Part shown: in pieces, positions 1 through 56,096 of the stretch
Layout: the number at the start of each line of letters is the position of its first letter
Position numbering within the stretch: position 1 is the stretch's first letter
NCBI GenBank assembly: GCA_964365915.1
Contig: CAYIRJ010000001.1
Coordinates: 1 to 56,096 of the forward strand
Direction of reading: 5' to 3'
DNA from: Candidatus Woesearchaeota archaeon
Lineage (GTDB): Archaea; Nanobdellota; Nanobdellia; SCGC-AAA011-G17; DATDVL01
DNA: 56,096 nucleotides
The notes under the pieces: generated by a model
The model's database searches: none
What the model saw: the letters and a program-made list of their open reading frames with translations, nothing else
Told to the model about the DNA's origin: nothing
Made by a program: the position numbers and the translations under genes

Positions 1-4
1 TGCT

Positions 5-586
5 TTGCATAAGTCCTTTAAGGAAAGACCTGTTCCTTTGATATTGCCTGCATTAGGTGTTTTTTTGCATAAGGGATTGGATTACTTACAAGGCACTTCA
101 CGGCACAGCAAGCGCGCAGTAGATCAGATCTGGCCTAATGTGCAAGGCATTCGCCAGGATGCGGATGAATCAAAGATGATGCCCTTATCAAAACGCGCAA
201 TCATCGGAGCAACAGGATTAAGCCAAGCTTTAGCTATGATTGCAGAATCAAGAGGGCACGCAATAGAAGAGAGTGCAAATCTTTTTTTGGGTGCGTTGCA
301 GTTTATTATCCCCTATTCAGGTGTGCTCTCCCTACCTTTCATCACCCAAGAAAAAGAAGGGGATGCGTATGCTGCATATGCTGCCCTAATGGAAAATATA
401 CAGCGGGAAATACAAGGGAAAAAGGAATCTTTGGAAACAGCTCTGGCCGTTGCAATTGCGGGAGAAAAGAAAGAAAAACTTTTAGATCAACTTTTAGATC
501 AGATAGCTTCGCCAACAGAAGGACGTTGGCTGCCCGTGCGGCGTTATATTGAAGGCTTGACAGATCAGAAGAGGTTTGCACAATGA
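5..586 (+). CDS. Hypothetical protein, 5'-partial (open to window edge); upstream partner of DGR target 1
   Basis: The reading frame is open to nt 2. Its TGA stop (584-586) overlaps the ATG of the next gene (ATGA). No domain recognised. The last residues (RFAQ) and the junction sequence aggtttgcaca are shared with the end of the 1403-3130 gene. Confidence 0.5.
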   Translation: MHKSFKERPVPLILPALGVFLHKGLDYLQGTSRHSKRAVDQIWPNVQGIRQDADESKMMPLSKRAIIGATGLSQALAMIAESRGHAIEESANLFLGALQFIIPYSGVLSLPFITQEKEGDAYAAYAALMENIQREIQGKKESLETALAVAIAGEKKEKLLDQLLDQIASPTEGRWLPVRRYIEGLTDQKRFAQ

Positions 587-1485
587 CTAAATCACGCTTA
601 ATTACCGGAAACAGGACTGCAGAGGATATTATTCGAGCCTATGAGCTGCGCGAGCAGGAACAAAGGAAGAAAGCAGAAACGTACGAAGAACAATATCATC
701 CAGAAAAACAAGAAGCAGAACCGGAACCTACAGTTCCTACATCTCCAGCATCACCTATCCAGGTGAACGATGCATCCTATATTATTCTACCAAGCCATAC
801 GCATAATACGTATTCTTATCCCGATCTGTTAGTAGCAAAGGCACGCTCCCATCAGAATCTGGAATGGAATCAAGCGCATCAAGCATTGCATCAGCAGCAA
901 GCATCCATGCTGACCATCAGACAGTTTGTAGACTTTTTAGCACATCTCAAGGCACGCAAAGTCTATGATGGCACAGGCAGCAAAGTTGCAAAAGCAGATA
1001 TCAAGCAACTCCTTGAAGATATTTTAGCTCAAAGAGCGCCCTGGAGAGCAGAATGGCTCGACGCTTTGTTCACAGAAGACAACGGGATTTGGAAAATAAA
1101 GTATGGTCATCAGGAGAAAAAAGGAAAGCTGGTAGCAAGATATCATGAGCCTTTGGAAGCCTGCATCCGGGAAGATTGCTATGTGAATCTGTTCAGCGCC
1201 AACAAGCAAGGCCTTCCCACCAGGAAAGTTAGCAAGCAGGAAATCTACTACTGGCAGCCCGGAAATGGTACTGTCGCGAGGTTCTTGGCGGATTCTGGTA
1301 GGGTCTGTATTGCGGCGGGGTTCGGCAGTACTCGGGTGCTGCTTTGGGGGTACGTGAAGTCCGCGAGCGCCGCTAGGCGCGAGCTCTGCAACGAAAATTT
1401 TTATGAAAAATCTCAAAAAAATCTTGGAACAGGAGAAAAACAGGATAGGGTTAGTCGGCACTCGCTTGCATCTTCAGCAGCCTGA
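583..1485 (+). CDS. DGR target protein paralog 1, with a frameshift inside its variable repeat
   Basis: The N-terminus (MTKSRLITGNRTAEDII) is paralogous to 3127-3903. Nt 865-1305 are identical to 3388-3828. A 4-nt gap after nt 1305, relative to VR2 and TR, shifts the frame. The ORF therefore skips the ancestral TAG (1374-1376) and runs to 1485, overlapping the next gene. Confidence 0.7.
   Translation: MTKSRLITGNRTAEDIIRAYELREQEQRKKAETYEEQYHPEKQEAEPEPTVPTSPASPIQVNDASYIILPSHTHNTYSYPDLLVAKARSHQNLEWNQAHQALHQQQASMLTIRQFVDFLAHLKARKVYDGTGSKVAKADIKQLLEDILAQRAPWRAEWLDALFTEDNGIWKIKYGHQEKKGKLVARYHEPLEACIREDCYVNLFSANKQGLPTRKVSKQEIYYWQPGNGTVARFLADSGRVCIAAGFGSTRVLLWGYVKSASAARRELCNENFYEKSQKNLGTGEKQDRVSRHSLASSAA
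1272..1353 (+). repeat. DGR variable repeat VR1
   Basis: Aligned by eye to TR 4161-4227 and 4246-4264. There are 14 substitutions, 12 of them at TR adenines. There is also a 4-nt deletion (TR aacc) and the 18-nt TR segment is absent. Confidence 0.8.
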
Positions 1486-3130
1486 AGAAGGAAGAGGCAT
1501 CAGCGAGCACATCACGCACGACTGGAGAGAGATCGTCATTGCCTTAAGAAAGGATATCGATCTTGCACCGGACAGCGCAACGCAGGAATATCTTGCAAAA
1601 GTAAAAAGTGCAGATCCCATACATACCGTAGCTTCTGACTTGTTAGTGCATGGGTGCGGGCATCGGGAGTTGCCTGCGTATTCAGGATTGGGCTGCCCAC
1701 ATTCTGTCATTCATCACGATCGAATTTTAGACGGCATAGCAGAAGCCTTGCAGAAGAAGAAAAAGAAAGGCCTTGAGCAGTATGTGGCAAATGCGTTCGA
1801 GGATGTGTTGGACAACGTCAATGCGCGCAGGCATACACGTCACGCCGGACAAGTTTTATTTTGGAACAACGAAGGCTTAGAAGCACAAGGAAAATTCCCT
1901 CCTTTCTATGAGGCATTTGTAAAAATCAACCTTGCCATGATGGGAAAACCAGAAGATGCAACGTTATTGCGGAGATTCTTTTCTAATGAATCAAAAGTGC
2001 AGCAGGCAGTAAAATCCTTCCTTAATTATATAAAAGAGAAGACGAATGTAGCGCATGTGGTGCGAGCCCATGAGCGACCAAGGCTCTTCAACCAGTTGTT
2101 TGAAAAAAAACACTGGCGAGATCTTGCGTATCAGTTTGCATGGGCAACTGCGGACTTGTTAGACCAGCAATCTACTCAAATGCGCCTCTGTTTTGGAAGC
2201 GATGAAAATCCTTTTGATAGGATGATGCGTCTTCCAGAATCTCAGGAAAAAATCGCGTATGGCAGATATCAGGCAGGCGAAGGTCCGAGCAAGCATACTG
2301 ATCAGCTATTACAGTTGGATGCCTTGTACCGAAAGATTTCCAAGGCAATTCCTGTAAAGACTTCGGAATATACTAAGGCCTCGGGAATGCCGTTGGTGTA
2401 TTTTGGAAGAAGAGCATTGCAGGAAGATGAAGATATTTCTCACGCACGTGTGAAAGGCATCGGCCTTGATGAATCAGGAAAACTAGGATTGCGGGTAGCG
2501 CGTCATGTACTGCAGCATCCTGCCACTTACAAAGTGCATCCAAGAAATTTTCCTAAATTGAAAGTGGCATTGTTAGACACCTCAGGAAGCATGGCACTCT
2601 CTCCTGAAAATGATGCGAATACAGGTTCAAAGCATTTCATTCCTTGGGGGGACAACAGCAAATATCATTTTGCATTAAAGGGGCTGTACGGCATTGATAA
2701 CTTCTTGGAGAAGCAGGGCGTTGCTCCCTATGTGGATTCAGAAGCAGTAACCTTCAGTAGCGAAACCACAAGAACAGGCAGAAGAAAGATGAGAAGCCTG
2801 GAAGAGCGCAAAGCCTTATTGAAAATACCCTCAGGGGGAACAACAATAAATATAAGAACATTTGAAGATGCGCTGTCCGATCCTTCATTTGTGGTTTCCA
2901 TCTCTGACGGGGACATTCTGAACTGGAAGGGAGTAAAGAAAAAATTTAAAGAAGTAATGCGGGGAAAAGCATATTGCCCCATTCACATTGGCAATGCAAA
3001 CACATTTACACAGGATGTAGAATCGTGGGGGATTCCTGTGCACTATGTCAAAGGCGATGACGATTTAAGTAGAATCATGATCGATACCGTTTCTCAGTAT
3101 TATCGGAAAGGAAGGTTTGCACAACCATGA
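1403..3130 (+). CDS. VWA (von Willebrand factor A) domain protein with an uncharacterised His/Cys-rich N-terminal region
   Basis: C-terminal MIDAS-like residues: LLDTSGSM (DxSxS), then SGGTTIN and SISDGD. The N-terminal region contains HGCGHRE and CPHSVIHHD. The stop overlaps the start of target 2 (ATGA). Confidence 0.8.
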   Translation: MKNLKKILEQEKNRIGLVGTRLHLQQPEEGRGISEHITHDWREIVIALRKDIDLAPDSATQEYLAKVKSADPIHTVASDLLVHGCGHRELPAYSGLGCPHSVIHHDRILDGIAEALQKKKKKGLEQYVANAFEDVLDNVNARRHTRHAGQVLFWNNEGLEAQGKFPPFYEAFVKINLAMMGKPEDATLLRRFFSNESKVQQAVKSFLNYIKEKTNVAHVVRAHERPRLFNQLFEKKHWRDLAYQFAWATADLLDQQSTQMRLCFGSDENPFDRMMRLPESQEKIAYGRYQAGEGPSKHTDQLLQLDALYRKISKAIPVKTSEYTKASGMPLVYFGRRALQEDEDISHARVKGIGLDESGKLGLRVARHVLQHPATYKVHPRNFPKLKVALLDTSGSMALSPENDANTGSKHFIPWGDNSKYHFALKGLYGIDNFLEKQGVAPYVDSEAVTFSSETTRTGRRKMRSLEERKALLKIPSGGTTINIRTFEDALSDPSFVVSISDGDILNWKGVKKKFKEVMRGKAYCPIHIGNANTFTQDVESWGIPVHYVKGDDDLSRIMIDTVSQYYRKGRFAQP

Positions 3131-3903
3131 AATCACGCCTCATCACCGGAAACAGGACTGCAGAGGATATCATCAAGGCATACGAGCTGCGCGAGCAGGA
3201 AAGAAAGAGCAAGAAAGCAGAAGTCCATGAAGAGCAATATCAGCCAGAAGAACCAGAAACTGCAATTCCAGCACCACAGCAATCTGCAGGTAAAGCAGCC
3301 TACATCATTCTGCCAGGTCATACCCATGATGCTTATTCCTATCCAGACCTATTAGTAGCAAAAGTACGTTCCCATCAAAGTAAAGATTGGAATCAAGCGC
3401 ATCAAGCATTGCATCAGCAGCAAGCATCCATGCTGACCATCAGACAGTTTGTAGACTTTTTAGCACATCTCAAGGCACGCAAAGTCTATGATGGCACAGG
3501 CAGCAAAGTTGCAAAAGCAGATATCAAGCAACTCCTTGAAGATATTTTAGCTCAAAGAGCGCCCTGGAGAGCAGAATGGCTCGACGCTTTGTTCACAGAA
3601 GACAACGGGATTTGGAAAATAAAGTATGGTCATCAGGAGAAAAAAGGAAAGCTGGTAGCAAGATATCATGAGCCTTTGGAAGCCTGCATCCGGGAAGATT
3701 GCTATGTGAATCTGTTCAGCGCCAACAAGCAAGGCCTTCCCACCAGGAAAGTTAGCAAGCAGGAAATCTACTACTGGCAGCCCGGAAATGGTACTGTCGC
3801 GAGGTTCTTGGCGGATTCTGGTAGGGTCGACCTGTATTGCTACGGGGATCGGCGGAGCTCGGTTGCTGCCTTGGGGGTACGTGAAGTCCGCGAGCGCCGC
3901 TAG
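3127..3903 (+). CDS. DGR target protein paralog 2 (intact); short C-type-lectin/FGE-like C-terminus carrying VR2
   Basis: The C-terminus reads GTVARFLADSGRVDLYCYGDRRSSVAALGVREV, and the corresponding TR frame reads SVARFRADSDRVNLNCNRDRQNS. No signal peptide or TM segment is visible. Confidence 0.85.
   Translation: MKSRLITGNRTAEDIIKAYELREQERKSKKAEVHEEQYQPEEPETAIPAPQQSAGKAAYIILPGHTHDAYSYPDLLVAKVRSHQSKDWNQAHQALHQQQASMLTIRQFVDFLAHLKARKVYDGTGSKVAKADIKQLLEDILAQRAPWRAEWLDALFTEDNGIWKIKYGHQEKKGKLVARYHEPLEACIREDCYVNLFSANKQGLPTRKVSKQEIYYWQPGNGTVARFLADSGRVDLYCYGDRRSSVAALGVREVRERR
3795..3880 (+). repeat. DGR variable repeat VR2
   Basis: There are 14 substitutions against the TR, 12 of them at TR adenines. 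It is followed by a GC-rich conserved flank shared with VR1 (an IMH-like region). Confidence 0.85.
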
Positions 3904-3940
3904 GCGCGAGCTCTGCAACGAAAAATTTTACGGGATATAT

Positions 3941-3949
3941 TTTTAAATA
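3941..3949 (+). promoter_or_regulatory. Candidate archaeal TATA box for the TR-RT transcript
   Basis: ttttaaata lies in the non-coding gap after target 2, about 210 nt upstream of the TR. Confidence 0.35.
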
Positions 3950-4160
3950 ACCAAGATTCTATTTTTTCGCCCTAGAGCTATCGGGAGCTTCCTCCCAAAG
4001 GAGAAGCGATGAAGGATACAAAGCTGGGGCTACACGTAAGCCTGCAAGTGCACGAAAGTGCCATGAAATACAATGACAACAATTAGTAGTAATGATCCAC
4101 CTTGGGAAAGTTGTGAATGAAGCTTGAAGTCATGGTGAAACTCAGCAGGCTTGCTACATC

Positions 4161-4264
4161 TGTCGCGAGGTTCAGGGCGGATTCTGATAGGGTCAACCTG
4201 AATTGCAACAGGGATCGGCAGAACTCGAAATCTTTTCAAGACGAGATTGCTGCTTTGGGAATAA
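4161..4264 (+). repeat. DGR template repeat (TR)
   Basis: Non-coding copy of the target 3' end. The frame corresponding to the VR frame has four AAY codons (AAC, AAT, AAC, AAC). It contains an extra 18 nt (4228-4245) absent from both VRs. It ends 18 nt before the RT ATG. Confidence 0.85.
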
Positions 4265-4282
4265 CACCAGCGCTCTAGGGAT

Positions 4283-5389
4283 ATGAAAACGTACCCAGAT
4301 ATTTATGCACAGCTCTGTTCTTTAGAAAATTTGGAAAGTGCATTCCAGAAAGCAAAGCTTGGCAAATCGAAAAAGTTGTATGTTCTAGAATTTGAAGCCA
4401 ATCTGAAAGAAAATTTAGAACAGTTGCAAAAAGAATTACAATTGCAGACCTACATGCCGCAGCCACTGAAAAGGTTTATCATCAGGGATCCAAAGACGAG
4501 AGTCATCCATGCATCTGCTTTCCTCGACAGGGTTGTCCACCATGCGATTACCAATGTGCTGGGTCCTATCTTTGAAAAGAAATTTGTTTATGATTCCTAT
4601 GCAAGTAGGGTAAATAAAGGCACGCATAAAGCAATACAGCGATTCGCGCAATTCATGAGAAAAGTCTCGAGAAACGGTGCGCAAGTAACGCAGGCAGCCA
4701 CAAACAATCACATTCAGGGATATGTGTTGAAGGCAGATATTCAGCATTATTTTGATACTGTAGATCATGAAATATTGATAGCTATTCTCAGAAAAATTGT
4801 TCCGGATGAGAAACTCATCAACCTAGTAAAGAAGATCTTGAATAATCTGGACATGAAAATTTCTGGCAAAGGAATGCCTTTGGGGAATTACACTTCACAA
4901 TTTTTTGCTAACGTGTACTTGAATGAACTAGACTATTTTGTTAAGCATGTCCTTCAATGCAAATATTACATCCGTTACGTGGATGACTTTGTGATCTTGC
5001 ACTCAAATAAGGGAATATTAGAAAACTATGGCGTACGTATTAAAGAATTTTTAAGAGCAATAAAGTTGGAATTGCATCCGCAAAAGTCCAAGATTCTCCC
5101 TTTGAAAGATGGGATTACATTTCTTGGATACAAAATATTCTATTGTTACAGGCTACTAAGAAGAAGGAACCGTTTCCGCTTTGAAAGAAGGTTCAAGGAC
5201 TATCTGCAGCAATGTAAGGATGGAGAATTAACCTATTTCGAAATTGTAACAAAGCTACAAGGATGGTTTGGATATGCGAAATGGGCAAATACGTACAGAT
5301 ACAGAAAATTGATTTTCAAAAGATTAAATCAAGAAGTATTAGCTCAACGCATACCGCAAGATAGCAGCCACTCCTCCCATGTCGCGTAG
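4283..5389 (+). CDS. DGR-type reverse transcriptase
   Basis: RT motifs seen: RVIHASAFLDRVVHHAI, YASRVNKGTHKAI, LKADIQHYFDTVDH, MPLGNYTSQFFANVYLNELD (the DGR hallmark I/LGxxxSQ) and YIRYVDDFV (YxDD). No group II maturase or endonuclease tail. Confidence 0.9.
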   Translation: MKTYPDIYAQLCSLENLESAFQKAKLGKSKKLYVLEFEANLKENLEQLQKELQLQTYMPQPLKRFIIRDPKTRVIHASAFLDRVVHHAITNVLGPIFEKKFVYDSYASRVNKGTHKAIQRFAQFMRKVSRNGAQVTQAATNNHIQGYVLKADIQHYFDTVDHEILIAILRKIVPDEKLINLVKKILNNLDMKISGKGMPLGNYTSQFFANVYLNELDYFVKHVLQCKYYIRYVDDFVILHSNKGILENYGVRIKEFLRAIKLELHPQKSKILPLKDGITFLGYKIFYCYRLLRRRNRFRFERRFKDYLQQCKDGELTYFEIVTKLQGWFGYAKWANTYRYRKLIFKRLNQEVLAQRIPQDSSHSSHVA

Positions 5390-6427
5390 CTGCTGCCCTT
5401 CCCTGCTTTGTGTGCTGATAATTTGCACTTTCGTGCCATGACCTTCAGCTTCATCCATTAATCCCTCTAACACGAATTCATCTAAGTCTTCGCTTAGCAG
5501 CAAAAGTTCTACTGCCCCCAGGTTCAATGCTTCATGGACTTCTTCTTTGCCATAAGAAGCCTTTTTCGGATCTTTTGCTAACGTCATCAAAAATCGTTCC
5601 ACTGCTTTTTTTTCTTCCACAATGTTCTCCTGTGCTAAAATATCTTTGCTTGCATCAACAAGATCGTGCAGTCCATGCTCATCCGTGTAGGTCAAATCAA
5701 ATATCCCTTTGACTTTGCGCTTCAATTCGTTATTCAATTGGTCAATAAAAGTGTTTTTGGTGTGTCCAGGCCCGCCGATCAAGACACCTTTCAAATCCTT
5801 GATCACAGGTAAAAATTGTTTGTCGCAGAATTCAGCAACCCTTTTATAAAATTCCAATGCCATGCCATCAATGAGCCTTTCCAGGCGTTGCGAGCTCTGT
5901 CCTCCCGCTTTAAACTTTCCCGGTACGCCAGAAGTAAGAGTATGCAGTACTTGAATATAGCTTCCGCGCATTAAGCCAACCGTCGCTTCCTTCCTATCCA
6001 TGACAATCAGCGCATAGAATTCCTTTTCCTCAAGCATCTGTTCTAAAATGTCAGTCTTGAAGGTTTGATCGCAGCGGTAAATGCGTTGCCCTATAGGAAC
6101 AGGGGGTTCAATGCTGAACACTTGAATGTCAATCTTATTTTCCTTGTCAGAAACGTTGCCAGCAAACACTGCTAATCCATTGGGCGGAGTTTTCTTGAAC
6201 AAGCGCAAATGATTGATCACTCTTCCTAAACTATCCACAACATTATTTCTTGTGCGTGCATCTTTAATATTCGTTGCAGTGCCTGCTTCCTGCTCCAAAT
6301 GCTGGATAATCTTGATAATATCGTACCCTGCAGGCACATATACCGAAACCAGTTCCGTATGCCTTCCGCGCATGTGTTGCAACGGCCTGATAAATTTCTT
6401 CAGTTTCAATTTCTCTTTGAGTTCCAT
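5339..6427 (-). CDS. prf1: Peptide chain release factor aRF1
   Basis: GGQ motif (KAGGQSSQRLERL). The NIKS-loop region reads TATNIKDARTRNNV. Length and domain order are typical of aRF1. Confidence 0.95.
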   Translation of the reverse strand: MELKEKLKLKKFIRPLQHMRGRHTELVSVYVPAGYDIIKIIQHLEQEAGTATNIKDARTRNNVVDSLGRVINHLRLFKKTPPNGLAVFAGNVSDKENKIDIQVFSIEPPVPIGQRIYRCDQTFKTDILEQMLEEKEFYALIVMDRKEATVGLMRGSYIQVLHTLTSGVPGKFKAGGQSSQRLERLIDGMALEFYKRVAEFCDKQFLPVIKDLKGVLIGGPGHTKNTFIDQLNNELKRKVKGIFDLTYTDEHGLHDLVDASKDILAQENIVEEKKAVERFLMTLAKDPKKASYGKEEVHEALNLGAVELLLLSEDLDEFVLEGLMDEAEGHGTKVQIISTQSREGQQLRDMGGVAAILRYALS

Positions 6428-6429
6428 GG

Positions 6430-8811
6430 TTAATGGGTAATCTTCAGTTCAGTTCCAAATGTAATGGTTGCGCAAGTCACCGCAGCAAGGTCGTATAAGA
6501 CTTCTGCAAGGCGCTCTTCCGTGTCTTTGGGCAAGATAAGCTGGACGGGTTTTTTCAGGTTGAGCTGGTGCTGTGCCTTGTACTTTCTTACCTCTTGCAA
6601 AACTGCAATGAACTCCTCGCCTATCTTTTCCTCAGGCTCATACGCAAAATGTTGAACAACAGGCCAGGAAGAGAGATGAATGGAGAGAGCTTCCTCATCT
6701 TTTTTGAAATGCGACTGGTAAATTTCTTCAGTAATGAAAGGCATGAGGGGGGCAAATAATTTCAACAAGGTCTTCAGGCAAAGATGCAGAGTATATTGCG
6801 CAGATCTTTTTGATTCTCCATTCCGCTCTGTATTGTACAGTCTATCTTTGGCAATTTCCAGATAGTGATCACAGAATGTTGTCCAAAAGAACTGCTCGGT
6901 TTCGAATTTTGCCTTTGCATACTCATAATCATCAAGATATTTCGTGCAGTGTGCTACAAGCCGGTCAAGTTTCTGGAGTAACCAGCGGTCGATCACTTCC
7001 ACATGGTCCGGCGCAATGCCTGAATATTCTTGCAAATTGCTCAAAACAAGATGCGCTGCATTCCAGAGTTTCGTAACCGTCTTCTGTCCAGTAATGAGGT
7101 CTTTTTCCTGGTAGCTGATGTCTTCTCCCAGTTTGCTGCCTGCTGCCCAGAAGCGCAGAGCATCCGCCCCGAATTTTTTCATTACCTCAATAGGGTCAAG
7201 GACATTGCCTTTGCTCTTGCTCATTTTTTCCCCTTGAGGGTCAACTACATAGCCAGAAATAGTGATATGCTTCCAGGGAATAGAATTGTGCAAGTATAAA
7301 CTCTTGACGATGGTATAGAATGCCCATGTAGAAATGATGTCTTGCGCCTGCGGGCGCAAGTCCATGGGAATTTTTTCCTGAATACCATAAGTGGAAAATG
7401 CAATCTGCGGCGACACAGAGGAAGTTGCCCAGGTATCCATCACATCCTTTTCAGGAACAAATGCAGAAGATCCGCAATGGCATTTCTTTTTCGGTGGCTT
7501 GTCTTTCAGAGGATCCACAGGCAAGTCTTTTACATCTGCAAGAATAATTTCATCGCACTGCTTGCAGTACCATACAGGAAAGGGAATGCCAAAGAATCGC
7601 TGTCTGCTAATACACCAATCCCATTGTAAATTTTCCACCCAGTGTTCATAGCGTTTTTTCATAAACTCGGGGTACCAGATGATAGTATTGCCTGCTGTAA
7701 TCCAGTCTTCCTTTTTGTCAAGCACGCGCGTGAACCATTGCTTTGTTTTCAAAAACTCAATCGGTGTGTTACAGCGTTCATGAACATTAGTAGTATGGTG
7801 AATATTTTTTTGGTTTTTTAATAAGCCGGAAGTTTTCAGGTCTTCAAGAATTGCTTTTCTAGCATGGTGGATAGGAAGTTTGGCATATTTCCCTGCAAGT
7901 TCATTCAGTGTTCCGTCTTTGTTGAAGATTGCGCGCAAGGGTAATTTATACTGGTGCCATAATTCAATATCTGATTTGTCACCAAAGGTACACACCATCA
8001 TTAAACCCGTACCTTTTTCCCGATCAACCTTTGCATCTGCTAAGATAGGAATTTCATAAGGGAATAAAGGAACAGTTGCATGCTTGCCAATGTATTTTTT
8101 GTAACGCTTGTCTTCAGGATGCGCAAATAAAGCAACACACGCAGGAAGCAATTCAGGACGCGTTGTAGCAATGATGACTGAATCTTTTCCAACAGTGAAC
8201 TGAATATCATTGAATAAACTATCTTTCTCCAAATCTTTTAATTCTGCTTGGGCAATCGCAGTCTGGCATTCTACACACCACATCGTCGGAGATTCCTGCC
8301 GATACACTGCTCCTTGATGATAGAGTTCAATGAATGCTTGCTGGCTAATCTTTTGTGAAGTCTCATCAATAGTTGAGTAGCTCTTGCTAAAATCACAACT
8401 CATGCCCAGGTTTTTCCACGGCTGCACAAAATCCTTTTTGATTTCTTTAATGGTGGTAAAGCAGAGTTTGACAAATTCCGGACGGGACATACTCACGCCT
8501 TTGACATTTTTCATCTTTTCTACTAAGCGTTCAGTTGGCAATCCATTATCATCGGTGCCAAACGGACAAAACACATTGAATCCTTGCATTCTTTTATAGC
8601 GTGCAATAAAATCTTGCTGCGCATACGAGAAGGCATGGCCGATATGCATTTTGCCAGAAACAGTGGGGGGAGGAGTATCAATAGTAAATGATTTCTTTTT
8701 TGCTTTCGTAGCAAAAGAATAAATCTTGTGCTTCTCCCAGTAGGCTAACCACTTCTGTTCTGTTGCTTGAGGGGTAAAGGTAGGCATATGGTTGGTCTTC
8801 CAACAACCCAT
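6430..8811 (-). CDS. valS: Valyl-tRNA synthetase (archaeal type)
   Basis: TPPPTVSGKMHIGH (HIGH motif) and KMSKSKGN (KMSKS motif), with a class Ia editing-domain architecture. The true start may be the internal Met at 8787. Confidence 0.93.
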   Translation of the reverse strand: MGCWKTNHMPTFTPQATEQKWLAYWEKHKIYSFATKAKKKSFTIDTPPPTVSGKMHIGHAFSYAQQDFIARYKRMQGFNVFCPFGTDDNGLPTERLVEKMKNVKGVSMSRPEFVKLCFTTIKEIKKDFVQPWKNLGMSCDFSKSYSTIDETSQKISQQAFIELYHQGAVYRQESPTMWCVECQTAIAQAELKDLEKDSLFNDIQFTVGKDSVIIATTRPELLPACVALFAHPEDKRYKKYIGKHATVPLFPYEIPILADAKVDREKGTGLMMVCTFGDKSDIELWHQYKLPLRAIFNKDGTLNELAGKYAKLPIHHARKAILEDLKTSGLLKNQKNIHHTTNVHERCNTPIEFLKTKQWFTRVLDKKEDWITAGNTIIWYPEFMKKRYEHWVENLQWDWCISRQRFFGIPFPVWYCKQCDEIILADVKDLPVDPLKDKPPKKKCHCGSSAFVPEKDVMDTWATSSVSPQIAFSTYGIQEKIPMDLRPQAQDIISTWAFYTIVKSLYLHNSIPWKHITISGYVVDPQGEKMSKSKGNVLDPIEVMKKFGADALRFWAAGSKLGEDISYQEKDLITGQKTVTKLWNAAHLVLSNLQEYSGIAPDHVEVIDRWLLQKLDRLVAHCTKYLDDYEYAKAKFETEQFFWTTFCDHYLEIAKDRLYNTERNGESKRSAQYTLHLCLKTLLKLFAPLMPFITEEIYQSHFKKDEEALSIHLSSWPVVQHFAYEPEEKIGEEFIAVLQEVRKYKAQHQLNLKKPVQLILPKDTEERLAEVLYDLAAVTCATITFGTELKITH

Positions 8812-8922
8812 GACGAATCAAGGGAAGAGAGGAAGAACTAAGGAAAGCTATTGGACGACAACAGCGAAATTTTGCATGAAATCATTTATAGAAAAGAATA
8901 TTTAAGCCTTGTGGCAGAAATG

Positions 8923-8930
8923 TTTAAATA
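8923..8930 (+). promoter_or_regulatory. Archaeal TATA box for tRNA-Phe
   Basis: tttaaata is centred about 30 nt upstream of the tRNA 5' end at 8956. Confidence 0.5.
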
Positions 8931-8955
8931 GGGTTTTACCGGCTTTCAACTTGAT

Positions 8956-9098
8956 GTGGCTGTAGCTCAGCTCGGGAGAGTACATATTTAATATAGCTCA
9001 ATCCGCTGAAGCCGGAGATACCTTGCTGGGAATTTAGCAGGTACTGGATTTGTCGCTGGACTGTCTAAAAAGGGCGAATTCAAATCCAGCCAGCCACA
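8956..9098 (+). tRNA. tRNA-Phe: tRNA-Phe(GAA) with three putative non-canonical introns
   Basis: Proposed exons are 8956-8983, 9002-9017, 9050-9059 and 9079-9098. They give a 74-nt cloverleaf. Acceptor stem GTGGCTG/CAGCCAC, D-arm GCTC-AGCTCGGGA-GAGT. Anticodon arm CTCCG-CTGAAGC-CGGAG, variable loop TTGTC, T-arm GCTGG-TTCAAAT-CCAGC, discriminator A. U8, A14, G18G19, U33, G53, T54, T55, C56, A58 and C61 are all in place. CCA is not encoded. Confidence 0.65.
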
Positions 9099-9104
9099 TT
9101 TTTT
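9099..9104 (+). terminator. Oligo-T archaeal terminator after the tRNA
   Basis: A run of six T directly follows the discriminator base. Confidence 0.4.
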
Positions 9105-9211
9105 CATTTTTCCGGATTTTTCTTCATTTTCAATAAATTTTCTGGAGAAATTCGTAAAATTTCCGTACATTTTAGCACAACCTTCTTTTAACTTGTATTC
9201 CTCTCAAAAGA

Positions 9212-9517
9212 ATGTATCGCGTTTTCATGACAGAAACCTGTGAAAAGACATATATGCAATGCGATCATCGGGAGCAGATATGGATAGATAAGGTGAAGGA
9301 AAAGTTAAAACAAAATATTTCAGGAAAAATATTACAAGTCCCTTGGCTATATGAAAAGAAATTCGAAAGTAAAAGATTATATTTTATTGTAGACTTATTT
9401 TCACAAAGGATATTATTAGTAGACTTTAGCCATAAGAAGCATCAACAAATTATTATCGATGAAATAATAAACCAAAAGCATTTAGAATATCTAAGAACTA
9501 AAGCTAAACTTCTTTGA
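9212..9517 (+). CDS. RelE/ParE-like toxin candidate
   Basis: The C-terminal pattern KRLYFIVDLFSQRILLVDFSHKKHQQ resembles the RelE-family core (RiiY...v.il.i.hRk). No upstream antitoxin ORF is seen. Confidence 0.4.
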   Translation: MYRVFMTETCEKTYMQCDHREQIWIDKVKEKLKQNISGKILQVPWLYEKKFESKRLYFIVDLFSQRILLVDFSHKKHQQIIIDEIINQKHLEYLRTKAKLL

Positions 9518-9768
9518 TACGTCCATGTTTAAGATCGTCAAGACTTTTACGTATACGCTCACGTATCGTCTTTTCATCAACAGGTGCAATCGGTTTTTTC
9601 ATTTCTTTTCTAGAAACCGTTATTGTTTCAGATCCCATAAACTATTGAAATTAATACCCTTAATATATCTTTCGCTGAAAATTCCGAAAATCTTCCGATG
9701 TATTCTTCAGCAGTGAATCCTTCTAATCCATAATGTTTATAAAAGCAATTTCTTCTCCTCAAAGAATT

Positions 9769-10485
9769 ATGAATGTTGCAGTGATGTTTTCAGGCGGTAA
9801 AGACTCGGTCTTTGCAGTGGACCAGTGCTTGAGCAAAGGATATAATATCCAATACTTGCTTTCAGTCAAACCTTCCCGCAGAGATTGTTATTTGTTCCAT
9901 TATGCTACAGTGGAGCATACACCGTTACTTGCAGATTCTCTTGGCTATCCGCACATCTTAGTAGGCTGTGATGTTGCAGATCCTGTCCAAGAGGCGCAGA
10001 TAGTCCGTCAAGTGGTGGAGAAGAATCCTGTGGATGCTGTAGTCTTGGGAGGAGTTGGCTTGCAGGAAACGCAAATCAAGTCCATCCGCGATGCATTGTT
10101 CGATCTTGGCGTTGAAGTCTTCGCTGCACATAAAGACCAAGATGAGGAACAACTCATGCGTACCATGATTGCAGACGGTTATGAAATCATCATCACAGAA
10201 ATCGCTTCTGATGGATTGACTGAAGAATGGCTCGGCAGAACATTAACAGTAGAAAATTTTGAAAAACTCAGGATGCTGGCAAAGAGATATGGTTTCGATT
10301 TGCTCGGCGAGGGCGGCTATTACAATTCTCTGGTCATTGACGGTCCTATTTTCACCAAACAGATCAAGATTGTAGAGTCTGAAAAAGTGATGGAAACTGC
10401 AAATTCTGGCTATCTGAAAGTCTTGAAGACAATTGTGATGCCAAAGATGGAATCTATTTATAATCAAGGCCTGCAAACTTCTTAA
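9769..10485 (+). CDS. dph6: Diphthine-ammonia ligase (Dph6-like, PP-loop ATP pyrophosphatase)
   Basis: MNVAVMFSGGKDS carries the SGGKDS PP-loop. A TATA-like tttataaaa at 9738-9746 lies inside the longer ORF (9733), which favours the 9769 start. Confidence 0.8.
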   Translation: MNVAVMFSGGKDSVFAVDQCLSKGYNIQYLLSVKPSRRDCYLFHYATVEHTPLLADSLGYPHILVGCDVADPVQEAQIVRQVVEKNPVDAVVLGGVGLQETQIKSIRDALFDLGVEVFAAHKDQDEEQLMRTMIADGYEIIITEIASDGLTEEWLGRTLTVENFEKLRMLAKRYGFDLLGEGGYYNSLVIDGPIFTKQIKIVESEKVMETANSGYLKVLKTIVMPKMESIYNQGLQTS

Positions 10486-10528
10486 TTTTTATCCCAATAT
10501 AAGGGGTATAGCTTAAGGAATAAAGTCT

Positions 10529-10957
10529 TCATTCCACCGTGAAATAGTCTTGCACATAGTTGCCAGAACTGTAGTCAAATACATGCGCAACATACAATCC
10601 TTCTTCCCACGATGTAGGGATCTCGTAAATGATCGATGCGCGCCCATAGCAGCGCTGTTCCTTGCAGAATGCTGGGGTCTCTCCCACTTTTATCCCACGT
10701 GTGAAAAACTCCACCTTATTCATGGTGCCTGCTTCTCCTGGATGAATGGTAATGCGCAAATCCTCTCCGTGGCTGAGCACGACAGGCTGCACATCAAGGC
10801 GAGAAGAAGTATCTTTCACTGCGCTGCCAGTAAAGCCAGTCATATTGAAGGCCACCGCACCCGTAAGCACAATAAAAATGGTAAGCAATGCAACTTGCCG
10901 ATTAGTAAGATCCATAGGTTTTTCAGGGATGAAGAAGTTTAAAAGGCTTTTTATCAA
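10529..10957 (-). CDS. Hypothetical membrane-anchored or secreted protein
   Basis: One N-terminal TM helix (ALLTIFIVLTGAVAF) followed by a beta-rich domain. The antisense ORF is Cys/His/Trp-rich and looks spurious. Confidence 0.55.
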   Translation of the reverse strand: MIKSLLNFFIPEKPMDLTNRQVALLTIFIVLTGAVAFNMTGFTGSAVKDTSSRLDVQPVVLSHGEDLRITIHPGEAGTMNKVEFFTRGIKVGETPAFCKEQRCYGRASIIYEIPTSWEEGLYVAHVFDYSSGNYVQDYFTVE

Positions 10958-10977
10958 AAGAAGAAAAAAAGAGGAAA

Positions 10978-11304
10978 TTATTTTCCTCGTGAAATTTCAA
11001 ACAACGCTTTGATAGCAACCACAGCTGCTCCCGGTCCAACAAACGTCACGATGTTCTGCAGCATATTCCTGACCGCGTCCAAAGGCAACACAAGAGCAAG
11101 GCTAGATGCGCTGACTAAGAATGCAATCGAGGCAAGTAAAAACATTCTGCTTTCCTGTCCAGTCACATTCAACAGTCCCACAATCAGACCTAAAAATGCC
11201 AAGATCCAGATGGTACCAGCTCCTGCAGGTCCCATCATTCCAATCACAATGGCGATAACAAGGCTGATAACAAACGACCAACTACCCAATAAATTCGTAG
11301 CCAT
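10978..11304 (-). CDS. Small integral membrane protein
   Basis: Three to four hydrophobic helices. No domain recognised. Confidence 0.55.
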   Translation of the reverse strand: MATNLLGSWSFVISLVIAIVIGMMGPAGAGTIWILAFLGLIVGLLNVTGQESRMFLLASIAFLVSASSLALVLPLDAVRNMLQNIVTFVGPGAAVVAIKALFEISRGK

Positions 11305-11420
11305 AAATCCACCCCCTTCATAGGATAAATAGCATATAAGAACGTTCTGTTATAAAAACCTTTCTTTGATGCTTTTTAAATGTGCATAATCTTTATAAGA
11401 AGTTTCATTAGAAAAAGGGC

Positions 11421-12815
11421 ATGAAGAAGCAAATCGTTCTCTATGCTCTTGCGTTTTTAGTAGCGCTCTCGATATTTTCTGCATTATCCACAAAAGTATT
11501 ATTTACCGACGCTCCCCAGTACATCAACACTGCAAAAGAGTTTGCAGGCCTGGCTATTTCCAAAGTCAGGAATTTTTCTGCATGGCTCTATCCGTTATTC
11601 CTAGGGCAGTTCCTCAAGGTCTTTCCCAGTTTGTTCACCTTGCAATTTCTGAATGTTCTTTGGCTGGTGTTGGATGCTATATTGTTATACCATATGACAA
11701 AGAAGAAAGAAGTGTTTCTCCTGTTTGCATTCTCTCCTTTAACGTGGATCATGGCTCCCTGGATCAATCCTGTTGTTCCTGCTTCGTTTTTCCTGCTGTT
11801 GGCGTATCATTTGCTGAAGCAGTATGAAGCAAAGAGAAAGCTCATGTATTTCATCAGTTCAGGCCTGTCGTTAGGTCTTGTGTCTGCGCTGTGGTGGCCG
11901 GGAACGTATCTTTGTATGTTATTTATGCTTGCCTTTTTTTACCGAGAGAAAGTGCTTATGGCTTTAGGATATCTTATTCCTGTGATAGCAACAGCAAGTA
12001 TACGTTTCTTTATTGATGCATACTATTTCGGATTTCCCTTTTTTTCCACAATTCGCGGTTTAGGAAGCAATGCGCTGTATTTTTTGGACAAGGCAGAAGT
12101 CATTCCTGGAAACCCGCCTTCGTTCTTGCTTTTTCTGGTAATGTTGGCCTTGGTCATTTCACCATTCCTGTTCAAATGGTATCAAGTAGACAAGAAAAAG
12201 CACCGTCACGAGCTTCTGTTTTTGCTGCTGGCAACGCTGTTATTTTTCTTGAATTATGAAATCCGTTATTTCATTACCATCGCGCCGCTGGTAATATTGT
12301 TATTAAGTACAGTATTGAAGAAAAATGAGTATGTAATCCATGGAGCGTTGTCCATGATGCTGATTGTGGTGTTTACTGCTTCTTATTTCGGCGTGACCGA
12401 GGAATATCTCATCAAACAAGACATCAGTGAAATCGCGCGCAAGTACCAGGGGACTACGTTCATTGTCGGCACTGAAGGCGTGTCTGAAGAGCAGGCCATG
12501 GATATTTCCACATTATATTGGGGAAGAGAAATTCCGCGCTTGATAACATATCGCGATTGGAAGATGGATGTGCAGAAAGAAAAAGTGTACAAGGAATACA
12601 GCATAGAGTCTCATGCGCGCATCAACGAAGTAAGGAAAATGAAACTTTCCATTACCTATCTGCAGTCTGACAACGTTGATGATGCGAGTTTGAAGGACTT
12701 GTTGATCCTGGGAGATGTTCCTCCCCCAGAGGGATTTGAATTAGTAAAGAAATATGCCATAATAATGCAATATCGAAAGATAAGTGAGATTTATTTAAAT
12801 AATCAAAATCTTTAA
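11421..12815 (+). CDS. Polytopic membrane protein, GT-C-like glycosyltransferase candidate
   Basis: About 10 TM segments followed by a soluble C-terminal domain. The architecture resembles ArnT/PMT-family enzymes. No diagnostic motif was verified. Confidence 0.55.
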   Translation: MKKQIVLYALAFLVALSIFSALSTKVLFTDAPQYINTAKEFAGLAISKVRNFSAWLYPLFLGQFLKVFPSLFTLQFLNVLWLVLDAILLYHMTKKKEVFLLFAFSPLTWIMAPWINPVVPASFFLLLAYHLLKQYEAKRKLMYFISSGLSLGLVSALWWPGTYLCMLFMLAFFYREKVLMALGYLIPVIATASIRFFIDAYYFGFPFFSTIRGLGSNALYFLDKAEVIPGNPPSFLLFLVMLALVISPFLFKWYQVDKKKHRHELLFLLLATLLFFLNYEIRYFITIAPLVILLLSTVLKKNEYVIHGALSMMLIVVFTASYFGVTEEYLIKQDISEIARKYQGTTFIVGTEGVSEEQAMDISTLYWGREIPRLITYRDWKMDVQKEKVYKEYSIESHARINEVRKMKLSITYLQSDNVDDASLKDLLILGDVPPPEGFELVKKYAIIMQYRKISEIYLNNQNL

Positions 12816-12840
12816 ATATATGTACATACTATGAGTACAT

Positions 12841-13083
12841 ATGGGAAGCATCAACATATCACTCAAGGAAGAAGCCTACGAATTTCTCAAGGCATTAAAA
12901 TCTAAGGAAAAGAGTTTTTCAGATATTATATTAGAATTCAAGGAAGAGAAAATGAGAAGAAAGGGAAGTAAAGACAGCATCTTGCAATTTTGGGGTGTAA
13001 TGAGGGCAACAAATGACGAATGGTTGCAAAAAGAAAGAAGAATGAAGAAGTTTAGGGAAGAAATTGAGCGTCGATTCAAATGA
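12841..13083 (+). CDS. vapB: VapB-like antitoxin (archaeal putative-antitoxin family)
   Basis: INISLKEEAYEFLKALKSKEKSFSDIILEF matches the archaeal PIN-associated antitoxin pattern. The stop overlaps the PIN gene start (ATGA). Confidence 0.7.
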   Translation: MGSINISLKEEAYEFLKALKSKEKSFSDIILEFKEEKMRRKGSKDSILQFWGVMRATNDEWLQKERRMKKFREEIERRFK

Positions 13084-13472
13084 TTGGATTAGATACAACC
13101 GCAATAATCGATCTGCTGCGAAAAGATACGAAAGTAAAAAGAAAATTAGAAGAACTACAAGGCCCGTTTGGAACAACAATTATGAACTATCAAGAGATAA
13201 TGTTTGGGCTGGATTTCAAAAACCCAAAACATAAACAAGAAGAAATGATCTATGATCAACTATTTGATGAGCTTTTTGTCTTTCCGTTGGACAAGGCATC
13301 TGCAAAATGTGCAACAGATATCGGTTGGGAATTGAAAGAGAAAGGTGAAGAAATAGGGAAATTTGACATTATCATCGCTTCTATATTGTTGACACAAGGA
13401 ATAAAAAAAATTATGACAAGGAATGTAGCACACCTAAAAAGAATTCCTGGAATTGAAGTAGTTTCTTATTAA
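13080..13472 (+). CDS. vapC: PIN-domain ribonuclease toxin VapC
   Basis: N-terminal MIGLDTTAIID carries the first PIN acidic residue. The size is about 130 aa and the gene is paired with an antitoxin. Confidence 0.8.
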   Translation: MIGLDTTAIIDLLRKDTKVKRKLEELQGPFGTTIMNYQEIMFGLDFKNPKHKQEEMIYDQLFDELFVFPLDKASAKCATDIGWELKEKGEEIGKFDIIIASILLTQGIKKIMTRNVAHLKRIPGIEVVSY

Positions 13473-13530
13473 GGGTTCCACAGCCTTGAGAATCATAAGC
13501 TATTTAAGCGATTTTTCAAAATTTGTCGAC

Positions 13531-14460
13531 ATGGATTTCAGCATTGTTATCCCGGCATTCAATGAGGAAGGCAACATCCAGCCCTTGTATCAGAAGATAA
13601 AGGAAACTTTACAATCAATGCAATCTTCCTTTGAAGTCATCTTTGTCGATGATGGTTCCTCAGACAACACTGCTGCCCGTGTAGCAATGCTCAGAAAAAA
13701 AGACAAGCGCGTCCGTCTCGTCCAATTCGCCAGAAATTTCGGCAAAGCTTCTGCCTTGTCAGCAGGCATGCGGGAAGCAAAAGGGAATATTGTTGTTACT
13801 ATGGATGCGGATTTGCAAGATGATCCTGAAGAGATTCCAAGAATGCATGAAAAATTGCAGCAAGGCTTCGATTTAGTAGTGGGCTGGAAGTACAAGCGTA
13901 AGGATGCTTTCTTTGCTAAAAAATTGCCTTCAAAAATTTTTAATGGCTTGATCCGCTGGTTGCACAAAATTAAAATCCATGATTCTGACTGCAATTTCAG
14001 GATGATGCGCAAGGAAGTGGCAAAGGAAATACTGTTCTATGGGGGCTTGTTCAGGTACATTCCTAGCTTGGCGCACTGGCGCGGATATAGAGTAACCGAG
14101 ATTCCTGTAGTGCACCATAAAAGATTCTCAGGAAAGTCAAAATGGGGAGTTTCACGCTTATTCAAGGGATCATTGGACCTCATCACTGTTACATTCTTGT
14201 TGCGGTACAAAAATTCTCCCCTGTATTTTTTTGGCACTTCCGGCGGAATATTATTGCTTGCAGGGATTATCGCAGGAATACGATTATTGTATGAAAAGTA
14301 TGCGCTCGGAAAATTGATCGGCGGAAGACCGTTACTTTTATTAGCAATCCTGTTAACGGTGTTGGGAGCGCAGTTCATCTTTTTCGGTTTGCTCGGAGAA
14401 ATGATAGCGCGCACTTCCCAGAAAGAGGAAGTGAATTATCGTATCAAAAAGAGGTTGTAA
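13531..14460 (+). CDS. GT2 polyprenyl/dolichyl-phosphate glycosyltransferase (DPM/GtrB/ArnC-like)
   Basis: FSIVIPAFNEE, FVDDGSSDNT and DADLQDDP motifs, plus two C-terminal TM helices. The longer ORF starts at a TTG (13486). Confidence 0.85.
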   Translation: MDFSIVIPAFNEEGNIQPLYQKIKETLQSMQSSFEVIFVDDGSSDNTAARVAMLRKKDKRVRLVQFARNFGKASALSAGMREAKGNIVVTMDADLQDDPEEIPRMHEKLQQGFDLVVGWKYKRKDAFFAKKLPSKIFNGLIRWLHKIKIHDSDCNFRMMRKEVAKEILFYGGLFRYIPSLAHWRGYRVTEIPVVHHKRFSGKSKWGVSRLFKGSLDLITVTFLLRYKNSPLYFFGTSGGILLLAGIIAGIRLLYEKYALGKLIGGRPLLLLAILLTVLGAQFIFFGLLGEMIARTSQKEEVNYRIKKRL

Positions 14461-14465
14461 AAGCA

Positions 14466-15221
14466 ATGGTTGATGTAAAAATCAAAAGAATTAAAGTTCC
14501 AGATCCTGATGAATTTGAAAAGAAATATCCTATGGGTGTCTTTGAAGCAATTCGCACCCGCCGTTCTATCAGAAGATTCATTGAAGATAAGCCTGTTCCT
14601 GAAGAAATGTGGAGAAAGTTACTTGATGTTTGTCGCTGGGCACCCTCTGCCTGCAACCGTCAGGGCTGGAGGCTCATCGTAATTAAGGACAAAGAACAAA
14701 TCAATAAGCTTGCAGAAGCAGGCTCAGTCTATTATTTGAAACGCTTGCCCTTGGCTATGCTCATGTTGTATGATAAGCGAACCGATAATGTTACGTATCG
14801 TGATCATTTACAATCTGCCTGTTCTGGCATCATGAACATGTTCCTGGCTTCGCATGCCATGGGCTTAGGCATGGTCTGGTGTGATAACCTTCCTGCAAAG
14901 TCTGATGTAAAAAAAATCTTCAAAATTCCGTGGAATTATGATGTGATTGCATTATTGGGTTTTGGTTTTTACGATCAGAATATCACTCCTCCCCCCTTGC
15001 CGAGGAAAAAGCAGATAGAAGAAATGTTCTCCTATGATTACTGGCAATTGCAAGAGCCAATTCCGAATCCAATTGACTTCAAACTGCGTGTCAAAACGGT
15101 ATTGCGTTGGTGCTATCATGCCATGCCTATCTGGTTGAAGAAATATCTCCACCCCATAGCAAAGAAGTTTGAGAAAGTCTTCGAGCCCAAGGATATGAAG
15201 TCTGACGTAAAGGAAATTTAG
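14466..15221 (+). CDS. Nitroreductase family protein
   Basis: RRSIRRF and APSACNRQGWR motifs. Confidence 0.8.
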   Translation: MVDVKIKRIKVPDPDEFEKKYPMGVFEAIRTRRSIRRFIEDKPVPEEMWRKLLDVCRWAPSACNRQGWRLIVIKDKEQINKLAEAGSVYYLKRLPLAMLMLYDKRTDNVTYRDHLQSACSGIMNMFLASHAMGLGMVWCDNLPAKSDVKKIFKIPWNYDVIALLGFGFYDQNITPPPLPRKKQIEEMFSYDYWQLQEPIPNPIDFKLRVKTVLRWCYHAMPIWLKKYLHPIAKKFEKVFEPKDMKSDVKEI

Positions 15222-15306
15222 CTACTATTATTATGACGTGGTGTTCAGCATTCTTAAAAAGAGAATATTATTTACGTAGACAAGCTGAAAATCTTTTAAG
15301 GTATGA

Positions 15307-15840
15307 ATGATGTCGCAAATTGTCGCATTACCAAAAACACTAGAAAATACGCTTGATGCATTAATTGCCGTGAATCAAGAATCAAACGGGGTTATTTGGA
15401 CGAAGCGTAAAGGGAGAATTAATGTCTGCACCTCTATCTTTATGACAGGAATAGGGGATGACTCACACGTTGAAGCGAATGAAGAAAGAATAAGATTGGT
15501 CAATGTATTCTTAGAAAAAAATCCACAATATTGTTTTGTTAAGTTTCATACCCATACATATGCAACCATCCAAAAACATGGAGAGTATTATGCAGAACAT
15601 TTTTCTACTGGGGATATTCAAGGATATCAAGAACAATTACAGCATAATCCTGATTTTCTAGCAATGGTAGTAACCCCTGTGAAAAAATTATTGTATGGAA
15701 GGGATAATCCTGAGCTTGTAGTTATTGCTGATCCGAAAAATTTCCTTCAAGAAAGTGCAATTATTGATCTAAGTGTAAGGATTATGGCAAGATTCCTGAA
15801 TATAAATTTAGATAATTTTTCAGCAAAAAAGAAAAAATGA
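15307..15840 (+). CDS. JAB/MPN-like metalloprotease-fold protein (candidate)
   Basis: QESNGVIW (candidate Glu) and FHTHTYATIQKHGEYYAEHFSTGD (HxH...SxxD with a longer than usual spacer). Confidence 0.45.
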   Translation: MMSQIVALPKTLENTLDALIAVNQESNGVIWTKRKGRINVCTSIFMTGIGDDSHVEANEERIRLVNVFLEKNPQYCFVKFHTHTYATIQKHGEYYAEHFSTGDIQGYQEQLQHNPDFLAMVVTPVKKLLYGRDNPELVVIADPKNFLQESAIIDLSVRIMARFLNINLDNFSAKKKK

Positions 15841-17432
15841 ACAAACAAGTCTATCTTCAATCTGTCTTAGAACAAATGCCTCGTCTTCTTGGCCTATTAG
15901 ACCGTAATCCGCTCTCCCAAACGTATGGTTGTTTCGATCGCCAGTATTGGCACTATCATGTTGCAGATTTTCCCTCAGCCCGCCATCAGGAAGCAGCATT
16001 AACGCTCGCATTGTTGTATCAATTACAACACAAGAAGAATCCCTATTTTCAAAATCGTTTGCTCTTAAAATGGATTGAGGCTGCTCTTCACTTCTGGAAA
16101 AAAATTCAGCGTAAAGACGGAAGCTTCGATGAGTGGTATCCTTACGAGCATAGCTACGTTGCAACCGCCTTCTCCATGTATGCAATTTCCGAGGTGCTCT
16201 TATTGCTCCCGCAATTGCAAACCCCTCAATTGTTGCAGGCAATCAGGCGTGCAGCAGATGTTCTCTTACAGCAAAAAGAAACGCGTGTGCAGAATCAGAT
16301 GACAGGGGCAGCAGTCGCTTTGTATAATGCCTACTTGCTCACTGAAAATGAAAAATATCGCAAGGCTTCTTTCAAGATATTGCAAGAACTTTCCGCTTTG
16401 CAGTCAGAAGAAGGATGGTTCAGAGAGTATGGCGGTGTGGACATAGGATATCTTTCCCTGGCAATTGATTACCTCATGAAATTGTATGACAAGTCAAAGG
16501 ACATGCATCCCATTGCCATGGCTGTAAGTGCAACTCGTTTTCTGTATCAATGCGTCCATCCGGACGGAACATTTGGTGGCGATTACGGAAGCAGAAATAC
16601 CGAGTATATTATTCCCTCAGGAATCGAGATGCTCGCAACGCAGGAAGCAGAGACCATTGCTACACTCTTGCGAAAGTCAATCAGCACCCAGACAACCATA
16701 ACCCCTGCGAGTTTGGATGACCGCTATTTGGCATATATCACTTATACCTATCTCCAGGCGTATCAGCATGCACGTGAAAAGCTGCGCTGCAAACTTCCAG
16801 AAGAAAATCAGTATTATCCCTATGCAGGATTTGTTATTCTTCGCAAACCTTTTTTCCTCTTGGCAAATCTAAAAAAGGGCGGAGCATTCCGGGCAATATT
16901 CAAAGATCATGCAGTCTACGATGCAGGCATCCAAGTACAGACAAGGAAAAGAAGACTATTCTCCGGCTATATGCAAGACAGTCAGCTTAGTATTGCAGGA
17001 AATATATTAAAAACCCAAGGCTATTTGCAGGAAATTAAAGATACGAAAATGTCTCCGTTCAAAATGGCAGGCTCACGTATCTTTCAGATGACCTTCGGGA
17101 GATTTTCCTTATGCTCAAAGGCAATCAAAAACATTCTACGTTCGTTCCTCATCAGCGGAAGAAAGATCAGTGAGATAAAATATATGCGGGAAATCAATGC
17201 AGAAAAGGAACTGACTATTATCGATATCATCTATAATGTTCCTGCTTGCCGCATTATTCTCAATACGAAAGCATCCTATAACCCCGTGCCTTCTTCAAAA
17301 TATTTTCAGCCACAGGAATTGAACACATTCCCCATTGAGGTGATAACAAACAAAAGGGCAACAGTACAAATCACGCGTGTGTATGGTCCTGATGGGAAGT
17401 TAAAGCAGGCTCCGCAGGTTGCGCTTTTCTGA
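15837..17432 (+). CDS. Hypothetical protein, alpha/alpha-barrel-like repeats
   Basis: Repeated DG.F.E.Y-type motifs (DGSFDEWYPYE, EEGWFREYGG, HPDGTFGGDYG). The start overlaps the upstream stop (ATGA). Confidence 0.55.
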   Translation: MNKQVYLQSVLEQMPRLLGLLDRNPLSQTYGCFDRQYWHYHVADFPSARHQEAALTLALLYQLQHKKNPYFQNRLLLKWIEAALHFWKKIQRKDGSFDEWYPYEHSYVATAFSMYAISEVLLLLPQLQTPQLLQAIRRAADVLLQQKETRVQNQMTGAAVALYNAYLLTENEKYRKASFKILQELSALQSEEGWFREYGGVDIGYLSLAIDYLMKLYDKSKDMHPIAMAVSATRFLYQCVHPDGTFGGDYGSRNTEYIIPSGIEMLATQEAETIATLLRKSISTQTTITPASLDDRYLAYITYTYLQAYQHAREKLRCKLPEENQYYPYAGFVILRKPFFLLANLKKGGAFRAIFKDHAVYDAGIQVQTRKRRLFSGYMQDSQLSIAGNILKTQGYLQEIKDTKMSPFKMAGSRIFQMTFGRFSLCSKAIKNILRSFLISGRKISEIKYMREINAEKELTIIDIIYNVPACRIILNTKASYNPVPSSKYFQPQELNTFPIEVITNKRATVQITRVYGPDGKLKQAPQVALF

Positions 17433-17488
17433 TGGCCTGCAACCGGAATTTCAAAATTTCATAGGAAGTTATTTAAATCCTGTTAACC

Positions 17489-18412
17489 ATGCGTTCAGGA
17501 ATGGTGTTGGAGTTACTGATTGGTCCTAAAAAGGCAGAAAGAAAGCCCTGGGACGTTTTCTTCCTTGGCATGCTGTATTCATCAATTGCTATGTTCCTTT
17601 CTGTCGTGATCTTCAAGGAGCAGGCTTCTATCATCATGGTATTGTTGACAGTTATTGCATCGTTGCCTTTTGTCCATCGCACATTTTCGCGTGAAGAGAA
17701 GATGGACGAAAAGCTAGCGACAGAGCGAGGTAGATTGAGGCAGCATTGGCATGCACTGAAATTTCTGATTCTTCTCTTTCTAGGATTTGTGATCTCGTTT
17801 TCAGTGTGGTATGTCTTCTTGCCTGATGAGATGATGCAGGTTTCATTCAATTCCCAAATCCAGACCATTCAGAACATTAACGCAAGGGTCGCTGCAATTA
17901 CAGGAAATGTTATCACAGGAGAAAATATCATCAGTACGAATAATGTTATCAGTTCTTCCGTCACTTCTGCATCAAAGTTGTATTTTCAGATTCTTACCAA
18001 CAATGTTAAGGTGTTGCTGTTTAGCATTTTCTTTGCGTTTTTTTATGGTGCAGGGGCAATCTTCATACTGACGTGGAATGCTTCAGTGATCAGCGCTGCT
18101 ATTGGGAATTTTGTGAGGAACAACATAGGAGAGTACGCTACGCAGATTGGCTGGGCTCAGGTGGGAGGGTATTTTCACACCTTTTCTCTGGGATTCTTGC
18201 GTTATTTTGTCCATGGCATTCCAGAAATTCTTGCCTATTTTATCGGGGGCCTAGCAGGAGGCATCATTTCCTTTGCAGTGATTAAGCACGAATTTGGAAC
18301 CGAAAACTTCAAAAAGATCATACTCGATGCAGTAGATCTGATCATGCTCGCCTTTATTACCTTGGTGGCTGCAGGTCTGCTAGAAGTATATATCACTCCC
18401 GCATTCTTTTGA
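17489..18412 (+). CDS. SpoIIM/DUF95-like membrane protein
   Basis: ILTNNVKVLLFSIFFAFFYGAGAIFILTWNASVISAAIG fits the SpoIIM family pattern. Multiple TM segments. Confidence 0.6.
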   Translation: MRSGMVLELLIGPKKAERKPWDVFFLGMLYSSIAMFLSVVIFKEQASIIMVLLTVIASLPFVHRTFSREEKMDEKLATERGRLRQHWHALKFLILLFLGFVISFSVWYVFLPDEMMQVSFNSQIQTIQNINARVAAITGNVITGENIISTNNVISSSVTSASKLYFQILTNNVKVLLFSIFFAFFYGAGAIFILTWNASVISAAIGNFVRNNIGEYATQIGWAQVGGYFHTFSLGFLRYFVHGIPEILAYFIGGLAGGIISFAVIKHEFGTENFKKIILDAVDLIMLAFITLVAAGLLEVYITPAFF

Positions 18413-18415
18413 GCA

Positions 18416-21055
18416 ATGGAAGACGATCTGGAAAAGCGTAAGGAAAAAGTTGTTGCCTTTCTCAAGCAACATAAGCAATGGATAGTCTATTTGCTGTTAC
18501 TAGGAATTATCTGGCTAGGCGCAGACATTCGTTCTGCAAATATCCCTTTGCTCAAGGACCAGACGACAGGTGAGACAATCACTGCAGAACTGGATTCTAC
18601 CATTTTTCTCCGCTATGCTGAATACATTGCTGAGCACGGAAAGCTTCCTGCCGTGGATGCCATGCGCTTTGTTCCTGTCGGTGCAGATCTCAGTCATATT
18701 GGAACGTTTACGTCTTATTTTGTTGCGTACCTCTGGAAGTTTCTACATCTTTTCAATCCAGAGATAACTGTTGCCTACGTAGATATTATCTATCCTGTCA
18801 TTGCCATGGCAGTAATGACAATATTTTTGTTTCTGCTAGTGCGCAGAATCTTCAACGAAAAAGTAGCGTTACTCGCTTGCCTGTTCATTACGTTGATCCC
18901 TACATTCATTTTCAGGAGCACTGCAGGAAGTTCGGACCACGATATGCTGGGGATGATGCTTTTTGTCATGACTTTGTATTACTATGTCGTTGCGTATCAG
19001 GCAAGGTCGTTAAAGAAGACGTTGGTCTTTGGAGCCATCTCTGCAATCTTGGTATTTGTAGGAAGACATACTGCAGGCAATGCGAACTTCGCGCTGTTCA
19101 TTGTGGGTGCATTCACCTTAGTGAGTATCTTTCTCGACCGCTTTGAGAAAAAGGATTTTTACCTGTATGCACTCTGGCTAGGTCTGAGCATGCTGCTTCT
19201 CCAGCTTTCAGGAAAATTCGGCGGAGTAATGGCATTTGCAACGTCAGTTACTACTGGCATTGCTTTTGTTGCATTGCTCTTTGCTATTGTGGATTTCGTG
19301 GTGTTCAAGAAAGACCTATTCAAAATCCGGCAGCGCGTGGAAGCCAAAATGCCGCTCTGGATAGCCACGCTTCTAATCTCTCTTGTAATGGGGTCAATCA
19401 TCATTGCAGTTATGTTTGGTCCAGAGTACTTTGTCGTGAAGGGAAAGCACGTGCTCCAGTATGTGTTCAAGGCGTATGGTGAGACACGCTGGACACTGAC
19501 GGTTGCTGAAAATCGCAAGCCTTTTGTCGTGGATTGGTTCTCACAAATGGGTAAGCTCTTTGTGTATTTCTTCTTACTTGGCGGGGTTTGGCTGTTCTAT
19601 GAAACGGTCAAGAAGCTCAAGGGTGCAAAGATGCTGACAGGAATTTTTGCTCTCTTCTTGTTTGGCTATACCTTTTCAAGATATTCCCCAGATTCTGTCT
19701 TCAATGGTACGTCAACACTCTCGCATCTTACGTTCTATGGATCGTTGATAGGATTTTTTGTTCTTATCTTTTATCTTTATATCAGGATATTCTACAGAGA
19801 TCGTGAACAGTATAGGTATATTGCAGAAAATGTGAATTTAACATATGCATTCCTTTTCATCTGGTATATCATTATGGTCATGGCTGCAACCTCTGCAATC
19901 CGTTTACTGTTTGAATTTTCTGTGATTACCTCCATCTTAGCTGCATTTTTTATCATCGCAGCGCTGCAGTTTTTCTGGGAGCGCAAGCATAAGGTGTTAA
20001 GGTACGCAGGCATTCTTGTGATAGTATTAATTCTCGCAAGCCCATTCTCCCTGGGATTCATGTCTAAGGGAATGTTGCTGACGCACTATCAATCCAGTGA
20101 TTACCAGGCTGCAAACACGGGTCCTTCCTATGGCCAGCAGTGGCAGCTTGCAGGAAAATGGATAAGGGAAAACACGCCGAACGATGCAGTCTTTATCCAC
20201 TGGTGGGATTATGGCTACTGGGTGCAATCGGGATTCAAGCGCGCTACCGTTACTGATGGGGGAAATTTTTTCATCTATTGGAATTATCTGGTGGGAAGGC
20301 ATCTGTTGACAGGAGATGACGTTACCAAAGCATTCGAATTGATGAAGGCACATAAGGTCACGCATTTCCTAGTGGTTTCAGATGAGATTGGAAAATACGG
20401 TGCATACTCCAGCATCGGGTCTGATCTCAACTATGACCGCTTTGCATCCATTGGTATCTTTGCAAATAATCAGCAGCGAACACAAGAGACGCGCAACCAG
20501 ACCATCTTTGTTTACGAAGGAGGGGTACAGTTGTTCGAAACCTATACCTACGATGGTGTCGTGTTTCCTTCTTCCACTCCTGTCATTGGATTTTTGGTCT
20601 ATGCAAGCAACGTCAGCACCACATCCTCCTCTATTACGTTGACTTTCGAGAAGGTAGAGGCTATACTACATAAAGATGGCAAGCAGTACAACATTCCTCT
20701 TTCTTGTATTTTCTCTGATAAAGCATATGAACTGAACATACCCAATGCCATGCCTGCATGTCTAAGAATCATTCCCCAATTCAATGGGGGGAATCAATAT
20801 GTGCCATTGGGAAACGCGATATTTGTTCCTCCGAAGATAAAAAAGAATCTGTTTGGCAAGTTGTATTTGTTAGACGAAACAGTTCCTGGGTTTCAACTGA
20901 TTTACAATGACGCGTACCAAGCCCCTCTCGCAGTGTATCAGGGAAGATTAATCGGACCGCACCGCATCTGGGAAATTGAGTATCCTGAAAACATTGCAAT
21001 TAAAGAAGAATATTTGGCACTGGATTATCCTGATCCTCGGCTGAAAGCGCCGTAA
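18416..21055 (+). CDS. aglB: Oligosaccharyltransferase AglB/STT3
   Basis: WWDYGYW motif, about 13 N-terminal TM segments and a C-terminal soluble domain. Confidence 0.9.
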   Translation: MEDDLEKRKEKVVAFLKQHKQWIVYLLLLGIIWLGADIRSANIPLLKDQTTGETITAELDSTIFLRYAEYIAEHGKLPAVDAMRFVPVGADLSHIGTFTSYFVAYLWKFLHLFNPEITVAYVDIIYPVIAMAVMTIFLFLLVRRIFNEKVALLACLFITLIPTFIFRSTAGSSDHDMLGMMLFVMTLYYYVVAYQARSLKKTLVFGAISAILVFVGRHTAGNANFALFIVGAFTLVSIFLDRFEKKDFYLYALWLGLSMLLLQLSGKFGGVMAFATSVTTGIAFVALLFAIVDFVVFKKDLFKIRQRVEAKMPLWIATLLISLVMGSIIIAVMFGPEYFVVKGKHVLQYVFKAYGETRWTLTVAENRKPFVVDWFSQMGKLFVYFFLLGGVWLFYETVKKLKGAKMLTGIFALFLFGYTFSRYSPDSVFNGTSTLSHLTFYGSLIGFFVLIFYLYIRIFYRDREQYRYIAENVNLTYAFLFIWYIIMVMAATSAIRLLFEFSVITSILAAFFIIAALQFFWERKHKVLRYAGILVIVLILASPFSLGFMSKGMLLTHYQSSDYQAANTGPSYGQQWQLAGKWIRENTPNDAVFIHWWDYGYWVQSGFKRATVTDGGNFFIYWNYLVGRHLLTGDDVTKAFELMKAHKVTHFLVVSDEIGKYGAYSSIGSDLNYDRFASIGIFANNQQRTQETRNQTIFVYEGGVQLFETYTYDGVVFPSSTPVIGFLVYASNVSTTSSSITLTFEKVEAILHKDGKQYNIPLSCIFSDKAYELNIPNAMPACLRIIPQFNGGNQYVPLGNAIFVPPKIKKNLFGKLYLLDETVPGFQLIYNDAYQAPLAVYQGRLIGPHRIWEIEYPENIAIKEEYLALDYPDPRLKAP

Positions 21056-21103
21056 GAAAAGTTTGTTCACAACGCTTATAAATTATCTTCTGAAAGTGGA
21101 GAC

Positions 21104-22105
21104 ATGCAATTCTTGCTGTATCTCGCGCCAGTGCTGAGCTTTGTAACAGCTTTATTATCCATGCCTTTGTGGATACGGTATTTAAAACGTATCGATCTCG
21201 TGGTCCCAGACAAAAACAAGAAGGACCAAAAGAAGTTAATTCCGATTTCTGGAGGCATGACAGTAATTTGCGGGATTCTCGCAGGAATTATGCTGTATAT
21301 TTTCATTCAGATTTTCTATTATGACAGGGGAGGCCAGGGTTCCCTGCTGTACATGTTTGCTGCATTGATGACTATTATTATCATTACTTTTATTGGTTTT
21401 TTGGATGATTTAATTGTCAATAAGCATATTGGCGAATCCACAGGATTGAGGCAGTGGCAAAAACCCATCTTGACATTGTGTGCAGCAATTCCCTTAATGG
21501 TTGTCAAGGCAGGAACCACATTTTTCTATGTGCCATTCATTCCCGGCATTGATCGTTTAGATGTGGGCATCCTTTACCCTTTAGTATTCGTTCCGATCGG
21601 TATTGTCGGCGCTTCCAACATGATCAACATGCTCGGCGGATTAAACGGATTGGAAGCAGGTATGGGATTAATCTACATGGGAAGCATGGGATTGTACGCA
21701 TATGCAAATGAAAGATATGCTGCTGCAGCAATAGCCGCAATCGTGTTTGCTGCGTTGCTTGCATTCTGGTTGTATAACAAGTATCCTGCAAAAATTTTCC
21801 CTGGAGATTCCTTAACGTATCTCTTGGGAGCATCATTAGTGTCAGTTGCAATTATAGGCAACTTAGAAAAGGCGGCATTAATATTGTCTATTCCATTTTT
21901 TATTGAATTTCTGTTAAAATGGCGTTCAAAGTTCAAGGCAAAATCGTATGGTTCCTACAAGAATGGAAAAATCCAGTCCTATTATGAAAAGATTTATTCC
22001 ATCCCCCATATTTGGACGCGCACCGGGAAGTACACAGAGAAGCAGGTGGTTACATTTTGCATCTTGATTGAAGTCTTCTTTGCAGGACTCATCTGGATCG
22101 TCTAA
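21104..22105 (+). CDS. Polyprenyl-phosphate N-acetylhexosamine-1-phosphate transferase (MraY/WecA/AglH family)
   Basis: NMINMLGGLNGLEAG motif in a polytopic membrane protein. Confidence 0.85.
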   Translation: MQFLLYLAPVLSFVTALLSMPLWIRYLKRIDLVVPDKNKKDQKKLIPISGGMTVICGILAGIMLYIFIQIFYYDRGGQGSLLYMFAALMTIIIITFIGFLDDLIVNKHIGESTGLRQWQKPILTLCAAIPLMVVKAGTTFFYVPFIPGIDRLDVGILYPLVFVPIGIVGASNMINMLGGLNGLEAGMGLIYMGSMGLYAYANERYAAAAIAAIVFAALLAFWLYNKYPAKIFPGDSLTYLLGASLVSVAIIGNLEKAALILSIPFFIEFLLKWRSKFKAKSYGSYKNGKIQSYYEKIYSIPHIWTRTGKYTEKQVVTFCILIEVFFAGLIWIV

Positions 22106-22106
22106 C

Positions 22107-23012
22107 ATGGTAAAGTTTTCCTTGATCATCCCCGTAGCTCCCTATAGGAATTGCGAAATCATGGACTCCATCAAAAAGTTGGACTATCCAAAAAAAGAAT
22201 GTGAAGTCATAACTGAATACGGCTACAATCCTTCTGATAATCGCAACCGCGCAATCAAAAAGTCGAAGGGAAAGTATTTAGTGTTTCTTGATGATGACGG
22301 AATCCTGGAAAAGGATTATTTGAAGCAGGCAGAGAAGTTCCTCAAGAAACATCCTGATGTGGACATTGTCGGCGGTCCACAATTAACTCCGCCTTCAGAC
22401 AGGTATTTTGCAAAAACCTCGGGCTACGTCATGAGCTCGTGGTTTGGCACGTATACAATGTCTTCCCGGTATTCCAAGAGAGAAGAAAATTTGGATGCAG
22501 ATGAATATTCTTTAACGTCTGCAAACTGCATTGCCAAGCGCGAAGTCTTTAAGAAAATCAAGCCTTTTGATCCAAGATTATTCCCAGGAGAGGATCCTGA
22601 GTTATACGCTCGCGCAAAGAAAGCAGGATTCAAGCTTGCATATACTCCTCAATTAATCATGTATCACCGTAGGCGTCCCACATTTTTTCAGTATTGCAAG
22701 CAGTTTTTCAAGTACGGTTTTGTACGCATGAGAAAGGAGAAGATTAACAAAACCCCCGTATTGATGGTGAATCCTGTATTTTTCATTCCTTCATTTTTCG
22801 TGCTTTATCTTGCAACACTTCCTTTATGGCTTGCTTTGCATCCCATCTTTCTATGGCCGCTAATAATGTATGGCATCTTGATACTCTGTTTTTCAGTGTA
22901 CGAAGTACATAGTCACAGTGATTGGAAGGCTCTTCCCGTATTGCCTTTCTTATATCTCAGTATGCATGTTGCGTATGGTCTGGGGATGTTGTATAGTTGG
23001 ATAAAAAAGTGA
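22107..23012 (+). CDS. GT2 glycosyltransferase with C-terminal TM segments
   Basis: FSLIIPVAP and VFLDDDG motifs. The ATG at 22107 follows the upstream stop. The longer ORF begins at a TTG. Confidence 0.8.
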   Translation: MVKFSLIIPVAPYRNCEIMDSIKKLDYPKKECEVITEYGYNPSDNRNRAIKKSKGKYLVFLDDDGILEKDYLKQAEKFLKKHPDVDIVGGPQLTPPSDRYFAKTSGYVMSSWFGTYTMSSRYSKREENLDADEYSLTSANCIAKREVFKKIKPFDPRLFPGEDPELYARAKKAGFKLAYTPQLIMYHRRRPTFFQYCKQFFKYGFVRMRKEKINKTPVLMVNPVFFIPSFFVLYLATLPLWLALHPIFLWPLIMYGILILCFSVYEVHSHSDWKALPVLPFLYLSMHVAYGLGMLYSWIKK

Positions 23013-23066
23013 CAAGAATTTTTAAATACAAGACATCAAAGAAACAAGAAGAAAAAGTGATTTTTC

Positions 23067-23918
23067 ATGGCAGTGAATGGTCAGAAACCCGCGATATTTA
23101 AGAGATTAGATGAAGATGCCCGATACTATCTTTATCCTTCAGGAAGGCAGGCATCGAAAAAGCAAAGAGAAGAGTTTTGTGAGAGAAATTATTCTTTCAT
23201 TGATTACATAACAGCGGTTAATCTCAAGCGTATTCCTTCGTATGCAGATCCTGATCTTATCAGAACAGCAGTGCATCTTGGATTCACAGAGTCGATGAAC
23301 AGATTCGATCCGGGAAAGGGAAGATTTTCGAGATACGCCACTGTTGTAGTAAATGGGAGAATAAAGAGCATCCTGCGTGACGAGGACCCTCTTTCAAGGT
23401 CGCAGAGAAAGAAGATTAAGATGATTGCATCACATCAAAAAGATTTGGAAAGCCGTGCAGGCGCACCAGTGACAGATGCAGAAATCATAGTTTCATGTTA
23501 TGGAGAAATGGGAAAAGATCCAAATCAAGAAGCTGAAGATTTTTTCAAACATCAGAAAGAATTGGAAACGATTAGGAAAAACTATCGTCTTGGCTACACC
23601 ATGCATCTGGAATGTTTAAATAGTAAAAAGGGTAAAGAAGGCAAAGGGTATCAGGCATTGTCAGCAAGAGAATCGGGAGAAACCATGATCAACAGCATAG
23701 CAGCACGAGAAGTTGTAGACCTTATTTTAAATTCTATTTTGTTCACAGATCTGGAAAGAGCCATCCTGAAGCTTCGTTACATGCATGGTTATGATCAACA
23801 CGAAGTAGGCTGGGGGATTAACATCTCAGACTTTTGGGTAAGTCAAATTCTTCGGTTTAAGATTCAGCCAAAACTGGACTGGTTGAAGAGAGAACTCCAT
23901 CTTGAAGAATTTTTCTAA
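23067..23918 (+). CDS. Sigma-70 family protein (group 3, FliA/sigma-28-like regions 2, 3 and 4)
   Basis: Region 2: DLIRTAVHLGFTESMNRFDPGKGRFSRYATVVVNGRIKSILRDEDPLSRSQRKKIKMI. Region 4: LERAILKLRYMHGYDQHEVGWGINISDFWVSQIL. A TATA-like tttttaaata lies about 40 nt upstream. Confidence 0.75.
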   Translation: MAVNGQKPAIFKRLDEDARYYLYPSGRQASKKQREEFCERNYSFIDYITAVNLKRIPSYADPDLIRTAVHLGFTESMNRFDPGKGRFSRYATVVVNGRIKSILRDEDPLSRSQRKKIKMIASHQKDLESRAGAPVTDAEIIVSCYGEMGKDPNQEAEDFFKHQKELETIRKNYRLGYTMHLECLNSKKGKEGKGYQALSARESGETMINSIAAREVVDLILNSILFTDLERAILKLRYMHGYDQHEVGWGINISDFWVSQILRFKIQPKLDWLKRELHLEEFF

Positions 23919-23948
23919 ATCTCTAAGTCCACAATCTTAAAAAAGGCA

Positions 23949-25109
23949 ATGTTCGGCATTCTTGAAATGAAGATTGCTTACGTCTGTGACTTTTACAAGC
24001 CTGCAATTGGCGGAGTAAATCAGGTGGTTGAAGAGCTTGCCGAGCGCCTAGCAAAGCAGGACCACGAAGTGCACGTGTACTGTTCTGATTGGGATAAGAC
24101 CAAGCGCATCAAACCATTAGAGGAAACCATCAATGGAGTGTATGTGCATCGCTGTTTTCATTGGTTCAGGGCGGTGAACTTTATTACCTTCTGGCCTTCG
24201 GTGCTGTTGAAATTATGGAGAGAAGATTTTGATATTATCCATTCCCATCTTCCCACCCACCCCCATGCTTTTTTCGCTGCAATGATAGGAAAGTTTCGCA
24301 ATATTCCTTTGATACATACAACTCACTGTCCCTGGTCTGATGCATATCGCAGTCCTTTCGGAAGGTTTATGGTGCCCCTTTCGCATCAGACCTTCGCACG
24401 CTTCGTCTTAAAATCTGCCAGGAAAATTATTGCCATTACCGAATGGGAAGATGGCTTTATTGCGAAATACGGTGGATCAAAAGAAAAAATTGTGCATATC
24501 CCCAATGGAATGGATGCAAGATTCTTTCAAACCATGAAAAACAATGACTTCAAGAAGAACTGGGGGATAAAAAATAAAATAGTCCTCTTCTTTGGAAGGT
24601 TAAATGCAACAAAAGGTCCAGATAAGTTCGTTGAAGCTGCGCACGAGATCCTGAAAGAACGGAAAGATATCACCTTTGTCATGCGGGGACCTGATGAGGG
24701 AATGAAGGCAACAGTAAAGAGATTAATAGGCAATGAAAAAAAAATTATATTGTTGGAGCCCACACGGGATAAGCAGGAGATTATGAAGATGTACCAGGCT
24801 GCTGATTGCTATGTGCTTCCGAGTTATCGCGAAGGTCTTCCCTTGACCTTGTTTGAAGCCTATGCTGCAGGTCTTCCAGTAGTCGCAACACCAGTGAATG
24901 GGGTAAAATATGAGTTAAAGGAAGGAGTGAATGGGTTGCTCGTTCCCTATGGGGATATTCGTGCACTCAAAAAGGCAATACTCAAGGTGCTCGACGATCC
25001 CAAGCTTGCGAAAGAATTCATGATGAACAACAAGAAAAAAGCAATGTATCATACCTGGGATGAGATTGCACAAAAAACATTGCAGTTGTATGAGCAGGTG
25101 ACCAAATGA
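23949..25109 (+). CDS. Glycosyltransferase, GT-B fold (Glycos_transf_1 / CAZy GT4-like)
   Basis: EGLPLTLFEAYAAGLPVVATPVNG (EX7E motif). Confidence 0.85.
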   Translation: MFGILEMKIAYVCDFYKPAIGGVNQVVEELAERLAKQDHEVHVYCSDWDKTKRIKPLEETINGVYVHRCFHWFRAVNFITFWPSVLLKLWREDFDIIHSHLPTHPHAFFAAMIGKFRNIPLIHTTHCPWSDAYRSPFGRFMVPLSHQTFARFVLKSARKIIAITEWEDGFIAKYGGSKEKIVHIPNGMDARFFQTMKNNDFKKNWGIKNKIVLFFGRLNATKGPDKFVEAAHEILKERKDITFVMRGPDEGMKATVKRLIGNEKKIILLEPTRDKQEIMKMYQAADCYVLPSYREGLPLTLFEAYAAGLPVVATPVNGVKYELKEGVNGLLVPYGDIRALKKAILKVLDDPKLAKEFMMNNKKKAMYHTWDEIAQKTLQLYEQVTK

Positions 25110-25978
25110 TAAGTGTGATCATCACTGCATATCATGAAGAGCATTCTATTGGCAAGGCAATTCAGGCAGTGCTGGACCAGAAAGTGAAGAACTGCGAAAT
25201 TCTTGTCATTGCTCCTGATGACGCTACCTTGCAGGCAGCGAAAAAGTACAGGCAAGTAAAAGTGATTCAAGATCCTGGTAAAGGAAAACCTGCAGCATTG
25301 AACCTTGCATTTTCCCAAGTGAATAGAAAATCTGCATTCTTGATATTGACTGATGGTGATGTGTTCTTGGGAAAGGACGCGATCAAAAATTTGATCCAGC
25401 ACTTTGATCCTGAGGTGGGTGCAGTTTCCGGACATCCCATCTCTCTCAGCCCAAGAAAAACATTGCTGGGTTATGCAAGCCATAATTTCACAGACTGGTG
25501 GGACTGGATCAGGAAAAAAAGGGAAAAAACCAACCAGATATTAATTTGCTCTGGCTACTTATTTGCGTTGCGAGCAGGAATAATCAAGAAAATCCCTGAA
25601 GATGCCTTAAGTGATGATGCAGTCATGAGCTATGAAGTCTACAAGAAAGGATGGAAAATTCGTTATGCTCCCGATGCGCAGGTGTATGTAAAGTATCCTA
25701 CGACCTTCTCTGATTGGCTTAAGCAAAAGAGAAGAAGTGCAGGGGGATATCTGCAGACAAGAAAATATTTCAAGAATATGCCAACGACGCGAAGTTTCTG
25801 GAAAGAGACGCAGCACGCTACGCTCTGGATTTTGTGGTATCCGAGAAATGTACGAGAAATCTTTTATACCATGCTGTTATTTGCACTGCGAACAGCCCTT
25901 TGGGGTGCGATTTACCTCGATAAGATTAGGAAAAAATCCTTCAGTCAAATCTGGCAGCCAGTGGAGAGTACGAAGTAA
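25106..25978 (+). CDS. GT2 glycosyltransferase
   Basis: ISVIITAYHEE and ILTDGD motifs. The start overlaps the upstream stop (ATGA). Confidence 0.8.
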   Translation: MISVIITAYHEEHSIGKAIQAVLDQKVKNCEILVIAPDDATLQAAKKYRQVKVIQDPGKGKPAALNLAFSQVNRKSAFLILTDGDVFLGKDAIKNLIQHFDPEVGAVSGHPISLSPRKTLLGYASHNFTDWWDWIRKKREKTNQILICSGYLFALRAGIIKKIPEDALSDDAVMSYEVYKKGWKIRYAPDAQVYVKYPTTFSDWLKQKRRSAGGYLQTRKYFKNMPTTRSFWKETQHATLWILWYPRNVREIFYTMLLFALRTALWGAIYLDKIRKKSFSQIWQPVESTK

Positions 25979-25979
25979 G

Positions 25980-26687
25980 ATGGAAGAGAATGAATACAAA
26001 GCTATGTATGAAGTTGAAGAGAAGCATGCATGGTTTCGGGCCAAGCGGGAAATGATGATTGATTTATTCAGTAGATTTGGCAACAACGGTTCTGCAATTT
26101 TAGACATAGGCTGTGGCACAGGAGTCATTGCTAGTTTTTTTGCCCAAAAAAATCAAGTGATTGGTTTAGATATTTCTGCTACTGCTTTAAGGTATGCAAA
26201 AATGCGCGATAAGACGTTGAAATTAGTGAAAGGTGATGCGCAGAATGTAAAGTTCAAGCCAGAGACCTTTGATTGGGTGTTTGCTTCTGATGTCATTGAG
26301 CATGTGAAAGATGATTACAAGGCAATGCAAAATATTCATAACGTATTGAAACCGGGAGGGAAGATATTGATTACAGTACCCGCATTGGAATTCCTCTGGG
26401 GAAAAGATGATGATTTGGTGCATCACCAACGTCGCTACACAAAAAAACAACTAAAACAGTTGTTGAGTGCAAGCGGATTTACGATAGAGTTTCTCAATTA
26501 TTGGGATATTCTCATGTTTCCTGCAGTCGTTATCTACAAATTGTTGAACAAAAGTCAGACAGTAGCAGAACTAACGCCATTGGCAAACAAATTAGCGTAT
26601 GCAATTTTGAAAGCAGATACGAAACTTATTCAACATATTCCCGTACCCTTCGGAGTTTCTCTCGTCGCCATTGCAACGAAGCGATGA
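25980..26687 (+). CDS. Class I SAM-dependent methyltransferase
   Basis: ILDIGCGTG motif. The ATG at 25980 directly follows the upstream TAA. The longer ORF from 25737 only overlaps the GT2 gene. Confidence 0.8.
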   Translation: MEENEYKAMYEVEEKHAWFRAKREMMIDLFSRFGNNGSAILDIGCGTGVIASFFAQKNQVIGLDISATALRYAKMRDKTLKLVKGDAQNVKFKPETFDWVFASDVIEHVKDDYKAMQNIHNVLKPGGKILITVPALEFLWGKDDDLVHHQRRYTKKQLKQLLSASGFTIEFLNYWDILMFPAVVIYKLLNKSQTVAELTPLANKLAYAILKADTKLIQHIPVPFGVSLVAIATKR

Positions 26688-26830
26688 ATCGTCTTTGTCT
26701 GAGGACTAAAAATGACAGAAAGATTTTTATAAGAATGATGAGAAATAAGAACATGCAATAACGCAGTTCAGATAGGGGATATGACCAAAAGGATTTATTT
26801 GATGATTTGGTAAAAGAAGTACGGAATTGC

Positions 26831-27148
26831 ATGATCAGTGTATCAAGAAAAATTCAAAAAACTGGGGACCAGTATCAACTGGTAATCCCATTAAAAGGGG
26901 AAAATTATCGGATTTCTGTGGGTTATATCAGATTTCTGGATGCATATGAACTTGAAGTGAAGGACAGAAACTTTGAAGTGGTTCAAGAGTTTAAAGGAGA
27001 TCTTTTTAAGGAAACTCTCAGAGAATTATATCAATCTCTTAATGCAAAAATCGGGCAAAGAATAGCTGATGAAAATGAAGCAGCACGAAAAGAAAGACTT
27101 TGTCAATTGCGCGATGCCTGCAGTCTAGAACAGAAAGTTCAAGATTAA
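26831..27148 (+). CDS. Hypothetical small protein
   Basis: ORF only. The ATG at 26831 is preferred over the upstream TTG. Confidence 0.35.
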   Translation: MISVSRKIQKTGDQYQLVIPLKGENYRISVGYIRFLDAYELEVKDRNFEVVQEFKGDLFKETLRELYQSLNAKIGQRIADENEAARKERLCQLRDACSLEQKVQD

Positions 27149-27183
27149 CAACCCTTAAAAACCGTTTTTCTTCTTTTTTTCCT

Positions 27184-28752
27184 ATGCGATCGCGCTGGGT
27201 GTGGATACTCGTAGGAATTGCTCTGGTGTTGCGTTTGTTGCTTCTCACGTTTCATGAGACTGTGGAAATTGATGGTGTCTATTACATCACCATGGGCAAG
27301 AATTTCATCCAAGGAAATGGCTTGCGCGACATCGAAGGCAATATCAACACCGTCTTCATGCCTCTATATCCTATTTTTACTGGAGTAGTGAGCCTGATAG
27401 TGTCCAATGGGGAGCTTGCTGCTCGTTTGATTTCCATCATTTTCGGAGCATTGCTCATTCTTCCAGTCTATGGTCTTGCGCGTCGCATCTATGATCAAAA
27501 AGTAGCGCTGATTGCCGCAGCCATCACAGCAGTGTATCCCGCACTCACCTACATTTCAAGTATTACTTATGCAGATTCGCTGTACCTCTTCTTGATTACC
27601 AGCGCCATGTATACTGGATATCGTGCCTTGCAGAGTGGTGTGCTCAAGGAGTATATTGCCACTGCAGTGCTCTACAGCCTTGCGTATTTGACAAGACCCG
27701 AAGGATGGCTCTATATTCTCCTGACTGCCCTATATGTGCTCTGGCATAAAAGAGAACAATGGAAGAAAGCAATCAAGCCTGCAGCAACAGTACTAATCGT
27801 CGCATGTCTTGTGGTGCTTCCATATCTTGCATTTGTCTACACGCAGTCAGGAGATCTCTCATTGAGCAGCAAGGGATATGTTATTTACAAGTTCAGAGCC
27901 TACCAACCTTTCTCTGAAGAGTATGAAAAGAATATCTTTGGTTTGAACGAAGCGAAAGATGACATTCTCTTGAACCCGTACAAGGTGAGAGGAAGTTTTG
28001 TCAAGGAAGTAATTGCGCAGAGTGATGTATTCCTGCTGCGATACATCACGAATCTTGTTCGCGAGATCTATATAGTAATCCCGAAAGTCTTTCCCTTCAT
28101 CATTTTTTCACTATTTGCATTTGCTTTGCGAAGCTGGAACAAGGACGAATGGAAAAAAGAATCATATTTGCTGATGCTGGTGGCATATCCTATATTATTT
28201 TATCCTCTCTTCTGGGTGGAAGCACGGTACCTGCTCCCTATTCTTCCCATTGTGATACTCTGGGCGGGAAAAGGTATCGTGCAAATTGCTGAACGATGGA
28301 AGAGTATCAAGATTTCTTGGATGATAACAGGAATTATCCTTGTTTCCTTGCTGGGAAACATCTTTGCAAATCATCTGATTGACAGCAGATTTGAAAAAAT
28401 AAATCCTCCTGTGGAACACAAGCAGGCAGGGCTTTGGGTGAAGGAACAGTACATGCATCCGCGCATCATGGAGCGCAAGCCCTGGGTAAGTTTTTATGGT
28501 GGCGGCACCTTTGTGAATTTTCCCTATGTGAACAGTTATGATGAATTGATCATCTACGCATGCAACAACAAAGTAGATCTAATGGTGATTGATGAAAGGT
28601 ACACAGCACCTCTGCGTCCTCAAGTAGCAGCGCTCCTGGGATATCCCAACCCCACACTCTATCCTGAAGTGCACAAAGTCTATGAAGAACAGGCATATCC
28701 TCCGAAGAAGAGCATTATGATCTATCAGATAAATTGCGATAAGAACCTATAA
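27184..28752 (+). CDS. GT-C membrane glycosyltransferase (ArnT/PMT-like)
   Basis: Polytopic protein with an acidic first loop (HETVEIDGVYY) and a C-terminal soluble domain. ATG at 27184. Confidence 0.7.
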   Translation: MRSRWVWILVGIALVLRLLLLTFHETVEIDGVYYITMGKNFIQGNGLRDIEGNINTVFMPLYPIFTGVVSLIVSNGELAARLISIIFGALLILPVYGLARRIYDQKVALIAAAITAVYPALTYISSITYADSLYLFLITSAMYTGYRALQSGVLKEYIATAVLYSLAYLTRPEGWLYILLTALYVLWHKREQWKKAIKPAATVLIVACLVVLPYLAFVYTQSGDLSLSSKGYVIYKFRAYQPFSEEYEKNIFGLNEAKDDILLNPYKVRGSFVKEVIAQSDVFLLRYITNLVREIYIVIPKVFPFIIFSLFAFALRSWNKDEWKKESYLLMLVAYPILFYPLFWVEARYLLPILPIVILWAGKGIVQIAERWKSIKISWMITGIILVSLLGNIFANHLIDSRFEKINPPVEHKQAGLWVKEQYMHPRIMERKPWVSFYGGGTFVNFPYVNSYDELIIYACNNKVDLMVIDERYTAPLRPQVAALLGYPNPTLYPEVHKVYEEQAYPPKKSIMIYQINCDKNL

Positions 28753-28759
28753 AAAGAGT

Positions 28760-30361
28760 ATGGCAAGAGATGAGCTAATGGAAGGAGTGGAACAACGCCT
28801 GCGACTGTTGAATGTTCTCACCTCAAAAAAAGTTTGGATCATTGCCGCAATTCTTGTTTTTGCCTTTGTTCTTCGTTTTATTGTGGCAATCGTGCATGAG
28901 CCTCCTGCGCAATGGTGGGATTCAGGAGACCATCTTACCGGAGCAAAGGAAATATGGAACATCGCCGAGTACGATACGTATGAACTAAGCCCGCGACGCC
29001 CTTTCTTTCTGAGCATACTCTGGGGTTTTTTTCTCAAGCTGGGAGGTGATGACACAATATTATTGTTTGTATCTGTAGTGTTCTCCTTGGCAATCGTCTG
29101 GCTGACGTATCTTCTTGCCAAGAAGCTCTTTGATCAAAAAGTAGCATGGATTGCTGCTTTGCTTTCCGCGGTATTCTGGCAATATGTATTTCACACCACG
29201 CGCCTGCTCACTGATCTTCCTTCGCTTGCATTTTGGCTTGCTGCTGCATATTTCTTCTGGCAGGGCTATGTCGAGGAGCGCTCAAAAAAGGATTTGTTGC
29301 TTGCAGGTCTGTTCTTTGGTTTGGCATGGTTCACGCGCGCAGCAAGTTTGATTTACATCATTCCGTTGTTTGCTGTGGTAATAGTAAAGGAGCGAGCAAG
29401 ATTCTTCCTCAACAAGCGGCTCTGGATGATAGTACTCATTGCTATCGTTGCAATCTCTCCTTTTCTCATCTGGCTGTTCACTTCATTTGATAATCCGGTG
29501 CAGAAATTTACAGGGTTAGGAGGGGGAGAACAGCGCTTTGCCGGCAAGGGACAACCGAAGTATCTCTGGTTGAACTTGGAGCATATTGCAAACGATGTCA
29601 TGTCTCCAATGATCGCAGGAAAATTCTTCAGTCCGCGATTTTTAGGATTCTTTATCATGCTCATTGTTTTTTTCCTGTATGGAAGTCTGTTCTTGGGATT
29701 CGACATGTTATGGAAAACAAAGGATAAGCAGTTGCTCAAGCGTTGGTTTTTGCTGGTTTGGCTGCTGACTCCCTATGTATTCTATAGCCTGACTGCTGCA
29801 GGCGTTGAGGATCGTTATTTGTTTGGGATGTTTCCTGTCCTGTTCATGGCGCTGGGAGAAGGAATCGTAAAGATAGGATCCTTCATAAAAAACCAAAGCA
29901 AAATCCTTTCCTATGCGATAGTTGTCGCAATACTACTTGTTCTCATGTATGGCCATACTGTCGCTGGCTATAACGCTGCGCTCAATGCAAAAAGCGGATT
30001 TGCAGAGGTTGCCTTTGCAGGACAGTGGATCAAAATGAATTCCAATCCAGATGATGCAGTCATTACCGCTTCCAAATACCAGAACATGTATTACAGTGAG
30101 AGAAACACGTATCCCTTTATTGCAAAAGCAGAAGACAGGGAAAATGCATCTTCATTTACTACACGCTTAGAAGAAATTCATCCAAAGTTTGTTATCATAT
30201 CTGTTTACGAGCCTGCCTTCACTCCACCCTGGACCTACAATTTTCCGCAGGAACATCCGGAATTGTTGCAGCCGGTGCAGGCGTATTATGACCAGAACAA
30301 AAATCCAAGATTAGTGGTGTATGGGTATTTGAAGCATCCTGCGTTCATGCAACAACAGTAA
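28760..30361 (+). CDS. GT-C membrane glycosyltransferase (ArnT/PMT-like)
   Basis: Same architecture as the preceding gene. Confidence 0.7.
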   Translation: MARDELMEGVEQRLRLLNVLTSKKVWIIAAILVFAFVLRFIVAIVHEPPAQWWDSGDHLTGAKEIWNIAEYDTYELSPRRPFFLSILWGFFLKLGGDDTILLFVSVVFSLAIVWLTYLLAKKLFDQKVAWIAALLSAVFWQYVFHTTRLLTDLPSLAFWLAAAYFFWQGYVEERSKKDLLLAGLFFGLAWFTRAASLIYIIPLFAVVIVKERARFFLNKRLWMIVLIAIVAISPFLIWLFTSFDNPVQKFTGLGGGEQRFAGKGQPKYLWLNLEHIANDVMSPMIAGKFFSPRFLGFFIMLIVFFLYGSLFLGFDMLWKTKDKQLLKRWFLLVWLLTPYVFYSLTAAGVEDRYLFGMFPVLFMALGEGIVKIGSFIKNQSKILSYAIVVAILLVLMYGHTVAGYNAALNAKSGFAEVAFAGQWIKMNSNPDDAVITASKYQNMYYSERNTYPFIAKAEDRENASSFTTRLEEIHPKFVIISVYEPAFTPPWTYNFPQEHPELLQPVQAYYDQNKNPRLVVYGYLKHPAFMQQQ

Positions 30362-30554
30362 AATACTAGATAAGATAACACCCATTGAAAAAATTGACTA
30401 ATGCATCAGACATTGAATGTCGTTCTTGAGTATTTGGAACAGCGAGGATTAATTCTTGATGGACATAAGGGCATTCTTTGGACACACAATGATAATCCTA
30501 AATTGCGTAGAGCAATAAATCAAGGAACCGAAATATGACATTTAGTGTGCAAAA

Positions 30555-31682
30555 TCAAGAATAAAGATTCCTTCCATCGCATCGTACGTCAGGAAGTCCC
30601 ATCATTGCCAAGAGAGTAGGAAACAAGTCCACAATGTGTGCTTCCTGTTTCCCTGAAAACCCCTTTACCAAATAAAACGCTTTCTGCTCTTTAGGATTCC
30701 ATCCATGCATGGCTTTATACTGCATATTCTTCGTGAAAAAGCTGGGGCTGAAAACGACCCCTTTCTTTGCTAAGAAAACAACATGGCTGGTAGCAGGCAA
30801 TCGAAAGACATGCTGGTCAATAATGGTTCCTTCAGTAATGCAGGATAATGCATGCACCACGATATTGCGCGCCTCAGCAGTGGAAAACCAGAAACGTGCA
30901 TACGTGCTTCCTAAAAAGTACGTATAATCTTTCCCAAATTTCAGCTTGAGCTTCTGCAGTTCAGCTTCCAAATCAAAAATTTCCTGAATGTAATCCATGC
31001 CGTGGTCTGAGAAAAAAACCATCTGCTCCTCATCAAGTTCCTGGCAATAGCCATCAATTTCTCGCAGCTTTGCTTTCACTTCTTCAGAATTCGGGCCATA
31101 GATGTGCCCAACATGATCCAAGTCTCCAAAGTGAATAAAATTAAAGTCAGCAGCACAGCTCCGTGCATGTCGTATGACTGTTGCAGAATCATTTTTGAAG
31201 AAAAGTCTGCTTTTTCTGTTGTGGAAGACAAAAGGCCAGTCGACTGCAGCAAAGCTTTTCCCTGCTCGTTCCAAGTAATCAAAAAGCGTAGGCAAAGGCA
31301 AGCATCCACGCTGCATCCAGATTTTTTCTAGTGTTGGCTTGAAATGGCGCGCCTTTGATTGATGCACTTTCAAGGGAGTGTAAAAATAAAGATTGCGGGA
31401 AAGATAGCGTAGCCCGTTGGCAAGAATTCTGTTGCGGATAATAAAGGGAGCAGGAGTTTTTCTTTTTTCAAAGACATCAATCACCCCATGTTTTTCTGGA
31501 TGGAATCCCGTCATGAAAGAAGCGACAATGCTGGTATAGCCAAAAGGCACTTCTAGATTCCCATGAAGAGAGTGCTGCGCAAGATTTCGTAAATAAGGGG
31601 TGTGTTGCAGGTATTCTTGTTTAAATCCGTCTAAGAAGATGCACTTCATAACAGCCTCTGCGTGTAATATTTTCCATAGCAA
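30555..31682 (-). CDS. Alkaline-phosphatase-superfamily enzyme (nucleotide pyrophosphatase/phosphodiesterase-like)
   Basis: IFLDGF, GYTSIVASFMTGFHPEKHGV and FIHFGDLDHVGHIYGP motifs. Confidence 0.7.
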   Translation of the reverse strand: MLWKILHAEAVMKCIFLDGFKQEYLQHTPYLRNLAQHSLHGNLEVPFGYTSIVASFMTGFHPEKHGVIDVFEKRKTPAPFIIRNRILANGLRYLSRNLYFYTPLKVHQSKARHFKPTLEKIWMQRGCLPLPTLFDYLERAGKSFAAVDWPFVFHNRKSRLFFKNDSATVIRHARSCAADFNFIHFGDLDHVGHIYGPNSEEVKAKLREIDGYCQELDEEQMVFFSDHGMDYIQEIFDLEAELQKLKLKFGKDYTYFLGSTYARFWFSTAEARNIVVHALSCITEGTIIDQHVFRLPATSHVVFLAKKGVVFSPSFFTKNMQYKAMHGWNPKEQKAFYLVKGFSGKQEAHIVDLFPTLLAMMGLPDVRCDGRNLYS

Positions 31683-32833
31683 TAGAGTGCAGCTTTTCGT
31701 AATGCTTCAAAAGCTTCTCCTTCTACAGGAGCCAGATATTTGAGGTAGTGTTTGCATGCATCGAGTAGCTGAGGATCTTCCAATGCATATAAGAGCAAAA
31801 ATGCAGGCATGAACACTCTCACTCCGACATCCCGCCATTTCATGAGTGCTGGAACATATCGTGTTCGCAAGAAGTACAACCCATTCAGTCCATACTGCAG
31901 AGGAACTGCAGCTCTCCCGATCGAAAGATAGGGAACATGGTATTGCAATGGCAATTTTTGATAAATCTTTTGCATCAGCTCTTCCTTGCGTGTTGCAAAA
32001 ATCCTCAGGTCATGCTGCGCAAGGTAATTGATCGTGAAATACAGGGCATCACGTGCCTCCTTCCAGAACTGCACAGGATCTTTGATTTTTGCAGGCTGAA
32101 AGTCGCACTTCATGCGCGTCGCAAATGTTACCTTTTTTGCCAGATCTGGCATTTCCTTTCCGTACAGCTTCTTGAACAAGGCAGCTCTCCCGCGATACGT
32201 TCCGGAAAAATGGTGCTTCAAAAGAAGTAATGCTTCTGCGCATCCCATGAACGTTTTCAGTGCATAGTAGATGCAGATAAGCTTTTCATCATCCTTAAAT
32301 TTTCCTTGCCATCTTCGTTCATCCATCGCTAAAAGTAAAAGGCAGGACTTGTTGATCATGTGCCGCCATCCTTCAGAAAGGGGAAGGTCCCGTTCCGTAA
32401 TCTGGATGAGATCACGATAATCATTTCCATACAGTAATTGCGTGCTGTATTTGATTTCATACGTGCGCGTGGTGGGCTTGAGCTTGGATAAGGCAGCAAC
32501 AGGAATTGCCCGCAAGTCCACATGGAAAAACTTTTTCCTCTGATATCCTGTTCCGTCAGTCTCGATGAATTCTCCACCACCCATTCCGATGGCAGCAGAT
32601 GCTTTTTTTCCCACGCGCTCCAGTTCTGCATCAGGGACCGCTCTCTCAGTAATAATATATATGTCAAAATCGTTGAACACTTCCTTCCGGTTCAGAATAG
32701 TCCCTTCTCCCTTGCCAAAGCTGCCGAACATCAGCACGCTTAGCGGCTGCAGTTCTTCTACAATAATCTGTGTTACTCTCTTCACTTTTTCTTTCACCAT
32801 TCCTTCAATGTGCTTATGATGGGTAGTAAACAT
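31646..32833 (-). CDS. Pol-beta-superfamily nucleotidyltransferase domain protein
   Basis: LMFGSFGKGEG followed by DFDIYII. Confidence 0.6.
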   Translation of the reverse strand: MFTTHHKHIEGMVKEKVKRVTQIIVEELQPLSVLMFGSFGKGEGTILNRKEVFNDFDIYIITERAVPDAELERVGKKASAAIGMGGGEFIETDGTGYQRKKFFHVDLRAIPVAALSKLKPTTRTYEIKYSTQLLYGNDYRDLIQITERDLPLSEGWRHMINKSCLLLLAMDERRWQGKFKDDEKLICIYYALKTFMGCAEALLLLKHHFSGTYRGRAALFKKLYGKEMPDLAKKVTFATRMKCDFQPAKIKDPVQFWKEARDALYFTINYLAQHDLRIFATRKEELMQKIYQKLPLQYHVPYLSIGRAAVPLQYGLNGLYFLRTRYVPALMKWRDVGVRVFMPAFLLLYALEDPQLLDACKHYLKYLAPVEGEAFEALRKAALYCYGKYYTQRLL

Positions 32834-33765
32834 CAGAAGTACCTCTCTTCCCGCATCGATAAAATCCCTCCAAGGATGGTGCCAATCAACCCAATGACGC
32901 GATTGATCAATGCAAGAGAAAGAGCAACTGCAGGGTCAATGCCAAACACTTTATTGAACAGCACGGTGATGGCCAGTTCAGAAGTGCCAATGCCCCCCAC
33001 AGTGATGGGAATTAAGGTGATCAGCGTGGCAATGGAGGAGACGAAGATAAAGGAAAGCAGGGGCACGTTCACATGCAGTGCAAGCGCAATTAGGTACATC
33101 TGCAAGTACAGCACAAACCAAACCCCAAGCGTAGCAATAATAGGAAGAACAATCTGCTGTGGTTTCAGCAGGGTTGCATGAAACGCTTCAAAGGAAATGC
33201 GCGCCCGATCTTTGAATTTTCTCGGAACCAGAAAGTAGAATACCCTCCAGATAAAAAAATTCCGTGTCGGTTCGTGGAGGGAAAGCAGCAGGACGACGAT
33301 CAATACCAAAAAAAGAATGAGGAACTGAAAAAAAATACCATGAAAGTATTTCAATGTCACGATCGATCCCAAAAATGCAAAGGATGCTACGGTGAACAAG
33401 TCAAAGAAGCGTTCCAGGGTGACAGAGGAAATGCAGGCCCCAATGTTTTTTTTCGTGCGCTCCTTCAGATGAAATATTTTAGAGAACGTTCCGATTCTTC
33501 CCGGAGTGATGTTGCCATAAAAATTACTAATCAAATGCACTTTGAGGATATAAGAAAAAGGCAAGAAGATGCTCTGGCGATGCAGGATCAAGTTCCATTT
33601 CCACGCTTGCGCAGCAATAATAACAAAGCTCAGTGCAATGCTGAGCAGCACATAATTCCATTGGACAGTAGGGAGCGTCTCTGCAAGCTTGTCAAATCCC
33701 ACTCTGTGGATAACGTAAAGAAATAAAAGAATCCCTATCAGCGGAAGAAGCTTTCGAATTTTCAT
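32833..33765 (-). CDS. Flippase-like membrane protein (lysyl-PG synthase TM region / UPF0104-like)
   Basis: About 8 TM segments. The N-terminus (KIRKLLPLIGILLFLYVIHRVGFDKL) is typical of this family. Confidence 0.65.
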   Translation of the reverse strand: MKIRKLLPLIGILLFLYVIHRVGFDKLAETLPTVQWNYVLLSIALSFVIIAAQAWKWNLILHRQSIFLPFSYILKVHLISNFYGNITPGRIGTFSKIFHLKERTKKNIGACISSVTLERFFDLFTVASFAFLGSIVTLKYFHGIFFQFLILFLVLIVVLLLSLHEPTRNFFIWRVFYFLVPRKFKDRARISFEAFHATLLKPQQIVLPIIATLGVWFVLYLQMYLIALALHVNVPLLSFIFVSSIATLITLIPITVGGIGTSELAITVLFNKVFGIDPAVALSLALINRVIGLIGTILGGILSMREERYF

Positions 33766-33774
33766 AGGTCATGG

Positions 33775-35736
33775 TTATTCGTGGATAGGGCGTGAAAAGT
33801 CTTTCAGATGGCCTGCAACTGCCTTCACTCCCTTAAGCGTGTACAGCACGTCTTCAAAGGATCTGATTTTCGTGAGATGGCGCAGGATATATTCAGGATG
33901 CAGGAACACATAGTAGATGCGCTTGCACATACCTTCCACTTCTGCAGGGGTCATATCTGGCGTCTTGAAGATCGGCTCTGCCATGTCGAAGCGCTCATAG
34001 TCATACGGATTAATGCCGGGCCTGAACCATCCTTTCTCAATGCCTTCTTTCCATAAGGGCGTTCCAGGATACGGAACAATGACTGTAGACTGCAGCACAT
34101 CTGCATATCCCTTTCTCATGAGATACTTGCTGAGCTTGACCGTTTCCATAGTATCTTTCTTGTACTCCCAAGGGTATCCGACCATCATGGTAAGATGCAC
34201 AGTCAACCCCGCTTTCTTCGCATCCCTGCAGCTCGCAACAACCTCGTCAACTCTTGTTCCTTTGTCCAGCTTGTCAATGGTTTTCTGGCATCCTGATTCC
34301 AGCCCGTATTTGAGCAGCCTAAATCCTGCGCGCCCCATGTGTTTATACTCTTCAGCATTAACTGCGCCAAAGCGCATGTTGCAGGAATAAATCACTTTTT
34401 TATTGTAGCCAGAAGAAATCATCAAATCGCAGAATTTTTTCAGCCACGGCCCAACAGTGATGGTCCCAGCATCATCGAAAATTTCTTGCACGCCACATTC
34501 ATCAACTAAATATTTCACTTCCTGCATCACATTTTCAGGCGAGCGTGCTCTAAACGTTCCTTTCGGATAAAGCGTATGGTCCCAGACGCAATTAGAAACA
34601 TTCAATAAATTTGCTGTATAGGAGTGTTCTCCCGGAACTGAAAGGTTATATACAGGACCGAAATAGTCTTCTGCAGATATTTCCTTGATAAGGAAGTATG
34701 AACGTTCAAACGTGGTCTCTTGAATTTGTAATGTTTCTTTGCCACGAATAATGTCCTGCATCTTTTGATTAAAGAGGGAAACAACAAGATCTCCTTCTTT
34801 TAGCTGTGATGCTTCTATCAATTGCTCTTCATTATTCCTTTTTACATAAATTTTATGATTAGGAGTACAGCGAAGTTCTGGAAATTCTTCAACATTAATT
34901 TTTATAAGTTTACCAGAATAATCTCGCTGAAAAATAAAATCAGGTTTTTGGTAATTTCCTGTATGGGTAAGAATTTCATCGCGAAGGGTGATCTGTTGAA
35001 TGGGAGTAATACCATTTTTGGTTGCAATCAATGTTTCAGGGGTAAAACAAAATGTACATCTCCCCCACCAGCAGTCTCTTCCCGACATGATGTAAGCGAG
35101 CGGCCTCCCGATGAGGTTGAATTCCTTTTGGTAGAGATCATTGCGCGTAAACTTTCGATCAATAATGGGGGCAGCATCTAAGGGCTTTTTCAGCTCATAT
35201 CTTCCGTGCTCAATAATATTTTTTCCTTTCCTGTACCAGATGCCGCGAGGGATATCTTTCTTATGTTCCAGCGCATCTGCCAATTCCACCATGGCAAAGT
35301 CATAGTAGCCTCCGCAAATCAAGAAATCGAGTTTGCAGCGCTGCATGGTCTCTTCAGGAAAAGCAGAAAGGTGATCCCCCATCATACAGATTTGCATTTT
35401 GGGATAGCGTTCCTTCAGGATGTCAATAGCCTGCCAGTGCTTTTTCACCACAGGGCTTTTGGTTTCAAAAAAAAACAAGTCAGGCTGCACTTCATCAAGA
35501 AAGGAATAAAATTCTTCTTCAGTGATGTTTTCAGCAATGCAGTCCTTCCAGTAGGTTTCCCAGCCCTCATTTCTTAGCCAGGTAGCTCCAGTAGCAAGCG
35601 CAACAGGGAATAAAAAAGTCGGGTTGTTGAAGTATTGGAATTGCCTATTTTGGCTTAAAAGAGGCGTCCCTTTAGAGGAAAGCGTAGGAGGATAGCCAAC
35701 AACAATTTTCAAAGATTTCTTTTTCACCACCATCAT
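33775..35736 (-). CDS. B12-binding-domain radical SAM protein interrupted by a mini-intein
   Basis: Cys motif DCWWGRCTF/C. The N-terminal half is Rossmann-like. The C-terminal part is radical-SAM TIM-barrel-like. Confidence 0.85.
   Translation of the reverse strand: MMVVKKKSLKIVVGYPPTLSSKGTPLLSQNRQFQYFNNPTFLFPVALATGATWLRNEGWETYWKDCIAENITEEEFYSFLDEVQPDLFFFETKSPVVKKHWQAIDILKERYPKMQICMMGDHLSAFPEETMQRCKLDFLICGGYYDFAMVELADALEHKKDIPRGIWYRKGKNIIEHGRYELKKPLDAAPIIDRKFTRNDLYQKEFNLIGRPLAYIMSGRDCWWGRCTFCFTPETLIATKNGITPIQQITLRDEILTHTGNYQKPDFIFQRDYSGKLIKINVEEFPELRCTPNHKIYVKRNNEEQLIEASQLKEGDLVVSLFNQKMQDIIRGKETLQIQETTFERSYFLIKEISAEDYFGPVYNLSVPGEHSYTANLLNVSNCVWDHTLYPKGTFRARSPENVMQEVKYLVDECGVQEIFDDAGTITVGPWLKKFCDLMISSGYNKKVIYSCNMRFGAVNAEEYKHMGRAGFRLLKYGLESGCQKTIDKLDKGTRVDEVVASCRDAKKAGLTVHLTMMVGYPWEYKKDTMETVKLSKYLMRKGYADVLQSTVIVPYPGTPLWKEGIEKGWFRPGINPYDYERFDMAEPIFKTPDMTPAEVEGMCKRIYYVFLHPEYILRHLTKIRSFEDVLYTLKGVKAVAGHLKDFSRPIHE
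34591..35049 (-). mobile_element. Mini-intein (153 aa, no homing endonuclease domain)
   Basis: Block A CFTPETLIATKNG, block B TPNHKIY, block F GPVYNLSVPGEHSYTAN, block G LLNVSN followed by a +1 Cys (CVWD). Confidence 0.8.
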
Positions 35737-35853
35737 TTCCTTTCAAGAAAAGAGATTTATAAATCTTGTGAGTAGCAGGATCATAGTTACTAAATAGGTA
35801 ACCAAGTACATGATATTCATAAGCTTTAAATATACTATCATTATAATGATAAT

Positions 35854-36486
35854 ATGAAAATAGACACATTAAACCCATATACCATCAAAATTTTGATTGC
35901 TGCAAGAAAAATTGATAGCATTAGCGCTATTGCCAAAAGGATTAACGTGTCCTATGGTTGGACGCATAAGTGGGTTTCAGAATTGATGAAAGAGGGAGTA
36001 TTTAGAGAACAGTGGAGGGGCGTAACATTACAAGAAAAAAACAGGATCTATCGGGAAATAGTAAAATTTATCAAAAAAAATATTGATCCTGTTAATTTCT
36101 ATTATTCGATTTTGCCCTTGTTAGGAATAAACTATTGTTTCACGAAAACTGATGCAGTATACATATGGACTGAGGGAAGATACAACATTGCAAGATATAA
36201 GAGGTTTTATCCTATCTTCATAAAAATTAAAAAAGCAGACTATAAAATATTCTTGGGATATTGTAAAAAATTGCAATTAAAAATAAATGCAAGAAAGGGG
36301 GTATTTTATGTGCCTGAAATTGTTGAGGAATTAAAGTGTGTAAAGCAAAGAGATTACACTGTTGAATCATTAGACTGGACAATTAGTTTTATGAAGGAGA
36401 ACATCTATAATTTTGAACCAGCTTTGGAAATGATTGGTGAGACGTATCACAAAAATTTACATATTAAATATAAAGAGATGAAATAA
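35854..36486 (+). CDS. wHTH DNA-binding protein, AbiEi-like antitoxin candidate
   Basis: The N-terminus (ISAIAKRINVSYGWTHKWVSELMKEG) looks like a winged HTH. The stop overlaps the downstream start (TAATG). Confidence 0.45.
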   Translation: MKIDTLNPYTIKILIAARKIDSISAIAKRINVSYGWTHKWVSELMKEGVFREQWRGVTLQEKNRIYREIVKFIKKNIDPVNFYYSILPLLGINYCFTKTDAVYIWTEGRYNIARYKRFYPIFIKIKKADYKIFLGYCKKLQLKINARKGVFYVPEIVEELKCVKQRDYTVESLDWTISFMKENIYNFEPALEMIGETYHKNLHIKYKEMK

Positions 36487-37157
36487 TGGAAGAGTTAATA
36501 AGCAAAGAAAATGCAATTTTTGAGATTCTCCAAAGATTTTTAGATGCAAAATTGGAGTTTATCATGGTGGGGGGATATGCGGTCTCTTCTTATAAACATC
36601 GCTTTTCCGTTGATGCAGACATTGTTGTTCAGTCACACGATTTAGAAAAGTTTGAATCCATACTCAAGAAAGAAAAATTCAAGAAGGTTCGTGATAAGAA
36701 TTTAGACAACGTTTATTCTTCAAGATTTATGCGGTATGAAAAGGATCTTGCAAGTGTTGACTTAATGATTGATGCGGTTGCTTCAAGAAACACTAACGCT
36801 TCTTTCAGCTATCAACTATTGTTAAGGAATGCATTCAAAAGAAAAATTCAAGGCATTGAAAAAGAAATTTCCGCATTAGTCCCATCAAAAGAGTTGATAA
36901 TAGTGCTTAAATTGCATTCTGGAAGATTAACAGATTTTAGAGATATCGCTGCTTTAGCTAAGGATACGAATACTAACATAATTAAAAAATTTTTATTTAT
37001 TGGAGACCTGAAAGTACTCCAGGATAATCTTAACAACCTTAAAAAATTAGTGCATGATAAAAATTTCATCAATGCGTTCAAAGGGGTGTTCATCGAGAAG
37101 AAATTTGATATTGATCTACAACAAATAGAAAAAATAGGCCAGATAACGAAAGATTAA
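36486..37157 (+). CDS. AbiEii-like nucleotidyltransferase toxin candidate
   Basis: GGYAVSSYKHRFSVDADIVV matches the GG.A...R.S.D.D nucleotidyltransferase motif. Confidence 0.5.
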   Translation: MEELISKENAIFEILQRFLDAKLEFIMVGGYAVSSYKHRFSVDADIVVQSHDLEKFESILKKEKFKKVRDKNLDNVYSSRFMRYEKDLASVDLMIDAVASRNTNASFSYQLLLRNAFKRKIQGIEKEISALVPSKELIIVLKLHSGRLTDFRDIAALAKDTNTNIIKKFLFIGDLKVLQDNLNNLKKLVHDKNFINAFKGVFIEKKFDIDLQQIEKIGQITKD

Positions 37158-37256
37158 ATATCAGTCATCGCCGGGGCTAGGGCAATCTGATGAAGAAAAA
37201 GAAACTCAGCCTCGATGCCCATAAATCTTTTAAAGCGTTTTTTGCTGAATGCAGGC

Positions 37257-38939
37257 ATGAAAATCCTCGGAGTGACTTCGTTATTCCATGATACAGGCAT
37301 TGCTGTCGTCAACAAGGGAAAAATCACGCATGCCATTAATGAAGAGCGTTTATCCAGAAAGAAAATGCATGTCGGCTTTCCCTACCGCAGCCTCGACTAC
37401 ATCAAGCAGTTCACGAAAGAGTCAGATATTGATGCCATTGCAGTCTCTGACATTCCTGCAAAGGAATTATTTTCAAAGATCAAGTTCGCAATGTTCGACC
37501 CTTCTCTTTACACTGTTAATCCCTATTATGCTGCAAAATCCTCTGCCATGATGACACGCTGGGTCTACAAAACAATGAAATGGTACCGCAAATACCAAAA
37601 AGAGCAGCAGCACGTCTTTGAAAAGTTAGGAAAAAGAGTAATCCGATTAGAGCACCACCCCAATCATGCAGCTTCAGCATATTTTACCTCAGGAAAGAAA
37701 AAATGTTTGGTCATTACCATTGATAATCATGGAGACGGTATTTGTGGTTCAGTTTCCATTGGGGAGAATAATCAGCTAACACGCTTAGACACTTTGCCCT
37801 GGCCGCATTCTCCAGGATTTTTTTATGCAATGATCACGAAAGTTCTTGGATTTAAAGTAGGACGTCATGAAGGGAAAATTACGGGTTTAGCAGCCTACGG
37901 CAATCCAACCAGCGCTGCGTACAGCGAAATAAAGAAATTGATGTGGTTCGAGAATGGAACCATCAAAACAAGTGCAATGATCGGCCGTCGAGGCTGGGTC
38001 AAGGCATTAACGCAAAAGTATTCTAAAGAAAACTTAGCAGCAGCATTCCAACGCGTCTTGGAAGAGACTGTAACAGCATATGTCGCGCATTGGATGCATA
38101 TCACCGGCATCAAAGACATCGCATTGGCAGGGGGGGTCTTTGGCAATGTGAAATTGAATCAGCGCATTCTTGAAGCAGGAGCTTCTTCAGCCTTTATCCA
38201 TCCCCATATGAGTGACGGGGGCACAGGAGCAGGTGCTGCTTTGCATTATGCTATGCTAGAAGGAGAAGCAAAGCCCTACGAGCTGCATGATGTTTATTTT
38301 GGCCCCAACTATTCCAATGAAGAAATTAAAGCAGAACTTGATAAGCAAGGATTAAAAGCAGAATATTTAGACGACATTGAAGCACAGATTGCTGAGCTCT
38401 TGGCAAAAAATAATGTTGTTGCGTACTTTTCAGGAGCAATGGAATATGGTCCTCGTGCACTGGGAGCACGATCAATTATTTACCCAGCAACAGATCCCAA
38501 AGTCAATGACTGGTTAAATAAAAGACTGCAAAGAACGGAGTGGATGCCTTTCGCTCCTTACACACTCGAGCGGTATGCCAAAGATTGCTACAAGAATATG
38601 GACGGCGGAGAGTATGCAGCAAAATTCATGACCATCACGTTTGATTGCACCGATTTCATGAAGGAACATTCTCCTGCAACCGTCCATGTGGATGGCACTG
38701 CTCGCCCGCAGGTGATTAATAGAAATATTCACAAACCCTATAACAAGATTTTGGAAACTTATTACAAGATTACAAAGATTCCTTCCTTGGTAAACACCTC
38801 ATTTAACATGCATGAAGAACCCATTGTATGCTCGCCCTACGATGCCATCAGAGCATTTAAATTAGGGCATCTTGATTACTTAGCCATGGGCAATTACTTG
38901 GTGAAAAATGACAATGCTCCTGGAACAGATAAAAGATAA
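37257..38939 (+). CDS. Carbamoyltransferase (NodU/CmcH family)
   Basis: MKILGVTSLFHDTGIAVVNKGKITHAINEERLSRKK and family-typical length. Confidence 0.85.
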   Translation: MKILGVTSLFHDTGIAVVNKGKITHAINEERLSRKKMHVGFPYRSLDYIKQFTKESDIDAIAVSDIPAKELFSKIKFAMFDPSLYTVNPYYAAKSSAMMTRWVYKTMKWYRKYQKEQQHVFEKLGKRVIRLEHHPNHAASAYFTSGKKKCLVITIDNHGDGICGSVSIGENNQLTRLDTLPWPHSPGFFYAMITKVLGFKVGRHEGKITGLAAYGNPTSAAYSEIKKLMWFENGTIKTSAMIGRRGWVKALTQKYSKENLAAAFQRVLEETVTAYVAHWMHITGIKDIALAGGVFGNVKLNQRILEAGASSAFIHPHMSDGGTGAGAALHYAMLEGEAKPYELHDVYFGPNYSNEEIKAELDKQGLKAEYLDDIEAQIAELLAKNNVVAYFSGAMEYGPRALGARSIIYPATDPKVNDWLNKRLQRTEWMPFAPYTLERYAKDCYKNMDGGEYAAKFMTITFDCTDFMKEHSPATVHVDGTARPQVINRNIHKPYNKILETYYKITKIPSLVNTSFNMHEEPIVCSPYDAIRAFKLGHLDYLAMGNYLVKNDNAPGTDKR

Positions 38940-39867
38940 AATTCGCGGACAGCAGAAGAGAATAGTTCTGGTAGACACGCAAGATGCTCGTTGTCTAGAT
39001 GCAGTCAATGAAATCATCAAAGACGATCTCGGGAAAATTATTCTTGTGGGCAAGAAGGAAGAGCTGGAAAAGAATATGCTTCCGTTTTGGAAAGGAAAAG
39101 TAACGATCTATGATCCTGCAGATAAAAAATTGCTTGCTGAGTTTGCAGAGGAATATTATCAATTAAGAAAAGAGAAAGGCATCAACAAGACCGAGGCTGA
39201 ACGATTGATGCAACAACACATTTTTTTCGGAACGATGCTGGTCCGCAAAGGTATGGCTGATGGATTAATTGCAGGCCTTTCTTCAGCAACAAAACCCTTC
39301 ATTCCTGCATTTCATATCATAGGAGTAAAACCAGGAATGAAGAAAGTTTCAAGTTTTTTCATCATGGAACGCAAGGATCAAGCGTTTGTGTTTGCAGACT
39401 GTGCGCTGCAGGAAAATCCTTCTGCTGAAGAATTGGCAGAAATTGGAATAGTCACAGCAAAAAGTGCGGAAGAATTCGGAATTCTTTCAAAAGTGGCGTT
39501 TCTTTCATATTCTACATATGGCTCTGCTTCTCATCCCGATGTGCAAAAAGTACAGGCTGCAGTTGCTCTTGCACAAAAAAGTCTGAAGGAAGTTGACGGA
39601 GAACTCCAAGTGGATGCAGCATTAGTTCCAGAAATAGCTAAGAAAAAGAAGACAAAGGTGCAGGGCAATGCAAATGTGTTAGTCTTTCCCAATTTAGATG
39701 CAGGCAATATTGGGTATAAGCTAACAGAACGTCTCGCAGGATTCACAGCAACCGGCCCTATCTTGCAAGGATTAGCAAAGCCAATAAATGATCTTTCCCG
39801 TGGAGCTTCTGTAGAAGATATGGTGAATGTCTTTGCAATAACAGCGTTTCAGGCATTGAAGAAATAA
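38908..39867 (+). CDS. pta: Phosphate acetyl/butyryl-transferase family protein (Pta-like)
   Basis: ANVLVFPNLDAGNIGYK and LSRGASVEDMVN motifs. The gene overlaps the carbamoyltransferase by 32 nt. Confidence 0.75.
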   Translation: MTMLLEQIKDKIRGQQKRIVLVDTQDARCLDAVNEIIKDDLGKIILVGKKEELEKNMLPFWKGKVTIYDPADKKLLAEFAEEYYQLRKEKGINKTEAERLMQQHIFFGTMLVRKGMADGLIAGLSSATKPFIPAFHIIGVKPGMKKVSSFFIMERKDQAFVFADCALQENPSAEELAEIGIVTAKSAEEFGILSKVAFLSYSTYGSASHPDVQKVQAAVALAQKSLKEVDGELQVDAALVPEIAKKKKTKVQGNANVLVFPNLDAGNIGYKLTERLAGFTATGPILQGLAKPINDLSRGASVEDMVNVFAITAFQALKK

Positions 39868-40482
39868 CTATGCTTTTGCATTCATCGGAGTTTCTTTATA
39901 CATTCTTACATAAGGTTCAGCAGTATAAACAGGAACAAGTTCAGGGAATAATTTTTGGTATTTTTCATCCCGCATGTCTCCAATAATCCTGGCAGGACTT
40001 CCTGCAACCACAGCAAAGGGAGGAACATCTCTAATGACAACAGCCCCTAATCCGATGAAAGAAAATTCTCCCAAGGTAATGCCGCATCCAATATGTGCTC
40101 CAGCACCAATGGAAACGTGGTCTTTGACCTCCGTTTTCAGTTCGCGATAGGAATGATTCAATACTTTTTGTACCGAAGGAACAATATCGTTGGTAAAAAT
40201 TGCACGCGGCCCAACAAAAACATAATTGCCAATGGTCACTAAATCAGGAATAGAAATTCCATCTTGCAGTCTGCAGTAATTGCCAATGGTCACTCCTGGC
40301 TTAATGTGGCTTTGGCTTCCTATTTGAGTGTTACTTCCTATGCGAACAGGTCGCTCTGCATTCCCGTACACAATGCAGTGGTGCCAAATTTTACTGTTTT
40401 CTCCCAAAGAAACATGATCCCCAATAATTGTACTTGCAGAAACTTTCCCTTTATCATGATCAACAAGTTGCGGTTGAGGCAT
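39868..40482 (-). CDS. Hexapeptide-repeat (left-handed beta-helix) sugar acetyltransferase
   Basis: Repeated [LIV]G..x..I hexapeptides (IGSNTQIGSQSHIKPGVTIGNYC, VSIGAGAHIGCGITLGEFSFIGLGAVV). Confidence 0.8.
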   Translation of the reverse strand: MPQPQLVDHDKGKVSASTIIGDHVSLGENSKIWHHCIVYGNAERPVRIGSNTQIGSQSHIKPGVTIGNYCRLQDGISIPDLVTIGNYVFVGPRAIFTNDIVPSVQKVLNHSYRELKTEVKDHVSIGAGAHIGCGITLGEFSFIGLGAVVIRDVPPFAVVAGSPARIIGDMRDEKYQKLFPELVPVYTAEPYVRMYKETPMNAKA

Positions 40483-40544
40483 AGATCTATGTAGGAAATA
40501 TTCTTTTTAAGGATTTGTGTAGCATATGCATAGTAATAATAGTA

Positions 40545-41042
40545 ATGCCAATGCATAAGATTATTAAAGAAAAATTGGGATTAACGTATGTAACGTTTTT
40601 GGCTGCTATATTTACTTTAGCCCCTCTATTTTCTTACTTCTTTGGAACATGGTCTGATTATTCTGGAAGAAAAAAATGGATTATAAGTGCACAAATACTA
40701 TTGACAACGGGATTAATATTCTTATTTGTATCACAAGTATGGTTATTGATAATAGGGGGGATTATATTATCTGTTGCCTTTGCTATTCTCTTGCCAATCT
40801 TCACTGCATTATTGGGGGACATAAGTAATGATCAGAATGTAAGTTATCTTGCTGCTTTGTTTTGGATGGCAAGAAATATAGGCCTTCTTTCTGCACTGAT
40901 ACTTTCAAGATTATTTATTTCTGAAAAAATCTTCCTAATATCGGCAGGAGTGATAATTCTCTACAGTTTAATAATATGGCCAATATTCCGTTTCTCATTA
41001 AATGAAATTAAGAAAAGATTGGAAAAGGAAATAAATAGTTAG
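40545..41042 (+). CDS. MFS-like membrane protein fragment
   Basis: GTWSDYSGRKKW resembles MFS motif A, but only about 5 TM segments are present and TM1 is missing. Possibly a remnant. Confidence 0.3.
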   Translation: MPMHKIIKEKLGLTYVTFLAAIFTLAPLFSYFFGTWSDYSGRKKWIISAQILLTTGLIFLFVSQVWLLIIGGIILSVAFAILLPIFTALLGDISNDQNVSYLAALFWMARNIGLLSALILSRLFISEKIFLISAGVIILYSLIIWPIFRFSLNEIKKRLEKEINS

Positions 41043-41602
41043 ATATGCGCATCATGCTGTGTTTTATAATTATGCAATTCATGCTCCTTGAACCATAAGG
41101 CAATTTCCCTTTCCGCTTCATCTTTATTGCCAGAAGCATGAATCAAATTTCTAATGGGCCGTTGTTTTATGTCAGCAACAGCATAGGAATCAAAGGTATA
41201 GTCTCCTCGAATAGTGCCCGGCAATGCTTGCCTCGGCTCAGTGTTTCCCACCATCTTCCTCACAAGCTCAATTGCGTGCGGCCCTTCAACAACCACTGCC
41301 AATACAGGGCCCTCCATCAAAAATTGCTTGTTCCAGTTCTTGATCGTCTGTCCATACTGCCTGAAGTCTTTAAAGGGAAATTTTCTTCCCTCTTTTTCAT
41401 AGGCAGTCTTCGTTTTTTCAAATACTCCTTTTGCCCATTCGTCAGTAACGAGATAATGATTATCAGCAATCTTCTCATCTGCCCAGATCATTTTCATGGC
41501 AACAAACTTCAATCCCGTTCTTTCAAAGCGTTGTAGAATCTCCCCAATTAGTCCACGGACAACACCATCATGTTTGATAACAACAAGGGTACGCTCAATC
41601 AT
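41039..41602 (-). CDS. ndk: Nucleoside diphosphate kinase (with internal insertions)
   Basis: ERTLVVIKHDGV, GTIRGDY and NLIHASG (catalytic His) motifs. It is about 35 aa longer than typical NDKs. Confidence 0.85.
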   Translation of the reverse strand: MIERTLVVIKHDGVVRGLIGEILQRFERTGLKFVAMKMIWADEKIADNHYLVTDEWAKGVFEKTKTAYEKEGRKFPFKDFRQYGQTIKNWNKQFLMEGPVLAVVVEGPHAIELVRKMVGNTEPRQALPGTIRGDYTFDSYAVADIKQRPIRNLIHASGNKDEAEREIALWFKEHELHNYKTQHDAHI

Positions 41603-41738
41603 TTGAAGTATGCCCTAAAAATACCTTTATAAAATTATGCGTATGTGCGGCTGCCAGAGAAGTGATAGATTTATTTATTGTGCAAAGCTCGTATTCTATG
41701 TGCATAAGGTTTTAAAGTAATTCTTCCTGACTGAAATA

Positions 41739-43094
41739 ATGGTGCTGACCCGCGGGAAGAAAGAAGTTGCCTATGTCTTTTTTTTATTCATGTTCTCAAA
41801 GTTTTTCGCGTACTTCACACTGTTAGTTTTTGCCAATCTGTATAACCAGGAAGTGTACGGCCAAGCTTCTTTTATTTTTGCAATCTTTCATCTGGTTGTT
41901 CTATTTACATGTTTAGGCATGCCTGATACCCTCGTCCCTTGGCTTATGAAGAAGAAAGATACCTCTTCAGTCTTCTATTTCTTTCTTGGCCTCAATGTAG
42001 TAGTGATGGTCATTTCATTGTTATTGATCACACAGCTGGAATATCAATGGGCACTTCCCTTTGTTTTGCTTTTGCCCTTCATGCTGCTGGATTATTTTGC
42101 GCGTGCCGTAGTCAAATCATATTATCGTTACGATCTTGCGCAATGGACATCCACTTTGTATGTGGCATTGACATTGATTTTTGCATATCTATTCCGACCG
42201 TGGGAGCAGTTCGGCATTGCCTTAGCCTATAGTCTGGCATATTTCATTCCTATTCTTTTCATCGTATGGAAAGCACGCAAGGGATTAAAAGAGGTACTGG
42301 GTATATTTAATCTGCGCCTTCAGGCAATCAAAGAATACATGATGCAGGGATCTGCAACCTTGCTGATTACTACATCCTTTGCCTTGCTTACCTGGATTGA
42401 CGCTTCCATTCTGGGATTCCTGGCCCCTTTCACCAGCGTCGCGCAGTACAATGTTGCAGGGGCAATAGCGAATATCGTTGCAGCAGTTCCACTTTCTGTA
42501 ATGCATTTTATTCTGACGCGCTCAGCAGCAGTGCATGAAGAAAGAAAAGCAAAAAAAATTCTTGAGCGCAGTACGCGAGTGTCCTATGTGCTTGCCATGC
42601 TATTTGGAATCTTGATCAATGCAATGATCTTTGCGATCATGAGAATATTCTTCCCCCAATACCAAGGCATTGAAATATTTATTGCAATTCTTTCTGTGGG
42701 AGTCTCCTTTTATGCTGTGTATAGTTTATTGACAACGTATTTGATCGGGCGCATGGAACAGTACATGACCGTTATGCCCATGGTGGTTGCTGCGGGGTTG
42801 AATGTCGTTCTTGATATTCTTTTGGTTCCTGCTTTTGGGCTTTATGGAATTACTCTGGCTACCTTATTTGCGCATGCGGTTGCATTAGTATTGCTGACTG
42901 TAAAGTTAAGGGTATATCAGTTCTTGTGGGCATTGTTGTTGTCGCCATGTATGCTGTTCACTACATACTTCTTGCAATGGTGGGGATTGCTGATGTTACC
43001 AGGAGCGCTTTTCGTGTTTTTCCTGGTGGGGTTGTTGACGAAAGAGGATCTTGCGATTGTGATGCAAGTGCTTGGGCGCATCGTGAAAAGATAA
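41739..43094 (+). CDS. Polysaccharide/oligosaccharide flippase (Wzx-like, MOP superfamily)
   Basis: About 12-14 TM segments. The size and genomic context fit this family. Confidence 0.65.
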   Translation: MVLTRGKKEVAYVFFLFMFSKFFAYFTLLVFANLYNQEVYGQASFIFAIFHLVVLFTCLGMPDTLVPWLMKKKDTSSVFYFFLGLNVVVMVISLLLITQLEYQWALPFVLLLPFMLLDYFARAVVKSYYRYDLAQWTSTLYVALTLIFAYLFRPWEQFGIALAYSLAYFIPILFIVWKARKGLKEVLGIFNLRLQAIKEYMMQGSATLLITTSFALLTWIDASILGFLAPFTSVAQYNVAGAIANIVAAVPLSVMHFILTRSAAVHEERKAKKILERSTRVSYVLAMLFGILINAMIFAIMRIFFPQYQGIEIFIAILSVGVSFYAVYSLLTTYLIGRMEQYMTVMPMVVAAGLNVVLDILLVPAFGLYGITLATLFAHAVALVLLTVKLRVYQFLWALLLSPCMLFTTYFLQWWGLLMLPGALFVFFLVGLLTKEDLAIVMQVLGRIVKR

Positions 43095-43126
43095 ATCTTA
43101 TAAATAAAAATTTGTTGATTGCCGCA

Positions 43127-43948
43127 ATGAAAAAAAATCAATTGGTCTCGATTCTTATTCCTGCATACAATGAGGAAGAGCATATTGCAAACTGTATCAA
43201 TTCTCTACTCAGTCAGACATACAACCCCATAGAAATTTTCTTGACAGATGACGGCAGCAAAGACAGGACTCTGGAAATTGTCAAAGATATTGCAAAAAAC
43301 CACAAGAATGTGCACGTCATGACGCAATTGCATCAAGGTCCGGAGCAGGCCTGGCTGAAAATGTCCAAAGCTTGCAAGGGAAAAATCATCATGATGTTCG
43401 GAGCAGACATGGTAGCAGGAGAAACCGTAGTGGAAGACTTAGCTCGCCCGTTAATTGAAGGCAGAGCCCAAGGCACCTCTCCGCGCGTGGAATTCATTAA
43501 GAATGCAGAGTGGAGCATCTGGGCGCGTGCACGAGGGAAAGTAAGAGTTACGCATCCGCATGCAGTTCTTGTTACGACACGAGAAGTCTGGAATAAGTAC
43601 TGGACCCCAGATAAGCGTGCTGGCTATACGTCAGATCAAACGATTTATTTCAATTCAGGAATCAAGCCAGTGATGGTAGATACGCATTTGTATCATAATA
43701 ATCCTGCAACCTTCAAGGAGTGCTGGCAGCAGTTCGTCTGGATTGGTGCTGCATCCAAGAAAAAGCATGTATTGTTATTAGGATTTATAATTTTCCCTGT
43801 TGCTGCTGTCCTTAAAAGTGTAAAACAATTTTTTAGTGATCCCTATCCGCCGTTTGTTTTTTTCCTACCTTTTTATCATTCTGTAAAATACATCGGCTAT
43901 TTTGTTGGCATTCTGAAGAAAGCATTCACAGGAAAAAATGTGAAATAG
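43127..43948 (+). CDS. GT2 glycosyltransferase
   Basis: VSILIPAYNEEEHI and FLTDDGSKDRT motifs. The ATG at 43127 is preferred over the long ORF that overlaps the flippase gene. Confidence 0.8.
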   Translation: MKKNQLVSILIPAYNEEEHIANCINSLLSQTYNPIEIFLTDDGSKDRTLEIVKDIAKNHKNVHVMTQLHQGPEQAWLKMSKACKGKIIMMFGADMVAGETVVEDLARPLIEGRAQGTSPRVEFIKNAEWSIWARARGKVRVTHPHAVLVTTREVWNKYWTPDKRAGYTSDQTIYFNSGIKPVMVDTHLYHNNPATFKECWQQFVWIGAASKKKHVLLLGFIIFPVAAVLKSVKQFFSDPYPPFVFFLPFYHSVKYIGYFVGILKKAFTGKNVK

Positions 43949-43989
43949 TACATGCATAAACTAAATATAAGTCTATACAATGTCTATAC

Positions 43990-44076
43990 ATGCAAGAATC
44001 GAGGATTAAGGAACAAATAGTAAAGACTGTTGTTAAATCGGGAAACGGTGGTGCAGTATGGGTGCCCAAAAATTGA
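43990..44076 (+). pseudogene. Remnant of a small AbrB/SpoVT-like (DUF2080-like) gene
   Basis: The 28-aa ORF ends KSGNGGAVWVPKN then TGA, where family members usually have Trp (VPK.W.G). A second stop follows 5 codons later. Confidence 0.3.
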
Positions 44077-44154
44077 TTAGGAGAAGATTATTGAAACAAT
44101 TACTCCTTATCTTCAAAATAATTCACGAATTTTTTAAACATTTAACCGGTGTAG

Positions 44155-45252
44155 TTATTTCTTAAAGAATTTCTTGATGTGCTCAACTATGTAGTCTTGC
44201 TCTTCTTTCTTTAATTCAGGGAAAATAGGAATTGCCAAAATGCGCTTCGCTTTCCATTCCGCTATGGGGAAGCTTCCTTCTTTCAGTTTTTTATAAGCAT
44301 AGGCAGGCTGCAGATGAATGGGGGTAGGATAGTGAATTCTTGTAGGAATGCCTTGCCTCTGCAAATACTCAGCTAAAGCTTCTCGTTGGTCAGTTTCAAT
44401 CACATACGCATAAAAGGAATGCTTTCCATAGCTGGGCAATGAAGGGGTTTCTACAACGCCTTGTAACAATTTCGTATAGCGTGCAGCAAGTTCCTGCCGT
44501 AAGCTCACCCATGCTGAAAGATGTTGCAGTTTAACATCAAGAATTGCTGCTTGTAATGCATGCAAACGTTGGTTCCCTGCAATTTCCTTGTGCACATACT
44601 GCTTGAACGACCCTCCAAAATTGCGCAAGCTTCTGACACGCTCAGCAACTTCCTTATTATCAGTAACGACTGCTCCACCATCACCATACGCCCCCAAGAT
44701 CTTTCCAGGATAGAAGCTGAAGCATCCTGTTTCTCCATACGGAACAATTTTCCCTTTGTATACTGCCCCATGCGCTTGCGCTGCATCTTCAATAACAATC
44801 AAGTCGTGTCTTTTCGCGATCTTCAAGAGGGGATCCATCTCCGCAGACCTCCCATACAGGTGCGTAGCAATGATTGCCTTTGTATTTTTGGTAATGGCAG
44901 CTTCTACTTTTGTAGGATCCATGTTATTACTGTCTTTTTCTACGTCAACAAAAACCGGTTCAGCTCCCACCATGTTGACAACAGATGCACCGGAAAAGAA
45001 AGTACTGGGTGTGGTAATGACCTCTCCAGAAGAAATGTTGTAAGCCCTTAATGAAAGTTCCAGAGCAGCAGTTCCGCTGCCTACTCCCACGCAGTATTTT
45101 TTTCCACAATATTTTGCAAAGTGAATTTCAAAAGGGTGCGGCTCCTCTCCCAGCACATACTGTGACGTTGCGATGGTCTGCTGGATGGCTCCATCTATTT
45201 CTTTCTTGATGCTCAGATATTGCCTGTGCAAATCAACAAATTGAATGTTCAT
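44155..45252 (-). CDS. DegT/DnrJ/EryC1/StrS-family PLP-dependent sugar aminotransferase
   Basis: GSGTAALELSL and FSFYPGKILGAYGDGGAV (PLP lysine) motifs. Confidence 0.9.
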   Translation of the reverse strand: MNIQFVDLHRQYLSIKKEIDGAIQQTIATSQYVLGEEPHPFEIHFAKYCGKKYCVGVGSGTAALELSLRAYNISSGEVITTPSTFFSGASVVNMVGAEPVFVDVEKDSNNMDPTKVEAAITKNTKAIIATHLYGRSAEMDPLLKIAKRHDLIVIEDAAQAHGAVYKGKIVPYGETGCFSFYPGKILGAYGDGGAVVTDNKEVAERVRSLRNFGGSFKQYVHKEIAGNQRLHALQAAILDVKLQHLSAWVSLRQELAARYTKLLQGVVETPSLPSYGKHSFYAYVIETDQREALAEYLQRQGIPTRIHYPTPIHLQPAYAYKKLKEGSFPIAEWKAKRILAIPIFPELKKEEQDYIVEHIKKFFKK

Positions 45253-45369
45253 GAAAATTTCTTGTTGGAAAGAAGCTTAAAAATCTTTCTTACTTTTGAG
45301 GGGGGTTGTAATTTCTGCAGCCTGTTCAATCTGGCCAAGCTTCTGTACAATGGGGTCTTGAAAAATTTG

Positions 45370-47343
45370 CTAATAAATCCTGAACAGCAGCAATTTGTTG
45401 TATCCATTGTCACTTGCATATATAAGGTTAAAATCGGGATGCCCTTTTTCCAATTGTCGGACAACATCAGCATTCAAGGGACATAATGTCGCTGCTTCTT
45501 TCAATTGTTGATAGGCAGCTCGTCCTTCACAATCTTGGTATTCATTCCAGGGATGGTCACTCGGATAGAAATCATAGAAGTTGGGTCGGGGAGCAATGAA
45601 AAGCGCATAGGAAATATGTTGCGATCCCATATACTCATAAAGATTTTCCGGCGTCTGCTCATCATATGGTTTCCAGGCGGTGTAATCAAAGGTATGTTCA
45701 AGTTGATATTTTCCGCGGTAAAAGTCATACGGATGCGGCGATGTTGTCGCTAAAATCGTTTCTTCTTTTGGGATGTATTCTTGGATGTAAGCAAACATCT
45801 CGTTCATGGGAACATAGCGCTGCTCGTAATGATTGTAAGCTAAAGCTAAAGTGAAGGTCAGGGTGAAAGCAACCAAGGCAACTAAAATGATTTTTCCAAT
45901 CCTTTTTCTGAATTGCAAAAGCAGATGCAAGGGAAAAATGCTCAACCCAATCACTGCCGGAATGTACGGAACCATGATGCGCACCGGTTTATACATCAGG
46001 ATGATATAACTCATATGGATAAGATACCACCCCGCAAACCACAAGAGAAGATAAAGAAGCAAAGGCCGTTCTTGTGCATTGCGTTGGAAAAGATAAAAGA
46101 GCGCAAAAATAAGTCCAAGAAGGAACAAGAAGAAAAGGATAAAGTTTGTTTGCCGAGGAATCAATCCAAGATACACACTCCATGCTTTGAAGGAAAGCCA
46201 TTGGCTCCAGATGCTCAAATCCCCCGTATGCCGGACATCGAAAAAGATGTTAATCACCAGTAAAGGTCCAATGCCTACCAGTGCAAATAATGCCCCATAC
46301 ACATAGGCGATGCGTTCTTTGAAGATCTTGACAATATTCCATTCTCCCTGTAAAAAGTATTCAAGAAGCAGATAGGCAGCAAAAATAGGCAGCAAAAACA
46401 ACACAGGTTGCTTGTACATAAATCCTGCTGCTATAAAGAAGAAGCTGGTGAGCATGTCAGGCAAAGAAGAATGCAGCCTGCTCCTTACAAAATAGTGGGA
46501 TGCTGCAGCAAGGAAGAATAATTGCCCTGCTTCTAAATAGCTTAAGGATGCAAAATAAAAAATAAGGGGTGAAAATAAAAAGAGAACGCTTGCAGCAAAT
46601 GCAACCTGCTTATGCAGGCGTAATGCCAGCAGCTGGTAAAAGTAGAACGCAGCCCCTACAGTAAAGAAGGGCTGCAAGACGCGCATGCCCAGTTCGCTGT
46701 ATCCGGAAAAGGAAAATTCCAGACCATAGAGCAGCGCACTGACAGGGCCGTAATATGTTAACCAGTTCAGATGGTCAAGCACGGGCGTTCCAAATTTAAG
46801 CGCATGATAGAGAACAGCGGCTTTATTCACCAAAAAGAAATACCCCAGCAACAGAACAGGAAGAAGATATAATGATTTTTTAGAAAAAGATGAAGAGAAC
46901 CTTACAATATTTTTCCGCGTTAACCAGAGAATACCCAAAAGAATAATTGCAGCAATGCGGAAAACCCAAAAGAAGTCTATGCCCAAATGGTGTTGGAAAA
47001 AGATAACTGCCGGTTCCATCAGCCAAATGCCCCGGGAAATATGGAAGGATTCATCAGACAAGGGGGGTAAATCTTGCACTAAAAAAGGAAGTTGTACAAT
47101 GAAATAAACAATGCTCAGCCAAAGCAGTAATTTCCAATGTTCTTTAAATAAGGAAAATTTTTTCTCAGGAAAGGTTAAAGTCCAGCGATATAAAAAATAT
47201 CCCGCAACACTGACAACTGCTAATAATCCAACAAAAAGAATGATGCGTGTAGAAAATTCAGGAAATGCAAGCCAAATGGGATAAATCAGCAAGCCATACA
47301 CCCACAGCAAAAAGAAGGGCCAAAAAAAGCGCGAAGGTTTCAT
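45370..47343 (-). CDS. Large polytopic membrane protein, GT-C-like candidate
   Basis: More than 12 TM segments plus a C-terminal soluble domain. Confidence 0.55.
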   Translation of the reverse strand: MKPSRFFWPFFLLWVYGLLIYPIWLAFPEFSTRIILFVGLLAVVSVAGYFLYRWTLTFPEKKFSLFKEHWKLLLWLSIVYFIVQLPFLVQDLPPLSDESFHISRGIWLMEPAVIFFQHHLGIDFFWVFRIAAIILLGILWLTRKNIVRFSSSFSKKSLYLLPVLLLGYFFLVNKAAVLYHALKFGTPVLDHLNWLTYYGPVSALLYGLEFSFSGYSELGMRVLQPFFTVGAAFYFYQLLALRLHKQVAFAASVLFLFSPLIFYFASLSYLEAGQLFFLAAASHYFVRSRLHSSLPDMLTSFFFIAAGFMYKQPVLFLLPIFAAYLLLEYFLQGEWNIVKIFKERIAYVYGALFALVGIGPLLVINIFFDVRHTGDLSIWSQWLSFKAWSVYLGLIPRQTNFILFFLFLLGLIFALFYLFQRNAQERPLLLYLLLWFAGWYLIHMSYIILMYKPVRIMVPYIPAVIGLSIFPLHLLLQFRKRIGKIILVALVAFTLTFTLALAYNHYEQRYVPMNEMFAYIQEYIPKEETILATTSPHPYDFYRGKYQLEHTFDYTAWKPYDEQTPENLYEYMGSQHISYALFIAPRPNFYDFYPSDHPWNEYQDCEGRAAYQQLKEAATLCPLNADVVRQLEKGHPDFNLIYASDNGYNKLLLFRIY

Positions 47344-48236
47344 AGGACATTCACCGGCTGGTTATTGAGGAATGCGCGGATATTATGGAGAGTAATTGCA
47401 GCTCTGCGTTCCATTGCTTCTGCAGTCTTTGATGCGATATGCGGCGTCACAATGACATTCGGCAACGCTTTTAATTGTTCTAGATGCACGTGATCGGGTT
47501 GATCTTCTTCCTCAACGACATCAAGCCCTGCAGCGAGAAGGTGCTGTTCTTGCAGTGCACGAATGAGTGCAGGAGTATCTACAAGTGCTCCTCTGCTGGT
47601 ATTGATCAGGATCGCTCCGAGCTTCATCTGTTGCAGGGTCTCTACATTGATCAGATGGCGCGTTGCTTCCGTAAGCTGTGCATGCAAGGTCACAATGTCA
47701 GAATGTTGGAGAAGTGCAGGCAAGTCAGTGTAAGTATAGCCGAGCTGTTGTGCTGCTTGCATATCTTGGTAAATGTCATAGGCAAGAATCTGCATGCCAA
47801 ATGCCTTCGCAAGTGCAATCACTTTTTTCCCAATCCTTCCTGTGCCAATGACTCCAAGAGTCTTTCCCTGTAGTTCCAAAACAGGCTTTTGTTGTTTGAC
47901 CAAAGTAAGAAGCAGGTTAAACATGGCTTCCGCGACAGCTTGCGTTCCATAGTCAGGAGCATAGCTCACGCAGATGTTGAGATCCTTACATGCAGCAAGA
48001 TCAATATGATCATAGCCAGTGGAGCGCGTAACAATGAAGCGAAGCTGCGGAAGTTCCTGCAGGATGTCAGCAGTCAGTCGAGATTGCACAACAGTAGAAA
48101 TAATCTCTGCATTTTTAGCATAGGAAGCATTCGTTGAATTCAAGGGTTCTTTGACGAACACAAGATCAAGGTCTGACAAGTGAGTCTTAAAGTACTCTTC
48201 CGCAATGTCATGTGCTTCAAAAAACACCGCCTTCAT
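47340..48236 (-). CDS. D-isomer-specific 2-hydroxyacid dehydrogenase
   Basis: GVIGTGRIGKKV, SRGALVD and TPHIAS motifs. Confidence 0.85.
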   Translation of the reverse strand: MKAVFFEAHDIAEEYFKTHLSDLDLVFVKEPLNSTNASYAKNAEIISTVVQSRLTADILQELPQLRFIVTRSTGYDHIDLAACKDLNICVSYAPDYGTQAVAEAMFNLLLTLVKQQKPVLELQGKTLGVIGTGRIGKKVIALAKAFGMQILAYDIYQDMQAAQQLGYTYTDLPALLQHSDIVTLHAQLTEATRHLINVETLQQMKLGAILINTSRGALVDTPALIRALQEQHLLAAGLDVVEEEDQPDHVHLEQLKALPNVIVTPHIASKTAEAMERRAAITLHNIRAFLNNQPVNVL

Positions 48237-48281
48237 GAAATAAAGACGTCGCAGGGGATTTTAAAAGATTTGTGAACACTC

Positions 48282-48404
48282 AGGCGCCGTCCCGGATCGT
48301 TTTGAAATTGCTGACTTTGATCTTGTTTCGTTTGAAAGACCTAGGTTTTTTCCAATGGAACATTCCTTCCGATGGGGATCTGAAAACGATTCAGGACGGC
48401 GCTT
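48282..48404. repeat. Long-range imperfect inverted repeat (22-nt arms, 79-nt spacer) in a divergent intergenic region
   Basis: aggcgccgtcccggatcgtttt (48282-48303) pairs with aaaacgattcaggacggcgctt (48383-48404). That gives 19 Watson-Crick pairs, 2 G-U pairs and 1 mismatch. Confidence 0.7.
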
Positions 48405-48450
48405 TATTAACCAAAACCTTTAAGAAAGTTCGTGTTCTGCGTGTTGGTCC

Positions 48451-49170
48451 ATGAAAGCACAAAAACTTTCTGTCATTATTCCTGTCTATAATGAAGTCAA
48501 GACCTTGAAGGAGTTATTGCGCAGAGTAGAAGCAGTCAAGCTACCCAGCAATATGAACATGGAGATCATTCTTGTAGACGATTTTTCCAAAGATGGTTCT
48601 CGCGATCTCATGCAGAAACTCCCGAGTAAATATGTGAAAATTCTTCAGTCCAAGAACATGGGAAAAGGAGCTGCATTGAAAGCAGGCATTGCCAAAGCCA
48701 CAGGCGATTACTCCATTTTCCAGGATTCAGATTTGGAATATGATCCGAATGATTATCCTGCGTTGCTTAAACCCATCTTGGAGGGACGTGCAGATGTAGT
48801 CTGGGGCACGCGGTTCGAGGGAAAGACCTTTGCAGACTATCGCAACAAAGAAACCAAGGCGTATTTGCATCACTGGATTGGCAATAAAATCTTAACTATC
48901 ACTTTTAATGTGCTCTATGGGGTAAAATTGACTGATGCAGAGCCCTGCTATAAGATGTACAAAACCCCCATTCTCAAGTCTATCCCTATCAAGGCAGACC
49001 GCTTTGAATATGATATTGAATTGATGTGCAAGACCGTCAAGAAAGGCTGGAAGGTAACGCAAATCCCCATTAAATATAATCCAAGAAGTTTTGAAGAAGG
49101 AAAGAAAATCAAGTGGACTGATGGGGTTATCGCTGTCTGGACAATGCTGAAGTTTAGATTTAAGAACTAA
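48451..49170 (+). CDS. GT2 glycosyltransferase (dolichyl-phosphate sugar synthase-like)
   Basis: [20 protein letters not shown] and QDSDLEYDP motifs. Confidence 0.85.
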
Positions 49171-50255
49171 ACCAAACTTTTCTGCGCGTGCACTTCTTTC
49201 GCCCAGCTCATGAAGCGTTGAATACCTGTCCGCAAATCGACGCGCGGTATATAGTTTACTTTTGTTTTTATTTTCGTTAAGTCGGGACATCTTCTGTGCG
49301 GATCTGCTTTTCCATCATACGCATCCCCCATGTTTTCCCTCGGGATATTCTGAATTTCACAGCCATACAATTCTGAAATGATCTGCGCAATCCCGCCAAT
49401 GCTAATCTCGGGGACATCTGTGCCAATGTTGAACACTTCCCCATTATGGTCAGAGAGCAACACTCTAAAGAATGCAGTAATCGCATCGCTGATGTAGCAA
49501 AAAGTTCTCGTCTGGTTTCCCGTACCGTACACAGGCAATGGCTTTCCTGCAAAATGGTGGGATGCAAAATTCGGCAGGACTCTAAAATCATCGAGACGCA
49601 TCCCCGGACCATAAATATTGAAAGGTCGAACAATCTTCACAGGCACGTGGAAGGCTTCGAAGTAGGCAATGCAGTACGTCTCTCCCAGGCGTTTTGATTC
49701 ATCATAGTTGGAACGTGGTCCGATAGAGGAGACATTGCCTCGATACGTTTCTGGCGTAGGAATAAATTCAGGATACGGATCGCCATAAATCTCGCTGCTG
49801 CTGAAGAACATGAAGCTTTCTGCCTGCTTTTCCTTTGCCAATTCCAGCATGTTCCTCGTTCCCAGGGAAGCAACATCAATGGTCTGGATCTTGTAATCTC
49901 TGTAAAATTTAGGGGAAGCAATGCCTGCAGCGTGCACCACAAAATGCACAGGCTCATCAATCTTGAAGGGTTCCCGGACATCATGTGTGATGGTCTTAAA
50001 GTTCTGGCCTTCAGGAATCCGGTATTTCACCCCCGTAATAAAATTATCTATGCTGATAACCCTGCAGGGCTGCTGCAGCACATGCTGGTTGAGGTAATCA
50101 ATAGTTCCAATGAAATAATTCCCTAAAAATCCAGCTCCTCCCGTAATCAACAAGGTCTTTCCATTGAGGCGAGAAGTAACATCCTTAATGCCTTCACTGA
50201 TCTGCTGCAAATCTTCTTCAATAATCTTGCTCATATTATTTCGAAGGCTCCACAA
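49167..50255 (-). CDS. NAD-dependent sugar-nucleotide epimerase/dehydratase (UDP-glucuronate decarboxylase-like SDR)
   Basis: [12 protein letters not shown] and YDESKRLGE (YxxxK) motifs. Confidence 0.85.
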
Positions 50256-50742
50256 TTTTGAAGGGAAGGGTATGGGGCTTTTCCTTGGTATAGTAATGTT
50301 CCTTATCCCTCCTTCTTGGATTCAAATTGAGAATCACCGTGTTGGGCTCCAAGGTTTTCATGGCGTGCGCCACCATGCTGGGAGTATACACAATGTCGCC
50401 TTGCTTTACCAGCTGCTTTTGAAGTTCTCCATTCTTGACAACCTCTCCCTTCTCATTGATTTTCAATTGCACAGCATAGGTTGCATAGCTACCAGCAGTG
50501 CAGTAGACAAACTGGTTTAATCCGTCAGGATGGTAATGGTTAGCTCTCACATCGCCTGCATGTTTAAATTCAATGTAAGCCACCTCTACAAATGTGTCGT
50601 CAGGCACCCCCTCAGGAACTTCTTTGAGCTTGAATCCAGAACCATCTTCTGCAAGCTTCAAGAAATTGATAATCTCTCCGCGCTGGTCTTCGAAATCTGC
50701 TTTGGGTTTGAAAATGACTTCAAGGTAGGTCGTGTTCATCAT
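50236..50742 (-). CDS. Cupin-fold protein (RmlC/WxcM-like sugar epimerase or ketoisomerase candidate)
   Basis: FEDQRGEI and RANHYHPDGLNQFVYCTAGS motifs. Confidence 0.55.
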   Translation of the reverse strand: MMNTTYLEVIFKPKADFEDQRGEIINFLKLAEDGSGFKLKEVPEGVPDDTFVEVAYIEFKHAGDVRANHYHPDGLNQFVYCTAGSYATYAVQLKINEKGEVVKNGELQKQLVKQGDIVYTPSMVAHAMKTLEPNTVILNLNPRRRDKEHYYTKEKPHTLPFKIVEPSK

Positions 50743-50806
50743 GTTCCTCTAGGGAAAAACTGTTATAAATATTGTTATTGTATGCAAAAATTGCTTTAAA
50801 AGAGAT

Positions 50807-50995
50807 ATGGATGGAAAGATTTACTATTCAAAAGTAGAAGCAATAGAAAAGTTTAAAAAGAAGATGAAAAGTAAAAAGAGGATGCAAGAAATTCCACGTG
50901 AATCGCATTCCATCCAATTTTACTACAAACCCGAAGAGCCGCAGTCTCTCGATAGCCTTGTGGGCGTCACGGAAGGAAAATTCTTTTCAGGCTAA
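50807..50995 (+). CDS. Hypothetical small protein
   Basis: ORF only. Confidence 0.3.
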   Translation: MDGKIYYSKVEAIEKFKKKMKSKKRMQEIPRESHSIQFYYKPEEPQSLDSLVGVTEGKFFSG

Positions 50996-51012
50996 CCATA
51001 GGTGAAGATTAA

Positions 51013-51699
51013 ATGGGATATGAAGGAATTATTTGGGATTGCGGAGGAGTGATTATTAATTTCGATGCGGATATTACCAATAGATTATTGAGTCAAGCTA
51101 CAGGAAAGGATCCTCAAGAAATTAACGCTTACCTCTATGGCGGAAGCGCTACAGGCAGAGAATACAATGAAGGAGCAATTGAACCGTATTATTTAGGTGG
51201 TTGTGATTCTTCTCAATTTTATCGAATAATCAAGAAAGGTTTAAATTTACAAATGGCTGAAAAAGAGTTTGCAGCCATCTGGAAAGCTACTTTTACGAAT
51301 CCAAATACCGAGATTGTAGAATTCATCCATGCATTGCATCCTCGCTATCAGCAAGTAATTTTATCAAGCACAAATCCTTGGCAATGGGATCGCATGAACG
51401 AGTTTTCCACAATAGGAGGAAGAATAGATCTAGAAACGCTTCTAGGAAAGGAGCGTATTGTAACTTCTTATAGTGTGGGTCATAAAAAACCAGCACCGCA
51501 ATTATTTGAAGCTGCATGCAGATCCTTAGGATTACGAAAGGAAGAATGTGTTTATATTGATGATATTAAAAAATACACAGATGCCTTTCTTGCATGGGGT
51601 GGGGGAAACGCGGTGCATGTCGATTTGAATGCCGATGATTTTGTTGAAAACTGCATTGATGATCTAATAAAATTGGGATTTTTTCGACGGGTTTCCTGA
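51013..51699 (+). CDS. HAD-superfamily hydrolase
   Basis: IIWDCGGVI (degenerate motif I), SVGHKKPAPQLF and YIDDI motifs. Confidence 0.6.
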   Translation: MGYEGIIWDCGGVIINFDADITNRLLSQATGKDPQEINAYLYGGSATGREYNEGAIEPYYLGGCDSSQFYRIIKKGLNLQMAEKEFAAIWKATFTNPNTEIVEFIHALHPRYQQVILSSTNPWQWDRMNEFSTIGGRIDLETLLGKERIVTSYSVGHKKPAPQLFEAACRSLGLRKEECVYIDDIKKYTDAFLAWGGGNAVHVDLNADDFVENCIDDLIKLGFFRRVS

Positions 51700-51780
51700 C
51701 GATATTGGGGTTTGAAATAAGTCTTCAGATAAGTGGAATCTGCCAATAGGAAATTCATTTTTGATATTTAAAATTAGGAA

Positions 51781-53007
51781 CTATTCTATAATTTTCGGCT
51801 CAGGAAAGGGTGCAATGAACTTGATGCCGTTTTCTTGGTGCTCTTTGTTCTTCTGCACAATTTCGTTCGCAAAATTCCAAGCTAACAGCAGAACATAATC
51901 CGGCTTCTCCTCACGTAGTTTCCCTGAACTCACCACAGGGATATGATTGCCAGGAGTATACAAGCCAGCCTTCAAGGGATTATCATCTACAATGTAGTCG
52001 AGTTCTTTATTTCCCAATCCGCAGAAATGCAGTAACGTGGTAGTTTTTGCCGGGGCGCCATAGCCAGCAATTTTTTTGCCTTGCGACTTCAACAAAGTAA
52101 TATAATTGACCAGTGCTTCCTTACTTTTGTTCACTTTTGCAGCAAAGTGTTCATACGTTTTCTGTTCATGGATGCCAAAATACTTCTCCTCAGCAAGCAT
52201 CTGCTGTACCGAAGGAGCAATTTCCCATTTACCTTCTTGCTTTTTTACATAGACTCGTAAGGACCCCCCATGCGTCGTCACATGCTCGACATCAAAGACG
52301 CTCATCCCTTGCACTTCTTCAAAGAAGTACACTAAAGGCGTTAAGGAGTAGCTGTAGATATGCTCGTGGTAAATCGCGTCAAACGTCATGTTCTTCATCA
52401 TGTCTACCAAGTAAGCAACCTCAATCACAAACACCCCATCATCCTTCAGTAAGGCTTTCACATTCTTAGTAACCGCATGAATGTCCTCAATATGCGCAAA
52501 CACGTTATTGGCAGTCACGACATCTGCTTTTCCTTTTTCAGCAATAATTTGCTTTACACTTTCGGCGCTAAAGAACTCGTTTAAGGTAGCAATGCCCTCT
52601 GCATTCGCTTGACGAGCAAGGTTGTCTGCAGGCTCAACCCCATAGATCTTCACGCCAAGGTTTTTGAAACCCTTCAATAACAATCCATCATTGCTGCCAA
52701 TATCCACAACAAGTGAATGTTTTGTCAATCCAAAGCGTTGCGTCAAGTCTTCTGCCATCTTCGTGAAGTGCTCGCGGAACATTTTCGTGGTTGAAGAGAC
52801 ATAGACATAATGCTTGAACATCAGCTCAGGAGGGACCACGTAATTCAGCTGCACAAGCTTGCAATGATTGCAGAAGCAAGCTTCCAGGGGAAAGTAAGGC
52901 TCTTCCTTCTCCAGATGTTCTTTGGGTACAAAATTATTTGCCAAAGGCGTCTTCCCAAGAGAAAGGAAAAGCTGGGGATCTTCGCTACTACAAATCTTAC
53001 AGAGCAT
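51781..53007 (-). CDS. NDP-sugar C-methyltransferase-type enzyme (Zn-ribbon + class I MTase + C-methyltransferase C-domain)
   Basis: MLCKICSS...CNHCKLVQL (Zn ribbon), VVDIGSNDG, and the C-terminal domain typical of TylCIII-like enzymes. Confidence 0.8.
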   Translation of the reverse strand: MLCKICSSEDPQLFLSLGKTPLANNFVPKEHLEKEEPYFPLEACFCNHCKLVQLNYVVPPELMFKHYVYVSSTTKMFREHFTKMAEDLTQRFGLTKHSLVVDIGSNDGLLLKGFKNLGVKIYGVEPADNLARQANAEGIATLNEFFSAESVKQIIAEKGKADVVTANNVFAHIEDIHAVTKNVKALLKDDGVFVIEVAYLVDMMKNMTFDAIYHEHIYSYSLTPLVYFFEEVQGMSVFDVEHVTTHGGSLRVYVKKQEGKWEIAPSVQQMLAEEKYFGIHEQKTYEHFAAKVNKSKEALVNYITLLKSQGKKIAGYGAPAKTTTLLHFCGLGNKELDYIVDDNPLKAGLYTPGNHIPVVSSGKLREEKPDYVLLLAWNFANEIVQKNKEHQENGIKFIAPFPEPKIIE

Positions 53008-53137
53008 AGAAACAATTCTGAAAAAAGATTTTATAAGGATTATGTGCTCAAAGTTTTATCACCTTTGAAGTACAAAATGTTTTTCTGAAGTATAAAGTCA
53101 CTAAATTTATATACTCTCAAGAGCTTCGCTCATCTTC

Positions 53138-54163
53138 ATGACAAAAATAACGCGCCTCGGCATTATTGGCATAGGCCGTTGTGGAACCTATTATTTGCGC
53201 ACCTTCAATGAATTAAAGAATGCAGAAATCAAATGGATCGCTGCCACGCGCCAGTCCACCATGGAGGATGCGCTGCGCATTGTGCAGCCAGATAACGTTC
53301 CTAAAAAGACAACAGATTATCAGCACATTCTCAACGATCCGGAAATAGACGCAGTTGCCATTGCAACCCCGGGATCAACACATTTCAAGATAGTAAAGGA
53401 GGCATTGCTTGCAGGCAAGCATGTGCTCGTGGAAAAACCTTTAGCATTCTCCTCACACGAAGCAGAAGAATTAGTCCATCTTGCAGAGCAGCAGAAAAAG
53501 ACGCTCATGGTCGGCCATTTGCATTTGCATAACCCTCCCATTCAAAAGCTCAAGGAGGACATTCAGAAAGGGATGTTTGGAAACATTAAGTACATCCGTT
53601 CCTTAGGAGCAGGATCTGGCCCGATTCGTACGGATATGAGTGCAGTCTGGGATTTCTTTCCGCACGATGTTTCCATTGCATTGTATCTTTTAGATAAATT
53701 TCCCGTAAGTGTGTGTGCGCATGGCGCTTCCTACACGCAGGAAGGTATTGAGGATGTCGCAACCATCAACATGTTCTTTGACGATAATACCTTTGTTACC
53801 GCAACCTGTTCTTGGTTGGACCCTTTGAAGAAGCGCGAAGTCATTGTGGTGGGAGAGAAGCTTTCCGCAGTGTTTGACGATTATGCCTCTCCTGAAAAGC
53901 TGAAATACATTCAGCATGTTCCTTCTACTGATGCGCGCAGAGGCATGCAGCAGGATACTGAAGTGCACATTCCTTTTGTGCAGAAAGCATTGCCTTTGAC
54001 TGAAGAGCTGAAACATTTCTTAGAATGCGTGGAGACAGGAGCAATGCCGCTAACAAATGGATATAATGCCATAAAAGTAACCCGTGTTCTGGAAGCTGCG
54101 CATGAATCGATCAAGCGAGGCGGAATTCGCATCGCAGTCCCTACAGAACCTTTGATGCGTTAA
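53138..54163 (+). CDS. Gfo/Idh/MocA-family oxidoreductase
   Basis: LGIIGIGRCG and VLVEKPLA motifs. Confidence 0.85.
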   Translation: MTKITRLGIIGIGRCGTYYLRTFNELKNAEIKWIAATRQSTMEDALRIVQPDNVPKKTTDYQHILNDPEIDAVAIATPGSTHFKIVKEALLAGKHVLVEKPLAFSSHEAEELVHLAEQQKKTLMVGHLHLHNPPIQKLKEDIQKGMFGNIKYIRSLGAGSGPIRTDMSAVWDFFPHDVSIALYLLDKFPVSVCAHGASYTQEGIEDVATINMFFDDNTFVTATCSWLDPLKKREVIVVGEKLSAVFDDYASPEKLKYIQHVPSTDARRGMQQDTEVHIPFVQKALPLTEELKHFLECVETGAMPLTNGYNAIKVTRVLEAAHESIKRGGIRIAVPTEPLMR

Positions 54164-54194
54164 TCTTTTAAAGTGATTATTTTTGAGTGATAGC

Positions 54195-55226
54195 ATGATG
54201 GATCGCTTACGTTTGGGGGTTATTGGTGTTGGCCGCTGGGGAACGAATTATGTCCGCACAATTAACCACTTAGACGATGCAGAAGTCGCAGGAATGGCAG
54301 CTACAAGAAATACCTCTTTGGAGGCAATACGTGCAGCGGTTCCTTTTAAAAACAGGCCTTTAATGTTCGTCGATTATCACAGGTTACTGGATGATTCATC
54401 TATTGATGCTATTGTTGTTGCAACGCCCCCGCACACACACATTGAGATTACAACAGAAGCATTGCTTGCAGGCAAGCCAGTATTAGTAGAAAAGCCGTTT
54501 GCGTTTACCATAGAACAGATAGATGATGTAGCAAGTAAATCTACATCAATGCAAAAGAAAGTCATGGTCGGATATTTGAAATATTTTGATCCCGTTATCA
54601 ACAAATTAGAAGAAGATCTGAACAGTGGAGAATTCGGAAAATTACAATCAATACAGACAACATTTACTGCAAATGGTCCTGTTCGCCCCCATATCAATGT
54701 ATTATGGGATGTAGTAGTGCATGATATTTCTGTTTTCCAAAAATTAATCAGAAGTCCACCTGATGCTCTCATTGCTTCTGGGGCATCTTATCCTCAGAAA
54801 GAAAATTTGGAGGATATGGTGCAGATACAAGTAAGCTATCCCGATGGAGTCAACACCTTTTCATTTGCTTCATGGTTAAGTCCATTAAAACACTATCAAT
54901 TAGTTATAGTCGGAGAAAAAAAATATGCTGTTTATGAAACTGCAGCTGATCCAACACCAAAAATTCCTGTGCTTCGATACTTTGATAACAGAAAAAATGT
55001 TTTGCATGGAAAAGATCAGCAACCACAGCCAGAAATTATTACAGTCCCGGAAAAGTTGCCATTAACAGAAGAAGTCAGGCATTTCATTGATTGCGTTCGT
55101 GAAGACAAAGAACCAATAACTAATTTGGATACTGCACGAAAAATTACAGGTATTCTCCAGGCAGCGCAAAAATCCTTGGTAAAAAGAAGTGAAATCTATT
55201 TTTTTCATCAACATGGAGCTTGGTAA
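54195..55226 (+). CDS. Gfo/Idh/MocA-family oxidoreductase (paralog)
   Basis: LGVIGVGRWG and VLVEKPFA motifs. The ATG at 54195 is preferred over the TTG at 54183. Confidence 0.85.
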   Translation: MMDRLRLGVIGVGRWGTNYVRTINHLDDAEVAGMAATRNTSLEAIRAAVPFKNRPLMFVDYHRLLDDSSIDAIVVATPPHTHIEITTEALLAGKPVLVEKPFAFTIEQIDDVASKSTSMQKKVMVGYLKYFDPVINKLEEDLNSGEFGKLQSIQTTFTANGPVRPHINVLWDVVVHDISVFQKLIRSPPDALIASGASYPQKENLEDMVQIQVSYPDGVNTFSFASWLSPLKHYQLVIVGEKKYAVYETAADPTPKIPVLRYFDNRKNVLHGKDQQPQPEIITVPEKLPLTEEVRHFIDCVREDKEPITNLDTARKITGILQAAQKSLVKRSEIYFFHQHGAW

Positions 55227-55938
55227 ATTAGAAAATAAAAAGAAGATTAAGATGGAGCATGGTGAGTATGTTGACCGCGCTCCTGAAGACGTCCGTAATC
55301 CGAAAATTACAAGTGACATTTATTTACAGTTATCTGCTATTTCTGAGGACATTCAGGCGCATGCGCGGTATGCATCAGGAAAATTATTAGATATTGGTGC
55401 AGGAAAAGCCCCCTATAAACCATTTTTCCATCCGTATGTAAAAGAATATGTTAAATTTGATTCTGCTTCCACTCCAGAATGCCCTATGGACATTGTAGGC
55501 GATGCGCAAAACATGAAGATGATTAAGGCAAATTCATTTGACACGGTTTTTTCTTCACAAACATTAGAGCACATCCCCTATCCGCAGAAGGTCATTGATG
55601 AGATTTACCGTGTATTAAAGCCAGGAGGTATTTGCATTCTGACAACGCACATGGCAAATCCGTTGCATGGCATGCCCCACGACTATTTCCGGTTTACCAA
55701 GCAGGCATTTCGTCATGTGTTGTTCAAGGATTTCGAGATTATCAGAATTAAGGAGAATGGCGGTGCGTTATTATCTATTGCACAGTTTATTGTCTGGGGC
55801 ATGTCCTTCTCCTTGCCCAAATGGCTGGCGCTTCCTCCAATTGTCGTGACTAACTGGCTTGCAAAGAAGTTAGACAAGAAGTTCTTCAATGACATTTTCA
55901 CAACGAATTACATTGTGGTTGCCAGGAAGCCGAAATAA
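55213..55938 (+). CDS. Class I SAM-dependent methyltransferase
   Basis: LLDIGAGKAP and VLKPGGICILT motifs. The start is ambiguous (55213 or 55252). Confidence 0.75.
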   Translation: MELGKLENKKKIKMEHGEYVDRAPEDVRNPKITSDIYLQLSAISEDIQAHARYASGKLLDIGAGKAPYKPFFHPYVKEYVKFDSASTPECPMDIVGDAQNMKMIKANSFDTVFSSQTLEHIPYPQKVIDEIYRVLKPGGICILTTHMANPLHGMPHDYFRFTKQAFRHVLFKDFEIIRIKENGGALLSIAQFIVWGMSFSLPKWLALPPIVVTNWLAKKLDKKFFNDIFTTNYIVVARKPK

Positions 55939-55940
55939 TA

Positions 55941-56096
55941 ATGGAAAAGAAAACAATTGATGCACTTCAGTGGATTATTGGGATATTAAAAAAGAATAAT
56001 GCAACATATCAAATTAGCGGGGGATTTGCTGCTAGATTATACAATTCTCCTCGTCTACTGAATGATATCGACATTGAGATTCCCGATAGGTTTATT
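55941..56096 (+). CDS. Nucleotidyltransferase-domain protein, 3'-partial
   Basis: ISGGFAARLYNSPRLLNDIDIEIP (GG...R...D.D). The ORF runs off the window end. Confidence 0.5.
   Translation, partial: MEKKTIDALQWIIGILKKNNATYQISGGFAARLYNSPRLLNDIDIEIPDRFI

Follow-up and report, generated by a model that had tools for sequence, protein, structure and literature searches.

What does a radical-SAM gene encode when its Fe-S cluster motif is interrupted in frame by 153 codons? The window (the whole stretch of DNA analysed, 56,096 nucleotides from a Candidatus Woesearchaeota archaeon) contains such a gene, and the question is whether the extra segment is an intein that still splices and, if so, whether it acts as a switch for its host or as a selfish element. 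The account we favour, which we regard as highly probable as a whole, is that of a class-1 mini-intein in a class-B-type host, descended from a LAGLIDADG intein by loss of the endonuclease and belonging to a group found at the radical-SAM cluster site.

An intein interrupts the cluster motif

The precursor gene (33775–35736, reverse strand, as are all features below) is a single unbroken ORF of 653 amino acids for a B12-domain/radical-SAM protein with an intein, ending in a stop codon at 33775–33777. Its N-extein (residues 1–229, 35050–35736) comprises a cobalamin-domain-like Rossmann region and strand beta1 of the radical-SAM barrel, and ends in CWWGRCTF, carrying the first two cysteines of the cluster motif, Cys222 (35071–35073) and Cys227 (position −3, 35056–35058). 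The C-extein (residues 383–653, 33778–34590) provides the rest of the barrel, with the Pfam Radical_SAM match at 391–535, and starts with Cys383 (34588–34590), which doubles as +1 nucleophile for splicing and as third cysteine of the CX4CX2C motif. Between ...DCWWGRCTF and CVWD... lie 153 in-frame residues (230–382, 34591–35049) with the layout of a class-1 type mini-intein, Cys1...TPNH...VYNLSV..HSY...Ser-Asn. The precursor thus reads ...SGRDCWWGRCTF / CFTPETLIATKNG...TPNH...GPVYNLSVPGEHSYTANLLNVSN / CVWDHTLYPKG..., where slashes denote the intein junctions.

Comparison with orthologues defines the insertion site. It is read unbroken as CWWGRCTFCVWD in three proteins of 82–86% identity (P0002, P0003 and P0004) and in about 100 others, with GRDCWWGRCTFCVWDHTLYPKGTF continuous in intein-free orthologues and a contiguous CxxxxCxFC(V/I/A/S)W in about 100 of them. 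The closest of these, P0002 (86% identity), also lies in a neighbourhood whose gene order matches that of the window. At the DNA level, comparison with the L001 orthologue places the junction at TGG GGN AGA TGY ACN TTY / TGY GTN TGG GAY CAY. The initial annotation, made from the sequence alone, had placed a 153-residue intein in the Fe-S motif at 34591–35049, and both the ORF reading and the intein-free orthologues confirm this to the base, with exact excision boundaries. Its further statements, that the +1 Cys is the third cluster Cys and that splicing leaves a C-x4-C-x2-C spacing, agree with the contiguous motif of the orthologues and with the spliced sequence, respectively, and the motifs it quoted are all present (Cys1, TPNH at 62–65, VYNLSV, HSY, Ser152-Asn153 and Cys+1). 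No second intein was found elsewhere in the window. For annotation purposes, the gene should be described as a normal 500-residue radical-SAM enzyme after splicing, and labelling it as a 653-residue fusion or as a pseudogene would be wrong.

Intein profiles and fold prediction lead to the same identification. The segment scores above the cut-offs of Intein_splicing (PF14890, 48.5 bits vs 35.8), of TIGR01445 (31.3 vs 24.5, spanning intein residues 1–69) and of TIGR01443 (19.7 vs 15.6). Its AlphaFold2 model is a single compact domain (pLDDT 90, pTM 0.84) whose best 50 Foldseek matches in the PDB are all intein, BIL or hedgehog Hint domains with probability 1.00, led by PhoCDC21-1 (E 8e-9, TMq 0.79), Pho RadA, hedgehog Hint and Mtu RecA. 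Sequence matches in the PDB are likewise restricted to inteins or Hedgehog Hint domains, the best being Mja KlbA, the TFIIB intein and Pho RadA. The segment is therefore a real, well-preserved intein with a HINT fold. The structurally known archaeal mini-inteins PhoCDC21-1 (6rpq), Pho RadA (2lqm/4e2t), Mja KlbA (2jmz) and TFIIB (5o9j) share its fold and similar size, with TMq values of 0.74–0.79 for the first two and lower for TFIIB and KlbA. Their sequence identity to it is only 13–23%, with the best similarity at the block B region, and unlike the window intein they reside in replication, repair or transcription proteins.

The host is a radical-SAM enzyme in a conserved operon

Pfam finds Radical_SAM, a weak B12-binding domain and Intein_splicing in the precursor. 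On the spliced sequence, Radical_SAM (PF04055) scores 51.9 bits (cut-off 29.5), while the B12-binding match (PF02310) is weak in the window protein, at 18.5 bits against a cut-off of 32.1, and is recorded for most orthologues. The structure model of an orthologue matches MgmA (9ccb), AprD4 (6fd2), TsrM (6wte) and OxsB (5ul4), and the host would share with these HpnJ/class B enzymes the N-terminal cobalamin-type Rossmann domain and the radical-SAM barrel. Judged by this modelled fold, the host is an HpnJ-like enzyme of the cobalamin-domain/radical-SAM (class B-type) architecture with a putative cobalamin domain; AprD4 is cobalamin-independent despite its fold match to the host. HpnJ itself (TIGR03471) is the best-scoring family, but the 162.7 bits obtained fall far below its equivalog cut-off of 577.6 and the protein is not a member.

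The cluster motif of the host is CX4CX2C, whereas HpnJ and the class B enzymes have CX3CX2C. Alignment with 9ccb (RGCP-GNCTFC vs RDCWWGRCTFC) resolves the difference as a one-residue insertion, and the longer spacing is conserved in about 100 orthologues of the host. A CxxxxCxxC motif has also been reported for archaeal Elp3 (PMC2996862). The gene is the first of a conserved co-directional block, in which it is followed by LPG_synthase_TM, a 395-residue protein of unknown function and Phosphodiest, and the exteins of the intein-bearing alleles remain within this operon.

A probable endonuclease loss and a patchy distribution

No LAGLIDADG or HNH Pfam match was obtained within the 153 residues, and this result and the compact one-domain model support the description of the element as a mini-intein devoid of homing endonuclease. 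In related inteins, the endonuclease sits at the position that is occupied here by an 18-residue linker, QKMQDIIRGKETLQIQET (intein residues about 95–112, 34714–34767), the sole low-confidence stretch of the model (pLDDT <50 at 104–107). Two sister alleles (P0124 and P0258) carry insertions of ~197 residues after intein residue 110 that contain Pfam LAGLIDADG_3, in the loop corresponding to this disordered linker, and the same domain occurs at the same site in L037 and L039. The linker is probably the scar of a lost endonuclease. The ancestor would have been a LAGLIDADG-bearing homing intein targeting the DNA that encodes the cluster motif, and the window copy would have shed its endonuclease. 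Two further loci considered as endonuclease-bearing alleles from their long matches were discarded: L020 consists of two tandem radical-SAM paralogues without intein, and L081 has an intact motif and no intein. Forms with and without the endonuclease occur in near-identical hosts, and the homing cycle could be studied on this natural series.

Among the best GTDB loci, 11 of 79 carry the intein. Clustering of the exteins, done by average linkage on identity and thus cruder than a real phylogeny, shows that it is distributed patchily among Woese-, Pace- and Nanoarchaeota orthologues. Base composition also sets the element apart, with a GC3 of 0.242 in the intein vs 0.525 in the exteins, placing the intein among the lowest 0.3% of ORF windows of its size; this low value may in part reflect a general intein bias and not recent transfer, because in most related loci the inteins are likewise AT-richer than the exteins. 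Patchy distribution, endonuclease-bearing sister alleles and deviant GC3 together form the pattern typical of selfish homing elements.

Related inteins occupy the same motif in other radical-SAM families

An exhaustive intein profile search gave 14,331 matches, and we ranked by per-domain score, not by phylogeny, the 323 intein N-junctions present in 149 retrieved top-scoring representative proteins. Within this set, junctions that follow C-x3-5-C-x2 rank 1, 2, 3, 5, 8, 9, 19 and 33 (hypergeometric 1e-8). Their hosts include other B12-radical-SAM proteins, AmmeMemoRadiSam enzymes and a SPASM maturase. Inteins at the same motif position occur in at least four other radical-SAM families. The ranking suggests that the nearest relatives of the window intein are those inserted before the third cluster-motif Cys of other radical-SAM families. 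A word-indexed search with the intein alone returned no match, and one with a 12-intein profile yielded nothing beyond short inteins, split or partial, in fragments of IMPDH, RNR and RecA.

Two curated NCBIfam 'exception' models describe radical-SAM proteins that, like the window protein, contain inteins: NF045703 (intein-containing tetraether lipid synthase Tes) and NF038136 (intein-containing Rv2578c-family). The best NCBIfam match of the window intein is the intein part of NF045703. Alignments of P0261 with NF045703 and of P0254 with NF038136 cross the CxxxCxx / C-intein junction without a break, and their coordinates suggest that the Tes and Rv2578c-family inteins share the insertion point of the window intein. 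The window protein belongs to neither family, lying far under their cut-offs (37 vs 1700 bits), and the hosts of both models are radical-SAM subfamilies unrelated to the window host.

A search for literature on inteins at the radical-SAM motif found no descriptive paper; two reviews mention the Pab MoaA intein, and PMC3322345, PMC3087415 and PMC4870337 contained only coincidental co-occurrences of the terms. The view in the initial annotation that a radical-SAM host is uncommon was overstated, given Pab MoaA, the NCBIfam Tes and Rv2578c-family models and at least four other radical-SAM families. The window intein is a further member of a group that targets the same spot in many radical-SAM enzymes, and neither the type of element nor its mechanism is new. 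Its relatives use the site before the third cluster Cys in several families, in DPANN and other uncultured organisms.

Splicing residues and proposed pathway

Splicing residues are strongly conserved among 12 alleles whose inteins are only 34–67% identical to the window intein and whose extein identity is only 54–89%. In block A (CFTPETLIATKNG, 35011–35049), the nucleophile Cys1 (35047–35049), F2, P4 and T10 are invariant, as are T62, P63, N64 and H65 of block B (TPNH, 34855–34866). Blocks F and G (GPVYNLSVPGEHSYTANLLNVSN, 34591–34659), which give the TIGR01443 match, contain VYNLSV at residue 133 and HSY at 142; here V133, N135, V138, Y144, L148 and the terminal N153 (34591–34593) are invariant and H142 nearly so. 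No allele lacks the +1 Cys, and in the window Asn153 is followed directly by Cys383, providing the C-terminal Asn and the nucleophilic +1 residue that splicing requires. Two positions depart from the usual pattern. The penultimate residue is Ser152, as the initial annotation had pointed out, in place of the His that usually helps the Asn to cyclise, and each of the 12 alleles has either Ser or Ala there; in block F, Asn takes a position commonly filled by Asp. Both departures could make splicing slow or conditional.

Mechanistically, in this DPANN archaeon (Nanoarchaeota/Woesearchaeota group) the gene would be translated as a 653-residue precursor, in which the loop that binds the cluster, linking strand beta1 to helix alpha1 of the barrel, would house the intein as a folded HINT domain. 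Cys1 would undergo an N-S acyl shift aided by Thr62 and His65 of block B, followed by trans-thioesterification onto Cys+1, cyclisation of Asn153 and a final S-N shift. In the resulting 500-residue enzyme, C222-x4-C227-x2-C(+1) could ligate the SAM-cleaving [4Fe-4S] cluster. From the residue conservation and the purifying selection on intein and exteins (see below) we infer that the window intein splices, and splicing would be needed for enzyme activity.

Possible redox or Fe-S control of splicing

MoaA is a radical-SAM enzyme. In the P. abyssi MoaA intein, a native disulfide between Cys-3 and Cys1 reportedly controls its activity (Callahan et al. 2011 NSMB; reviewed in PMC3922620 and PMC10663303), and the intein was proposed to keep the oxygen-labile enzyme as a precursor until conditions become reducing (PMC3922620, PMC10663303). 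It shares with the window intein an archaeal origin, Cys1, a radical-SAM Fe-S host and an N-extein Cys at −3, and differs in host family, MoaA as against an HpnJ-like B12-domain radical-SAM protein. From the Cys-3/Cys1 description, its insertion would also lie before the third motif Cys.

The window precursor has cysteines at −8, −3, 1 and +1. The stretch C227-T-F-C230, where C230 is Cys1, presents in sequence the redox-trap arrangement of the Pab MoaA type, and with Cys1 in place of Cys+1 the precursor still displays a complete CX4CX2C. The initial annotation was therefore too firm in holding that cluster binding has to await splicing: the precursor may already be able to bind one. By analogy with MoaA, splicing could plausibly be gated by redox state or Fe-S, in line with the redox- or condition-dependent activation suggested in the initial annotation. 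Oxidation could block the first splicing step through a disulfide of Cys1 with Cys227 or Cys+1, or a cluster or metal bound at the pseudo-complete motif could recruit Cys1 as one of its ligands. A stronger proposal is that the intein is a conditional switch, by which an oxygen-labile enzyme matures only in a reduced cell. Recurrence of the Cys-3/Cys1/Cys+1 geometry in every radical-SAM-site intein that we found favours it, and the weakened C-terminal catalytic set, with Ser or Ala as penultimate residue in all alleles, would fit slow, regulatable splicing. However, this geometry arises automatically whenever a Cys1 intein enters a CxxC-containing motif ahead of the third Cys, and therefore does not require selection for regulation. 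Moreover, the great majority of orthologues, from organisms of the same kinds, lack the intein, which makes any such switch dispensable, and the distribution, sister alleles and GC3 described above point to a selfish homing element. We consequently consider a dedicated switch rather unlikely.

It seems somewhat less likely still that this group of inteins uses the radical-SAM cluster motif as a sensor, with Cys1 at the third-ligand position. If it did, the maturation of oxygen-labile radical-SAM enzymes in many families (B12-radical-SAM, AmmeMemoRadiSam, SPASM maturases, MoaA and Tes) would be tied post-translationally to redox and iron status, and the group would represent a natural, recurrent conditional-splicing switch and more than a parasite. 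In any case, compact Cys-3/Cys1/Cys+1 mini-inteins (125–180 residues) are candidates for redox- or metal-conditional splicing beyond the single studied case of Pab MoaA. Another intein in Fe-S machinery, that of Mycobacterium tuberculosis SufB, splices in a manner sensitive to oxidative and nitrosative stress. Unlike the window intein, it is bacterial and lies in a scaffold protein outside any cluster-ligand motif, and its sequence is not closely related to that of the window intein.

Splicing competence and the remaining alternatives

The change of penultimate His to Ser, that of block F Asp to Asn and the missing endonuclease could also be taken as signs of decay, with the intein a splicing-incompetent remnant and the host gene a pseudogene or put to a use other than radical-SAM chemistry. 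We consider this very improbable. The ORF is intact, the nucleophiles and block B residues have stayed invariant across the divergent alleles, and the conserved operon has been kept. Compared with P0001, the intein has a dN/dS of 0.08 and the exteins one of 0.04, the latter indicating strong purifying selection, although the dN/dS estimate is rough, as dS has reached saturation (2.7) between the two most similar intein alleles. The penultimate position, in turn, tolerates variation: among 145 related C-terminal junctions it is His in 110, Ser in 18, Ala in 6, Lys in 6 and Gly in 5, so that 35 lack His and Ser is a minority state, yet not a rare one. Inteins without the penultimate His reportedly do splice.

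Finally, the hedgehog and BIL proteins among the Foldseek matches might suggest that the 153 residues form a domain native to this lineage, or a self-cleaving module of the Hint/BIL type. Either reading is scarcely credible: syntenic orthologues of 86% identity lack exactly this segment, which breaks into an invariant catalytic motif, carries Cys1 as well as Asn-Cys(+1) and exceeds the cut-offs of intein-specific N- and C-terminal models, and its sister alleles contain a homing endonuclease.

The intein and its boundaries

Translation and coordinate mapping of the host ORF (653 codons, minus strand, 33775..35736) reproduced every motif and coordinate that the initial annotation had assigned to 34591–35049. 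The N-extein ends in YIMSGRDCWWGRCTF (residues 215–229) and is followed by an intein of 153 aa, CFTPETLIATKNG ... CTPNH ... GPVYNLSVPGEHSYTANLLNVSN (residues 230–382, window 35049..34591), and by a C-extein that starts CVWDHTLYPKG... at residue 383 (position 34590 downwards). Three curated profiles exceeded their cut-offs, both in the full protein and in the isolated segment: Pfam Intein_splicing at 48.5 and 52.5 bits (35.8 required), NCBIfam intein_Nterm at 31.3 and 35.3 (24.5 required) and NCBIfam intein_Cterm at 19.7 and 22.9 (15.6 required). Its sequence matches in the PDB were inteins and Hedgehog Hint domains only, the best being Mja KlbA, TFIIB, PI-PkoII and Pho RadA. An AlphaFold2 model of the intein, given 12 homologous inteins as input, reached a mean pLDDT of 90 and a pTM of 0.84, and each of its best 50 Foldseek matches in the PDB was an intein, BIL or hedgehog Hint structure, led by PhoCDC21-1 (E 8e-9, TMq 0.79) and then Pho RadA.

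Using the spliced sequence (both exteins joined) as query, we retrieved 3,713 relatives and examined the best 120 at the motif. About 100 of these carry an unbroken C-x4-C-x-F-C-(V/I/A)-W, which decisively rules out a conserved native domain of 153 aa and, together with the profiles, PDB matches and Hint-fold model, upholds the intein assignment. The boundaries are precise in the DNA: the window reads ...TGG GGG AGA TGT ACA TTT / [459 nt] / TGC GTC TGG GAC..., whereas the orthologue runs ...TGG GGA AGA TGC ACT TTC TGC GTA TGG GAC... without interruption.

Host enzyme and gene neighbourhood

The spliced sequence contains a Radical_SAM domain, and B12-binding matches it weakly. HpnJ, the best NCBIfam family, was rejected as the host identity (score 163 bits, cut-off 578). 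The model of an intein-free orthologue (pLDDT 91) matches MgmA, AprD4, TsrM, OxsB, CysS and TokK, that is, a class-B architecture, and places the cluster motif in the loop between strand 210–213 and helix 228–233, so that the intein splits the cluster loop immediately ahead of helix alpha1. The unusual spacing predicted after excision, CX4CX2C, was found in the orthologues as C-x4-C-x-F-C; MgmA (9ccb) aligns as RGCP-GNCTFC with the host RDCWWGRCTFC, and the host family has one residue more than the canonical CX3CX2C. A CxxxxCxxC motif has also been described in archaeal Elp3 (PMC2996862).

Among intein-free orthologues, the closest (P0002, 497 aa, 86% identical, from a Nanoarchaeota MAG) shares the gene order of the window: a carbamoyltransferase, then in the opposite direction the radical SAM gene, LPG_synthase_TM, a 395-aa unknown and a phosphodiesterase, with PMT_2 glycosyltransferases nearby. 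The same layout surrounds the intein-bearing P0001, whose exteins are 89% identical to those of the window. The co-directional block, at 30555–35736 (minus strand) in the window and also at two related loci (L001, L002), comprises the radical SAM gene, with or without intein, an LPG_synthase_TM-family membrane protein, the 395-aa protein, for which no Pfam match was obtained, and a type I phosphodiesterase; it is flanked by PMT_2 glycosyltransferases and a divergent carbamoyltransferase/PTA_PTB pair. This conserved setting likely represents an envelope (membrane or cell-surface) pathway of lipid or glycan modification in DPANN archaea.

Preservation of splicing residues

We aligned 12 intein-bearing orthologues at this site (hereafter alleles), with extein identities to the window of 54–89% and intein identities of about 35–67%. 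Residues C1, F2, P4, T10, T62-P-N-H65 (block B), V133, N135, V138, Y144, L148 and N153 are invariant and H142 nearly so, while the +1 Cys occurs in every allele. All 12 have Ser or Ala as the penultimate residue; the 145 C-terminal junctions examined in related inteins have His (110), Ser (18), Ala (6), Lys (6) or Gly (5) there, making the penultimate Ser a minority yet established state. Comparison of the window with P0001 gave a dN/dS of 0.08 in the intein and 0.04 in the exteins (rough values, as dS is saturated), pointing to purifying selection on both parts, as expected of an enzyme that the cell requires and can make only by splicing.

Ordinary class-1 splicing, which would restore the third cluster ligand, is the best-supported account of these data. 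Given the location of the intein within the modelled cluster loop, splicing should be needed for enzyme activity. The stronger claim of the initial annotation, that the precursor cannot bind its cluster, is not established, because in the precursor Cys1 itself supplies the CX4CX2C spacing.

Origin and distribution of the mini-intein

A Pfam scan detected no endonuclease domain within the 153 aa, in line with the proposed mini-intein. At the identical site, inteins of 435–450 aa with Pfam LAGLIDADG_3 are found in two retrieved proteins (P0124, P0258) and two genomic loci (L037, L039), and the exteins of P0124 are 95% identical to those of a mini-intein allele, P0032. In P0124 and P0258 the ~197 extra residues align as an insertion after residue 110 of the window intein, in the only poorly predicted part of its model (residues about 100–112). 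By this comparison, the window element is probably a form of a homing intein that has lost its homing endonuclease (HEN). An even smaller allele (L008:3001-4845; CFHPDTDI...ANNVAVSN / CVWD) has an intein of 125 aa, near the lower end of the size range for known mini-inteins, and scores 26.8 bits with Pfam Intein_splicing, under the cut-off.

Among GTDB species representatives, a scan recovered 569 or more proteins related to the host enzyme. The majority are in Woesearchaeota, Pacearchaeota or Nanoarchaeota MAGs; a small number are bacterial (PVC group and others). The intein occupies this site in 11 of the 79 best GTDB loci, a count inflated by the presence of the intein in the query. Identity clustering of 123 exteins placed 14 intein-bearing alleles in at least seven separate places beside intein-free sequences; within such groups intein and extein divergence are correlated (Pearson r 0.70), the intein evolving faster. 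In composition, the window intein (GC 0.34, GC3 0.242) departs from its own exteins (0.459, 0.525) and from the mean GC3 of window ORFs (0.43), only 0.3% of equal-sized in-frame windows being as low. Most relatives' genomes have 30–35% GC, and acquisition from a donor of this kind would match the composition; inteins are AT-richer than exteins in most other loci too.

Redox- or condition-dependent activation, also raised at the outset, has published precedents: a native Cys-3/Cys1 disulfide controls activity of the Pab MoaA intein, and Pab PolII forms a Cys1/Cys+1 disulfide (PMC3922620, PMC10663303). The window protein likewise has Cys at -3, 1 and +1. That geometry follows automatically from where the intein is inserted, and the patchy distribution and HEN-bearing relatives are traits of a selfish homing element; we therefore consider an adaptive switch unlikely.

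Two contigs of MAG H51-bin052_1 (L076, 3' end; L019, 5' end) both break inside the orthologous radical SAM gene, with an exact 55-nt overlap centred on the insertion point and an intein-free junction (CWYGKCTF / CVWD). An assembly-graph bubble from coexisting intein-plus and intein-minus alleles would fit this break. Close host homologues of ~50% identity (motif CWHGKCTFCAW or similar) also occur in bins of Kiritimatiellae, Lentisphaerales, Verrucomicrobia and Nitrospinota (L061, L073–L075, L077, L080, L081, L083), an occurrence that points to transfer of the enzyme between domains or to mis-binning. None of them has the intein.

Related inteins in other Fe-S proteins

We searched exhaustively with a profile of the 12 inteins, without their flanks, and obtained 14,331 representative proteins, the intein superfamily at large; we re-scored 323 intein N-termini within the 149 top-scoring proteins retrieved. 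Those preceded by C-x3-5-C-x-x ranked 1, 2, 3, 5, 8, 9, 19 and 33 among the 323 (chance probability of six in the top nine, 1e-8). Their hosts include other B12-domain radical SAM proteins (CAYKCTY / C, CPNSCTY / C, CPYTCTY / C), AmmeMemoRadiSam enzymes (CNFRCKG / C, CNWLCSY / C; TIGR04337, above cut-off) and a SPASM peptide maturase (CNLACTY / C; TIGR04115, above cut-off). Judged from these junctions, the window intein is one of a set of related inteins directly before the third cluster Cys in several radical SAM families, and the profile scores among the 149 proteins suggest that they form one clade. Inteins in radical SAM enzymes are a kind already known: NCBIfam holds curated intein-containing models for Tes (NF045703) and the Rv2578c family (NF038136), to which two retrieved proteins, P0261 and P0254, align unbroken through the motif–intein junction. 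What is added here is the recurrent site shared across families and abundant in DPANN archaea, a useful yet unsurprising extension.

A ferredoxin-type (NuoI-like) protein of 713 aa (P0150) carries two inteins that divide a single 4Fe-4S motif. Its sequence runs ...DYGR / intein / CVFCGL / intein / CVDACP..., the second intein having a much longer insert, and splices to CxxCxxCxxxCP, so that Fe-S ligand motifs besides those of radical SAM enzymes are also intein targets.

Other elements in the window

Immediately downstream of an RT-16 RNA motif (Rfam RF03019; 3993–4162, plus strand; 78.7 bits, gathering score 50) is the gene for a 368-aa reverse transcriptase (4283–5389, plus strand; Pfam RVT_1, 86.8 bits), placing a reverse transcriptase with its associated structured RNA on an archaeal (DPANN) contig; an archaeal aRF1 gene adjoins it (5339–6427, minus strand). 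Between the radical SAM and carbamoyltransferase genes, two low-GC genes (35854–37157, plus strand; GC 0.31–0.32 vs 0.42 for the window) encode an HTH protein and an AbiEii/DUF6036-like nucleotidyltransferase, and look like an AbiE-type toxin–antitoxin pair. The pair is missing from this position in the syntenic loci L002–L004, and L001 has an AAA protein instead; it is probably a separate insertion. A 177-aa ORF (15307–15840, plus strand) without a Pfam match deviates strongly in composition, like the intein (GC 0.34, GC3 0.25), and is possibly another foreign insertion.
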